Positions 1-64,000 of a stretch of 64,000 nt of DNA are shown one piece after another. This DNA comes from Pseudomonadota bacterium (GTDB taxonomy: Bacteria; Pseudomonadota; Gammaproteobacteria; Pseudomonadales; Pseudohongiellaceae): assembly GCA_022566775.1 (NCBI GenBank), contig JADFIJ010000001.1:110-64109 (forward strand), written 5' to 3'. The notes under the pieces were generated by a model. That model had not been told where the DNA came from and searched no databases. It worked only from the letters and a program-made list of their open reading frames with translations. The position numbers and the translations under genes are program-made. Position 1 is the stretch's first letter; each line of letters opens with the position of its first letter.

Positions 1-1281
1 GCCATCTTCAATTTCAGGGCATGAGGCATCGGCAGAGCAGGATATGGAACCATCCCCACTGCTTTCATTGGGGTTAACAGATAAGGCTGATGTTGTGGTT
101 GCCTGTTGTGAGGCAGCGGCCCCTACATCGGAAGCCGCCGATGTGAGACTAAGTGCTGTAATGCCAGTCGCGGAATCGTCAGTTGTATTTTGAAATCCTG
201 TGACCGAAACCGTGTTGCTGGGGGTTGTCGCCCCTGTTGCAATGGTGATCTCGGTAGTGGTATCTGTAGTGTCTTGAGAGCTGTCAGCATTTGATGCTGG
301 TGCGGTGGCGTTGGCATTATCGCTAACAGTGTTATCGCCAACTGCTAAATCACCGTTTCCATCATCGCCATCGGTATTGGCAGCATTGGGGTTAGCGCCC
401 GCTGCATCGGCGATGTCGGCGTTTGCATCATCCAGGTTAGCATCTGCATCTGGGTCATCGGCGTTAGCATCGTTTCCAGCGTTGTCGTCTACGTTATCAT
501 CGCCGCCATCTCCATCGTCTCCACCATCTCCATCGACATCACCGCCGTCATCTTCCGAGCCGGTGTCCTCCTCTTCGGTATCCTGGTCAAGCACAGCAAG
601 TGGGGTAATACCCAGTTCGGCAGGTTGCGCAGTCAGTCCCTGTGGCGGTGTCTGCGGGTCGGGAACCGTGGCGAAATCGAAGATGACGCCGACACCGAGA
701 TCTAACTCTCCGGCAGCATTGGCGATAGTAGTTCCACCGTCATATACACCGGTAAAGATTTCACCTGCCGGAGTGATGACGACCTCATAATCCGTACCAC
801 GTATTCCTATGGTGGCGAAATTGCTGATAGTGGCTTCGTAGGCCTCCTTGTTCTGATCCCCTATGACGCCCGTGATGGTTCTAAAACCACCCTGAATTAG
901 TGAGAGGGAGACTACATCGGTAACGATGTTCTCGTCATATTGATAGGCAACGATGGTGAATTCAGTATCGGCTTTGAGTGAGATCTGCGCCTGATCGACC
1001 ATACGAATCTGGGTCGATGCTGCCGGCCCGGTCAAAATCGTATCGCCCACGAAGATACTTGAACTACGAGAAAGCTGCCTTGCACTACCGCTCGAGTCGC
1101 GGGCGATTACCCGTCCGGTAACCATAATAATGTGGCCCGCCTGCTCGGAATCCGGCGCAGAATTGAGTTGAGCCATGCTTAGGGGGGATGAAACGGCGAA
1201 CAAAATTGAAAGCAAGAAAACCCGCAGACGCTGTGTATGGTCTGAAGCAGCCTTCCTGGTTTGGTGGTTCGCCCAATTCAT
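1..1281 (-). CDS. Secreted FecR-domain protein with an Asp/Gly/Asn-rich acidic tract (partial; C-terminus runs off the window start)
   Basis: Absent from the ORF track because no stop lies in the window. Hand translation of the minus strand from the ATG at 1281 gives MNWANHQTRKAASDHTQRLRVFLLSILFAVSSPLSMAQLNS (signal-peptide-like). It continues with IFVGDTILTG...IRMVDQAQISLKADTEF...IGIRGTDYEV, which is typical of FecR-type domains, then DGGDVDGDGGDDGDGGDDNVDDNAGNDANADDPDADAN. The frame stays open to base 1. Confidence 0.6.
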   Translation of the reverse strand, partial: MNWANHQTRKAASDHTQRLRVFLLSILFAVSSPLSMAQLNSAPDSEQAGHIIMVTGRVIARDSSGSARQLSRSSSIFVGDTILTGPAASTQIRMVDQAQISLKADTEFTIVAYQYDENIVTDVVSLSLIQGGFRTITGVIGDQNKEAYEATISNFATIGIRGTDYEVVITPAGEIFTGVYDGGTTIANAAGELDLGVGVIFDFATVPDPQTPPQGLTAQPAELGITPLAVLDQDTEEEDTGSEDDGGDVDGDGGDDGDGGDDNVDDNAGNDANADDPDADANLDDANADIADAAGANPNAANTDGDDGNGDLAVGDNTVSDNANATAPASNADSSQDTTDTTTEITIATGATTPSNTVSVTGFQNTTDDSATGITALSLTSAASDVGAAASQQATTTSALSVNPNESSGDGSISCSADASCPEIEDG

Positions 1282-1753
1282 GGGTATTACTCTTCTTTTT
1301 CTTGCGGTCAATTCAAGCCAGAAGCTCGAATGTCAATTGAAGATTCATACGACGGAACTTCACCCTGGTCCTATCTCCCGGGTCCACATGAGAGCCGGGT
1401 TACTGCTGATTCTCGTTACGAGGTTGATATGCTACGCTCAGTGGCGAATAAGTGCATGATCGCAATCGGAAAAACACTGCCTGTATCGCCATATTGTGTG
1501 ATATGGCTCACAATAATCAATTAATTGCCGGCTTTTTCGAAAATTTCTCGAATTATCCTAAAGTTTGAGTCCATAACGGACTTGTACTGGGCGACAGGAG
1601 TAAAGCATACAAATAGTTGCGATTAATCAAGGGCTTGGACAATAATCGCGGGTTTTCTGGGGGATTTGACCAACAACCCGGAGTTTGCTTTAGGAAGAAT
1701 CCAAACTAACGGCCTGACGGCAACAATTTGTAGTGAACGAAGAAGGTAAAACA

Positions 1754-4558
1754 ATGAAGGAATCACGATTTGGATTAGCGGTTTTTGGGTGTTGGTTTGC
1801 TCTGTTTTTCTTCCATAGCGGGATAGCACAAACCACGGTGGGGGAGTTAAACATCGATCGGGTCGCGACCGATTCTATACTTGCCTCCACCACCGATACT
1901 GACTTTCTCACCCGCTGGGTTGGGGTTCTGCCCGACCATCCTACCGTACCTAGTCCGCGGGAAGTGCTCGGTTATACCATCGGTGCCGAAGGGCAACTCA
2001 GCTCGGTAGACGATATTTATCGATATTTTGAAGCGCTGGCGGCGGCCTCTGAGCGCGTGCAAATTTTCCAATTAGGCCAGAGCTTCGAAGGCCGGGATAT
2101 GATATTGGTGGCGATTGCCGAGCCTGAGCACCTGGCCGATATCGAAACCTACAAAACTTATTTGAGTGAGCTGGCAGATCCGCGAGTGACAACTCGCGCT
2201 GCCGCCGAGGAGATTATCGAGCAGGCATTGCCTATTTATTGGATAACGGCGGGCTTGCATTCGCCGGAGCTGGGTCCGCCGGAGATGGTGATGGAGCTGG
2301 CCTACCGACTGGCAGTGGAAACCAGAGAGCCCTTCGCCGAGATTCGGGAGAAGGTGATTACCTTGATCACACCGGTATTCGAGGTCGACGGCAGGGCGCG
2401 CCAGGTTGAGTGGTATCGGCGCAATATCAAGGGCCACACCGACTACTTCGACATGCCACCGCGCAGTGTGCCGTTCTGGGGGCACTACACCTATCATGAC
2501 AATAACCGTGATGGTATTTCTATAAGCCAGGATATCACCCGGAATTATATTCAGGGTGTGTACGACTGGAAGCCTACTATTAGCCTGGATTTGCATGAGT
2601 CGGTGCCACTGCTGTATGTGGCCGGCGGCACCGGCCCCTATAACGAAGGTGTTAGCCCGATTACCATAAGCGAGTGGCAATTGCTCGCCAACTATGAAAT
2701 TTCGCGGCTCACGGGCCTCGGCCTGGAAGGGGTCTGGACCTGGGGTTACTACACCGGTTGGTACCCCGGTTATATGCTGTGGGCGACGAATAATCACAAC
2801 GGTATGGGTAGATTTTACGAAACCTTTGGCAATGGCAGCGCCGACACCATGGAGCGTGATATCGGCGATGTGCGATTTGCCGGCGAGGACGTCACCAGCA
2901 GGCAGTGGTATAGAGCCGCGCCGCCCCCGGAGAAAATGACCTGGTCGATGCGTAATAACACCAATTATATGCAGACAGGGGTCATCGCTTCCCTGGAGAT
3001 GGTGGCTAAAAATGGCAAGATGTTTTTGTCCAACTATTACCAGAAGGGTGTGGATGCCCTGGAGAAGGGGGCTGAGAAAGCCCCCTATGCCTATTTGATC
3101 CCACAGCAGCAGAGTGACCCGGACTCAGCCAATTACATGGTGAGTACTCTGGGTCGGCACGCCATCGAAATTCAGCGTGTCACAGCCGACGGCGTTTACG
3201 ATGAGGTGGAAGTCGTAGCAGGAGATCTGCTGGTTAAACTGAATCAGCCTTATGGACCCCTGGCGCGGACCCTGTTCGAAAATCAGGAGTTTCCCGCCGA
3301 CGTCGAGGTGCCACCCTACGACGATGTCTCCTGGACCTTCGGTCTGATCTATGGCGTGGATGTCATCGCCATCGACGATGTCGCCGTGCTGGAGCACGGG
3401 TCTGAAGCATACGATCAGTCCGGGCAGTTTTTGCCGGCAGCCGAATTACCCCTAGCAGGCAATGTCTGGGTGATACCCAATCATGGCCAGCGGGAATTGG
3501 GTCCGATTCGTTTTGCCCTGGGTGATGTGCCGGTGCTCATAGCGGAAGTGGAATTCGAAGCCGAAGGCAACAGCTATCCTGCGGGCACCCTGATTCTCGA
3601 TCTGGATGAGATGGACAGAGAAGAGGTCGTCAAGGTGTTGGGGGCCTCCAGCCTGGAAGTGGCGAGTCTTCAGCGCATGCCAATCGTTGCCAGCCACGAG
3701 CTGGACCTGCCGCGCCTGGGGGTTTATCAGTCCTGGACATCGACCCAGAACGCGGGCTGGGTTAGATATACTCTGGATCAGGCGCATATCCCCTATACCC
3801 TGTTTTCAAAGGATCGGGCAAAAGCCGGGGATCTCCTGTCTGAGTTTGATGTGATTCTGGTTCCCCATATGAGTGGAGGCACCAGTTTGGCCTCGATTAT
3901 GGGAGGCATCGACCCGAAGTGGTCGCCACTGCCTTATACCAATACCGCCGAGACCCCGAGTCATGGCCATATTCTCAGCTCGGAAGACATTACCGGCGGC
4001 CTGGGTTTCGATGGCATGGCGGCCTTCGATGACTTTATTCGCAGAGGCGGCACTCTCATTACCCTGGGTTCGGCCGGCGTGTTGGTGACGGATTCCGGTA
4101 TTCTGCGGGGCATCATCAAGCGCAGCTCTGGTAGCATGAACACACCTGGCTCAATCATGACGGCAAAGATTACCGATCACGCCTCGCCATTGGTGTATGG
4201 CTATGATGAGATTACCCACCTGTTCCGCGGCAACTCGCCGATTTTTTCAGTCGCCGACTATGATCGGGAATATTCACCCCTGCAGTTTGGCGTCAAGGCA
4301 TACGATGATGGCTCGGGGGATGGGGGCGATGCAGAGGCTGGCGACGACGAGGAAGAATCCAATTCCAAACCACCCCTGGTTATTTCCGGTGGGATAGTGC
4401 AGGGAGCGGATGTGATAGACGGAGAACCGGCAATCGTCAGCAAGGCACTGGACGCCGGCCACGTCGTGCTATTCAGCTGGAATCCGATGCATCGATACAT
4501 CAATCATCATGACCATGCCTTCGTTTACAATGCGATTCTGAACTGGAACGATCTATAG
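1754..4558 (+). CDS. Exported M14-family zinc carboxypeptidase-like protein (large, about 930 aa)
   Basis: ORF 1733..4558. The ATG at 1754 follows a GAAGG Shine-Dalgarno-like sequence and gives the signal peptide MKESRFGLAVFGCWFALFFFHSGIAQ. An HxxE zinc motif sits in WITAGLHSPELGPPEMVMELAYRL, and a later ISLDLHES is typical of M14. Confidence 0.75.
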   Translation: MKESRFGLAVFGCWFALFFFHSGIAQTTVGELNIDRVATDSILASTTDTDFLTRWVGVLPDHPTVPSPREVLGYTIGAEGQLSSVDDIYRYFEALAAASERVQIFQLGQSFEGRDMILVAIAEPEHLADIETYKTYLSELADPRVTTRAAAEEIIEQALPIYWITAGLHSPELGPPEMVMELAYRLAVETREPFAEIREKVITLITPVFEVDGRARQVEWYRRNIKGHTDYFDMPPRSVPFWGHYTYHDNNRDGISISQDITRNYIQGVYDWKPTISLDLHESVPLLYVAGGTGPYNEGVSPITISEWQLLANYEISRLTGLGLEGVWTWGYYTGWYPGYMLWATNNHNGMGRFYETFGNGSADTMERDIGDVRFAGEDVTSRQWYRAAPPPEKMTWSMRNNTNYMQTGVIASLEMVAKNGKMFLSNYYQKGVDALEKGAEKAPYAYLIPQQQSDPDSANYMVSTLGRHAIEIQRVTADGVYDEVEVVAGDLLVKLNQPYGPLARTLFENQEFPADVEVPPYDDVSWTFGLIYGVDVIAIDDVAVLEHGSEAYDQSGQFLPAAELPLAGNVWVIPNHGQRELGPIRFALGDVPVLIAEVEFEAEGNSYPAGTLILDLDEMDREEVVKVLGASSLEVASLQRMPIVASHELDLPRLGVYQSWTSTQNAGWVRYTLDQAHIPYTLFSKDRAKAGDLLSEFDVILVPHMSGGTSLASIMGGIDPKWSPLPYTNTAETPSHGHILSSEDITGGLGFDGMAAFDDFIRRGGTLITLGSAGVLVTDSGILRGIIKRSSGSMNTPGSIMTAKITDHASPLVYGYDEITHLFRGNSPIFSVADYDREYSPLQFGVKAYDDGSGDGGDAEAGDDEEESNSKPPLVISGGIVQGADVIDGEPAIVSKALDAGHVVLFSWNPMHRYINHHDHAFVYNAILNWNDL

Positions 4559-4661
4559 AGGCTTTGGGGGCAGACTCTGAGATATCCCCCCCACAAAACA
4601 TCTAGAGCAATTTTTTGGTAGTTGATACGTGTAACGGGGTTTGGCAAGGGGTACTGTTTTT

Positions 4662-4697
4662 CCGTTCCATTGGGCCATCCCTGGCCCAATGGAACGG
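4662..4697. repeat. Perfect 15-bp inverted repeat (ccgttccattgggcc / ggcccaatggaacgg) with a 6-nt loop
   Basis: Read directly from the sequence. No T-run follows it on either strand, so it looks REP-like rather than a classical terminator. Confidence 0.5.
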
Positions 4698-4816
4698 CAA
4701 AATAACCCCCCTGCTCCGAGCTTGCGTTCTGCACCTACACCACAATCAAACATAATGGTGCGTCAAGAATTTTAGTTTAATCTTTTGATTTAACACGAAA
4801 CTTCTTGGGAATATCT

Positions 4817-4844
4817 CAGGGACAGACTTAAAAGTCTGTCCCTG
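4817..4844. terminator. 28-nt perfect palindrome (cagggacagactt aa aagtctgtccctg) overlapping the cupin stop codon; possible bidirectional terminator
   Basis: 13-bp stem followed by ttgcttt on the + strand. It lies between the convergent M14 and cupin genes. Confidence 0.35.
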
Positions 4845-5397
4845 TTGCTTTAATCTGCATCACCTTGTCCGGGTCGCCACGGAAGATGATATAGCTGATG
4901 GTGTCGGTATCGATTTGATGCCAGCCGTGGGGCATGCCTTTGGGGATTATGGCGATGTCACCAGGTTTGACCTTCTGTAAAATGCCGCCGCGAATCTCGC
5001 CCCGCTCCATGGGACCGAGCAAGGAACTATTGCTGGTTTGCGTGTCAATAAACTCACCGCCGGTAATCATCGTGCCTTCACCAGAGACGATATAGTAGAT
5101 CTCATCCAGGTTGACATGGGCAATACCGGTCTCCACGCCATTGTCTTCCACCTTGCTACGCTGCACCACCGAAACCCCTATATTCCCATCGCCGACGCCG
5201 ATATGACGCATTACGATGTCGCTGATAGTTCTGCCTGCGGCGAGATTTGCCAGGCCCTGGGCCAGGGTGGCATCAACTTCTTTCTTGGTCATTATGGTAG
5301 CGCCAGATTCCTGGGCGAGGCTGGGCACAAGCACCCCAACGCCGAAGCCTATTGCCAATATCAACTTCGCCATCGATAAAATAGAAAGTACTTTCAT
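4828..5397 (-). CDS. Exported cupin-domain protein
   Basis: ORF 4828..5436. The internal ATG at 5397 is preceded by GGGGAGGAAAT (a strong RBS) and gives the signal peptide MKVLSILSMAKLILAIGFGVGVLVPSLAQE. Cupin-like GDIAIIPKGMPHGWHQID is present. Confidence 0.6.
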   Translation of the reverse strand: MKVLSILSMAKLILAIGFGVGVLVPSLAQESGATIMTKKEVDATLAQGLANLAAGRTISDIVMRHIGVGDGNIGVSVVQRSKVEDNGVETGIAHVNLDEIYYIVSGEGTMITGGEFIDTQTSNSSLLGPMERGEIRGGILQKVKPGDIAIIPKGMPHGWHQIDTDTISYIIFRGDPDKVMQIKATGTDF

Positions 5398-5461
5398 ATT
5401 TCCTCCCCATAATTTGACTGTAACCAGCCTATTCAAGCTTGTAATTAGTTGTCCCCTCTCA

Positions 5462-5584
5462 CTAGTATAGTATCTGCCACTGCGATTGCTTCTCCTTCAG
5501 ACCATCATGGTCGGTGGTCTGGGTCGGGCCTGTTGCAGTGGCGAGTAATGACGCCAGCGCCAAAGAGATCAAATGCGTCTTCAT
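5462..5584 (-). CDS. Possible 40-codon exported peptide (MKTHLISLALASLLATATGPTQTTDHDGLKEKQSQWQILY)
   Basis: Hand-translated small ORF between the dipeptidase and cupin genes on the same strand. The N-terminus is signal-like and the RBS is weak. No homology recognised. Confidence 0.2.
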   Translation of the reverse strand: MKTHLISLALASLLATATGPTQTTDHDGLKEKQSQWQILY

Positions 5585-5627
5585 CTTAGTCGCTTATCCA
5601 ACCTGGGTTTTATCGATTTGGTGGTTC

Positions 5628-6986
5628 TTATTCGGCTTGAATCTCTGCCGCGATGCGTTGTACATCATCGAGAACCCGTAGTAGGTTGCCGCTCCAGATC
5701 ATACCGATCTGGGATTCCGTGTAACCGCGACGGACCAATTCCAGGGTGACATTGAAGGTCTCTGCGGCGCTGTTCCAGCCGCTGACACCGCCACCACCAT
5801 CGAAGTCAGAGCTGATACCCACATGCTCCAGGCCGATGAGGTCCACCAGGTAGTCGATGTGATCTACCAGATCTCCCACATCGACGGGCGGCGCCACTGA
5901 ATTTACTTCGGCATCCATTCTTGGTGCGGCAAGCTCATCGATCTTTGCCACGGTTGCCGCATAGGCTGTTCGATCAGACTCGCTCAACTCGTTTCTCTGA
6001 GCGGAGCTCAAGAGTTCGATGCCCAGGTCTGCGGCAATACTTTCGTTGAGTTTGGTCAGCGCGTCTCGATGCAGCGTATTCTTGTCTGCATTGAGGTAAC
6101 TGCCGAAGGCGACTGTCTGCACGACGCCGCCATTTTCCTTTATACGCAGCAACTGCTCATCATCGAGATTGCGGCTGTGTTCGCTCATTGCCCGTGCCGA
6201 GGAATGAGAAGCTATCAGCGGTGCTCGCGTGAGATCCAGCATCTCCATGACGGCGGCCTTGGAGGGATGTGACACGTCGATCATGATGCCCCACTTGTTC
6301 ATTTCGGCCACCGCTTCGCGGCCCAGCTCACTCAAGCCATTGTGCAACCAGACATCGTCCTGTTCTCCGGTATTGGAATCTGCGAACTGACTATGGCCAT
6401 TGTGAGCCAGGGACATATAGCGGCCACCACGTCTGTAGAAGTCTTCGATGTTGGTCATGTCCAGACCAAGCGGATAGGCATTCTCGATGCCTATCATGGC
6501 AACTTTCTTGCCGGCGGCGTTAATGCGACGAACATCATCGGAAGTGTAGGCGATTTCTATCTGCTCCGGCGCAATTTCTTCGGCCAGGCGATGAATGGAA
6601 TCGAATTTATCGATGGCATTGGCGTAGGCGGCGGCATAACCGGCCGTATCCAGTGTGTCCTGACCCGTGTAGACAATAAGCCAGGTAACATCCAGTCCAC
6701 CGGCATCCATTTTTGGTAGATTCACCTGGGTGTTTAGATCTGTAGTGTAATTTTTATCGGCAGTAAAATTGTCGGTGTTGATATCGTTGTGAGTGTCCAG
6801 GGTAATCACGCGATCGTGAATTCCTCGCGCTCTCGTAGTGAGCTGAGCTTCGGTCTCGGCTATTTCATTCTGGGATTCTTGATTGGGAGTACTGGATTGT
6901 GTGGGCTGACTATTATCGCCACAGGCTAATAACAGCAAGGCGATCATAAGTGGCATTAAAAACTTGAGTTTCGAACACATGAGCAA
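5628..6986 (-). CDS. Membrane dipeptidase (peptidase M19, renal-dipeptidase family), probable lipoprotein
   Basis: Lipobox LLLACGD. M19 hallmarks are ITLDTHNDI, SLAHNGHSQF, IDVSHPS, IASHSSARA and ISSDFDGGGG. Confidence 0.85.
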   Translation of the reverse strand: MLMCSKLKFLMPLMIALLLLACGDNSQPTQSSTPNQESQNEIAETEAQLTTRARGIHDRVITLDTHNDINTDNFTADKNYTTDLNTQVNLPKMDAGGLDVTWLIVYTGQDTLDTAGYAAAYANAIDKFDSIHRLAEEIAPEQIEIAYTSDDVRRINAAGKKVAMIGIENAYPLGLDMTNIEDFYRRGGRYMSLAHNGHSQFADSNTGEQDDVWLHNGLSELGREAVAEMNKWGIMIDVSHPSKAAVMEMLDLTRAPLIASHSSARAMSEHSRNLDDEQLLRIKENGGVVQTVAFGSYLNADKNTLHRDALTKLNESIAADLGIELLSSAQRNELSESDRTAYAATVAKIDELAAPRMDAEVNSVAPPVDVGDLVDHIDYLVDLIGLEHVGISSDFDGGGGVSGWNSAAETFNVTLELVRRGYTESQIGMIWSGNLLRVLDDVQRIAAEIQAE

Positions 6987-7308
6987 AGTCTCTACTTCGA
7001 TTGGTGATTAGCATTGAAATTTGCCGCCCGCAGAGCCATAGATGATCCACGGGTCAGCTCAGGATGCTGAAACTTAGCACTTAGAATCGTGTAATTACAG
7101 CGCAAAGTGACAATTATCCCGCTTATTACCCATCCTACTAGCAGGCGCAAGGATATGGGAGTGTGGCGCGCCTTCAGCGGGTCTGCAATTGGACTCTTGA
7201 AATATTGCTAATTATAGCTGCGCTGGCATAACATTAGGCCTGCTATCAGCATGGCCATCCTGGCGGCTGTAGGTTTGTGCAATTTTTGAGTTACTTGAGA
7301 GTAAAACC

Positions 7309-9027
7309 ATGATGTTTCGTCGCTTAGATTGTCGATTACTTAAGAGTTTGGTGTTTTTTGCGGCCCTGGCGCTAGTCTCCACTGCCTTCTCCGAAGGTGG
7401 TAGAACTCCGCTGCGAGTGAAAAATGGCATCGTAAGCAGTGTTTCCCGGCTCGCTTCCGAGGCTGGCGTTGAGGCGCTGAAGCAGGGTGGCAACGCCATC
7501 GACGCGGCTGTTGCGACGGCATTCGTGCTGGCGGTGACATGGCCATCTGCTGGCAATATCGGTGGCGGTGGTTTCCTGGTCTACCATGGGGAAGATGGCG
7601 ATGCGACCACCTACGATTTCAGAGAGAAAGCACCTCTGGCAGCCACCGAGCGTATGTATTTGGGATTGGATGGCACTGTCGTTAACAATTCCAATCACAT
7701 AGGCATTCTCGCCGTCGGTGTGCCCGGCACGGTGGCAGGACTCTATAAGGCACACCAGGATCGAGGCTCCCTGCCCTGGGCAGATCTACTTGCTCCTGCG
7801 GTGCAGTTGGCGAGGGAAGGCATTCCAATCACCTATGCCCTGCAATCTGGATTTAGCCGCAACCGCAGAAGATTTGCCGGCTACCCCGCTTCGGCGGCCA
7901 AATTTTCCCGGCAAGATGGTTCTCCCTACGAGCTTGGCGATACCTGGGTTCAGCCGGATCTGGCACATACGCTCGAACTGATTCAAGAGCAGGGCAGGGA
8001 TGGTTTTTACCGAGGCGAGAATGCGCAACGCCTCGCCGAGTTCATGGCGGCCAATGGCGGCATCATCACGACACAGGATCTGGCGAAATATGAGGCGATT
8101 GAGCGGGAGCCGATTCGTGGCAGTTATCGCGGCTACGAGATTATCAGCATGCCTCCACCCAGCTCTGGCGGCGTGGTACTGGTGGAGATGCTGAATATTC
8201 TTGAAGGCTTCGATCTCAAGGCCATGGGTCACAACTCGGCGCAGTACCTGCATGTGGTAACCGAGTCCATGCGTCGGGCCTATGCCGATCGGGCAGAATT
8301 CCTGGGCGATCCGGATTTTAATGAGGGCATGCCGCTGGCTCGGCTGATGGACAAAGATTACGCGGCGAAGTTGCGAGAGACTATCGATATGGATCGAAAG
8401 TCAGAGAGCAACCCCGAGAAGTTTGCGAATATTTACGAGAGTGAGGAAACCACGCATTTTTCTATCGTAGATAAAGACGGCAACATGGTGAGCATGACCT
8501 ATACACTGGAATTTGGTTATGGCTCCGGTATCGTCGTTGCGGGTGGTGGTTATCTGCTAAATAACGAGATGGGTGATTTCAATGCAGTGCCAGGTGTCAC
8601 TAATACGCGCGGGCTGATCGGCACGGCGCCGAATCTGGTGGCGCCAGAGAAGCGTATGCTTTCCAGTATGACGCCAACTATTGTCGCTCAAGATGGGAAA
8701 CCGGTTTTCGCCATTGGTAGTCCCGGCGGCAAGACCATCATCAACACCACCCTGCAGTTAATACTCAACGTGATCGACCATGGTTTTAATATCGCAGAAT
8801 CGGTGGAGGCCGGGCGAATTCATCACCAGTGGTTGCCCGATGTTACCAGTATGGAAACCCATTCCCTGTCGCCGGATACCATTCGTCTTTATGAAGCGAA
8901 GGGTCACCGATTCATGGAGAGAGGGGCACAGGGCGCCGCCATGGCTGTCTTTCATGATCGCGAGAACAGCCTGTTTCTGGGTTCGTCAGATTCCCGCAGT
9001 GGGGATGGCGCGGTGGTGGGATACTGA
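7309..9027 (+). CDS. ggt: Gamma-glutamyltransferase
   Basis: Signal peptide, then GGNAIDAAVA. The autoprocessing site EETTHFSIVDKDGNMVSMTYTLEFGYGSG and GSPGGKTIINT are typical of GGT. Confidence 0.9.
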   Translation: MMFRRLDCRLLKSLVFFAALALVSTAFSEGGRTPLRVKNGIVSSVSRLASEAGVEALKQGGNAIDAAVATAFVLAVTWPSAGNIGGGGFLVYHGEDGDATTYDFREKAPLAATERMYLGLDGTVVNNSNHIGILAVGVPGTVAGLYKAHQDRGSLPWADLLAPAVQLAREGIPITYALQSGFSRNRRRFAGYPASAAKFSRQDGSPYELGDTWVQPDLAHTLELIQEQGRDGFYRGENAQRLAEFMAANGGIITTQDLAKYEAIEREPIRGSYRGYEIISMPPPSSGGVVLVEMLNILEGFDLKAMGHNSAQYLHVVTESMRRAYADRAEFLGDPDFNEGMPLARLMDKDYAAKLRETIDMDRKSESNPEKFANIYESEETTHFSIVDKDGNMVSMTYTLEFGYGSGIVVAGGGYLLNNEMGDFNAVPGVTNTRGLIGTAPNLVAPEKRMLSSMTPTIVAQDGKPVFAIGSPGGKTIINTTLQLILNVIDHGFNIAESVEAGRIHHQWLPDVTSMETHSLSPDTIRLYEAKGHRFMERGAQGAAMAVFHDRENSLFLGSSDSRSGDGAVVGY

Positions 9028-9029
9028 GG

Positions 9030-17833: not shown

Positions 17834-19219
17834 ATGAATTATTTCAAAGCACTTTTTGAGCTTGGTAAGGGACGCATTTTCACCAGGGTCTGGCTGGTTT
17901 TAGGACTGTTTTTATGGTCGTCCCTGACCCAGGCTCATGACATTCCATCTCGTGTCACTGTACATGCATTCGTCAAGCCGGAAGGAAATCAGCTGACGGC
18001 GTTGCTGCGAATTCCCATGGAAGCTTTCAGCGAGATCAGCTTTCCTCTGCGCGGACCCGGCTATCTGCAGTTTTCCGAGGCCGAGTTTTCTCTCAACGAT
18101 GCCGCCCGGATTTACATCACCGAATCGATGCATTTTTTCGAAAACGGTGAAGAGCTGACTGAGAAAGAGCTGATAGCCACCAGGGTGTCGCTACCGTCCA
18201 ATCGCTCTTTTACCAGTTTTGAAGAAGCCCTGGAAAATGTGATGAGTCCGCCACTGGATGACAGCGTCGACTTGTTCTGGCGTCAAGGTGTGCTGGATGT
18301 GCTGGTGCGATATCCCATTGCCTCTGAACAATCAGACTTCTCCGTCAACCCCGAGCTTGGCACACTCTCAAATCAGACGACGACAGTGTTACGTTTCCTG
18401 GTCCCCGGAGGTGCCGAGAGGATATTTAATTATCTTGGTAATCCGGGCCTGGTGATTCTGGATCCCCGCTGGCACCAGGCCGCTCTGCGATTTGTCGACA
18501 TGGGTTTTAATCATATTCTGGATGGCTTGGACCATTTGTTGTTTCTTTTTTGCCTGGTAATTCCGCTGCGCAGCATTCGGGCACTAATTCCCGTCGTCAC
18601 CTCATTCACTGTTGCCCATTCTATTACCCTGATCAGTTCTGCTTTTGGTATGGCGCCCAGTGCACTGTGGTTCCCGCCACTGATCGAAACATTGATTGCG
18701 CTGTCCATCGTCTACATGGCATTTGAAAATATTGTCGGCGCCAAGCTGGAGCATCGATGGATGCTGTCATTCGGTTTCGGTCTGGTCCACGGGTTTGGCT
18801 TTTCCTTCGTATTCAGCGATACCCTGCAGTTCGCAGGCGGGCATTTGTTTACTTCCTTGCTGGCATTCAATGTCGGCGTCGAACTAGGGCAAATACTGGT
18901 TCTTATTCTGGTAATTCCACTTTTGAATATTCTATTCAAGTTTTTCGTGAAGGAACGCGTAGGAACAATATTGCTCTCTGCACTGCTCGCACACAGCGCC
19001 TGGCACTGGATGTTGGAGCGGGGATTTGTACTCAACCAATATCAAATACAGATGCCGCCCCTGGACACTTTGTTTTTCGCCGCCCTAATGCGCTGGGGAA
19101 TGTTGCTGATTGTCATCGTGGCTATTCTCTGGGGTATGTATGAATTATTTCGACGCTGGTCCCTGGTCGAAAGTATTTCCGGGTACGGTGCAATCAAGAG
19201 CGTCGAGGAGGACGGCTGA
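17834..19219 (+). CDS. HupE/UreJ-family metal permease-like membrane protein with an about 200-aa N-terminal periplasmic extension
   Basis: A signal/anchor is followed by a soluble segment. The motif GFNHILDGLDHLLFLFCLVIP resembles the HupE/UreJ signature (GF.HP..G.DHLL). About 6 hydrophobic helices follow. Confidence 0.6.
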   Translation: MNYFKALFELGKGRIFTRVWLVLGLFLWSSLTQAHDIPSRVTVHAFVKPEGNQLTALLRIPMEAFSEISFPLRGPGYLQFSEAEFSLNDAARIYITESMHFFENGEELTEKELIATRVSLPSNRSFTSFEEALENVMSPPLDDSVDLFWRQGVLDVLVRYPIASEQSDFSVNPELGTLSNQTTTVLRFLVPGGAERIFNYLGNPGLVILDPRWHQAALRFVDMGFNHILDGLDHLLFLFCLVIPLRSIRALIPVVTSFTVAHSITLISSAFGMAPSALWFPPLIETLIALSIVYMAFENIVGAKLEHRWMLSFGFGLVHGFGFSFVFSDTLQFAGGHLFTSLLAFNVGVELGQILVLILVIPLLNILFKFFVKERVGTILLSALLAHSAWHWMLERGFVLNQYQIQMPPLDTLFFAALMRWGMLLIVIVAILWGMYELFRRWSLVESISGYGAIKSVEEDG

Positions 19220-19605
19220 TCTACAGCTGTTCTGGCGACATAAAGTGTGTGAGGAGGCACCCGTGCTCCAGGGATATTTGCAATACAGCAAGCTTGTGGA
19301 GAACGTGCATTGGCTGGCCTATGGGTGCCAGGGGACTAATCAGAACTCCTATTCAGAAATGTCTTGCGAATCTCCGGTCCGCTAGTTTCCTGTGCAATCA
19401 ATGTCGTGTCCACTGGCCGATTTCCACGATTTTTGAGTCGATAATCACAGCTGAACAGTTTCAATTTGTCACAAATACGAAGCCTATTGGATAGCCGGTG
19501 AAGCGGGCTTTGGGTTAACATTTCCGGTCTAAAAGCCGTGGGTTTAAGATCAAGCTGGAATACCGGCAGAATAATCATTCAACTAAAGACTGGTGGCGTG
19601 AAACC

Positions 19606-21405
19606 ATGAAATTCGCCACCAAGCAAGGAATATCGCGCATGCACAAGCTCAACCAGATACTGCTGTTAAGCACTTTGGTAATGGTCAACTCACAGGTCAA
19701 TGCAGGGCCCGACAAAATCGGCAATTTTGCATTAATAGACCATGAGGGCAATTTTCATCAATTGCGTAAGTATGGGGACAGCAAAGCCGTCGTCATCATT
19801 TCCACGGCAGTCGATTGCCAGGAAAACATAGAAAGATTGCCAAAGTATCGCCTGCTTCGCACCACTTGGGAGCGCCAGGGCGTCACTTTCCTTGCGATTA
19901 ATTCTACCGCCAGGGACAGCCGCGAAGACATCCGCCGCATGGATGATCTGTATAATTTCGACTTGCCCATTTTGCTGGACAGCAGCCAGTTAGTCGCCGA
20001 GAGCCTGGGCCTTACCAGGGCCGGTGAAATCATCGTGCTGGAACCCGAACGATTCCAGGTACTCTATCGCGGCGGGCTGGATATTGAGTCGAGGCGCGCC
20101 CGGCCGGAGCGGGACATAGAGGCGCGCGAGGGCACCAGCTTTCTCGCCGACACGTTGCAAGCGGTCGTCGCCGGCGTCACCTCATTCGGTGAGACAGTAA
20201 CGGTGGCCGGTGAGGGCTGTGAACTGGGTTTCGCGGCGCTGGCTCAACACGCGGACAGGACCCCCGATTACGCCACGGAAATAGCACCGTTACTGCAAGA
20301 AAAATGTGTCAGCTGTCACGTAGAAGGTGGTATCGCGCCGTTCGCGATGAATTCACATATGATGGTTCAGGGCTGGTCTCCGATGATGAAAGAGGTGGTG
20401 ATGACCAAGCGCATGCCACCTGCTCAAGTTGATCCTGCGGTAAATCATTTCGACAACGCACGATATATGGATGCGGGAGAACTGCAAACATTGATCCACT
20501 GGATCGACGCGGGTTCACCCCGCGGAGAGAGTGAAGTCGATCCACTCACCCTGATTACAGCACCGGAATCGGTTTGGGAACTGGGCGAACCGGACTATAT
20601 TGTGGAAGTACCAACTTTCACCATTCCTGCCACCGGGGTGCTGGATTATGAAAATATCACCATCAATTTGTCACTCGAAAAGGATGTATGGATCAAGTCC
20701 GTGCAGCATCTTCCCGGCGATCGGCGCGTCCTGCATCACCTGCTTAGTTTCATAGTGCCAGCAGACTATGAGGAGAGGATCGTAGAGGGGGAGAATGATA
20801 GCTACCGCGAGTTTCTCGAAGGTTATGCGCCAGGCAAGGATGGAGCCGTCACCTTTCCAGATAATTCCGGGATGTTTGTACCGAAGGGGTCGGCGGTGCA
20901 GATGTCACTTCACTACACCACTTATGGCAAGGAAACCGTCGACAACACACTGCTCGGTCTCTATTTCGCGGAAGCAGAACCCCAGTTTCAGTATTCAACT
21001 TACTCATTGAGTCACGGCGGCAGCAACCTGGTAATTCCCGCCGGCGTTTCCGAGCACAAAATGAGCGCGTCCCACCTGTTTGAGGACGAGATAATGCTGC
21101 ACGGTTTAAGACCACACATGCACTACCGTGGCAAGCATATGCGTTTTTCCGTGGTCTATCCTGACGGTAGCAAGGCCGACATTATCAACGTACCCGACTA
21201 CAATTTTGCCTGGCAGCCAACCTATAGACTGTCAGAGCCCATGTTGCTCCCGGCAGGCTCCCGGGTAATAGTCGAGGGGGCGTTTGACAACTCCCAATAC
21301 AATCTGGGCAATCCGGATCCGGCGGCTGTGGTTAAGGGTGGCGCCCAGAGCTGGGACGAGATGTTTATCGGCTACTTCTCTTATTACAAGACCGCAAATA
21401 ACTAA
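19606..21405 (+). CDS. Exported redoxin-like, haem c and PHM-like copper monooxygenase fusion protein (paralog 2)
   Basis: An alternative start is at 19639 (MHKLNQILLLSTLVMVNSQVNAG). Motifs in order are IGNFALIDHEGNFHQLRKYGDSKAVVIISTAVDC; CVSCHVEGGIAPFAM followed by KRMPP; then RVLHHLLSF, VQMSLHYT, RPHMHYRG and SWDEMFIGY. Confidence 0.7.
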   Translation: MKFATKQGISRMHKLNQILLLSTLVMVNSQVNAGPDKIGNFALIDHEGNFHQLRKYGDSKAVVIISTAVDCQENIERLPKYRLLRTTWERQGVTFLAINSTARDSREDIRRMDDLYNFDLPILLDSSQLVAESLGLTRAGEIIVLEPERFQVLYRGGLDIESRRARPERDIEAREGTSFLADTLQAVVAGVTSFGETVTVAGEGCELGFAALAQHADRTPDYATEIAPLLQEKCVSCHVEGGIAPFAMNSHMMVQGWSPMMKEVVMTKRMPPAQVDPAVNHFDNARYMDAGELQTLIHWIDAGSPRGESEVDPLTLITAPESVWELGEPDYIVEVPTFTIPATGVLDYENITINLSLEKDVWIKSVQHLPGDRRVLHHLLSFIVPADYEERIVEGENDSYREFLEGYAPGKDGAVTFPDNSGMFVPKGSAVQMSLHYTTYGKETVDNTLLGLYFAEAEPQFQYSTYSLSHGGSNLVIPAGVSEHKMSASHLFEDEIMLHGLRPHMHYRGKHMRFSVVYPDGSKADIINVPDYNFAWQPTYRLSEPMLLPAGSRVIVEGAFDNSQYNLGNPDPAAVVKGGAQSWDEMFIGYFSYYKTANN

Positions 21406-21570
21406 AAAATCTTCTGTGCTCGACAAATAGTACCTATGCTGGCAACGGGATGGTATTTCTGGCACTGCTCGCAATTCTCGATTTCCAGTTTTCCATGTTA
21501 CAAAAGCACACACATTATTCATCCCAATTGTGCCTTACATGGTTTAGAATCACCCCGTTAATCTAGCGCG

Positions 21571-23289
21571 ATGGAGCTTCGAGATGTGAATAAATTACTC
21601 TGTTTGGGAATGACTGCAGCTGTTGCCGTTCTGTCAACATCGGTCCTCGCCCTGCCTGACAGGATTGGTGACTTTGGCCTGCTGGACAGTGATGGTGACT
21701 TTCATCAATTAAGTCGTTATCGCAACAAGGAAGCGTTGGTATTAATGTCTTTCGACCCCAGCTGCACCTCTATCGACTCTTCACTTTCGAGCCTGCAGGC
21801 ATTGCAAACTCAATGGCGTGATCAGGGTATTGCTTTCGCGTTGATCAATTCATCTGCCGAGTCAGATCTTGCCGTCATTCGATCTGCGAAGGCAGATATC
21901 GATCTACAACTACCCCTGTTACTCGATAGTGGCCAGCTGGTTTCAGAAACCCTGCAACTGACCAAGGCGGGTGAAGTGGCCATTCTCGATCCCGAGCGAC
22001 TGACTCTCATTTATCGCGGTCCAGTAGCGAGTGCGGCGGCAACGCTGGCTGCCGAAATCGCCGGCAGCGTCGAGCGCACCCGCGTTATCGCAGCAAGCGG
22101 CTGTGATCTGACCTATCCGGTCCGTGAAAGTCATGCCAGTGCGACCCCAGACTACGCTTCCGAAGTCGCCCCGATTATTGCCGAGCAGTGCGTCAGCTGT
22201 CACCGGGCAGGGGGCATAGGACCCTTTGCCATGGATAGCCATCTGATGTTGCAGGGCTGGTCGCCGATGATTCGGGAAGTGCTTTTGACCCGACGCATGC
22301 CGCCTACCCAGGTAGACCCCAATATTGGCCATTTTAGCAATGCCCGCTACATGAGCGATGCCGACATGCAAACCCTGGTGCATTGGATTGACGCCGGCGC
22401 TCCACGGGGTACGGCAGTGATAGATCCATTGACCGAGATCCAACTACCGAGCTGGAAAACCTGGACCCTGGGGGAGCCAGATTACATCGTCACGGCGCCG
22501 AAAATGGAAATTCCTGCCACCGGGGTAATGGACTACATTACCGTCAATGTGGAACTTCCTTTCACTGAAGACAAATGGGTAAAGGCTGTTCAGTTCATCC
22601 CTGGCGATGAATCTGTGCTCCACCATTTACTGACCTATGTAACCGCCCCAGCCGAAGAATTTGATGGTGGCGAAGCCAATGTACGCTCGGTTGCACGGCG
22701 CTTCCTCGAAGGCTATGCCCCGGGCAAAGTGGATGCCATGACATTTCCCGAAGACACCGGGGTGTACATTCCCCAAGGGCATAAACTGTCCATGCAGTTT
22801 CACTTCACCACCAACGGCAGAGCCACCACCGATGAAACCCTGCTCGGTTTGTACCTGTACGATGAGCCACCCAAGTATGAGAATTTCACCCGCTCCGTAT
22901 CGTCGCAATTCAGAATCCCCGCGTTTGACCAGGACTATGAGTCCGCAGCCTCCTATGTGTTTGACGAAGACGTAGTGGTGACAGGCCTGCGCGCCCACAT
23001 GCACTTTCGTGGCAAAGACATGAAGTTTTCCATAGAAAATGAAGATGGCTCCATGACCGATCTGCTAAGCGTCCCCAATTACAGTTATGCCTGGCAGCCG
23101 ACGTATACGCTGGAGGAACCGATGCTGGTGAAAGCCGGAACCAGGGTTCATGTCACCGGCGCCTTCGATAATTCCGAGTACAATCCGGCGAACCCGGATC
23201 CGAGTAAGGAACTGACTTTTGGTTTGCAGAGCTGGGATGAGATGTTCATCGGCTACTGGACCTATCACGCCGCCGAGCCCGCTAACTAG
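21571..23289 (+). CDS. Exported redoxin-like, haem c and PHM-like copper monooxygenase fusion protein (paralog 3)
   Basis: A signal peptide is present. Motifs in order are IGDFGLLDSDGDFHQLSRYRNKEALVLMSFDPSC; CVSCHRAGGIGPFAM followed by RRMPP; then SVLHHLLTY, LSMQFHFT, RAHMHFRG and SWDEMFIGY. Confidence 0.7.
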   Translation: MELRDVNKLLCLGMTAAVAVLSTSVLALPDRIGDFGLLDSDGDFHQLSRYRNKEALVLMSFDPSCTSIDSSLSSLQALQTQWRDQGIAFALINSSAESDLAVIRSAKADIDLQLPLLLDSGQLVSETLQLTKAGEVAILDPERLTLIYRGPVASAAATLAAEIAGSVERTRVIAASGCDLTYPVRESHASATPDYASEVAPIIAEQCVSCHRAGGIGPFAMDSHLMLQGWSPMIREVLLTRRMPPTQVDPNIGHFSNARYMSDADMQTLVHWIDAGAPRGTAVIDPLTEIQLPSWKTWTLGEPDYIVTAPKMEIPATGVMDYITVNVELPFTEDKWVKAVQFIPGDESVLHHLLTYVTAPAEEFDGGEANVRSVARRFLEGYAPGKVDAMTFPEDTGVYIPQGHKLSMQFHFTTNGRATTDETLLGLYLYDEPPKYENFTRSVSSQFRIPAFDQDYESAASYVFDEDVVVTGLRAHMHFRGKDMKFSIENEDGSMTDLLSVPNYSYAWQPTYTLEEPMLVKAGTRVHVTGAFDNSEYNPANPDPSKELTFGLQSWDEMFIGYWTYHAAEPAN

Positions 23290-23309
23290 TCTCGATTACG
23301 CCTTACCCC

Positions 23310-23345
23310 AAAGCCCGGTCGTTGCAAAGCGACCGGGCTTTGTAT
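23310..23345 (+). terminator. Intrinsic terminator after PHM-like paralog 3
   Basis: Stem aaagcccggtcg / cgaccgggcttt followed by a T-rich tail. Confidence 0.6.
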
Positions 23346-23503
23346 TATGCCGGATGCAGGCAGCGGGAAAATGAAAGGATCCGTCAGAATCAAAGATCTT
23401 CTAATTACTGGGGATTGCTTCAAACTGCGCGGATAACTGAACCGGCACCGCAGCGATCTGGTAGTAGGAGAGGCCTGCGGACAGGAGACATTCGTTGTGT
23501 CCC

Positions 23504-23519
23504 TGGCAATTAACTTGCT
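23504..23519 (+). promoter_or_regulatory. Candidate sigma54 (-24/-12) promoter upstream of cstA
   Basis: TGGCAattaacTTGCT matches TGGCAC-N5-TTGCW with the canonical GG-to-GC spacing. It lies about 48 nt upstream of the cstA ATG (23567). Confidence 0.4.
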
Positions 23520-23566
23520 ATGATGCGGGCCTTGTAATTTATAATAATAATTCGGGAGAGTGCTGC

Positions 23567-25270
23567 ATGTCCTCGATCTTTATCGTCTTATTCGGATTGG
23601 TTGGCTTCTCATTGGGATGGTTCGTCTATTCCAAATTCATTGCTGAAAAGATTTATAGACTTGACCCGAATTATGTCACTCCGGCCCATCAATTTAATGA
23701 CGGCGTCGACTATGTTCCTACCAACAAATTTGTTCTCTGGGGTGCGCATTTTACCGCGGTCGCCGGTGCTGCACCGATTATCGGTCCGGCAATTGCCGTG
23801 TATTGGGGTTGGGTTCCTGCCCTGCTGTGGGTGACCATCGGGTCGGTCTTCTTCGCCGGCGTGCACGACATGGGAGCGCTTTGGGCCAGTAATCGCCATG
23901 GGGCCAAGTCGATCGGTGCCCTGTCTGAAAGTATAATCGGCAAACGCGCCAGTGCCTTGCTGATGGTAATCATCTTCTTATTGCTGGTCCTGGTGAATGC
24001 GGTATTTGGCACCATTATCGCCACAGATATGGTGATTTTCCCTTCTTCCGTATTTCCAGCCTGGGCCGCGATCCCGGTGGCTATTTGCATTGGTGTGCTG
24101 ATACGTAAGAAATATAATCTGCTGGTTATATCCCTTATCGGAGTGGCGATTCTCTACTTTACAATCTATGTAGGCAGCGTGATGCCACTGGAATTACCGG
24201 GCGATATTTTCGGCCTCGGACCGAATGGCAACTGGATCATTATCCTATTTGCCTATGCCGGCGTCGCCTCGATGCTGCCGGTTTGGCTGCTGCTGCAACC
24301 ACGGGATTATATCAACGGAGCACAGTTGGTGCTGGGGCTGCTGGTGCTTTATGGGGCAGTACTAATCGCCATGCCTACTGTGACTGCGCCGGCTTTCAAT
24401 CCAAACCTGGCGGTTGACACCCCGCCGCTGTTTCCGATTTTGTTCGTCACCATAGCCTGTGGTGCCCTCTCCGGATTTCATGGCATCGTCTCCTCCGGCA
24501 CCAGTTCCAAGCAGTTAGACAACGAAAAGGATGCGCGCTTCGTTGGCTATCTCGGCGCCTTGGGCGAAGGCTCACTGGCCCTGATCACCATTGTGGTTGT
24601 AACCGGCTCTTTATATGCCGCCAGCGGGGCGGACTGGGACTCGATTTACTCCGGGTTTAGCACCGGGCCTGGACAAATAGGATTTATTGAGGGTGGTGCG
24701 CGACTCATCTCTACCGGTTGGGGATTGCCGCTGGCATTTTCCCAAACCATGCTGGCAGTGATGGTGGTTTTGTTTGCTGCCACGACGATGGATGCCGGAC
24801 TTCGCCTGCAGCGATACATCGTGCAGGAGTGGGGCAATATCTACAATATCAAGGTCCTTAAAAATAACTATGTCGCCACATTGCTGGCGATAGCGGCTTG
24901 TCTAGCCCTCGCATTCGGCGTGACTAACGGCGAATATCCCGGTGATGGCGGCATGCTGATATGGCCTGTATTTGGCGCGACTAATCAGATCCTGGCCAGC
25001 ATCACCTTGATGGTGATTGCTATCTACCTGATGAAGCTGGGCCGACCGGTGAGATATATACTGATGCCGATGATGTTCATACTGTTGCTGGCTCTGTGGG
25101 CCAGTGGCTGGTATATCATCGAACATTTCTCCACCGGCAATTGGGTGCTGGTGGTGATTGAAGTTGTGGTCATGAGCATCTCTATCGTCATCATGCTGGA
25201 AGTCTGGTCTGTGATTTCGAAATTGAGAGGCGGGGAAGCTGACGACAAGGCTGTCGCGGAGGGCGAGTAA
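23567..25270 (+). CDS. cstA: Carbon starvation protein A family transporter (peptide/pyruvate uptake family)
   Basis: ORF 23495..25270. The ATG at 23567 follows GGGAGAG. The protein is polytopic, with a CstA-like N-terminal region WGAHFTAVAGAAPIIGPAIAVYWGW. Confidence 0.8.
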   Translation: MSSIFIVLFGLVGFSLGWFVYSKFIAEKIYRLDPNYVTPAHQFNDGVDYVPTNKFVLWGAHFTAVAGAAPIIGPAIAVYWGWVPALLWVTIGSVFFAGVHDMGALWASNRHGAKSIGALSESIIGKRASALLMVIIFLLLVLVNAVFGTIIATDMVIFPSSVFPAWAAIPVAICIGVLIRKKYNLLVISLIGVAILYFTIYVGSVMPLELPGDIFGLGPNGNWIIILFAYAGVASMLPVWLLLQPRDYINGAQLVLGLLVLYGAVLIAMPTVTAPAFNPNLAVDTPPLFPILFVTIACGALSGFHGIVSSGTSSKQLDNEKDARFVGYLGALGEGSLALITIVVVTGSLYAASGADWDSIYSGFSTGPGQIGFIEGGARLISTGWGLPLAFSQTMLAVMVVLFAATTMDAGLRLQRYIVQEWGNIYNIKVLKNNYVATLLAIAACLALAFGVTNGEYPGDGGMLIWPVFGATNQILASITLMVIAIYLMKLGRPVRYILMPMMFILLLALWASGWYIIEHFSTGNWVLVVIEVVVMSISIVIMLEVWSVISKLRGGEADDKAVAEGE

Positions 25271-25365
25271 AGTGTCTCTCGGTAGCGTGAGCTCATCATG
25301 AATCTTGTTGATCTCCTCGTTTAATGTGGACGTGTAACAGCAAGCGGCTATAGAAGTAAGACGAG

Positions 25366-25412
25366 AAGGAGCGGTCTGCAGTGCCTGGCACGGTGAGCTC
25401 GCTCCTTTTTTA
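25366..25412 (+). terminator. Terminator-like compound hairpin after cstA
   Basis: Outer stem aaggagcg/cgctcctt, inner stem gtgcc/ggcac, then a TTTTTT run. Confidence 0.55.
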
Positions 25413-25457
25413 TTGGGTACTAGATACCCTAATGTTGAAATCGCTGCAGCAAGATGT

Positions 25458-25771
25458 AGGGCACCTCTGAATAATACAGTGATGCTCAGGCTTTCAGGCG
25501 GGTCTGCAATCAAGGCGGGGTTGCGCGGGAATGTAGACCAGCTTTCAAGCAGCCCTAACGCCGAGTGCAGACCCGCCTTAAAGCCCCAAAGGGCGAGCCC
25601 TGAAGCATTCATTTGCGGCGTTACGCTTCTTGCCAAGGGCGACGGCCATCGCCTACATGGATGTAGGTGAGGGGCGTGAGCCGGGAGCGGAAGCTTTGCC
25701 GGCGAAGTGTGCCTTGCAACTGGATGCTTCAGGACTCGCTGAGACATTACTGTATTATTCAGAGGTGCCCT
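25458..25771. repeat. 314-bp highly structured intergenic element bounded by perfect 23-bp terminal inverted repeats (MITE-like element or structured RNA)
   Basis: Left end agggcacctctgaataatacagt (25458-25480) is the exact reverse complement of the right end (25749-25771). Nested long-range stems are 25496-25508/25566-25578 (13 bp perfect) and 25599-25611/25721-25733 (12 of 13). The element ends 20 nt before the birA ATG. Confidence 0.6.
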
Positions 25772-25791
25772 AGTTTAGTTTCCGGCTCCCT

Positions 25792-26598
25792 ATGAATATA
25801 GAGTTTATTGAGAAACACCTGAGCCTGGATTCCCGTGGGGATCTTGGTGAGATTATCCTGTTCGAAGAGATTGATTCTACGAACGCAGAGTCCCTGCGCT
25901 TGCTAAAGGCGGGCAGAACAGGCAGCTGGATTGTGCTTGCCCAATCCCAAACCGCCGGCAGAGGGCGCAGCGGCAGAACCTGGTCCAGTTACCCCGGAGC
26001 CGGGATTTATTTGTCACTGGTTCGTCGGTTCACCTTGGCAGCCGATGCTTTGCAGAGTCTGAGTCTGGTAACGGCCATCAGCCTGCATGCTGCGTTGACG
26101 GCTCTGGGGGTGCAGAATCTGCAACTCAAGTGGCCAAATGATGTCCTCCACGAGAAAAGAAAACTGGCGGGCATACTACTCGAACTACACAAGATGGGAT
26201 CGACGCTGCACATCGTATTTGGCGTCGGCATTAACCTGGACCTACCTGAGCAGGCGGTGAAGGAGATCGGCAGGCCGGTGACGGATTTGAATTCTCTCAC
26301 TGCAAATGCAGTGGATCCAGGAGAGCTCGTTGCCCTATTCATCAATGCGCTATTGCCAAATGTCATCAACTTCGAGGCAGATGGTTTTTCACCTTTCCAG
26401 GATGATTGGAACCGCCTGGATTGTTATATTAACCACGATATCGTGATTCAAAACGGCAGCCAACGCATCATTGGCAAATCTCTAGGGGTAGATAGTTCAG
26501 GCGCACAGCTGCTGCAGACCGCCACCGGTAGGCAGACAATAATTGGCGGCGAAATTTTCCCGTCCTTGCGAGAACTTGTAGCAGGTTCGCCAACATGA
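25792..26598 (+). CDS. birA: Biotin--[acetyl-CoA-carboxylase] ligase (short form, no N-terminal HTH domain)
   Basis: AQSQTAGRGRSGRTWSS (GRGRxGRxW motif), KWPNDV and GIGINL. At 268 aa there is no room for a repressor domain. Confidence 0.85.
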   Translation: MNIEFIEKHLSLDSRGDLGEIILFEEIDSTNAESLRLLKAGRTGSWIVLAQSQTAGRGRSGRTWSSYPGAGIYLSLVRRFTLAADALQSLSLVTAISLHAALTALGVQNLQLKWPNDVLHEKRKLAGILLELHKMGSTLHIVFGVGINLDLPEQAVKEIGRPVTDLNSLTANAVDPGELVALFINALLPNVINFEADGFSPFQDDWNRLDCYINHDIVIQNGSQRIIGKSLGVDSSGAQLLQTATGRQTIIGGEIFPSLRELVAGSPT

Positions 26599-27353
26599 TT
26601 CTAGAGATTGATGCGGGAAATACCCGGATAAAGTGGCGCTGTCTCAATCCTCGAACCGCGGCGGTGGAGGCAGAAGGCGTCGTGCCCGGTGTCAAGGAGC
26701 TGATCATCGCCGTAGGAGAGGATCATCGAGTCGAGTTTGCCAGATTGTGCAGTGTCAGGGCGGGGCCGGATGTGGAGGAGATCCGTCAATGGATTGCTGC
26801 TGCCTGGGGCCTGGAGCTACAAATTGCCGAAGTAAGCCGGCGTTGTGGCGGGGTATCGAATCATTATGTGGAACCGGGCAAGCTCGGTATCGACCGTTGG
26901 TTGGCTATGCTGGCGGCGCGGCAAAAATCCACGGAGCCCTGTGTGATAGTGGATAGTGGCACCGCCCTGACCATCGATGTGCTGGATGGGAATGGCGAAC
27001 ATCGAGGTGGCTTTATTCTTCCAGGCCTGAGCTTGATGCGGGAAAGCCTGCAGGCGAATACGGGCATCCGTCTGGCCGAGGGACATGAAGAGCTCACTCT
27101 GGAGCCAGGCCACTCCACCGAGGCGGCCGTATTCAACGGCACCTTGACGGCCCTGATTGCCATCATCGAAAGAGTCACCGATTCAATAACCGAGGCTGCC
27201 CAACCCACACTCTTCTTTACCGGTGGTGGCGCCGATCTACTGGCGGCGTATACGTCACTGCCGAAAATCGAAGTAGTCGCCGGGCTGGTTCTCGATGGCC
27301 TGGCGATTGCGTGCCCTTACTCTGCTGAAGATTTTGATCCGGCCAGTGGCTAA
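26595..27353 (+). CDS. coaX: Type III pantothenate kinase
   Basis: N-terminal MILEIDAGNTRIKW and DSGTALTID. It overlaps birA by 4 bp (ATGA). The birA-coaX pairing is conserved in pseudomonad-like genomes. Confidence 0.85.
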   Translation: MILEIDAGNTRIKWRCLNPRTAAVEAEGVVPGVKELIIAVGEDHRVEFARLCSVRAGPDVEEIRQWIAAAWGLELQIAEVSRRCGGVSNHYVEPGKLGIDRWLAMLAARQKSTEPCVIVDSGTALTIDVLDGNGEHRGGFILPGLSLMRESLQANTGIRLAEGHEELTLEPGHSTEAAVFNGTLTALIAIIERVTDSITEAAQPTLFFTGGGADLLAAYTSLPKIEVVAGLVLDGLAIACPYSAEDFDPASG

Positions 27354-27356
27354 TTT

Positions 27357-28052
27357 ATGCGCTATATAGTCATTTTTCTGCTGTTGTTGAATATTGCCTA
27401 TTTTGGCTGGAGTCGCTATGGGCCGTCGCCATCAGACGCCGGGTCTGGATCGGAAGACCTGCCGCTCCTCAATACCGGACTTATGCTGGTACGGGAGTTC
27501 GAAGAGCAAGCGGCAGCATTATTAGCCGCGAATCAGGATCAGTCACCGATGTGCGCCATGGTTGCGAATTTTCCCACGGTTGACGAAGCCTATAGCTTCA
27601 TGTCCGAGTCCAGGAACAGAGGTTTCAGCGCCGTGCTGAATCTGACCGGCGAGGCGCTGGCTCCGCAATTTCGCGTCTACATACCGCCCCTATCGTCCCG
27701 CTCCATAGCAACCATCACCCTGGATGGGCTCAGCGAAGCGGCCTCCAACGCGGGTTTGGAGGTCGAGACCTACCTGATTACAAGGGGAAGCCTGGCCAAT
27801 GCTATAGCCCTGGGGGTTTTTGCACTGCCCGATCCTGCCGAACTGGTGAGAGAACAGGTGGCAGCGCTGGGATATAGCGTACAAATCCAGGAAATCCCGC
27901 TTTCTACCGGCGATATTCAGGTATTGCTCAGGCATCCTCAATTCGACTCTATCGGGGAAGCGCAATGGCTTGATTTGTCAGCGGATAGGTCCTACTTGAC
28001 AGTTACAGAAAATCTCTGTGAAACGATTGCACAAGGGCTTCAATTCCCATAA
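27357..28052 (+). CDS. Membrane-anchored SPOR-like domain protein
   Basis: N-terminal TM segment MRYIVIFLLLLNIAYFGW. Two segments have a SPOR-like pattern (FPTVDEAYSFMSESRNRGFSAV...FRVYIPP). The position matches the hypothetical gene found after coaX in related genomes. Confidence 0.45.
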   Translation: MRYIVIFLLLLNIAYFGWSRYGPSPSDAGSGSEDLPLLNTGLMLVREFEEQAAALLAANQDQSPMCAMVANFPTVDEAYSFMSESRNRGFSAVLNLTGEALAPQFRVYIPPLSSRSIATITLDGLSEAASNAGLEVETYLITRGSLANAIALGVFALPDPAELVREQVAALGYSVQIQEIPLSTGDIQVLLRHPQFDSIGEAQWLDLSADRSYLTVTENLCETIAQGLQFP

Positions 28053-28055
28053 AAT
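28027..28055 (+). promoter_or_regulatory. Candidate sigma70 promoter for the tRNA-tufB operon
   Basis: TTGCAC, a 17-nt spacer, then TAAAAT, followed by a GC-rich discriminator (gccgctcc). It lies about 50 nt upstream of tRNA-Tyr. Confidence 0.4.
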
Positions 28056-28106
28056 GCCGCTCCTGACTGAGAGAGCCAGGGAATTTGACCCTTGGGAGAT
28101 CTTGTG

Positions 28107-28190
28107 GGAGGGGTACCCGAGTGGCCAAAGGGATCAGACTGTAAATCTGACGCGCAAGCTTCGGTGGTTCGAATCCACCCCCCTCCACCA
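28107..28190 (+). tRNA. tRNA-Tyr (GTA)
   Basis: Acceptor stem GGAGGGG/CCCCTCC, anticodon loop CTGTAAA, long variable arm, T-arm GGTGGTTCGAATCCACC, encoded CCA. Confidence 0.9.
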
Positions 28191-28235
28191 GTTAGGGTCA
28201 TAGTGGGGGAGCAGTTTCTAACAAGCCGGTAATAA

Positions 28236-28309
28236 GCGGGTATAGTTCAGCGGTAGAACCCCAGCCTTCCAAGCTGGTTGCGCGGGTTCGATTCCCGCTA
28301 CCCGCTCCA
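28236..28309 (+). tRNA. tRNA-Gly (TCC)
   Basis: Acceptor stem GCGGGTA/TACCCGC, anticodon loop CTTCCAA, T-arm GCGGGTTCGATTCCCGC, encoded CCA. Confidence 0.9.
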
Positions 28310-28400
28310 ATTACCGGTTAGCAGTGGCGGCAGCAGTGACAGGCGAATACAAAAGACGAGCTACCGGGAAGATAATATGGGCTGAGATTACTAGTGATTA

Positions 28401-28476
28401 GCTCGCATAGCTCAGGCGGTAGAGCGCTTCATTGGTAATGAAGAGGTCCCCGGTTCAACTCCGGGTGTGAGCACCA
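28401..28476 (+). tRNA. tRNA-Thr (GGT)
   Basis: Acceptor stem GCTCGCA/TGTGAGC (one G-U pair), anticodon loop TTGGTAA, T-arm CCGGTTCAACTCCGG, encoded CCA. Confidence 0.9.
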
Positions 28477-28590
28477 CACACTACAGATCAAAGCAACAGA
28501 TTCATTTGCGTCTCACTATATGAGGAAGAGGCAGGAATCTGATTTGATATTAACTTGAAGAGCGCAATGAAGAGATAGGGGCAGTCGATA

Positions 28591-29781
28591 ATGGCGAAGG
28601 AAAAATTTGAGAGGAATAAGACCCACGTAAACGTGGGTACGATTGGTCACGTTGACCATGGCAAGACGACGTTGACGGCTGCGTTGACGCGGGTGTGTGC
28701 GGCAGCCTATGGCGGCGAAGTTAAGGATTTCGACCAGATAGATAATGCGCCGGAAGAAAGAGAGCGCGGCATCACCATTGCGACGTCCCACGTCGAGTAT
28801 GATTCCAGTGTTCGTCACTACGCCCACGTCGACTGTCCGGGCCACGCGGACTATGTGAAGAACATGATCACCGGTGCGGCGCAGATGGACGGTGCGATCC
28901 TGGTGGTGTCGGCGGCGGACGGACCCATGCCCCAGACCCGGGAGCACATTCTGCTTGCCCGCCAAGTTGGCGTTCCCTACATCATCGTGTACATGAACAA
29001 GGCGGACATGGTAGACGATGACGAACTGCTGGAACTGGTGGAGATGGAGATCCGGGAGTTACTGGATATTTACGAATTTCCCGGCGACGACACCCCGGTC
29101 ATCATCGGCTCTGCACTGAAGGCGCTGGAAGGCGATGAATCCGAGATTGGCATTCCCTCGGTCCAGAAGCTGGTGGAAGCGCTGGACACCTATATTCCCG
29201 ATCCGAAGCGAGACATCGAAAAGCCATTCCTGATGCCGATCGAAGACGTGTTTTCCATCTCCGGACGAGGCACCGTGGTGACGGGTCGTATCGAGCGGGG
29301 CATAGTCAAGGTGGGTGAAGAGATAGAGATCATTGGCATCAAGGATACCGAGAAGACGACCTGTACCGGCGTCGAGATGTTCCGCAAATTGCTGGACGAG
29401 GGTCGGGCGGGAGAGAACGTCGGCGTTCTGTTGCGTGGTACCAAGCGTGAGGAGGTTGAGCGTGGGCAGGTGCTGGCGAAGCCGGGATCGATCAAGCCCC
29501 ATACGAAGTTTGAGGCGGAAGTGTATATCCTGGGCAAGGATGAAGGTGGTCGTCATACCCCGTTTTTCAAGGGCTACCGGCCGCAGTTTTACTTTCGGAC
29601 TACGGATGTGACGGGATCCTGCGAATTGCCTGAGGGTGTTGAGATGGTGATGCCGGGAGACAACGTGAAGATGGAAGTGAGCCTGATTGCACCGATCGCG
29701 ATGGATGAGGGCCTGCGTTTTGCGATACGCGAGGGTGGCCGTACCGTAGGTGCGGGCGTCGTCGCCAAGATTATCGAATAA
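28591..29781 (+). CDS. tufB: Elongation factor Tu (copy downstream of the tRNA cluster)
   Basis: [28 protein letters not shown] with a full-length canonical EF-Tu sequence. Confidence 0.97.
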
Positions 29782-29802
29782 ATTATTTGGAGCTTATTCT
29801 TA

Positions 29803-29833
29803 AAGCCGGAGCATCTTTTTGATGTTCCGGCTT
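29803..29833 (+). terminator. Hairpin after tufB (13-bp stem with one G-U pair); weak terminator or processing site
   Basis: aagccggagcatc ttttt gatgttccggctt. No immediate T-run follows. Confidence 0.4.
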
Positions 29834-29907
29834 AGTCGTCTTTATATATTTGATACTTTTTCCCTCGGAGTTTACCGACAGAATCCAGGGAAGTATGAGG
29901 AATTGTT

Positions 29908-29983
<76 letters not shown>

Positions 29984-30046
29984 TTACCGGCAGGCACCAC
30001 GGAAGTCTCCTTCTGCGCCGAGGAATTTAAGGAGTTACAGGCAAAT

Positions 30047-30415
30047 ATGTCCGTAAAAATAGACAGCGAAGACAGCAAACTCGACTGGATCAAGTGGGCA
30101 GTTGTGGCCGCTATTGTCGGTGCTGCGGTCTATGCGAATTCCTTCTTCGCTACCGAGTCTTTGCTGATTCGAACAATTGGCATACTGCTGGCTGCTGGCG
30201 CCGCCGGCTGGATCGCCGCACAGACTGTTAAGGGTCGTACATTCGTCAATTTCTGCCTCGAAGCCAGAATTGAGATCCGCAAGGTAGTGTGGCCGTCGAG
30301 ACAGGAAACAACGCAAACCACAATTGTGGTGTTAATTGTCATATTCATTGTCGCCTTGATTTTGTGGATATTGGATTGGGGATTAAACGGCATCGTTTCA
30401 TCCGTAATTGGTTAA
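30047..30415 (+). CDS. secE: Preprotein translocase subunit SecE
   Basis: ORF 29954..30415 overlaps tRNA-Trp. The internal ATG at 30047 gives a 122-aa protein with 3 TM segments and the conserved C-terminal KVVWPSRQETTQTT. Confidence 0.85.
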   Translation: MSVKIDSEDSKLDWIKWAVVAAIVGAAVYANSFFATESLLIRTIGILLAAGAAGWIAAQTVKGRTFVNFCLEARIEIRKVVWPSRQETTQTTIVVLIVIFIVALILWILDWGLNGIVSSVIG

Positions 30416-30458
30416 AGGTTTAAGTTGGCTAGAGGATTAAGTTGGCTAGAGGTTTAAG

Positions 30459-30992
30459 ATGGCTAAACGCTGGTACGTAGTCCACGCTTACTCGGGCTAT
30501 GAAAAAAAAGTGATGCTCGCACTGCAAGAGCGAATCAGTCTTTCAGGCATGGAAGACCTGTTCGAAGAGATTCTGGTGCCTACCGAGGAAGTTCTTGAAA
30601 TGCGGGGCGGACAGAAGCGAAGGAGTGAGCGTAAATTCTTTCCGGGTTATGTTCTGATTCACATGGAATTAAATGACGCTACCTGGCACCTGGTTAAAGA
30701 TACGCCTAGAGTAATGGGTTTTATTGGCGGCACGGCAGAAAAACCTGCGCCGATTACAGACGCAGAAGCCGACAAGATCTTGCAGAGGATGGAGGATAGC
30801 GAAGACGCACCAACGCATAAGATAATTTATGAACCTGGAGAATTGGTTCGGATTATCGATGGTCCTTTCAACGACTTCACCGGCAGCGTCGAAGAAGTTA
30901 ACTATGATAAGAACCGCTTACGTGTTGCCGTAGTGATATTTGGTCGCTCCACTCCGGTAGAGCTGGAGTTTGGCCAGGTTGAAAAAAGTTAA
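30459..30992 (+). CDS. nusG: Transcription termination/antitermination factor NusG
   Basis: [18 protein letters not shown]...FPGYVLI...KOW region [16 protein letters not shown]. Confidence 0.95.
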
Positions 30993-31044
30993 AGACATAG
31001 ATTCGATTGAGTTAGTTGAGGGCATCACTGCATTGTTCAGAGGT

Positions 31045-31062
31045 GCCTTCGTAAACGAAGGC
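31045..31062 (+). terminator. Small hairpin after nusG (gccttcg taaa cgaaggc)
   Basis: 7-bp stem with a short T tail. It overlaps a copy of the dispersed tcagaggtgccttcg motif. Confidence 0.35.
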
Positions 31063-31204
31063 TTGTCAGCCGGGCCAGCCAGCCGGGCCGACATTTTTAA
31101 ATAAGTCGAGCTTCACCCTGTTTTTGCAGTTTGAAGTGCGCCGGGGAGTTTGAACCACTTGTTTCACAAGTGGATGCGAACGTTCGAACCCAAAGGAGAA
31201 AACA

Positions 31205-31639
31205 ATGGCTAAGAAAGTACTGGCTTATATCAAGCTGCAAGTTGGCGCCGGCAAGGCCAACCCAAGTCCACCGGTTGGACCGGCTCTCGGTCAACATGGT
31301 GTAAACATCATGGAATTCTGCAAGGTATTCAACGCGCAAACTCAAGGCGTTGAGCCCGGGCTGCCTATTCCGGTAGTGATTACGGTCTACGCCGATCGCA
31401 GTTTTACCTTTATCACCAAGACTCCTCCTGCATCGGTTCTGTTGCGTAAGGCTGCCGGCGTGAAGAAGGGCAGCGGTCGTCCAAATACCGAGAAGGTGGG
31501 CAAGGTAAGCCGGGCGCAACTGGAAGAAATTGCCACTCAGAAAATGCCAGACCTGACCGCAGCCGACATGGATGCAGCGGTGCGCACTATCGCGGGCAGC
31601 GCCCGTAGTGCGGGGCTGGAAACCGAGGGGGTAGTATAA
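31205..31639 (+). CDS. rplK: 50S ribosomal protein L11
   Basis: [40 protein letters not shown]. Confidence 0.97.
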
Positions 31640-31640
31640 A

Positions 31641-32336
31641 ATGGCGAAACTATCCCGAAAGCAAAAACAGATGGCCGAAAAGCTGGAAGCAGGAAAGAAC
31701 TATTCCGTAGAAGAAGCGGTCGCACTGATTTCAGAATTTGCCTCCACCAAATTCAAGGAATCGATTGACGTGGCAATCAACCTCGGCGTAGATCCGCGCA
31801 AATCTGATCAGGTTGTGCGCGGTTCAACACTGTTACCGAATGGTACCGGCAAGGATGTACGGGTAGCGGTTTTTGCCCAGGGTGATAACGCCGAGAAGGC
31901 CACGGCAGCTGGAGCCGACATCGTCGGTTTCGATGATTTGGCTGAGAGTATTCGAGCGGGTAACTTGGATTTTGATGTTGTTATCGCAACCCCTGATGCG
32001 ATGCGCGTCGTGGGCAAGCTTGGGACCGTACTCGGACCGCGAGGTCTGATGCCAAATCCCAAGGTGGGTACCGTAACTCCCGACGTAGAGACAGCAGTCA
32101 AGAATGCCAAGGCGGGTCAGGTTCGATATCGCACCGACAAAAACGGCATCGTCCATGGTGGCATAGGCAGAGTAGGTTTCGATGGCAGTGCTATCAGAGG
32201 CAATCTGGAGGCCCTGCTGGCGGATCTGAAGAAATCCAAGCCATCTTCGGCGAAAGGCATCTACATTCAGAAAGTCGTGCTGTCTTCAACCATGGGGCCG
32301 GGCTTGCTAATCGATCAATCTTCGTTAGCGGTCTAA
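31641..32336 (+). CDS. rplA: 50S ribosomal protein L1
   Basis: [10 protein letters not shown]...[24 protein letters not shown]. Confidence 0.97.
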
Positions 32337-32605
32337 TACAAATAGGATTATGGGGAGCAGAGAATTCTTCTCCTGCAATGACTTTGGGGTTTTCTTATCT
32401 AGCGATTTTTTAATTGCAAGACAACGAGCCTATCAAAGACCGTAGGTGTTTTGCTTAAGCGAAACTTAATTTTCCTACGCAGATGGTGAAACCCGATTCG
32501 GATCAGGCAAGGCCGAATCCCTATCACCGAACACGCGGCCGCACCGGAAGTTTTCGTGCGTCCACATCAAGACTGGAAACGGTCACAGAACCAGGAGTTA
32601 AGCTA
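32337..32605 (+). promoter_or_regulatory. rplJL leader region (expected L10-L12 autoregulatory leader and promoter)
   Basis: A 269-bp non-coding gap precedes rplJ, as in other gammaproteobacteria. The call rests on position only; the structure was not verified. Confidence 0.4.
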
Positions 32606-33136
32606 GTGGCTATTAGACTAGAAGATAAGCAACAGATTGTCTCCGAAGTCAATCAGGCTGCTAATAGTGCTTTATCTGCAGTGCTTGCCGATTATCGCGG
32701 TGTCTCTGTTGGTGATTTAACTGAGCTTCGTAAGACTGCACGAGAAAACAAGGTATATCTGCGGGTGGTAAGAAACACACTGCTCAAGAGAGCGGTAGCA
32801 GGTACAGAGTTTGAGTGTATTCAGGAAGTTTTGATTGGTCCCACGATTCTAGCGTTTTCTCAAGAAGATCCCGGTGCCGCTGCGCGCGTACTGAAAGACT
32901 TTGCGAAGGAAAATGCCAATTTTGAGATTAAGGCGCTATCTGTAGATGGCAAGTTACTGGAAGCAAGTCAGATCGACGTGTTGGCGAAATTGCCGACCCA
33001 CGATCAGGCCTTGTCCATTCTAATGGGCGTCATGCTGGCGCCGGTAACGAAGCTTGCCAGGACCTTGAATGAGGTGCCATCGAAAGTGACACGTGTTGTC
33101 GCTGCAGTTCGAGACCAGAAGCAGGAAGCAGCCTGA
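32606..33136 (+). CDS. rplJ: 50S ribosomal protein L10
   Basis: The GTG at 32606 gives (M)[42 protein letters not shown], which is collinear with the E. coli L10 N-terminus. The upstream part of ORF 32483.. has no L10 similarity. Confidence 0.9.
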
Positions 33137-33187
33137 TTCCTTTTGAGTAATATTAACTATTAATAGATAAAGTAGGAGATAAGAGTC

Positions 33188-33568
33188 ATGGCTCTTTCTA
33201 AAGACGAAGTACTAGACGCAATTGCAGACATGTCAGTAATGGACGTAGTTCAACTGGTGGAAGCGATGGAAGAAAAATTTGGCGTATCTGCAGCAGCAGC
33301 CGTGGCGGTCGCGCCCGCAGCGGGCGGGGGTGGCGACGCAGCTCCAGTGGAAGAAAAAACCGAATTTGATATCCACTTGACCAACGTTGGTGAGAGGAAA
33401 GTCAACGTCATTAAGGCGGTTCGTGCCATCACTGGCCTCGGTCTTAAAGAGGCCAAAGGGCTGGTTGACGCCGCACCATCAACTATTAAGGAAGCTGCGC
33501 CAAAAGCGGAAGCAGAGGAAGCCAAGAAGCAGTTGGAAGAAGCTGGCGCCTCTGTTGAGCTCAAGTAG
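33188..33568 (+). CDS. rplL: 50S ribosomal protein L7/L12
   Basis: [38 protein letters not shown]...[12 protein letters not shown]. Confidence 0.97.
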
Positions 33569-33592
33569 AGCAATAACAACAAAGAGTCGATA

Positions 33593-33636
33593 CCGGATGC
33601 AGTTTGCTGCATCCGGGGTCAGCTTTTGCTTTTTTG
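33593..33636 (+). terminator. rplL-rpoB intergenic attenuator hairpin
   Basis: 10-bp stem ccggatgcag/ctgcatccgg followed by a T-rich tract (gcttttgctttttt). This is the classical position of the partial terminator. Confidence 0.6.
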
Positions 33637-33783
33637 GTTGCCAGATGCCGGCAGCCACACTGCGATAAATTCTTGCTGGCCTGGAATGATTAATCATACG
33701 GGCTTGGATAGCTAAATCGCATATCACAGAATTATTTCTGTTAGCACCAAAAGCCAATAGTACACAACGCTAGGAACACATCG

Positions 33784-36700
33784 ATGGCCTATTCGTATAC
33801 AGAGAAAAAACGTATCCGCAAGAACTTCGGCAAATTGCCAAGTGCAATGGATATCCCTTATTTATTGTCTATACAGGTCGATTCTTATAGACAGTTTACT
33901 CAGGCCGCCACGCCGGTTGAGGAACGCATCAGTCAGGGCTTGCACGCCGCGTTCAAATCTGTATTCCCAATCGTCAGTTATTCCGGAAAAGCCGTTCTGG
34001 AATATGTGAGTTACAATCTCGGGAAGCCCACATTTGACGTTAAAGAATGTCAGTTGAGGGGCTCCACCTACTCCGTGTCTCTGAGAGTCAAGGTGCGCTT
34101 GATTCTTTATGATAAGGAATCTACCACGCAAACAATTAAGGATATTAAGGAACAGGAAGTTTACATGGGTGAAATCCCATTGATGACCGAGAGCGGAACC
34201 TTCGTCATCAATGGTACGGAACGGGTTGTCGTGTCTCAGTTACATCGTTCGCCCGGCGTGTTCTTCGACCACGATCGTGGCAAGACCCATAGCTCGGGTA
34301 AATTACTCTACTCTGCGCGGGTAATTCCTTACCGTGGTTCCTGGTTGGACTTCGAATTCGACCCCAAGGACATGGTCTACGTACGTATCGACAGGCGCAG
34401 AAAATTACCTGCCACCGTGCTTTTGCACGCGCTTGGATATAGCTCTCAAGAAATTCTCGAGATATTCTATGAGAACAATAAATTCAAGATTTCCAAGGCT
34501 AAGGAGCCCGTTATTTCTTTGCAACTGGTGCCTGCTCGTTTGCGTGGTGAAGTTCTGAGTTTTCCCATCAAGGACAAGAAGGGTAAGCAGATCGTCGAAG
34601 AGGGTCGCCGTATTACCAGTCGTCACATTCGACAAATGGAAACGGCCAAGCTCACCGAGCTGAAAGTGAGCCCTGATTATCTCGTCGGTGCATCACTGGC
34701 CATCGACATTATCAATAAAGAGACGGGCGAAGTGTTGTTTGCCTGTAATACAGAGTTAACTGAAGAATTAGTCGCCGAATTCATTGAGCAGGGCGTAACT
34801 GAATTTCAAACTATCTACACCAATGATCTCGACTGTGGCCCTTTCGTTTCCCACACATTGCGAATCGATGCCAGCACTTCCAAGCTGGAGGCGATGGTGG
34901 AAATTTATCGCATGATGCGTCCGGGCGAGCCACCGACTAAGGAGTCGGCTGAGAACCTGTTCTCCAATTTGTTCTTTTCAACCGAGCGTTACGACCTGTC
35001 TGCGGTAGGACGCATGAAATTTAATCGCCGCCTGGGCCGACCCGAAACCGAAGGTGCCATGGTTTTGAGCAAGGAAGACATCGTCGATGTCTTGAAGACG
35101 CTGGTTGATATTCGCAATGGTTTCGGATCAGTCGATGATATCGATCACCTGGGTAACCGTCGTATTCGGTCTGTCGGCGAGATGGCAGAGAACCAGTTCC
35201 GGGTCGGTCTGGTAAGGGTAGAGCGGGCTGTTAAGGAACGTCTTAGCATGGCGGATTCTGAAGGCCTGATGCCTCAGGACATGATCAATGCGAAACCGGT
35301 AGCGGCAGCAATCAAGGAGTTCTTTGGTTCCAGCCAGTTATCCCAGTTTATGGATCAGAACAACCCCCTGTCTGAGGTTACTCACAAGCGACGTGTTTCT
35401 GCACTCGGACCGGGTGGTCTGACCAGAGAGCGGGCTGGATTTGAAGTCCGTGACGTACATCCGACTCATTACGGCCGACTCTGCCCGATTGAAACCCCGG
35501 AAGGTCCGAATATTGGCTTGATTAATTCACTGGCTACATACGCCAGGACCAATAATTACGGCTTCCTCGAAAGTCCCTATCGCAAAGTGATCAAGAACAA
35601 GGTAACTGATGAAATCGATTATCTCTCGGCCATCGATGAGAGTGACTTTGTCATTGCCCAGGCCAGTGCGCCGCTGGATAAGAAGGGCGGCTTTGTAGAT
35701 AGCCTGGTGATTGCGCGTTACAAGGGTGAGACCACACTCAAGCCTCGGGAAGAAGTTGATTACATGGATGTGGCGCCACAGCAGATGGTATCTGTGGCAG
35801 CCGCCCTGATTCCATTTTTGGAGCACGATGATGCCAACCGCGCCCTGATGGGTTCAAATATGCAACGTCAGGCTGTGCCGACACTAAAGACTGAGAAGCC
35901 CTTGGTAGGTACCGGTATGGAGCGCAATGTAGCCAGGGACTCCGGGGTTTGTGTCGTCGCCTTCCGTGGCGGCGTCATCGAGAGTGTTGATGCGGCGAGA
36001 ATCATCGTCCGTGTCTTCGATGAAGAAACCGACGCCGGAGACGCCGGAGTGGATATCTACAACCTCACCAAGTACACCCGTTCTAACCAGAATACCTGCA
36101 TCAGCCAGCGACCGCTGGTGAAAGAGGGAGACACCATCAGTCGGGGCGATATTCTCGCCGATGGTCCTTCCATCGATATGGGCGAGTTGGCACTCGGTCA
36201 GAATATGCGCATCGCGTTTATGCCCTGGAACGGATACAACTTCGAGGATTCGATTCTGATTTCCGAGCGAGTGGTGAAAGAGGATCGCTTCACTACGATT
36301 CACATCCAGGAACTTACCTGCGTGGCCAGAGACACAAAACTTGGCTCAGAGGAGATCACCGCAGACATTCCCAATGTTGGCGAGGGTGCTCTCAGTAAGC
36401 TGGATGAGTCAGGCATTGTCTATATCGGTGCAGAGGTTGGCGCCGGTGATATTTTGGTCGGCAAGGTAACTCCGAAAGGAGAAACCCAGTTGACTCCGGA
36501 AGAAAAGCTGCTGCGAGCTATTTTTGGTGAGAAGGCGTCTGATGTTAAAGACACGTCGCTGCGAGTTCCAACCAGCGTCACCGGTACTATCATCGACGTG
36601 CAGGTATTCACCCGCGATGGCCTGGAGAAAGACCAGCGCGCAATGGAGATCGAGAAGACTCAATTGGCGAAGGTACGCAAAGACATCGACGATGAATATC

Positions 36701-37872
36701 GAATTGTTGAAGGTGCAACCTTTGAGCGTTTGCAGCAAGCGCTGCTAGGTAAAGTTGTCGCCGGTGGACCGAAGCTGAAGAAGGGTCAAAAAATCACGGT
36801 GGACTATCTGGCCAAACTGCCGAAAGACGACTGGTTTAAGTTGCGCATGGCCAAGGATGGACTAAACAAGCAATTGGAAAGAGCCGAAGAGCAGCTTAGG
36901 GAAAGACAGATTGATCTGGACGAGCGCTTCGAAGACAAACGCAGGAAGCTCACCCAGGGCGACGACCTTGCCCCTGGGGTTCTAAAGATTGTTAAGGTTT
37001 ATCTGGCGATCAAGCGCCGTATCCAGCCGGGTGACAAGATGGCGGGTCGTCATGGTAACAAGGGTGTTATCTCGGTCATCATGCCGGTCGAAGATATGCC
37101 TTATGACGAGAAGGGCGAACCCATAGATATCGTGTTGAATCCGCTGGGTGTGCCATCACGTATGAATGTCGGTCAGGTTCTGGAGGTGCATCTGGGCGCG
37201 GCCGCCAAGGGTCTCGGCGATCGCATCGGCGAGCTCATCGATGCGAACAAGAAAGTTACGGAACTGAGAAGGCTGCTCAACGAGGTTTACAATAAAATTG
37301 GTGAGCAGCGCGAAGATATCAAGGGCCTCAGCGACGCAGAAATTGTCGAGTTGGCAGATAATCTTAGGGACGGCGTACCCATGGCTACGCCGGTCTTTGA
37401 TGGTGCCGCCGAATCCGAAATAAAAGACATGCTGGAACTGGCGGGCTTGGACGAAAGCGGTCAGATCACACTTTACGACGGTAGAACCGGTGAGGAATTT
37501 GATCGCCAGGTGACGGTGGGCATTATGTATATGCTGAAGTTGAATCACCTGGTTGATGACAAGATGCATGCGAGATCGACTGGCTCTTACAGCCTGGTTA
37601 CGCAACAGCCCCTCGGCGGTAAGGCGCAGTTCGGCGGCCAACGCTTCGGAGAGATGGAAGTCTGGGCGCTGGAAGCCTACGGTGCTGCCTATACGCTGCA
37701 GGAAATGCTAACCGTCAAGTCGGATGATGTGGCTGGACGCACCAAGATGTATAAAAACATCGTCGATGGTGACCATCGAATGGAACCGGGAATGCCGGAA
37801 TCATTTAACGTGCTAGTGAAGGAAATCAGGTCGCTCGCGATCGATATGGAACTGGATGTAAGTACCAAGTAG
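33784..37872 (+). CDS. rpoB: DNA-directed RNA polymerase subunit beta
   Basis: [17 protein letters not shown]... 1362 aa, canonical throughout. Confidence 0.98.
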
Positions 37873-37949
37873 TTCAATTCGCACTGGCTACGAAGAATTA
37901 GTGATTATTAAAGCCGTGCCGCGTAACAACGGCAGGTGGAGGATACAGA

Positions 37950-40900
37950 ATGAAAGACCTGTTAGGGTTGCTAAAATCTCAATCACCTTCCGATGAGTTT
38001 GATTCCATTCGCATAGGATTGGCCTCGCCGGAGATGATCAGAGCCTGGTCATTTGGTGAGGTGAAGAAACCGGAAACAATTAACTACCGTACGTTCAAGC
38101 CAGAGCGTGATGGATTGTTCTGCGCCAAGATCTTTGGCCCGGTTAAGGATTACGAATGTCTTTGCGGTAAATATAAACGCCTGAAGCATCGCGGTGTAAT
38201 TTGCGAAAAGTGTGGCGTCGAAGTCGCTCTTTCGAAAGTTCGTCGCGACCGCATGGGGCATATTGAACTGGCCAGCCCGGTCGCCCACATCTGGTTCCTT
38301 AAATCCCTGCCTTCCCGCATCGGTTTGTTGCTTGATATGACGCTGCGTGACATCGAACGGATTCTCTATTTCGAGTCCTTCGTTGTCACCGATCCGGGTA
38401 TGACCACGCTGGAAAAGGGTCAGTTGCTTAACGATGAGCAGTATTATGAAGCGATGGAAGAATTCAGCGATGAATTCGAGGCCAAAATGGGTGCGGAAGC
38501 AGTTCAGGCCTTGATGAAAGATATGGACGTCGAAGCCGAAGTGGTGCATCTGCGTGAAGAGATTCCTGCTACTAATTCTGAAACCAAGCTGAAGAAGCTT
38601 TCCAAGCGCCTGAAGCTGCTGGAAGCGTTCCTGAAATCCGGCAACAAGCCGCAGTGGATGGTGATGACCGTGTTGCCAGTGCTGCCCCCCGATTTGCGCC
38701 CCCTGGTTCCTCTCGATGGTGGCCGTTTTGCCACCTCGGATCTGAACGATCTGTATCGGCGGGTAATTAACAGAAACAATCGTCTGAAGCGTCTTCTCGA
38801 TCTTAACGCGCCGGACATTATTGTTCGAAATGAGAAGCGAATGTTGCAGGAAGCCGTCGACGCCCTGCTTGACAACGGCCGTCGTGGTCGTGCCATAACT
38901 GGGTCCAACAAACGACCTCTGAAGTCTCTTGCCGATATGATCAAAGGCAAGCAGGGTCGATTCCGTCAGAACCTGCTCGGCAAACGCGTAGACTATTCTG
39001 GTCGATCGGTCATCGTGGTGGGCCCAACTTTGAAACTGCACCAATGCGGTCTGCCCAAGAAGATGGCCTTGGAATTATTCAAGCCTTTCATCTTTGGCAA
39101 GCTGGAACGCCGTGGTCTTGCTACGACGATTAAGGCTGCCAAGAAAATGGTGGAGCGAGAAACCGCAGAGGTGTGGGATATCCTCGCCGACGTAATTCGC
39201 GAACATCCGGTGCTGCTGAACCGTGCGCCTACACTGCACAGACTGGGTATTCAGGCTTTCGAGCCAGTCCTGATTGAAGGCAAGGCTATTCAATTGCACC
39301 CCCTGGTGTGTGCGGCCTATAACGCCGACTTCGACGGCGATCAGATGGCGGTTCACATACCTCTGACGCTGGAGGCGCAATTGGAAGCTCGTACCCTGAT
39401 GATGTCTACCAACAATATACTGGCACCGGCCAATGGTGAGCCCATCATCGTGCCATCCCAGGACGTCGTGCTTGGTCTCTATTACATGACCCGTTCACGA
39501 GTGAACGCGAAGGGCGAAGACATGGTGTTTGCGGACCCGAAGGAAGTGCAACGTGCCTATGAAACCGGCCATGCCCATTTACAGGCCCGTATCAAGGTTC
39601 GTATCACTGACATATACATTAATGATGATGATGAGAAAGTCACCGAGACCGCAATTCTCGATACTACAGTGGGTCGCGTGTTGTTATTCGATATTGTGCC
39701 AGAGGGTTTATCATTCTCGATGGTAAATCAGAAGATGACCAAGAAGGCCATCTCACAAATCCTTAATGCCTGTTACCGTAAAGTTGGTCTGAAGGAAACT
39801 GTAATTTTTGCAGATCAACTCATGTACACAGGCTATAAATACTCCACTCGCTCCGGTTCATCCATCGGTGTGAATGACTTCGTTATTCCGGATGATAAGG
39901 CATCGATTATCGATAAGGCCAACGCTGAAGTTGAAGAAATCGAAACCCAGTTTGCTTCGGGTCTGGTCACCCAGGGAGAGAAGTACAACAAGGTTATCGA
40001 TATCTGGTCTAGAGCCAATGATGTCGTCGCCAAATCCATGATGGAAGGCCTGTCCACCGAACCTGTGATTAACAAGGAAGGCAAGGAAGAGCAGCAGGAA
40101 TCATTTAATTCAGTTTACATGTATGCGGATTCGGGTGCCAGAGGCTCCCCCGCCCAGATCAGGCAGCTGGCAGGTATGCGTGGCCTGATGGCTCGCCCCG
40201 ATGGCTCGATCATCGAGACCCCGATCACGGCGAACTTCCGCGAAGGACTGAGTGTGTCGCAGTACTTCACTTCCACCCACGGTGCTCGAAAGGGACTGGC
40301 GGATACCGCCCTGAAGACGGCTAACTCCGGTTATCTCACCAGACGCCTGGTGGATATTGCACAGGATCTGGTCATAACTGAAGTCGATTGTGAGACTAGA
40401 AACGGCTTGACCATGACCCCGATTATCGAAGGCGGCGACATCATTGCGCCCTTGGGTGAACGCGTTCTGGGCAGGGTGTTGGCTGCCGATGCGGTAGACG
40501 AATCTTCTGGTGAAGTTATCATCGAGGCTGGCACCGTGATCAACGAACGCATGGTGGACAAACTCGAAACCTGTGGCGTCGACGAGGTCTACGTGCGTTC
40601 GCCAATCACATGTGAAACACGATTCGGTATTTGTAGCCACTGTTATGGTCGTGACTTGGCCCGCGGCCATGTTGTCAACGTCGGTGAGGCGGTGGGTGTA
40701 ATTGCCGCCCAGTCTATCGGTGAGCCCGGCACCCAGTTAACCATGCGTACTTTCCATATTGGCGGGGCGGCATCCAGAGCTACCGCGGCCGACAGCGTGC
40801 AGGTCAAGAACACCGGTACCATCCACCTCAGCAACATGAAAACCGTAGAGAACATCAAGGGTGAGCTGGTGGTAGTTTCCCGATCCGGGGTATTGATTGT

Positions 40901-42179
40901 GAACGATACCAATGGCCGCGAGCGTGAGCGTTATAAGTTGCCATACGGGGCACTGATTACCGTGGGCAAGAAAGTCCAAGTGGAAGCGGGACAGGTGGTT
41001 GCAACCTGGGATCCCCACACCCACCCAATCGTGTCGGAGGTGGCAGGCAAGATTGCCTTCGCCGCTATGGAAGAGGGCATAACGGTCCGCGAGCAAACCG
41101 ACGAGATTACCGGACTCTCCAGCATATCGATTATCGACCCGGCGGAACGTGCCGCATCGGCGAAGGAATTACGTCCGGCGGTAACGGTAGTTGACAAGAA
41201 GGGCAAGGAAGTTTGTCTACCGGGTACCACAGTCCCAGCACATTACTTCTTGCCAGCCAATGCCATCATCAGCCTCAAAGACGGCACCGCCATGAATATT
41301 GGTGATGTAATCGCAAGGATTCCCCAGGAAGGGTCGAAGACTCGTGACATCACCGGGGGTCTGCCGAGGGTTGCGGACCTGTTCGAAGCGCGCAAGCCCA
41401 AAGAACCGGCCATTCTTGCTGAGATATCCGGCACCGTGAGTTTTGGCAAGGAAACCAAGGGGAAACGCCGCCTGGTGATTACTCCGATAGACGGCGTAAA
41501 CCCCATAGATGGATCGGATCACTATGAAGTCCTGATTCCAAAATGGCGCATAATGACCGTGTTCGAAGGTGAACATATAGAAAAGGGGGAGGTGGTTTCG
41601 GAAGGCCCCCCCACGCCTCACGATATCCTGCGGCTGAAAGGGGTTGAGCCTCTCGCCCAGTACATCGTCAATGAAGTTCAGGATGTGTATCGATTGCAGG
41701 GTGTGCGAATCAATGACAAGCACATCGAAGTTATTGTGCGCCAGATGTTGCGGAAGGTGGAAATCACCAAGCCTGGCGATTCTAAGCTGATCAAGGGGGA
41801 GCAGGTTACTTATACCCATATCCTGGAAGTGAATGACGATTTGCGTAAGGAAGACAAGCTCGAAGCGGGATTCGAACGCATGCTGCTGGGCATTACCAAG
41901 GCATCACTGGCTACCGAATCCTTTATCTCTGCGGCATCGTTCCAGGAGACCACCCGTGTGCTTACCGAAGCTGCGGTCACTGGTAAACGCGATTTCCTCC
42001 GTGGCTTGAAGGAAAACGTGGTGGTGGGAAGGCTGATTCCGGCCGGCACCGGTCTGGCATACCACGAAGCCCGCAGGAAGGCTAACCTCGACAGACTGGC
42101 CGAACGCGAGACGGTTAGCGCCAGCGACGTCGAGGCAGCCCTGAGCGAGGCGTTGAAATCGGAAGAGGCCGTAAGCTGA
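37950..42179 (+). CDS. rpoC: DNA-directed RNA polymerase subunit beta'
   Basis: [11 protein letters not shown]...[12 protein letters not shown]... 1409 aa. Confidence 0.98.
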
Positions 42180-42190
42180 CCTTGACTACG

Positions 42191-42224
42191 GGATGCGGGA
42201 TCATTAAACTCTCGCATCCTTTTT
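42191..42224 (+). terminator. Intrinsic terminator after rpoC
   Basis: Stem ggatgcg.../...cgcatcc followed by TTTTT. Confidence 0.6.
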
Positions 42225-42294
42225 AGTGATCACGTTATATGGCTCTCGAAAAGGCCGAACGTCGACACAGCTAATAGGATTAGATGGAGTACAA

Positions 42295-42666
42295 ATGACA
42301 ACAATTAACCAGCTGGTACGCAAGCCCAGACGCCGCAAGGTAGTTAAGAGCGGCGTGCCTGCTCTGCAAGGCTCACCACAGAAGCGGGGCGTGTGTACGC
42401 GGGTTTATACAACCACACCCAAGAAGCCTAACTCGGCGCTGAGAAAGGTATGTCGTGTGCGTCTGGTTAACGGCTTCGAAGTGACTTCATACATCGGTGG
42501 TGAAGGCCACAATCTGCAGGAACACTCCGTGGTTCTGATCAGAGGCGGTCGGGTAAAAGACTTGCCCGGCGTACGCTATCACACGGTTCGTGGAACCCTG
42601 GATACATCCGGGGTAGCGGATCGACGCCAGGGCCGTTCCAAGTACGGTACCAAGCGCCCCAAGTAA
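42295..42666 (+). CDS. rpsL: 30S ribosomal protein S12
   Basis: The internal ATG of ORF 42226.. gives [48 protein letters not shown]. Confidence 0.95.
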
Positions 42667-42913
42667 GCGGCTTCCTGCGGTAATGATTGCACCCTTACCA
42701 GGGCAGGTTACGCAGAGAGTTTGAATAATTAGTCAGAGGCTCCTTAAGCCCATATGATTTAGAGTCATGGCAGTAAATTTTGCTGCCACCACAAGCGTAA
42801 GGACGCGCGGCTCATCGAGACTCTTTTAAAAACCGATGAGAGAGAGTAAGGCCAGGTACTTGACGTTCATTTTTAATAAAAATGCGCTTGCAGGGAGTCC
42901 TGGATTAACCTGA

Positions 42914-43402
<489 letters not shown>

Positions 43403-43472
43403 GTAAGGCGTTTTTAACCAAAGCGTTTCCGAGTGAAGCGTTAATACTAGATTACATTTTGAGGGCATAGCT

Positions 43473-45563
43473 GTGGCCAGAAAACACCCATTAGATCACT
43501 ATCGCAATATAGGAATTGTAGCCCACGTCGATGCGGGCAAGACAACGACTACGGAGCGCATACTGTTTTATACTGGCATTTCACACAAGATTGGTGAAGT
43601 CCATGATGGTGCCGCGACCATGGACTGGATGGAGCAGGAGCAGGAACGTGGCATTACCATTACCTCGGCTGCGACTACTTGTTTCTGGAATGGCATGGAC
43701 AAGCAGTACGAGGAGCATCGAATCAACATTATTGATACGCCGGGACACGTGGACTTTACTATTGAGGTCGAACGTTCATTGCGTGTTCTCGATGGTGCGG
43801 TAGTGGTCTTATGTGGCACTTCAGGGGTGCAGCCGCAGACAGAAACTGTGTGGCGTCAGGCAAATCGCTACGAAGTGCCGCGCATAGTTTTCGTTAACAA
43901 GATGGATCGTGCTGGTGCAGATTTTCTGATGGTGGTTGAGCAGATGAAAGATCGCCTGGGCGCCAATCCCATACCAATCCAATTGCCAATCGGTGCGGAA
44001 GAGAACTTCAAGGGCGTGATCGACCTGGTGAAGATGAAAGCTATCCGCTGGAGTGAAGATGACCTGGGCGCAACATTCAGCTATGAGGATGTCCCTGAAG
44101 ATATGCTGGCTATAGTCGAGGAGTGGCGAGAAAATTTGGTGGAAGCTGCGGCTGAAGCCAATGATGATTTAACGGAAAAATACCTGGAAACTGGAGGACT
44201 CACCGAAGCTGAGATCATGCAAGGCATTCGTGAGCGGACATTGGCAAGCGAAATCGTACCGACTCTGTGTGGATCGGCATTCAAAAACAAGGGTGTTCAG
44301 GCCTTGCTCGACGCCGTAATCGACTACATGCCGTCGCCAACAGAGGTCAAGGCGATTGAAGGCGTACTGGAAGATGGTACGCCGACCACCTGCATAGCCG
44401 ATGATGATGAGCCCTTTGCAGCACTGGCATTTAAAATTGCCACCGATCCCTTCGTCGGCACGCTCACGTTTTTCCGCGTCTACTCAGGCACACTGAATTC
44501 CGGTGATTCGGTTTATAACCCGATCAAATTCAAGAAAGAGCGAGTGGGTCGAATGGTGCAGATGCACGCCAACTCAAGAGAAGAAATTAAGCAAGTGCTG
44601 GCGGGAGATATCGCTGCTGCGATTGGTCTGAAAGATGTCACTACGGGTGAAACACTGTGCGCGCTCGATCATATTGTCACGCTGGAGAAGATGGATTTTC
44701 CAGAGCCGGTAATATCCGTAGCGGTTGAGCCGAAGAGTAAAGCGGATCAGGAAAAGATGGGTGTCGCCCTGGGCAAGCTGGCGCAGGAAGATCCTTCCTT
44801 CCGGGTTGAAACCGACGAAGAATCCGGGCAAACAATTATTTCTGGCATGGGCGAGTTACATCTTGATGTCCTGGTGGACAGAATGCGCAGAGAGTTTTCG
44901 GTAGAAGCCAATATAGGCAAACCCCAGGTAGCCTATCGGGAAACCATCAGGAAGACTGTGGAAATTGAAGGCAAACACATCAAGCAATCTGGTGGTCGTG
45001 GTCAATATGGTCATGTCTGGCTCCGACTCGAGCCGCTGGATCCGGATTCAGAATACGAATTTGTGAACGCGATTGTCGGCGGCACAATCCCCAAGGAATA
45101 TATTCCAGCGGTAGACAAAGGTATACAGGAGCAGATGAAGAATGGTTGTCTGGCTGGCTACCCGTTACTGGCGATGAAGGTAACTCTCTACGACGGTTCT
45201 TTTCACGATGTCGACTCCAGCGAAATGGCTTTCAAAATTGCCGGATCCATGGCGCTGAAGAAGGGAGCTCTGCAGGCAGATGCCGCCCTGCTTGAACCCA
45301 TGTTTAAAGTTGAGGTGGTGACTCCCGAAGATTACATGGGAGACGTGATGGGTGATTTAAACCGGCGTCGAGGTCTGGTTCAGGGCATGGAAGACAGCAG
45401 TATGGGAAAGGTGATCAGTGCCGAGGTGCCCCTGGCAGAAATGTTTGGCTATGCAACAGATCTACGGTCGGCAACCCAGGGCAGGGCAACTTTTACCATG
45501 GAGTTCGACAAGTATGCGATTGTGCCTAATAACATTGCGGAAGGCATTATTAACAAAAGCTAA
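43473..45563 (+). CDS. fusA: Elongation factor G
   Basis: GTG start. [26 protein letters not shown]... Confidence 0.97.
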
Positions 45564-45595
45564 GCGCGCTTTTTAGATTTGAGTGAGGTGGTATT

Positions 45596-46786
45596 GTGGC
45601 GAAGGAAAAATTTGAGAGGAATAAGACCCACGTAAACGTGGGTACGATTGGTCACGTTGACCATGGCAAGACGACGTTGACGGCTGCGTTGACGCGGGTG
45701 TGTGCGGCAGCCTATGGCGGCGAAGTTAAGGATTTCGACCAGATAGATAATGCGCCGGAAGAAAGAGAGCGCGGCATCACCATTGCGACGTCCCATGTCG
45801 AGTATGATTCCAGTGTTCGTCACTACGCCCACGTCGACTGTCCGGGCCACGCGGACTATGTGAAGAACATGATCACCGGTGCGGCGCAGATGGACGGTGC
45901 GATCCTGGTGGTGTCGGCGGCGGACGGACCCATGCCCCAGACCCGGGAGCACATTCTGCTTGCCCGCCAGGTTGGCGTTCCCTACATCATCGTGTACATG
46001 AACAAGGCGGACATGGTTGACGATGACGAACTGCTGGAACTGGTGGAGATGGAAATCCGGGAGTTACTGGATATTTACGAATTTCCCGGCGACGACACCC
46101 CGATCATCATCGGCTCTGCACTGAAGGCGCTGGAAGGCGATGAATCCGAGATTGGCATTCCCTCGGTCCAGAAGCTGGTGGAAGCGCTGGACACCTATAT
46201 TCCCGATCCGAAGCGAGACATCGAGAAGCCATTCCTGATGCCGATCGAAGACGTGTTTTCCATCTCCGGACGCGGCACTGTGGTGACGGGTCGTATCGAG
46301 CGGGGCATAGTCAAGGTGGGTGAAGAGATAGAGATCATTGGCATCAAGGATACCGAGAAGACGACCTGTACGGGCGTCGAGATGTTCCGCAAGTTGCTGG
46401 ACGAGGGTCGGGCGGGAGAGAACGTCGGCGTTCTGTTGCGTGGTACCAAGCGTGAGGAGGTTGAACGTGGGCAGGTGCTGGCGAAGCCGGGATCGATCAA
46501 GCCCCACACGAAGTTTGAGGCGGAAGTGTATATCCTGGGCAAGGATGAAGGTGGTCGTCATACCCCGTTTTTCAAGGGCTACCGGCCGCAGTTTTACTTT
46601 CGGACTACGGATGTGACGGGATCCTGCGAATTGCCTGAGGGTGTTGAGATGGTGATGCCGGGAGACAACGTGAAGATGGAAGTGAGCCTGATTGCACCGA
46701 TCGCGATGGATGAGGGCCTGCGTTTTGCGATACGCGAGGGTGGCCGTACCGTAGGTGCGGGCGTCGTCGCTAAAATCATCGAATAG
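45596..46786 (+). CDS. tufA: Elongation factor Tu (str-operon copy)
   Basis: GTG start. The protein is identical to the 28591 copy except for one V-to-I change (DDTPVIIG versus DDTPIIIG). Confidence 0.97.
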
Positions 46787-46807
46787 GCTAGCGAATAGTT
46801 TATCAGG

Positions 46808-46842
46808 GACCAGCATGCTGCAAGCTATGCTGGTCTTTTTTT
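46808..46842 (+). terminator. Intrinsic terminator after tufA
   Basis: Stem gaccagcat/atgctggtc followed by a 7-T run. Confidence 0.75.
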
Positions 46843-46956
46843 CAGTCGATTTGCAACTTCGCATCGCTGCACCGGAACCGCCAGAGTCAGGATTTGGGGG
46901 GGCATTTGGCAACCGGCGGAAAGTCGCGGAAAAAGGGGCTTTCAGGCCGTATTTGC

Positions 46957-46985
46957 TTGACAGATTAGGGCCAAAACCTTAAGAT
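46957..46985 (+). promoter_or_regulatory. Candidate sigma70 promoter of the S10 operon
   Basis: TTGACA, a 17-nt spacer, then TAAGAT, about 90 nt upstream of rpsJ. Confidence 0.5.
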
Positions 46986-47074
46986 TCGCATCCTTTTTGG
47001 CGTTTGAAAACTGGACGTCAAAAATATTGGAAGTAACTGGTTAATTTTAAAGAGTTTTTTGGAGTTTTAAGTAG

Positions 47075-47386
47075 ATGCAAAGTCAGCGTATCAGAATCCG
47101 GCTCAAAGCCTTCGATCATCGACTGATTGATCAATCTACCCAGGAAATCGTTGATACTGCCAGGCGCACCGGAGCCCAGGTGAAGGGACCTATTCCGCTG
47201 CCAACGAATAAGGAAAGATTTACGATATTGATCTCTCCACACGTCAACAAAGACGCGAGAGACCAGTACGAGATTCGCACCCACAAGCGCTTGCTGGACA
47301 TTGTCGAACCGACCGAGAAGACGGTCGATGCGCTGATGAAGCTGGATTTGGCAGCAGGCGTGGAAGTACAAATTAGTCTTGGTTAA
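47075..47386 (+). CDS. rpsJ: 30S ribosomal protein S10
   Basis: [21 protein letters not shown]... Confidence 0.97.
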
Positions 47387-47404
47387 GAAGTAGATTTGAT
47401 ACCA

Positions 47405-47440
47405 GGCAAAGGAGCATTCAGTCCTCTTTGCCCTTTTTTT
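47405..47440 (+). terminator. Terminator/attenuator-like hairpin inside the S10 operon (between rpsJ and rplC)
   Basis: Stem ggcaaag(gag)/(cct)ctttgcc followed by C and 7 T. It sits in an unusually long 166-bp rpsJ-rplC spacer. Confidence 0.45.
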
Positions 47441-47552
47441 ACGAAAAGTTTTGGCGCACTGATATTCATTGTTACCCGACAGCGGTAACACATAGTGTAA
47501 CGCGTCAGCGGCCATAGCGGGTTTTAGCCCCCTGCACGATGAGGTTTTTACA

Positions 47553-48197
47553 ATGTCGATTGGATTAGTCGGTCGGAAAAGCGGCATGACCCGCATTTTC
47601 ACTGAGGAAGGCGTGTCCATCCCTGTTTCAGTGGTGGAAGTGCAGCCCAACCGGGTTACCCAGGTTAAAACTCCAGAAACGGATGGCTATAGCGCCATTC
47701 AAGTCACTATGGGTAGCCGCCGTGCGTCTCGTGTGACCAAGTCAATGGCCGGTCATTTCGCCAAGGCCGAGACTGAAGCCGGCATCGGTCTGTGGGAGTT
47801 TCGCACCGAAGGGGTCGATACCGCCGAGATTACACTGGGTTCCGAGCTTAAGGTAGACCTTTTCAAAGAGGGTCAAATAGTGGATGTCACCGGCACTTCG
47901 AAAGGTAAGGGCTTTCAGGGCGTCGTCAAGCGTCACAATTTCCAGATGCAGGATGCCACTCATGGCAACTCGCTCTCCCATCGTGCACCCGGCTCGATTG
48001 GCCAGTGCCAGACCCCGGGTAAAGTCTGGAAGGGTAAGAAAATGGCTGGCCAGATGGGCAATGTCAGAAAGACTATCCAGAACTTGGAAGTAATCAGAGT
48101 CGATACAGAAAACAATCTTCTACTCATTAAGGGTGCAATACCTGGAGCACCCGGTTCAAACGTCATAGTCCGTCCTGCAATAAAGGTCAAGGGGTAA
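47553..48197 (+). CDS. rplC: 50S ribosomal protein L3
   Basis: [20 protein letters not shown]... Confidence 0.97.
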
Positions 48198-48200
48198 GCG

Positions 48201-48821
48201 ATGGAACTAAGTCTTGCGATGCCCGGCAAGAAAACGGGCAAGGAAAAAATCTCACTTTCGGATGAGTCTTTCGGTAAAGCTTACAACGAGCCTCTGGTAC
48301 ACCAGAGCGTTGTTACCTACATGGCTGGCGCCAGGCAGGGCTCCGTAAAGCAGAAAACACGCTCTGAAGTTCGCGGTGGTGGGCGTAAGCCATGGCGTCA
48401 AAAGGGTTCAGGTCGCGCTCGCGCAGGTACTACCAGCAGCCCTATCTGGCGCAGTGGTGGTGTAACTTTTGCTGCCAGACCTAGGGATCACAGCAAGAAA
48501 CTCAATAAGAAAATGTATCGTGGCGCCATGCAATGCATTCTGTCTGAGCTGATTCGCCAGGATAGACTGCTGGTAGTCAATGAATTTGCTGTCGAGACTA
48601 ACAAGACCAAGGCACTGGTTGCCAAATTGAAGGAATACGAGTTGGACAACGTTCTCATCGTTTCCGAGCAAGTTGAAAAAAACCTCTATCTCGCAGCAAG
48701 GAATCTCCATAAGGTCGATGTGCTTGATGTCGCCGGTATCGATCCCGTTAGCCTGATCGGTTTTGAGAAAGTATTGATGACGGTTTCTGCACTTAAAAAG
48801 GTAGAGGAGATGTTGTCATGA
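48201..48821 (+). CDS. rplD: 50S ribosomal protein L4
   Basis: Operon position and ...[19 protein letters not shown]... Confidence 0.95.
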
Positions 48822-49117
48822 ACGTAGAGCGACTCTACACAGTAATTCTCGGGCCACACGTGTCTGAAAAAACCACTCTCCTCGGTGAAGCCAATAATCA
48901 ATACGCTTTTAAGGTTGCTATCGACGCGCGCAAGCCAGAAATTAAGGAAGCGGTGGAGACACTTTTTAATGTAGTGGTCGCGGATTTACAGGTGCTTAAC
49001 GTGAAAGGGAAGACCAAGCGTAACGCGAAGGGAAAAATCAAGCGACGCTCTAATTGGAAAAAAGCCTACGTCAAGCTGGAAGCAGGTCACGAAATTGACT
49101 TTGCTGATATGGGGTAA
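48818..49117 (+). CDS. rplW: 50S ribosomal protein L23
   Basis: Operon position and ...[11 protein letters not shown]...FKV... Confidence 0.95.
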
Positions 49118-49127
49118 GGGGTAAATC

Positions 49128-49958
49128 ATGCCAGTAGTTAAATGTAAACCTACTTCTCCGGGACGCCGCTTTGTGGTCAAGATCGTGCACCCGGATTTGC
49201 ACAAGGGCAAGCCCTACGCGCCGCTCACTGCTCCCAAACCAAAGACCGGTGGTAGAAATAACAGAGGCCGTATTACTACGCGTCACATCGGCGGCGGCCA
49301 CAAGCAGAGATATCGAATTATTGATTTCAAGCGCCGCAAAGACGGTATCGAAGCCAGGGTAGAACGACTGGAATACGATCCAAACCGGTCGGCAAATATT
49401 GCCCTGTTGTTGTATGCCGACGGTGAGCGCAAGTACATTATCGCGCCTGCCAAAGTCGCCGCCGGTGATGTCGTGATGTCCGGAGATGAGGCGGCCATCA
49501 AGGTAGGTAACTGCTTGCCTCTACGCAATATCCCATTGGGCAGCACAGTTCACTGTGTGGAAATGAAGCCAGGCAAGGGCGCTCAGATCGCTCGAAGTGC
49601 AGGCACCTCATTGCAACTGGTTGCCAGAGAGGGCAACTACGCTACATTGCGACTTCGTTCCGGTGAAATGCGCAAGGTGTTATCCGAATGCCGGGCCACG
49701 CTTGGCGAGGTCTCCAATTCGGAACACAATTTGAGATCGCTGGGAAAAGCCGGAGCGAAAAGGTGGAGAGGTGTCCGCCCAACCGTTCGCGGTGTTGCGA
49801 TGAATCCTGTCGACCATCCACATGGCGGCGGTGAAGGTAGAACATCTGGTGGTCGTCACCCGGTATCACCCTGGGGGACACCAACCAAGGGCTATAAAAC
49901 CAGATCCAATAAGCGAACAGATAGCATGATTGTTCGTCGTAGAAAATCAAGCCGTTAA
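49128..49958 (+). CDS. rplB: 50S ribosomal protein L2
   Basis: [18 protein letters not shown]...HPHGGGEGR... Confidence 0.97.
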
Positions 49959-49982
49959 GGCGAGTGATAGAGGAAACGAAGC

Positions 49983-50255
49983 GTGCCACGTTCACTAAAA
50001 AAAGGACCATTCATCGATCTTCACCTGATGAAGAAAGTGCAGACTGCCGTTGAGAAAAACGACAAGCGGCCAATCAAGACCTGGTCCAGACGATCGATGG
50101 TTTCTCCGGAAATGATTGGTCTCACTATTGCGATTCACAATGGCCGCAAACATGTGCCGGTTTTCATAAACGAAAACATGGTTGGCCACAAGCTGGGTGA
50201 GTTTGCGGGAACACGAACCTATCGCGGTCACACTGCGGATAAAAAGGCGCGCTAG
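49983..50255 (+). CDS. rpsS: 30S ribosomal protein S19
   Basis: GTG start. [14 protein letters not shown]... Confidence 0.96.
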
Positions 50256-50264
50256 GGGGCTGAA

Positions 50265-50597
50265 ATGGAAGTTGTAGCAAGATTAAAGGGCGTTCGCCTG
50301 TCGGCACAGAAAGCGAGACTGGTCGCCGACCAGGTGCGTGGCAAGGATGTCGAGGAAGCGCTGGAGCTGCTGACTTACAGTCCCAAAAAGGGTGCGGTAA
50401 TCATCAAGAAGTTATTGAATTCTGCGATCGCAAATGCAGAACACAATGAAGGCGCTGATGTAGATGAATTGAAAATATCAACGATTTGTGTTGATGAAGG
50501 TACGACCATGAAACGCATAAAGCCCAGGGCGAAGGGTCGCGCTGATCGCATTCTCAAGCGCTCATGTCACATAACAATTACGGTCGCTGATAGCTAG
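50265..50597 (+). CDS. rplV: 50S ribosomal protein L22
   Basis: [26 protein letters not shown]... Confidence 0.96.
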
Positions 50598-50606
50598 GAG
50601 CATCGG

Positions 50607-51281
50607 ATGGGTCAGAAAGTACATCCAACTGGAATTCGACTTGGCATTATCAAGAAGCATACCTCTGTCTGGTACGCAGAAGGCAGGGATTATGCGCAGT
50701 ACTTGTTGGTGGATCTTCAGGTTCGGGAATTCATTAAGAAAAAATTGGCGAATGCTTCTGTCTCCAGGATTGAAATTGAGCGATCGGCACAGACTGCGAA
50801 GCTCACGATATTTACAGCACGACCGGGAATTGTGATAGGAAAGAAGGGCGAGGATGTAGAGTCCCTGCGCAGGATCCTCACTGAAAAGATGGGCATTCCG
50901 GTGCAGATCAACATCGAGGAAATTCGTAAGCCTGACCTGGATGCGCTGCTGGTTGCAGATAGTGTGGCTTCGCAACTTGAGCGCCGGGTTATGTTTCGCC
51001 GAGCCATGAAACGGGCTGTCCAGAACGCTATGCGGCAGGGTGCGGAAGGTATCAAGGTGCAGGTGGGTGGTCGCCTGGGTGGTGCGGAGATTGCCCGCTC
51101 CGAGTGGTATCGGGAGGGTCGAGTACCCTTGCACACGCTGCGAGCGGATATCGACTATGGAACCGCCGAAGCCCACACGACCTACGGCATTATTGGTGTG
51201 AAGGTTTGGATATTCAAGGGCGAAATCATGAATTTGGATGAGGCTATCGTGCCTTCACGGGCAAAAGCTAAGCAGGGGTAA
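50607..51281 (+). CDS. rpsC: 30S ribosomal protein S3
   Basis: [14 protein letters not shown]... Confidence 0.97.
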
Positions 51282-51287
51282 AACGAC

Positions 51288-51701
51288 GTGTTGCAACCGA
51301 AGCGTACAAAATTTCGCAAGATGATGAAGGGCCGAAATCGGGGCTTGTCTCATCGTGGCAGTAAAGTAGATTTTGGTGAATTCGGTTTGAAGGCGATATC
51401 ACGGGGTCGCCTGACTGCGAGGCAGATTGAAGCGGCGCGTCGTGCTATGACCAGACACGTGAAGCGTGGTGGAAAAATTTGGATCAGAGTATTTCCGGAC
51501 AAACCAATCACGCAGAAACCTCTGGAAGTCAGGCAAGGTAAGGGTAAGGGTAACGTCGAGTATTGGGTAGCCCAGATTCAACCAGGCAGAATAATGTTTG
51601 AAATTGAAGGTGTCGATGAGGTGCTGGCGCGGGAAGCATTCAGCCTGGCCTCTGCCAAATTACCTTTCGAGACGGCCTTCGTGAAGCGGACGGTAATGTA
51701 A
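51288..51701 (+). CDS. rplP: 50S ribosomal protein L16
   Basis: GTG start. [18 protein letters not shown]... Confidence 0.96.
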
Positions 51702-51898
51702 TGAGAGCCAGTGAATTGAGAGAGAAGACTGTGGCAGAGCTGCAGACTGAGTTACAAGAACTGTTTAAAAACCAGTTTAACTACCGCATGCAGATGAGCA
51801 CGGGGAAAATGGCGCAGTTTCATCTCATTGGTGAAGTGAAGCGAGATATTGCCCGCGTCAAAACGATTATTACTGAAAAAGAGAAAAGTGGATCTTAA
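51701..51898 (+). CDS. rpmC: 50S ribosomal protein L29
   Basis: [18 protein letters not shown]... Confidence 0.95.
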
Positions 51899-51900
51899 AT

Positions 51901-52191
51901 ATGTCAGCTAGTGAAGCGTCGGTCAGTGAAAACCAAGAGAGTAGAGCTCGAACTGTTACTGGTAAAGTAGTCAGCAACAAGATGGACAAGTCCATCATTG
52001 TGCTAATTGAACGACGAGTGAAACATCCGGTATATGGCAAGATTGTAAAGAAATCTACCAAGATTCATGCACACGATGCGAACAATGAATGCCTACCCGG
52101 TGATGAAGTCACCATAAAGGAAGTACGACCCATTTCGAAAACCAAGTCCTGGTCACTGGTTTCGATTGATGGAAGGGCAACCCAGGTTTAA
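51901..52191 (+). CDS. rpsQ: 30S ribosomal protein S17
   Basis: ...[31 protein letters not shown]... The N-terminus is about 10 aa longer than the E. coli protein as I recall it. Confidence 0.95.
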
Positions 52192-52251
52192 GCAGTAAAT
52201 CGGAGTTAAAGAATCTGTATTCCTGATAAGAATGCATGATGGAGTGAATCG

Positions 52252-52620
52252 ATGATTCAAGTGCAGTCATACTTAGATGTCGCAGATAATAGCGGCGCCA
52301 GACGCGTAATGTGTATAAAGGTGTTAGGGGGTTCCCGTCGTCGTTATGCCCGTATCGGTGACGTTATTAAAGTCACCGTTAAAGAGGCGATTCCGCGAGG
52401 CAAGGTAAAAAAGGGCCAGGTATTGACCGCGTTGGTAGTACGCACCAAGAAAGGTGTCAGACGCAGTGATGGTTCCGTAATTCGTTTCGATGACAACGCG
52501 GCGATTTTGCTAAACAACCAGGATGCCCCTATCGGCACTCGAGTGTTTGGCCCGGTTACACGAGAGTTGCGTACCGAAAAATTCATGCGAATTATCTCAT
52601 TGGCGCTTGAAGTACTTTAG
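52252..52620 (+). CDS. rplN: 50S ribosomal protein L14
   Basis: [27 protein letters not shown]... Confidence 0.97.
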
Positions 52621-52650
52621 GGCGGTCAGGATACACAGCGAGAGGCGAAA

Positions 52651-52965
52651 ATGCAGAAATTGAAACACGAAGATGAAGTGATAGTGATCGCAGGCAAAGA
52701 TAAAGGAAAACGCGGAACTATATCTCGTCTCGTTGGCAGCAACAGAGTCATCATTGCCGGTGTAAATATGGTAAAGCGCCACACCAAGCCGAACCCGAAT
52801 CTGGGGCAGCCAGGGGGCATCGTAGAGAAAGAGGCGGCCTTACATATTTCCAATATCGCAATTTTTAACCCTCAAACCAACGCTGCGGATCGAGTTGGGA
52901 TTCAGCTAAGCGATGATGGTGCCAAGAAGCGCGTCTTCAAATCAGACGGTCAAGATATAGATTAA
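52651..52965 (+). CDS. rplX: 50S ribosomal protein L24
   Basis: [22 protein letters not shown]... Confidence 0.96.
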
Positions 52966-52984
52966 TTAAATCAGGTTGCCACTC

Positions 52985-53773
52985 ATGGCTCAGTTAAGAG
53001 AATTTTACAAGAAAGAAGTAATACCGTCATTAACCAAGCAATTTGCCTATGACAATCCTATGCGTGTGCCCAAGGTCACCAAGGTTGTTCTTAACATGGG
53101 TCTTGGTGAAGCGGTAGCGGACAAAAAGGTACTGGAGAAAGCCACCAGTGACTTGACCATGATTGCCGGTCAGAAAGTCGTCGTTACCAAGGCAAGAAAA
53201 TCCATAGCAGGATTCAAGATCAGGGAAGGCTGGCCAGTTGGCTGTAAGGTGACTCTGCGTGGCGAGCGTATGTACGAATTTTTGGAGAGGCTGGTTAGCA
53301 TCGCCATCCCCCGAATTCGGGATTTTCGCGGCCTGAGCCCCAAGTCCTTCGATGGTCGTGGCAACTTTGCTATGGGTGTGAACGAGCAGATTATTTTTCC
53401 AGAGATCGACTACGACAAGATCGATGCCCTGCGTGGTCTGGATATAACGATTACCACCTCGGCGAAAAATGATGAAGAAGGTCGTGCCCTGTTGACGGCG
53501 TTGCGCTTTCCGTTCCGGAAGCTTACGGTAGTGACCGAAGCAGCATCGGCAGTCAAAGCAGCGGCTAAAGAAGAGCCACCAGTAGTTGAGGAAGCGGCTG
53601 CAGAAAAGGCAGCCGCCGCAAAAGAAGCGATCACAGATGAAGCGCCGGCGCCAGTAGCAGAAGAAGCAGCTACAGAACAGGCACCTGAGGTTGAGGTTGA
53701 AGACGCCGCGGCAGATACAGCCGAGGAGAAGTTGGATGAAGCGGCTGCGGCTAAAGACAAAGAGGAGTCCTGA
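52985..53773 (+). CDS. rplE: 50S ribosomal protein L5 with an 83-aa Ala/Glu-rich C-terminal extension
   Basis: [12 protein letters not shown]...[17 protein letters not shown] forms a complete 179-aa L5 core that ends where the E. coli protein ends. The frame then continues with [35 protein letters not shown]...AAAKDKEES before the stop. Confidence 0.92.
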
Positions 53774-53775
53774 TA

Positions 53776-54081
53776 ATGGCTAAATCTTCGATGATTGCCA
53801 GAGAAAAAAAGCGATCGAAGCTGGTTGAGAAATACGCGGCCAAGCGAGCAGAGCTTAAAGCCATTCTTAAAGATACGAATGCGAGTGATGATGAAAAGTG
53901 GGCGGCACAGGTCAAGTTTCAGAAACTACCGCGGGATTCCAGTCCTGTTCGTCAGCGGAGTCGTTGTCAGATAACCGGTCGTCCCCGTGGTGTATATCGG
54001 AAATTTGGCTTGTGCCGTAACAAGCTTCGTGAAGCGGCGATGCGCGGAGATGTGCCTGGTTTAACCAAGGCTAGCTGGTAG
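53776..54081 (+). CDS. rpsN: 30S ribosomal protein S14
   Basis: [13 protein letters not shown]...[21 protein letters not shown]. Confidence 0.96.
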
Positions 54082-54095
54082 GACGGGAGAAAAAT

Positions 54096-54491
54096 ATGAG
54101 TATGTCAGATCCAATTGCAGATTTTTTGACCCGCATCCGCAATGCCCAGATGGCCCATAAGCCATCGGTTAGTTGTCCTTCTTCGAAGATCAAGCTTGCG
54201 CTTAGCAAGGTGCTGGAAGACGAAGGCTTTATTAGCGGTTACGCAGTTGACGATAACGCCGGCAAGCCGGTGATCAATGTGGAGTTGAAGTATTTCCAGG
54301 GCCGACCTGTTATCGAAGAAATCAAACGCATCAGTCGACCCGGGCTTCGCAATTACACGGGATCGGAAAATTTACCCAAGAACAGAGCCGGATTGGGAAT
54401 AGCGATCATGTCTACAAACAAGGGTTTGATGACAGCGAAACAAGCAAGCGCCGCCGGCATTGGCGGCGAAGTATTGTGCACAGTTTTCTAA
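54096..54491 (+). CDS. rpsH: 30S ribosomal protein S8
   Basis: [17 protein letters not shown]... Confidence 0.96.
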
Positions 54492-54520
54492 TTAGATCAT
54501 AGAACCAATAGAGCAGGAAT

Positions 54521-55054
54521 ATGTCCAGAGTAGCCAGTAGCCCGGTAGAAATACCCAAAGGCGTAGAAACCACTTTAAGCGAATCACATATTTCGATTAA
54601 AGGCAGCAAGGGAGATCTTCAGCTAGCCCTGCACAAACTTGTGGGTGTCTCCCAGGAAGGTGAAGTAATAAAAGTTTCCGCTAAAGACGCGACCAAGCAG
54701 GCGGGGGCTTTAGCAGGAACGTTTCGCGCCCTGATCAACAATATGGTCGTTGGCGTCAGCCAGGGTTTTGAGAAGAGACTCGAGCTGCAAGGCGTAGGTT
54801 ACCGGGCCAAGGCCCAGGGATCGAACATTAATTTAACGGTGGGGTATTCACATACCATCGATTACAAACTACCCGAAGGGGTCAAAGTTGAAACGCCATC
54901 GCAGACGGAAATTGTCATATCTGGCGCTGACAAGCAGTTGGTAGGACAGGTTGCAGCAGAGATCAGAAAATTTCGTCCACCTGAGCCTTATAAAGGCAAG
55001 GGTATTCGCTACGTGGGTGAGCATGTATACAGAAAAGAAGCGAAGAAGAAATAA
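54521..55054 (+). CDS. rplF: 50S ribosomal protein L6
   Basis: MSRVASSPVEIPKGVE... Confidence 0.96.
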   Translation: MSRVASSPVEIPKGVETTLSESHISIKGSKGDLQLALHKLVGVSQEGEVIKVSAKDATKQAGALAGTFRALINNMVVGVSQGFEKRLELQGVGYRAKAQGSNINLTVGYSHTIDYKLPEGVKVETPSQTEIVISGADKQLVGQVAAEIRKFRPPEPYKGKGIRYVGEHVYRKEAKKK

Positions 55055-55063
55055 GGCATACTT

Positions 55064-55414
55064 ATGAGTATAAAGAAGACAGCCCGTCTGCGTAGAGCCA
55101 GGCGAACGCGAGCAAAGATCAGCGAACTGCGGGTGAATCGATTGTGTGTGTATCGCTCGCCGAGACACATCTATGCGCAGGTTATTTCGCCCAATGGCAA
55201 TGAAATTTTGGCCAGTGCATCCACCGTTGAGAAAGCGATCAAGGCGGGTGCAACGGGCAATATTGAAGCCGCAGGCAATATTGGGAAGCTGATTGCCGAA
55301 CGAGCCAAAGCAGCCGGAATCGATAAGGTCGCTTTTGACCGATCCGGTTACGCATATCACGGTCGCATCAAAGCGCTAGCCGAGGCTGCGCGTGAAGGCG
55401 GATTGGAATTTTAA
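55064..55414 (+). CDS. rplR: 50S ribosomal protein L18
   Basis: ...[18 protein letters not shown]...[26 protein letters not shown]. Confidence 0.96.
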
Positions 55415-55424
55415 AGGTTGAGAT

Positions 55425-55934
55425 ATGGCATTTAAACACGATTCAGGCAAGAACGAAGAAGGGCTGCAGGAAAAGCTTATCCAGGTTAACCGCGTGGCCA
55501 AGGTGGTTAAGGGCGGCCGTGTTTTCGGTTTTACCGCGCTGGCGGCGGTTGGTGATGGCAATGGCCGCGTAGGTTTTGGTCGAGGTAAGGCCAGGGAAGT
55601 GCCCCTGGCTATTCAGAAGGCGATGGAGTCAGCACGACGTAACATGATCAGCGTGAATCTGGACGGCAATACCCTGCAATATGCGATCAAGTCGCGCCAT
55701 GGCGCCTCCAAGGTCTACATGCAACCAGCTTCTGAAGGTACCGGTGTAATTGCAGGAGGTGCAATGCGTGCGATCCTCGAACTGGCCGGCATTCAGAATG
55801 TATTGGCGAAGTGCTATGGATCAACCAATCCGGTAAACGTGGTGCGAGCCACATTCAAGGGACTGCGCGATATGCGTTCTCCAGAAGACATTGCAGCCAA
55901 GCGTGGCAAGACATTGGAAGAAATTGCAGGTTAG
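55425..55934 (+). CDS. rpsE: 30S ribosomal protein S5
   Basis: ...[39 protein letters not shown]... Confidence 0.96.
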
Positions 55935-55938
55935 GAAA

Positions 55939-56127
55939 ATGGCCAAGAAGAAAGTTAAAATTACACTGGTGCAAAGTCCTATTGGCGCTTTGCCCAAACA
56001 CAAACTCTGCATTAAGGGGCTGGGTTTGAAGCGCATGCATCAGTCTGTTGAAGTGGAAGACACTCCAGCTGTTCGTGGCATGATCAACAAGGTTCACTAC
56101 ATGTTGGCGATTGAGGGAGAGGGCTAA
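55939..56127 (+). CDS. rpmD: 50S ribosomal protein L30
   Basis: The internal ATG of ORF 55891.. gives [22 protein letters not shown]. It starts 4 nt after the rpsE stop. Confidence 0.93.
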
Positions 56128-56130
56128 ATA

Positions 56131-56733
56131 ATGCAGCTGAATAGTTTGAGTCCTGCTCCAGGCAGTAGAAAAGCGAGAAAGCGAGTCGGTCGGGGCATAG
56201 GCAGCGGTTGGGGTAAAACCTGCGGTACTGGACACAAGGGCCAGAAATCTCGAAGCGGTGGCACGGTGAGGCCAGGATTTGAGGGTGGGCAGATGCCATT
56301 GCAAATGCGGCTGCCTAAATTTGGTTTTAGCTCTCGAGTAGGCCGCATTACGGCTGAAGTACGAACATCCGAGCTTAATAAAATCGATGCAGACATCATC
56401 GATGTGGCGGCATTGCGTAAGGCGAATTTGATCACGGCAGGCATTAAACGCGTCAAGGTAATGTTGTCCGGTGACATCAACAGGGCGGTTACCTTGCAGG
56501 GTATCGGCGTCACCAGGGGTGCACGGGCTGCGATTGAAGCCGCTGGAGGTAAGGTAATTGAAGCCGAAGCTGCACCTGCAAAAGGCAAGCTGGTTAAGAA
56601 AGCGGCGAGGGCTGAGACAGCTTCTGAACCCAAGCCGGTAGCAAAAGAGAAACCGGTAAAAAAAGAGAAACCGGCTGCGGAGGCTCTGGCAGCCGATGAA
56701 GCAGCAGACGACCCATCGGCAAAAGACGATTAG
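56131..56733 (+). CDS. rplO: 50S ribosomal protein L15 with an about 55-aa Lys/Ala/Glu/Pro-rich C-terminal extension
   Basis: [38 protein letters not shown]...[15 protein letters not shown] forms the normal core of about 145 aa. It is followed by [56 protein letters not shown]. Confidence 0.92.
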
Positions 56734-56754
56734 CGTAGAAGACATTTAAAAAAG

Positions 56755-58080
56755 ATGGCCAAAAAACCAAACATTAATCCAGAAAACATAGGCGCCGGCC
56801 TCGGTGAGCTGAAGTCCCGCCTGTTGTTTTTGCTGTTTGCCCTGTTCGTCTACCGCATCGGGACCCATATGCCGGTGCCAGGCATAGATCCACTGCAGTT
56901 GGCGGCATTCTTCGATCAGAACGAGGGTACCTTTGCGGGCCTGTTCAATATGTTTTCCGGCGGCGCCCTGGAACGCATGAGTATCGTAGCTCTGGGCATC
57001 ATGCCCTACATCTCCGCATCGATCATCATGCAACTCTTGTCGGCAGTAAGCCCGCATTTAGAGCAGCTGAAGAAGGAAGGCGAATCCGGTCGCCGCAAGA
57101 TTACACAGTACACACGTTATGGTGCGTTGGTGCTGGCGACGCTGCAGGGCACCGGCATGACCGTTGGGCTGCTGTCTCCTATGGCCTACGCGCCGGGGCT
57201 GGCATTTAACCTGACGGCAATTATTTCCCTGGTTACCGGCGCCATGTTCCTGATGTGGTTGGGTGAGCAGATTACAGAAAAAGGCATTGGCAACGGCATT
57301 TCCATGCTTATTTTTGCCGGTATCGTCTCGGGATTTCCGGCGGCAATTGGTACCTCTCTGACCCAGGCCTATGAAGGCCAGATCAGTGGTGTGCTACTGC
57401 TGGTGGTAGCTCTGATCGCGATCGGCGTGGTGGCCTGTATCGTTTACATCGAGCGCGCACAGCGTCGTATCACGGTGAACTACGCGAAGCGCCAGCAGGG
57501 CAGGAAACTCTACCAGGCACAGTCCAGCCATCTGCCACTCAAGATCAATATGGCGGGTGTGATTCCTGCTATTTTTGCCAGTAGCATATTGTTGTTCCCG
57601 GCATCGTTGGGGCAGTGGTTTGGTCAATCGGAAGGGTCTGAATGGTTGCAGGATATTGCCCTGATGATCGGTCCTGGCCAGCCCCTGTATCTGATTATTT
57701 TTAGCGCCATGATTATTTTCTTCTGCTTCTTTTATACGGCGCTGGTATTTAACCCCCGCGACGTAGCCCAAAACCTGCAGAGATCCGGTGCCTTTATTCC
57801 TGGCATCAGGCCGGGTGAGCAAACTGCAAAGTACATCGATGGTGTGATTACACGATTGACTATGTTCGGAGCGATTTACATTACTCTCGTCTGTTTGTTA
57901 CCACAGTTCATGCAGATGCTCGCCTCTGTCCCCTTCAACCTGGGTGGCACGGCACTGTTGATATCTGTGGTGGTAACCATGGATTTCTGGTCGCAGGTGC
58001 AATCGCATTTGATGTCACATCAGTACGATTCCCTGATGAAGAAATCGAAACTGGGCAGTTATGGTCGGAGTGGCATATAG
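56755..58080 (+). CDS. secY: Preprotein translocase subunit SecY
   Basis: ...[29 protein letters not shown]... with 10 TM segments. Confidence 0.97.
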
Positions 58081-58097
58081 GAAAAAATGGGTAAATA

Positions 58098-58169
58098 GGG
58101 GACAGGTTTATTTTTCGAATTCAGATGTCACCTATCGATAGTAAATGGTCAAAAAATAATTCTGTCCCC
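58098..58169. repeat. Long hairpin element A (secY|rpmJ junction)
   Basis: ggggacaggtttattttt pairs with aaaaataattctgtcccc (16 Watson-Crick pairs, 1 G-U pair, 1 mismatch). The loop is 36 nt, and CTTTTTT follows on the + strand. Confidence 0.65.
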
Positions 58170-58196
58170 CTTTTTTCCTATCCATCGGAGATAGAA

Positions 58197-58313
58197 ATGA
58201 AAGTTAGAGCATCGGTAAAGAAAATCTGCCGCAACTGTAAAGTCATCAGGCGCAAAGGTGTGGTAAGAGTAATTTGTAAATCTGAGCCTCGTCATAAGCA
58301 ACGGCAGGGCTAG
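58197..58313 (+). CDS. rpmJ: 50S ribosomal protein L36
   Basis: The internal ATG of ORF 58125.. gives [38 protein letters not shown]. Confidence 0.95.
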
Positions 58314-58354
58314 TTTTTTAGTTCGGGTAAATGGGAATATAACGGAGTAAATCT

Positions 58355-58711
58355 ATGGCACGTATTGCCGGGGTTAACATACCAGACAATAAACATATCG
58401 TAATCTCCTTACGCTATGTCTATGGCATTGGTACCACAACTGCGCAGGCAGTATGTGAGGCGGCAGGTATTAAACCTTCTGCTAAAACTGGTGAGCTGAG
58501 TCCTGAGCAGTTGGATAGTGTTCGAGCCGAGGTGGCCAAGGTTCCAACCGAAGGTGATTTACGCAGAGAAGTCTCTATGAACATCAAGCGATTGATGGAT
58601 CTCGGTTGTAACCGCGGGATTCGTCACCGTCGCTCGCTTCCTGTCCGGGGCCAGCGTACCAAGACCAATGCGAGAACCAGAAAGGGTCCAAGAAAGCCAA
58701 TCCGCAGGTAA
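58355..58711 (+). CDS. rpsM: 30S ribosomal protein S13
   Basis: [14 protein letters not shown]... Confidence 0.97.
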
Positions 58712-58780
58712 ACAAACCTCATGACGCTTCGTCAAACCCAGAACGGAGCAAGCACGCTGTAAGGCGAGATGGAATAATTT

Positions 58781-59176
58781 ATGGCAAAGCCAGCAGAGAA
58801 ATCGACAAAAAAGAAATCACGTACCGCCGTCATCGATGGCATTGCGCATATTCATGCCTCTTTTAATAATACGATCATCACTATTACCGATCGCCAGGGC
58901 AACGCGCTCAGTTGGGCGACTGCCGGAGGTTCCGGTTTCAGAGGCTCCCGGAAAAGCACTCCCTTCGCCGCCCAGGTAGCCGCCGAAAAGGCCGGTAAGG
59001 CCGCGATCGAGAACTATGGTTTGAGAAACCTGGATGTAAAAGTTAATGGACCCGGACCCGGGCGCGAGTCTGCAGTTAGAGCGCTGAATACCTGTGGTCT
59101 GAGAATAGGCAACATCACCGATGTAACGCCGATTCCACATAATGGCTGCCGACCGCCGAAGAAGCGGCGTGTGTAA
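58781..59176 (+). CDS. rpsK: 30S ribosomal protein S11
   Basis: ...[30 protein letters not shown]... Confidence 0.97.
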
Positions 59177-59181
59177 AATAG

Positions 59182-59260
59182 AAAGGGGACAGATTTATTT
59201 CTTAAATAGAGACAGCAAGTTTCTAATAAATATGAATCAAAAAATAAATCTGTCCCCTTT
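59182..59260. repeat. Long hairpin element B (rpsK|rpsD junction)
   Basis: Perfect 19-bp stem aaaggggacagatttattt / aaataaatctgtccccttt with a 41-nt loop. Confidence 0.7.
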
Positions 59261-59278
59261 TAATTCAGGAGATGAAAT

Positions 59279-59899
59279 ATGGCCCGCTATTTAGGCCCAA
59301 CGTGTAAGTTAGCCCGTCGCGAGGGGACCGATTTGTTCCTCAAGAGCGGCGTGCGCCCAATCGACAGTAAGTGCAAGACAGACGTCATACCTGGCCAGCA
59401 AGGTCAGCGCCGTGGACGGCTTTCCGATTACGGAGTACAGCTGCGTGAGAAGCAAAAAGTCAGACGCATCTACGGCGTACTGGAAAAACAATTTCGGGGC
59501 TATTACAAGGAAGCCGCACGACTGAAGGGAGCGACCGGTGAGAATTTGCTGCAGCTGCTGGAATGTCGACTGGATAACGTGGTGTATCGAATGGGTTTTG
59601 GCTCAACCCGCGCAGAATCACGGCAGTTGGTCGCCCATAAGTCGATTACTGTCAACGGTGAAGTCGTCAATATTGCTTCTTACCAGGTTCGTGAGGGCGA
59701 TGTAGTCGCCGTGAGACAAAAGGCCAAGGAACAGCTACGAATTAAATCTGCATTGGAATTGGCTGCGCAGCGCAGTGAAGTCGACTGGGTTTCTGTGGAT
59801 CAAGGTAAACTCGAGGGACAGTTTACTCGAAAGCCCGATAGAGCCGATCTGCCTGCTGAGATTAATGAAAATCTAATCGTCGAGCTTTATTCCAAGTAG
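59279..59899 (+). CDS. rpsD: 30S ribosomal protein S4
   Basis: [23 protein letters not shown]... Confidence 0.97.
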
Positions 59900-59925
59900 T
59901 GACAATCACAAATAGGAAGGATTTC

Positions 59926-60924
59926 ATGCAAATTTCTTTATCAGATTTTTTAACACCGCAAGTGATACAAGTTGATGAGTTCGACTCGTGCCATTCCAGG
60001 GTGGTTCTGGAGCCGCTAGAGCGGGGCTTTGGCCATACGCTGGGGAACGCCCTGCGGCGAATTTTGCTTTCCTCTATGCCCGGTTGTGCCATAGAAGAAG
60101 TTGAAATTGACGGCGTGGTCCATGAGTACAGCACCATAGAAGGTGTGCGGGAAGATGTGATTGAAATTCTGTTAAACCTTAAGGGCGTCGCCATTGTTCT
60201 TAATAATAAGGATGAAGTGGTTTTCAACCTGAGCAAGAAAGGCGCGGGCGTGGTTACTGCCGGCGATATTGCCATCGATCATGACGTGGAGATCATCAAT
60301 CCGGATCATGTTATTGCCAATCTCAACAGCAATGGTGAGATTAATATGCGTCTCACCGTACGCAAGGGCAGAGGGTATTCTCCGGCGGACAGTCGAGTGC
60401 AAGATGATGATGAAACTCGTTCGGTGGGAAAATTATTGCTGGATGCCTCTTACAGCCCGGTTAGAAGAATATCTTATTCCGTCGAGAGCGCCCGCGTCGA
60501 GCAGCGAACCGACCTGGATAAACTGATTATAGATCTGGAAACCAATGGCACTATCGAACCGGAAGAAGCGATTCGCCGTGCCGCCACAATCTTGCAACAT
60601 CAGCTGGCAGTATTCGTTGACCTTCAGAGTGAAATTATCGCCGAACCAGAAGAGCGTGAAGACGAGATCGATCCAATCTTGTTGCGTCCGGTAGACGATC
60701 TGGAGTTAACGGTGCGCTCAGCCAACTGCCTGAAGGCAGAAGATATTTACTACATCGGTGATTTGATTCAGCGCACCGAAGTGGAACTGTTGAAGACTCC
60801 GAATCTGGGTAAGAAGTCACTGACTGAAATCAAGGATGTGTTGGCAACTCGAGGTCTGTCTTTGGGGCTGCGCCTGGAAAACTGGCCGCCATCCAGTCTT
60901 AAATCTGATGACCGGGCAGCATAG
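59926..60924 (+). CDS. rpoA: DNA-directed RNA polymerase subunit alpha
   Basis: The ATG at 59926 follows [25 protein letters not shown]...[17 protein letters not shown]... Confidence 0.96.
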
Positions 60925-60935
60925 CCGCATTTTTT

Positions 60936-61007
60936 GGGGTCAGAGTAAAATTTCGTCACGCCAGGTAATTGAGTTGAATTCCCAGATCGAATTTTTACTC
61001 TGACCCC
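60936..61007. repeat. Long hairpin element C (rpoA|rplQ junction)
   Basis: ggggtcagagtaaaatttcg pairs with cgaatttttactctgacccc (15 bp perfect, then 1 mismatch, then 4 bp). The loop is 32 nt. Confidence 0.65.
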
Positions 61008-61033
61008 GGTATTTAATAACAGGTAGAAGAGAT

Positions 61034-61432
61034 ATGCGTCATCGACACAGCGGCCGCCAACTAAATCGAAATAGTTCGCACCGGAAAGCTATGTTTCGGA
61101 ACATGACTATTTCATTGGTCGAGCATGAGATTATCAAAACCACTCTGATCAAGGCTAAAGAGCTGAGATCGGTGGCGGAGCCTTTGATTACCCTGGCCAA
61201 GAAAGACAGCGTGGCGAATCGCCGCCTCGCCTTCAATCGTACTCGAAGCAAAGCCACGGTTGGTAAATTGTTTACCGAATTGGGTCCGCGTTACAGCGAT
61301 CGCCCGGGTGGTTACATTCGCATCTTGAAGTGCAGTGAACGGGCCGGAGACAAAGCGCCCATGGCCTATGTTGAATTGGTGGATCGACCCCTGCCGGAGC
61401 TTGCTTCGGAAGCGGGAGAGTCAGAAAAATAA
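61034..61432 (+). CDS. rplQ: 50S ribosomal protein L17
   Basis: [24 protein letters not shown]... Confidence 0.97.
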
Positions 61433-61488
61433 GCTGAAAGAATTACGGCGGCTCTGATCAGAGGTGCCTTCGCAGTCATGCCTTTAAG

Positions 61489-61513
61489 AAAGCCGAGTTA
61501 TGCTCGGCTTTTT
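61489..61513 (+). terminator. Intrinsic terminator ending the alpha operon
   Basis: Stem aaagccgag / ctcggcttt followed by a T tail. Confidence 0.7.
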
Positions 61514-61603
61514 ATGTTTGAGGCTGGCAGGACCGCGGTGTCGAAGTATTACGCCGACACGCTATCACTATCTTAAGACAGGACTATTCGTAAGGGACCT
61601 ACA

Positions 61604-61833
61604 ATGATCAACTCGTTTCATCCCCCTATTCGCATGCTCATGGGCCCTGGGCTCGGAAATACGATTGTCTGTCTATAGTCGATGCAGTGACTTCGCTCGG
61701 AGGCATCGAACTTCGCGTAGACGATTGGGGTATAGATGCCATCTACTCGGGCACGCAAAAATGCTCATCCTGTGTTCCAGGCTTGTCACCCGTCAGCTTT
61801 CCAGAGCAGGCAAGGTTTGGCGGGTTGGCTTGA
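61604..61833 (+). pseudogene. Eroded remnant of a class V (serine/alanine--glyoxylate-type) aminotransferase gene
   Basis: Frame 1 reads MINSFHPPIRMLMGPGLGNTIVCL* (compare the N-terminal LL(L/M)GPGPSN motif). After a frame change it reads VDAVTSLGGIELRVDDWGIDAIYSGTQKCSSCVPGLSPVSFPEQA...*. That segment matches the PLP-lysine region VD.V.SLGG....D..GID..YSG(S/T)QK....PG.S..SF. About 170 codons between the two blocks are missing. Confidence 0.55.
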
Positions 61834-62223
61834 TCGGTTTCACCAGCCGCAAGAAGAACGTCCTGTTTTGCCTGTCCGCATTAGCTTTTGTACTGTCCGA
61901 GTCTGGATCGCCGGCAGACGCCCACAAGGCGGTAACCGCGGCACAATCAATCTATAGCGCAAATTAATCCTGTTCTTGTGCCGGCTGTCACGTTATTTCT
62001 GTGGCCGAGGAGTAAGCTTGGAATTTCGGGACTCGGAAATTGTGCCATTTCCCAATACCTGCTAGAGTATGGCGTCAAAAACCAGGATGTCGACCTTGTT
62101 ATTACTGGGTAACCATTTGAAATAATTGAATAATCTATGTCTTATTCTATTAGTAACAGCCGTAATCCATGCCTGCCGCGGTGGTCTGGATTCTGATGCC
62201 AGCTATGTAGCAAAGGAGTAGAT

Positions 62224-64000
62224 ATGCCAGCAGATACTGCCGTCGGAATTGAAACGCCCGCCGAAGACGTCGAACTGGAGATTAGCCCGTCCTTTAGAAT
62301 CGACCTGCAGCCCCCCCCATTCTCTGAAGTTCACGGAGGTCCGGAGTATTCCAATACCTCGGTTACTCTGGAATTAAAAAATGGCAGCCGTTCCAAGGGT
62401 AAGTTGATGCAATTTGATTCCACCGACGAAATCATCAGCATCATGGAGCCCCGGGGCGTTTCGCCCACCGTGATCGACATGAACACCATTAAGTTCATGC
62501 GACTCGAAAAGCCTTATCAACTAGTGCTCAAGAGTGCCGCCAACCAAGAGCCACGCCCTGGCATCGATGTTGATACTGAAGCTCGAAGCTTCGAGGTTTA
62601 CTTTAGAGACAAGACAGAAATTACCGGTAAAACCTTCGGCTCCCGAACTGACAAGAATGGTATTCATTTTTACGAGCAAACCAAGGTGGGACGCAAGTGG
62701 CGCTACTGTACCCACCTCTTTGTTGCCAAATCGGCAATGGAAAATCATGTTATCGGGGGGCAGCTCGGTGACGTATTGGTGCAGGGGAAACAGATCTCCC
62801 AGGATGCACTGGATGACGCTCTGGCAGATCAGCAGAGTGAGCGATCCCGTTTAATCGGTGATTACCTAGTCACTCAGAAAATCGTCGACGCCAGTGAACT
62901 TGAGGGTGCTTTGTCTCGACAGAAGCATATGCCTAACCTGCGACTCGGTGAAATCCTGCTTACCGAAGATCTGGTTACCGAAGCGCAATTGCAGGAAGCG
63001 CTCAAGGAACAGAAGAAGAAGCGAAAGGGCGCGCTCGGTGAAATTCTCGTTACCAAAGGGGTAATCGAAAAGAGTGAGATACAACAATGTCTCGCCAAGA
63101 AACTCGGGATCCCGTTCGTAAATCTGAAAGAATTTACTGTCGAGCCCGACGTCATTCGAATGGTATCTGCAGCAGTCGCGTTCAAGCATAAGGTGGTTCC
63201 ACTATATGTTTATGAGGGCAAAATCGTTGTCGGAATTGAAAACCCCATGGATTGGCAAGTTACTGACGCTTTGAGTTTTAACATCAACAAATATGTAGAG
63301 CCGGTGATGGCATCGCCAGAAGATATTAACTGGGCCCTCCAGTTTTATTATTCTTCGGAAGATATCGAATCAACCATTTCCGATTATGATGAAGAGCTTG
63401 AGGAAGAGGAAGGCGAAGACGAATCCTATGATGCCAGCATCTTCTCCGTGGCGGAAACCTCACAGGTCACGGACAATGTTGTTGTCCGCATCGTTAACAA
63501 GATCGTCGAAGATGCACATCGCCAGAAGGTATCGGATATTCATATCGAGCCTGGCATGGGCAAGCAGAAAGTTGTGGTTCGCTTCCGCAAAGACGGGGTG
63601 TTATCTACCTACTATAAATTTCCCGCGAAATATCGAGCTGTGTTTGTTTCCCGACTCAAGGTTATGGCCCATCTGGATATTTCAAACAAGAACAAGCCTC
63701 AGGACGGTAAGATAAACTTTCGCCACTTCGCTCCCATCGACATTGAACTACGGGTAGCCACTATTCCCACTGCCGGCGGCATAGAAGACGTAGTCATCCG
63801 TTTGTTGAGTGGTGGCAAGGTGATGCCGGTCAACGCCATTGGCTTGAGCAGTGCTAACCTTGACAAGTTGCTGGATGCGGTTTCCCGACCTTACGGGCTT
63901 TTTCTGGTATGTGGTCCGACAGGATCTGGCAAGAGCACAACCTTGCATTCCATACTGAGTCACCTTAATACTGGCGAGCGAAAGATTTGGACGGCCGAAG
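62224..64000 (+). CDS. GspE/PilB/MshE-family secretion ATPase with tandem MshEN-like N-terminal motifs and an extra about 170-aa N-terminal region (partial; runs off the window end)
   Basis: Absent from the ORF track because there is no stop in the window. AAGGAG lies 8 nt upstream of the ATG at 62224. Hand translation gives ...QLGDVLVQGKQISQDALDDALADQ...RLGEILLTEDLVTEAQLQEALKEQ...ALGEILVTKGVIEKSEIQQCLAKKLGIPFVNLKEF... It continues with SDIHIEP and the Walker A motif LFLVCGPTGSGKSTT. Confidence 0.8.
   Translation, partial: MPADTAVGIETPAEDVELEISPSFRIDLQPPPFSEVHGGPEYSNTSVTLELKNGSRSKGKLMQFDSTDEIISIMEPRGVSPTVIDMNTIKFMRLEKPYQLVLKSAANQEPRPGIDVDTEARSFEVYFRDKTEITGKTFGSRTDKNGIHFYEQTKVGRKWRYCTHLFVAKSAMENHVIGGQLGDVLVQGKQISQDALDDALADQQSERSRLIGDYLVTQKIVDASELEGALSRQKHMPNLRLGEILLTEDLVTEAQLQEALKEQKKKRKGALGEILVTKGVIEKSEIQQCLAKKLGIPFVNLKEFTVEPDVIRMVSAAVAFKHKVVPLYVYEGKIVVGIENPMDWQVTDALSFNINKYVEPVMASPEDINWALQFYYSSEDIESTISDYDEELEEEEGEDESYDASIFSVAETSQVTDNVVVRIVNKIVEDAHRQKVSDIHIEPGMGKQKVVVRFRKDGVLSTYYKFPAKYRAVFVSRLKVMAHLDISNKNKPQDGKINFRHFAPIDIELRVATIPTAGGIEDVVIRLLSGGKVMPVNAIGLSSANLDKLLDAVSRPYGLFLVCGPTGSGKSTTLHSILSHLNTGERKIWTAE

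Follow-up and report, generated by a model that had tools for sequence, protein, structure and literature searches.

Three proteins fusing a predicted haem c domain to a PHM/DBH-type copper core, with two PAL-like propellers, in a conserved locus of a marine gammaproteobacterium

The window, by which we mean the whole stretch of 64,000 nucleotides analysed, comes from a marine gammaproteobacterium that is host to three PHM-like genes, here called copies 1, 2 and 3. Copies 1 and 2 stand in tandem on the + strand, and copy 3 lies on the − strand ~7 kb upstream; an earlier note on this DNA had placed the three open reading frames (ORFs) at the same coordinates and in the same tandem and inverted arrangement. 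The features on which the analysis rests are the following.

10904-12637, − strand: copy 3, an ORF of 577 aa with the domain order of copy 1
14974-16164, − strand: PAL-like NHL beta-propeller a (Pfam NHL; 62% identical to propeller b)
16409-17626, − strand: PAL-like NHL beta-propeller b (full-length sequence match to the PAL domain 3fvz over residues 67-375, E 1.6e-6)
17834-19219, + strand: HupE/UreJ_2 membrane protein (PF13795, E 9e-41)
19606-21405, + strand: copy 1, an ORF of 599 aa with signal peptide, thioredoxin (Trx)-fold domain, mono-haem c domain and PHM-like two-copper core
19711-20190, + strand: Trx-fold, peroxiredoxin (PRX)-like domain of copy 1 (residues ~36-195; AhpC-TSA 30.7 bits)
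20305-20319, + strand: CVSCH haem c attachment motif of copy 1 (C234, C237, H238)
20413-20421, + strand: M270-P-P of copy 1, with a candidate distal Met ligand of the haem
20557-21402, + strand: PHM/DBH-like core of copy 1 (residues ~318-599; from the Foldseek match to 3mll and the profile-to-PHM alignment)
21571-23289, + strand: copy 2, an ORF of 572 aa with the domain order of copy 1
23495-25270, + strand: CstA-family transporter (PF02554, E 3.9e-133)

The paralogs are 41-49% identical (against full-length copy 1, 49% for copy 2 and 41% for copy 3) and, as the earlier note had it, share one domain order, in which a signal peptide (assigned by eye only in the three copies) is followed by the Trx fold, a CxxCH haem segment and a PHM/DBH core. 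The motifs it had listed, I(G/S)(N/D)F.L(I/L)D..G.FHQ, CVSCH followed by GGI(A/G)PFAM, and (K/R)RMPP, recur in 3/3 copies. Copy 1 probably starts at Met12 (nt 19639), because its close homologues are 588 aa long. The full-length AF2 model of copy 1 has a pLDDT of 91, and its pTM of 0.88 indicates that the three predicted domains pack confidently into one unit.

On alignment and modelling evidence, the C-terminal half is a PHM/DBH-type two-copper monooxygenase fold with both copper sites predicted to be intact. The best PDB matches of the copy 1 AF2 model in Foldseek were rat PHM and human DBH (4zel), over both lobes, and PHM 3mll aligned with E 1.2e-13 across ~290 of ~305 columns, with a TM(target) of 0.63 and ~16% identity. 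A profile of the core had PHM (8e-7) and DBH (2.9e-5) as its sole matches in the PDB, and the PHM-like N and C lobes described in the earlier note are borne out by a fold match across both. With Pfam models, Cu2_monoox_C (C-lobe, cut-off 23 bits) gave 28.2 bits for copy 1, 23.1 for copy 2 and 17.2 for copy 3, and the N-lobe model Cu2_monooxygen had no match in any copy at E <= 0.1. The CuH ligands of copy 1 (H377, H378, H436) correspond to PHM H107, H108 and H172; this His trio is kept in 3/3 copies and in 63, 57 and 58, respectively, of the 63 diverse family members on which our conservation counts are based. Likewise, the CuM ligands (H504, H506, M586) correspond to PHM H242, H244 and M314 and are found in 56, 61 and 58 of the 63. 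A complete set of CuH (His3) and CuM (His2Met) ligands is the signature of O2-activating hydroxylases.

CVSCH forms the CxxCH site of all three copies, and both this single site (C, C and H each in 63/63 diverse relatives) and the candidate axial Met that the earlier note had seen in (K/R)RMPP (MPP in 63/63) belong to invariant motifs. Single sequences of the haem segment gave sub-threshold cytochrome c Pfam matches only; Haem_bd and Cytochrome_CBB3 were matched in 30 of the 31 diverse members used for the haem Pfam counts, with all scores under the gathering score, and a profile of the domain matched the haem domain of hydrazine synthase (2e-4) and PccH. We infer from these patterns a small mono-haem c domain, which would incorporate haem.

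The N-terminal domain has kept its fold and lost its redox motif. AhpC-TSA scores over the Pfam gathering threshold in 3/3 copies, and the Trx fold of the copy 1 model was matched structurally to 3u5r, 2ywi, 2cvb and ResA (Foldseek). CxxC was absent from the redoxin domain of all three copies on inspection of the motif position, which reads VDCQEN in copy 1 (with the single Cys71), PSCTSI in copy 2 and E-DSRD, with no Cys, in copy 3; across the 63 diverse members a Cys occupies this position in 48 and a second Cys in none. Of the redoxin-like domain in the earlier note, the thioredoxin fold (AhpC-TSA, 3u5r) therefore stands but the redox motif does not, and the domain is best described as degenerate.

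The earlier note had considered this architecture unusual, which it is only relative to characterised enzymes. At E <= 1e-30 the fusion family comprises 1,982 cluster representatives (~2,000 clusters at 50% identity), and it extends over several phyla, with sequences from Gammaproteobacteria, Bacteroidota, Planctomycetota and Myxococcota. Its members uniformly appear in databases as 'peroxiredoxin', 'redoxin domain-containing protein' or 'thiol-disulfide isomerase'; with thousands of sequences labelled in this way, a class of periplasmic O2-dependent C-H hydroxylases may lie hidden in metagenome annotation.

Both PAL-like genes sit between copy 3 and copy 1, and the earlier note missed them. 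New here is the resemblance, in sequence and in model, of this adjacent pair of NHL propellers to the lyase domain (PAL, peptidyl-alpha-hydroxyglycine lyase) of animal PAM. Propeller b has a probable start at Met9, with an N-terminal hydrophobic helix, and PAL (3fvz), a six-bladed NHL propeller, was the top Foldseek match of its AF2 model (E 4.1e-17). Its residues align exactly with PAL R533, H585, Y654 and R706; the counterpart of H690 falls one residue away, the H786 equivalent (in 'APHS') was matched by eye only, and the D787 equivalent is Ser. The same His, Tyr and Arg residues are invariant in alignment A4, which includes propeller a. In PAL numbering, we take H585, H690 and H786 to be the Zn ligands and Y654, R706 and R533 to be catalytic. 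PHM and PAL are not joined here in a single polypeptide as in bifunctional PAM, the PAL-like ORFs being separate and on the opposite strand to copies 1 and 2. Of the contextual clues to function in this genome, the PAL-like genes are the strongest.

The locus belongs to the conserved core chromosome, beside birA and tuf/rpoBC genes, and its other neighbours include peptidases, GGT and an amidohydrolase. The gene order PHM3, PAL, HupE, PHM1, PHM2, CstA is found again in 80 related genome loci; of these, 61 contain PAL, the HupE/UreJ_2 gene occurs in 59 (directly upstream of copy 1 in this genome, same strand) and the CstA-family gene in 58 (directly downstream of copy 2, same strand). The HupE/UreJ_2 protein carries a ~220-aa N-terminal domain matching no known family, and any role for it in the cluster is presumptive. 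Within a single bacterial family, conserved gene order argues only weakly for a functional link, and PAL neighbours were absent from the Bacteroidota-, Planctomycete-, Halioglobus- and Myxococcota-type loci examined.

The terminal carboxylate of the peptidylglycine substrate is anchored in PHM by R240, Y318 and N316 (PMC12164859). R502 and Y590 of copy 1 align with R240 and Y318, copy 2 keeps both equivalents, and the R..Y pattern holds in 47/48 and 56/59 orthologues of copies 1 and 2, respectively; the N316 equivalent is Ile in the core profile-to-PHM alignment, and the R240 position is variable across the 63 diverse members of the wider family. In copy 3, the R240 and Y318 equivalents are Gly and Phe, and they are replaced in its orthologues too. 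Copy 3 is without the carboxylate anchor and probably acts on a different substrate from copies 1 and 2. The sub-specialisation suggested in the earlier note fits paralogs of long standing that diverge at the positions in contact with substrate.

We lean, by a little, towards the view that these proteins are monooxygenases secreted to the periplasm, where they draw on the respiratory chain instead of ascorbate and, together with the lyases, probably cleave glycine-terminated compounds. The covalent haem c would take single electrons from periplasmic respiratory carriers and hand them to CuH, in the role of eukaryotic ascorbate, and it is reasonable to regard the haem as the electron entry point; CuM (His2Met), by homology, would bind O2 and hydroxylate a C-H adjoining nitrogen. 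Since copies 1 and 2 keep the Arg/Tyr anchors and share their locus with PAL-like lyases, they and the two putative zinc lyases probably carry out the animal PAM reaction in a form divided between two genes: the C-alpha of a glycine-terminated peptide or N-acylglycine would first be hydroxylated, and the product would be cleaved to an amide and glyoxylate. Such a pathway would probably serve to scavenge organic nitrogen and carbon, not to mature hormones. The peptidylglycine reading may be limited to this lineage, if it applies at all, because R240 varies in the family and PAL neighbours are missing in other loci. Ascorbate has been suggested as an activator of PHM besides its role as reductant (PMC12164859); haem would be unable to take over that role, which counts against haem standing in for ascorbate. 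In its most specific form, namely that the abundant Pseudohongiellaceae/OM182 marine heterotrophs possess an ascorbate-independent, haem-c-wired two-gene 'bacterial PAM' that uses respiratory electrons to turn glycine-terminated peptides or N-acylglycines into amides and glyoxylate, the proposal is less likely than not.

It is possible, though we find it doubtful, that the copies are haem-wired PHM/DBH-type monooxygenases for substrates that are not glycine-terminated, such as amines, lipids or other dissolved organics hydroxylated in a DBH-like manner, and that the PAL-like propellers have another target or no part in the reaction beyond lying close by. There is no equivalent of N316, the DBH match nearly equals the PHM match, and the wider family points the same way: most members are without a PAL neighbour and do not conserve the R240 position, and two distant lineages share a divergent MMPL/RND transporter neighbour instead. 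What such substrates leave unexplained is why copies 1 and 2, like their orthologues, conserve the carboxylate-binding Arg and Tyr, and why PAL-like genes that keep the aligned catalytic residues lie inside the cluster. PAL-like and PHM-like genes are also linked, more loosely, in a more distant lineage (L045, L046, L051, L052).

We consider it unlikely that the haem is an exit or a sensor rather than an electron input, as it would be in an oxidase or dehydrogenase exporting electrons or in a protein handling peroxide or superoxide. The full CuH and CuM set speaks for O2 activation, and PHM/DBH-type hydroxylases use two electrons per turnover (PMC12164859). Oxidant chemistry is hinted at by the Trx/PRX-like scaffold and by the 'peroxiredoxin' labels, but the copies have lost the peroxidatic or resolving cysteines; sequence does not reveal which way the electrons flow.

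A biosynthetic bacterial PAM that matures a secreted peptide (RiPP or signal) is more improbable still. A PHM-like and PAL-like pair does precisely this in eukaryotes, where it amidates peptides (PMC6529398), and the proteins here are apparently exported, judging from the signal peptides. However, the cluster showed no genes for a precursor peptide, RiPP tailoring or export; its neighbours are peptidases, GGT, an amidohydrolase and a CstA importer, and a conserved core-chromosome locus that contains three paralogous monooxygenases and two paralogous lyases looks like broad-substrate catabolism.

The publicly annotated function of a peroxiredoxin or thiol-disulfide oxidoreductase has the AhpC-TSA scores and database names on its side but hardly any credibility, and is effectively refuted as a whole-protein description by the missing CxxC (the lone motif Cys itself being inconstant, and absent from copy 3) and by the haem and Cu monooxygenase modules, two thirds of the protein, which such names ignore.

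If the proposed glycine-directed pathway is correct, it would be an unrecognised periplasmic route for dissolved organic nitrogen and would point to a prokaryotic stock behind the eukaryotic amidating enzyme. The route of electrons to CuH and ascorbate as an allosteric trigger are live questions (PMC12164859), and a natural PHM with a covalent haem donor would allow the delivery of electrons to the uncoupled copper pair to be studied with no ascorbate present. The PHM-like protein is bacterial and soluble, so that bacterial expression should be feasible. The PHM-like and PAL-like genes together offer a concrete candidate for bacterial cleavage of peptide- or acyl-glycines, which bears on the origin of peptide amidation.

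PHM and DBH are textbook ascorbate-dependent enzymes, and to our knowledge they are known functionally from eukaryotes only. With peptidylglycine alpha-hydroxylating monooxygenase (PHM; 1phm, 1opm, 3mll), the catalytic core of the PAM by which animals amidate peptide hormones, the copies have in common the two-lobe beta-sandwich over ~290 residues and the six copper ligands, whereas they are bacterial and periplasmic, with haem as the presumed reductant instead of ascorbate. They also add the N-terminal Trx-fold and haem c domains, and PAL is encoded separately. The PHM disulfides are missing (there is no Cys in the copy 1 core), the bacterial family has an invariant extra loop, DNS..N..NPDP, that PHM does not have, and Asn316 is replaced by Ile while copies 1 and 2 retain the R240 and Y318 equivalents. 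The copper core is likewise common to dopamine beta-hydroxylase (DBH), tyramine beta-monooxygenase and MOXD (4zel). In DBH-type enzymes, too, the core is preceded by an additional N-terminal domain, DOMON (PMC12164859). These accessory domains are unrelated, DOMON in the one case and a Trx fold with a c-type haem in the other; the copies are without the dimerisation domain, and the carboxylate anchors of copies 1 and 2 are of the PHM type. Like PAL (3fvz), their best structural match, the NHL neighbours are six-bladed NHL propellers; they are ~20% identical to it and stand-alone, with a predicted N-terminal hydrophobic helix. Haem delivers electrons to copper in cytochrome c-fused NirK and in cellobiose dehydrogenase, whose cytochrome domain reduces LPMO copper; these and our copies may have in common that a haem donor is built in or dedicated to the copper, as an analogy only, the copper folds and chemistry being unrelated. 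Finally, the PRX/Trx-like proteins 3u5r (SMc02350), 2ywi and 2cvb match the N-terminal domain end to end; the wider haem-Cu family has one conserved 'GCP' cysteine in this domain, a motif of which the window copies show only degraded forms (DCQ, SCT or no Cys), and their Trx domain is joined to haem and Cu modules.

Three open reading frames that the earlier note had claimed as copies of one fusion were found where it placed them, and every motif it quoted lies among the invariant columns of the three-copy alignment.

Copies of the fusion gene in the window
10904-12637 (-), copy 3 (PHM3), 577-aa ORF
19606-21405 (+), copy 1 (PHM1), 599-aa ORF
21571-23289 (+), copy 2 (PHM2), 572-aa ORF

Aligned end to end with copy 1, the other two copies are 49% and 41% identical, with about 160 invariant columns. 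Copy 1 probably starts at Met12 (nt 19639), since its close homologues have 588 aa. By eye, each N-terminus combines a short charged segment with a hydrophobic one and an Ala-rich site that resembles a cleavage site. We are highly confident of the overall architecture, in which this signal-like N-terminus is followed by a degenerate thioredoxin-fold (Trx) domain, a haem c site and a copper pair of the type found in PHM, a eukaryotic copper monooxygenase.

The copper core carries this assignment. An AlphaFold2 model built from 63 sequences (pLDDT 91, pTM 0.88) has rat PHM (3mll; E 1.2e-13, an alignment of ~290 columns across both lobes) and human DBH, a second such monooxygenase, as its top PDB matches, and the high pTM points to domains held in a fixed arrangement in the predicted fusion protein. 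A PDB-wide search with a 20-sequence core profile returned PHM (8e-7) and DBH (2.9e-5) as its sole matches. These two enzymes were reached only via the core profile or the fold search; PDB searches with a single sequence or a three-sequence profile matched the Trx-like domain only. The reading of the C-terminal half as a Cu2 monooxygenase is thereby upheld, since the profile search produced no unrelated family, the outcome that the earlier note had named as fatal to it. All six ligands of the two copper sites, CuH and CuM, have counterparts in copy 1.

Copper ligands of PHM and their equivalents in copy 1 (residue pairs from the core-profile alignment; conservation counted among 63 relatives)
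PHM H107, CuH ligand: copy 1 H377, 63/63
PHM H108, CuH ligand: copy 1 H378, 57/63
PHM H172, CuH ligand: copy 1 H436, 58/63
PHM H242, CuM ligand: copy 1 H504, 56/63
PHM H244, CuM ligand: copy 1 H506, 61/63
PHM M314, CuM ligand: copy 1 M586, 58/63

The core therefore has the structure and ligands of the PHM/DBH family, with partial support from curated models: the Pfam N-lobe model has no match in the copies, and the C-lobe model barely passes its threshold in copies 1 and 2 and falls short of it in copy 3. The family is defined biochemically by dependence on ascorbate, which probably does not apply here. A PNGase F-like non-copper domain is ruled out by the conservation of six of six copper ligands. 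Between the HxH and Met ligands, the C-lobe carries an invariant loop, D-N-S-x2-N-x2-N-P-D-P (D561-P572 in copy 1, within the region at window 20557-21402), which is also present in copies 2 and 3. PHM, in contrast, has a gap at this position in the profile alignment, and the loop could be a Ca2+ or substrate loop.

The N-terminal domain scores above the Pfam gathering threshold for AhpC-TSA in all three copies, and its closest solved structures are uncharacterised Trx/PRX-like proteins (3u5r, 2ywi, 2cvb). CxxC is absent from this domain in the alignment of all three copies, where the Trx motif position reads VDCQEN, PSCTSI and E-DSRD. A single 'GCP' cysteine occurs in 48 of 63 diverse relatives and a second cysteine in none of the 63. 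The lack of CxxC and the degraded motif cysteine lead us to regard the domain here as a redox-degenerate scaffold. A peroxiredoxin identity for the whole protein is ruled out by these missing cysteines; as a whole, the protein lacks what defines a peroxiredoxin/thioredoxin oxidoreductase, and 'peroxiredoxin' is a misnomer for it. CxxCH and the downstream Met-Pro-Pro are kept in 63/63 diverse relatives. Single sequences match cytochrome c families below threshold; systematically, Haem_bd and Cytochrome_CBB3 are matched by 30 of 31 diverse members and PccH by 23. The haem-domain profile also matches PccH and the C-terminal haem domain of hydrazine synthase alpha (E 2e-4).

The fusion architecture had been called unusual, which holds relative to characterised enzymes but not for its distribution. 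When cluster representatives at 50% identity were searched exhaustively, 12,732 matched at E <= 1e-3 and 1,982, mostly full-length, at E <= 1e-30, so that the fusion is very common. By source name, members come from Halioglobus, Pseudomonadales, Bacteroidota, Myxococcota and Planctomycetota, one of them from a non-MAG record ('Proteobacteria bacterium 005FR1'), and all are named 'redoxin domain-containing protein', 'peroxiredoxin' or 'mono/diheme cytochrome c family protein'. The literature searched, which covered few subscription journals, yielded no paper on bacterial PHM homologues or on the fusion. On one contig (GCA_054033915.1; locus L087, 4171-15188), a 1,251-aa protein contains two fusion units in tandem, and two further single copies are present; a neighbouring PSCyt1/PSCyt2/PSD1 protein suggests that this contig is planctomycete.

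In the window, the three copies are part of a larger gene cluster.

Neighbours of the fusion genes
1733-10733, upstream hydrolase run: M14 carboxypeptidase-like protein (941 aa), cupin, M19 dipeptidase, gamma-glutamyltranspeptidase (GGT), Amidohydro_3
13046-14477, inside the cluster: DNA/RNA non-specific endonuclease (279 aa, +) and a 190-aa secreted-looking protein (-)
14974-16164 (-), PAL-like NHL propeller a, paralog of b, between copies 3 and 1
16409-17626 (-), PAL-like NHL propeller b, paralog of a, between copies 3 and 1
17834-19219 (+), HupE/UreJ_2 membrane protein, upstream of copy 1, between the PAL-like and PHM-like genes
23495-25270 (+), CstA transporter, downstream of copy 2
25792-46786, directly downstream of the cluster: birA, coaX, tRNA-Tyr/Gly/Thr, tuf, tRNA-Trp, rpoB, rpoC, fusA, second tuf

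The run from birA to the second tuf places the locus in a conserved region of the core chromosome, and a mobile element or island is ruled out by this position and by synteny. The closest related loci belong to MAGs of Pseudohongiella, OM182 and Pseudomonadales, and the window belongs to the core chromosome of a marine gammaproteobacterium, represented by a MAG of Pseudohongiellaceae/OM182 type. Across 80 related loci, found with the three-paralog alignment, whose patterns bias them toward this subfamily, the genes recur in the order PHM3, endonuclease, small secreted protein, PAL(s), HupE, PHM1, PHM2, CstA, BirA. PAL is present in 61 of these loci, HupE in 59 and CstA in 58; synteny is kept for the 190-aa protein, which has no family match, in 53/80 and for the endonuclease in 46/80. 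Of the upstream hydrolases, the amidohydrolase alone shares the synteny of the cluster (29/80). Across genomes, orthologues of any one copy share 60-80% identity, against 41-49% between paralogs, and the triplication is therefore old. The HupE/UreJ_2 protein has an N-terminal domain of ~220 aa without family assignment and retains 'HILDGLDH', which by eye resembles the His-containing motif of HupE/UreJ nickel permeases, and the protein might provide the cluster with a metal (Cu, Zn or Ni) or handle one for it. The CstA ORF is listed from TTG; because its Pfam match starts only at residue 27 and 'MSSIFIVLFG' is encoded in frame from residue 25, translation probably initiates at the internal Met of that sequence.

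The two propellers resemble PAL, the lyase half of animal PAM. Nearly all of propeller b can be aligned with rat PAM's PAL domain (3fvz, E 1.6e-6), and PAL is the top PDB match of the propeller b model (pLDDT 79.5; E 4.1e-17). In the alignment, PAL R533, H585, Y654 and R706 are identical residues; the numbering follows the PAL structure paper, a constant offset of 491 giving the right residue type at 6/6 positions. The H690 equivalent is one position off, and the H786 region ('APHSVATDSEGNLY' versus 'HDIVASEDGTVY') was paired by eye only. The PAL-equivalent residues are invariant among 18 propeller homologues. Promoter and terminator scans found sites no more numerous than in shuffled sequence, barring one strong terminator-like hairpin (13-bp stem, then a T run; window 16356-16385, -) directly 3' of propeller b; the two PAL-like genes are thus likely to be transcribed separately.

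In a more distant gammaproteobacterial lineage (loci L045, L046, L051 and L052), a PAL-like gene again lies 3-5 kb from the PHM-like gene; the arrangement differs, and unrelated genes separate the two. The PAL neighbour is absent on the Bacteroidota-like, Planctomycete-like, Halioglobus-like and Myxococcota member contigs. A divergent MMPL/RND-type transporter of ~780 aa divergently adjoins the fusion gene on the Halioglobus-like (L089, 7455-9806) and Myxococcota (L090, 7431-9764) contigs, which may point to another context, related to lipids, for the main 'GCP'-type branch. Alpha-hydroxyglycine breaks down non-enzymatically above neutral pH (PMC6529398), and we speculate that this could make the lyase dispensable where PAL is absent.

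In PHM, the terminal carboxylate of the substrate is salt-bridged to Arg240, with Tyr318 and Asn316 as secondary contacts (PMC12164859). By profile alignment, R502 and Y590 of copy 1 correspond to Arg240 and Tyr318, and Asn316 is replaced by Ile. The R..Y pattern is present in 47/48 orthologues of copy 1 and 56/59 of copy 2 across related loci, whereas copy 3 orthologues have G..F or G..N, a difference that supports the proposed sub-specialisation of the copies. The Arg position is variable across the wider family (63 relatives). As judged from these residues, carboxylate-terminated (glycine-like) substrates would fit copies 1 and 2 only.

Beyond the architecture, all that follows is what we infer. 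The haem would be incorporated in the periplasm and receive electrons from respiratory carriers, and could plausibly reduce CuH in place of ascorbate, as the earlier note proposed; we favour this role in electron input by a modest margin. O2 would then be activated at CuM and the C-alpha of a glycine-terminated substrate hydroxylated, after which the PAL-like lyases would release amide and glyoxylate. The neighbouring transporter and hydrolases might take up or further degrade the products or leftover peptides. GGT and M19 are the classical breakdown pair for glutathione (gamma-Glu-Cys-Gly), which is glycine-terminated. A peptidylglycine/acylglycine pathway is put forward tentatively, as somewhat less probable than its alternatives taken together. 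The system should be of high interest to specialists in copper enzymes and marine microbiology. Compared with known systems, the catalytic core is familiar and the domain combination is already listed in automated databases; the novelty lies in the electron-input module, the compartment and, for this lineage, the split PHM and PAL arrangement.
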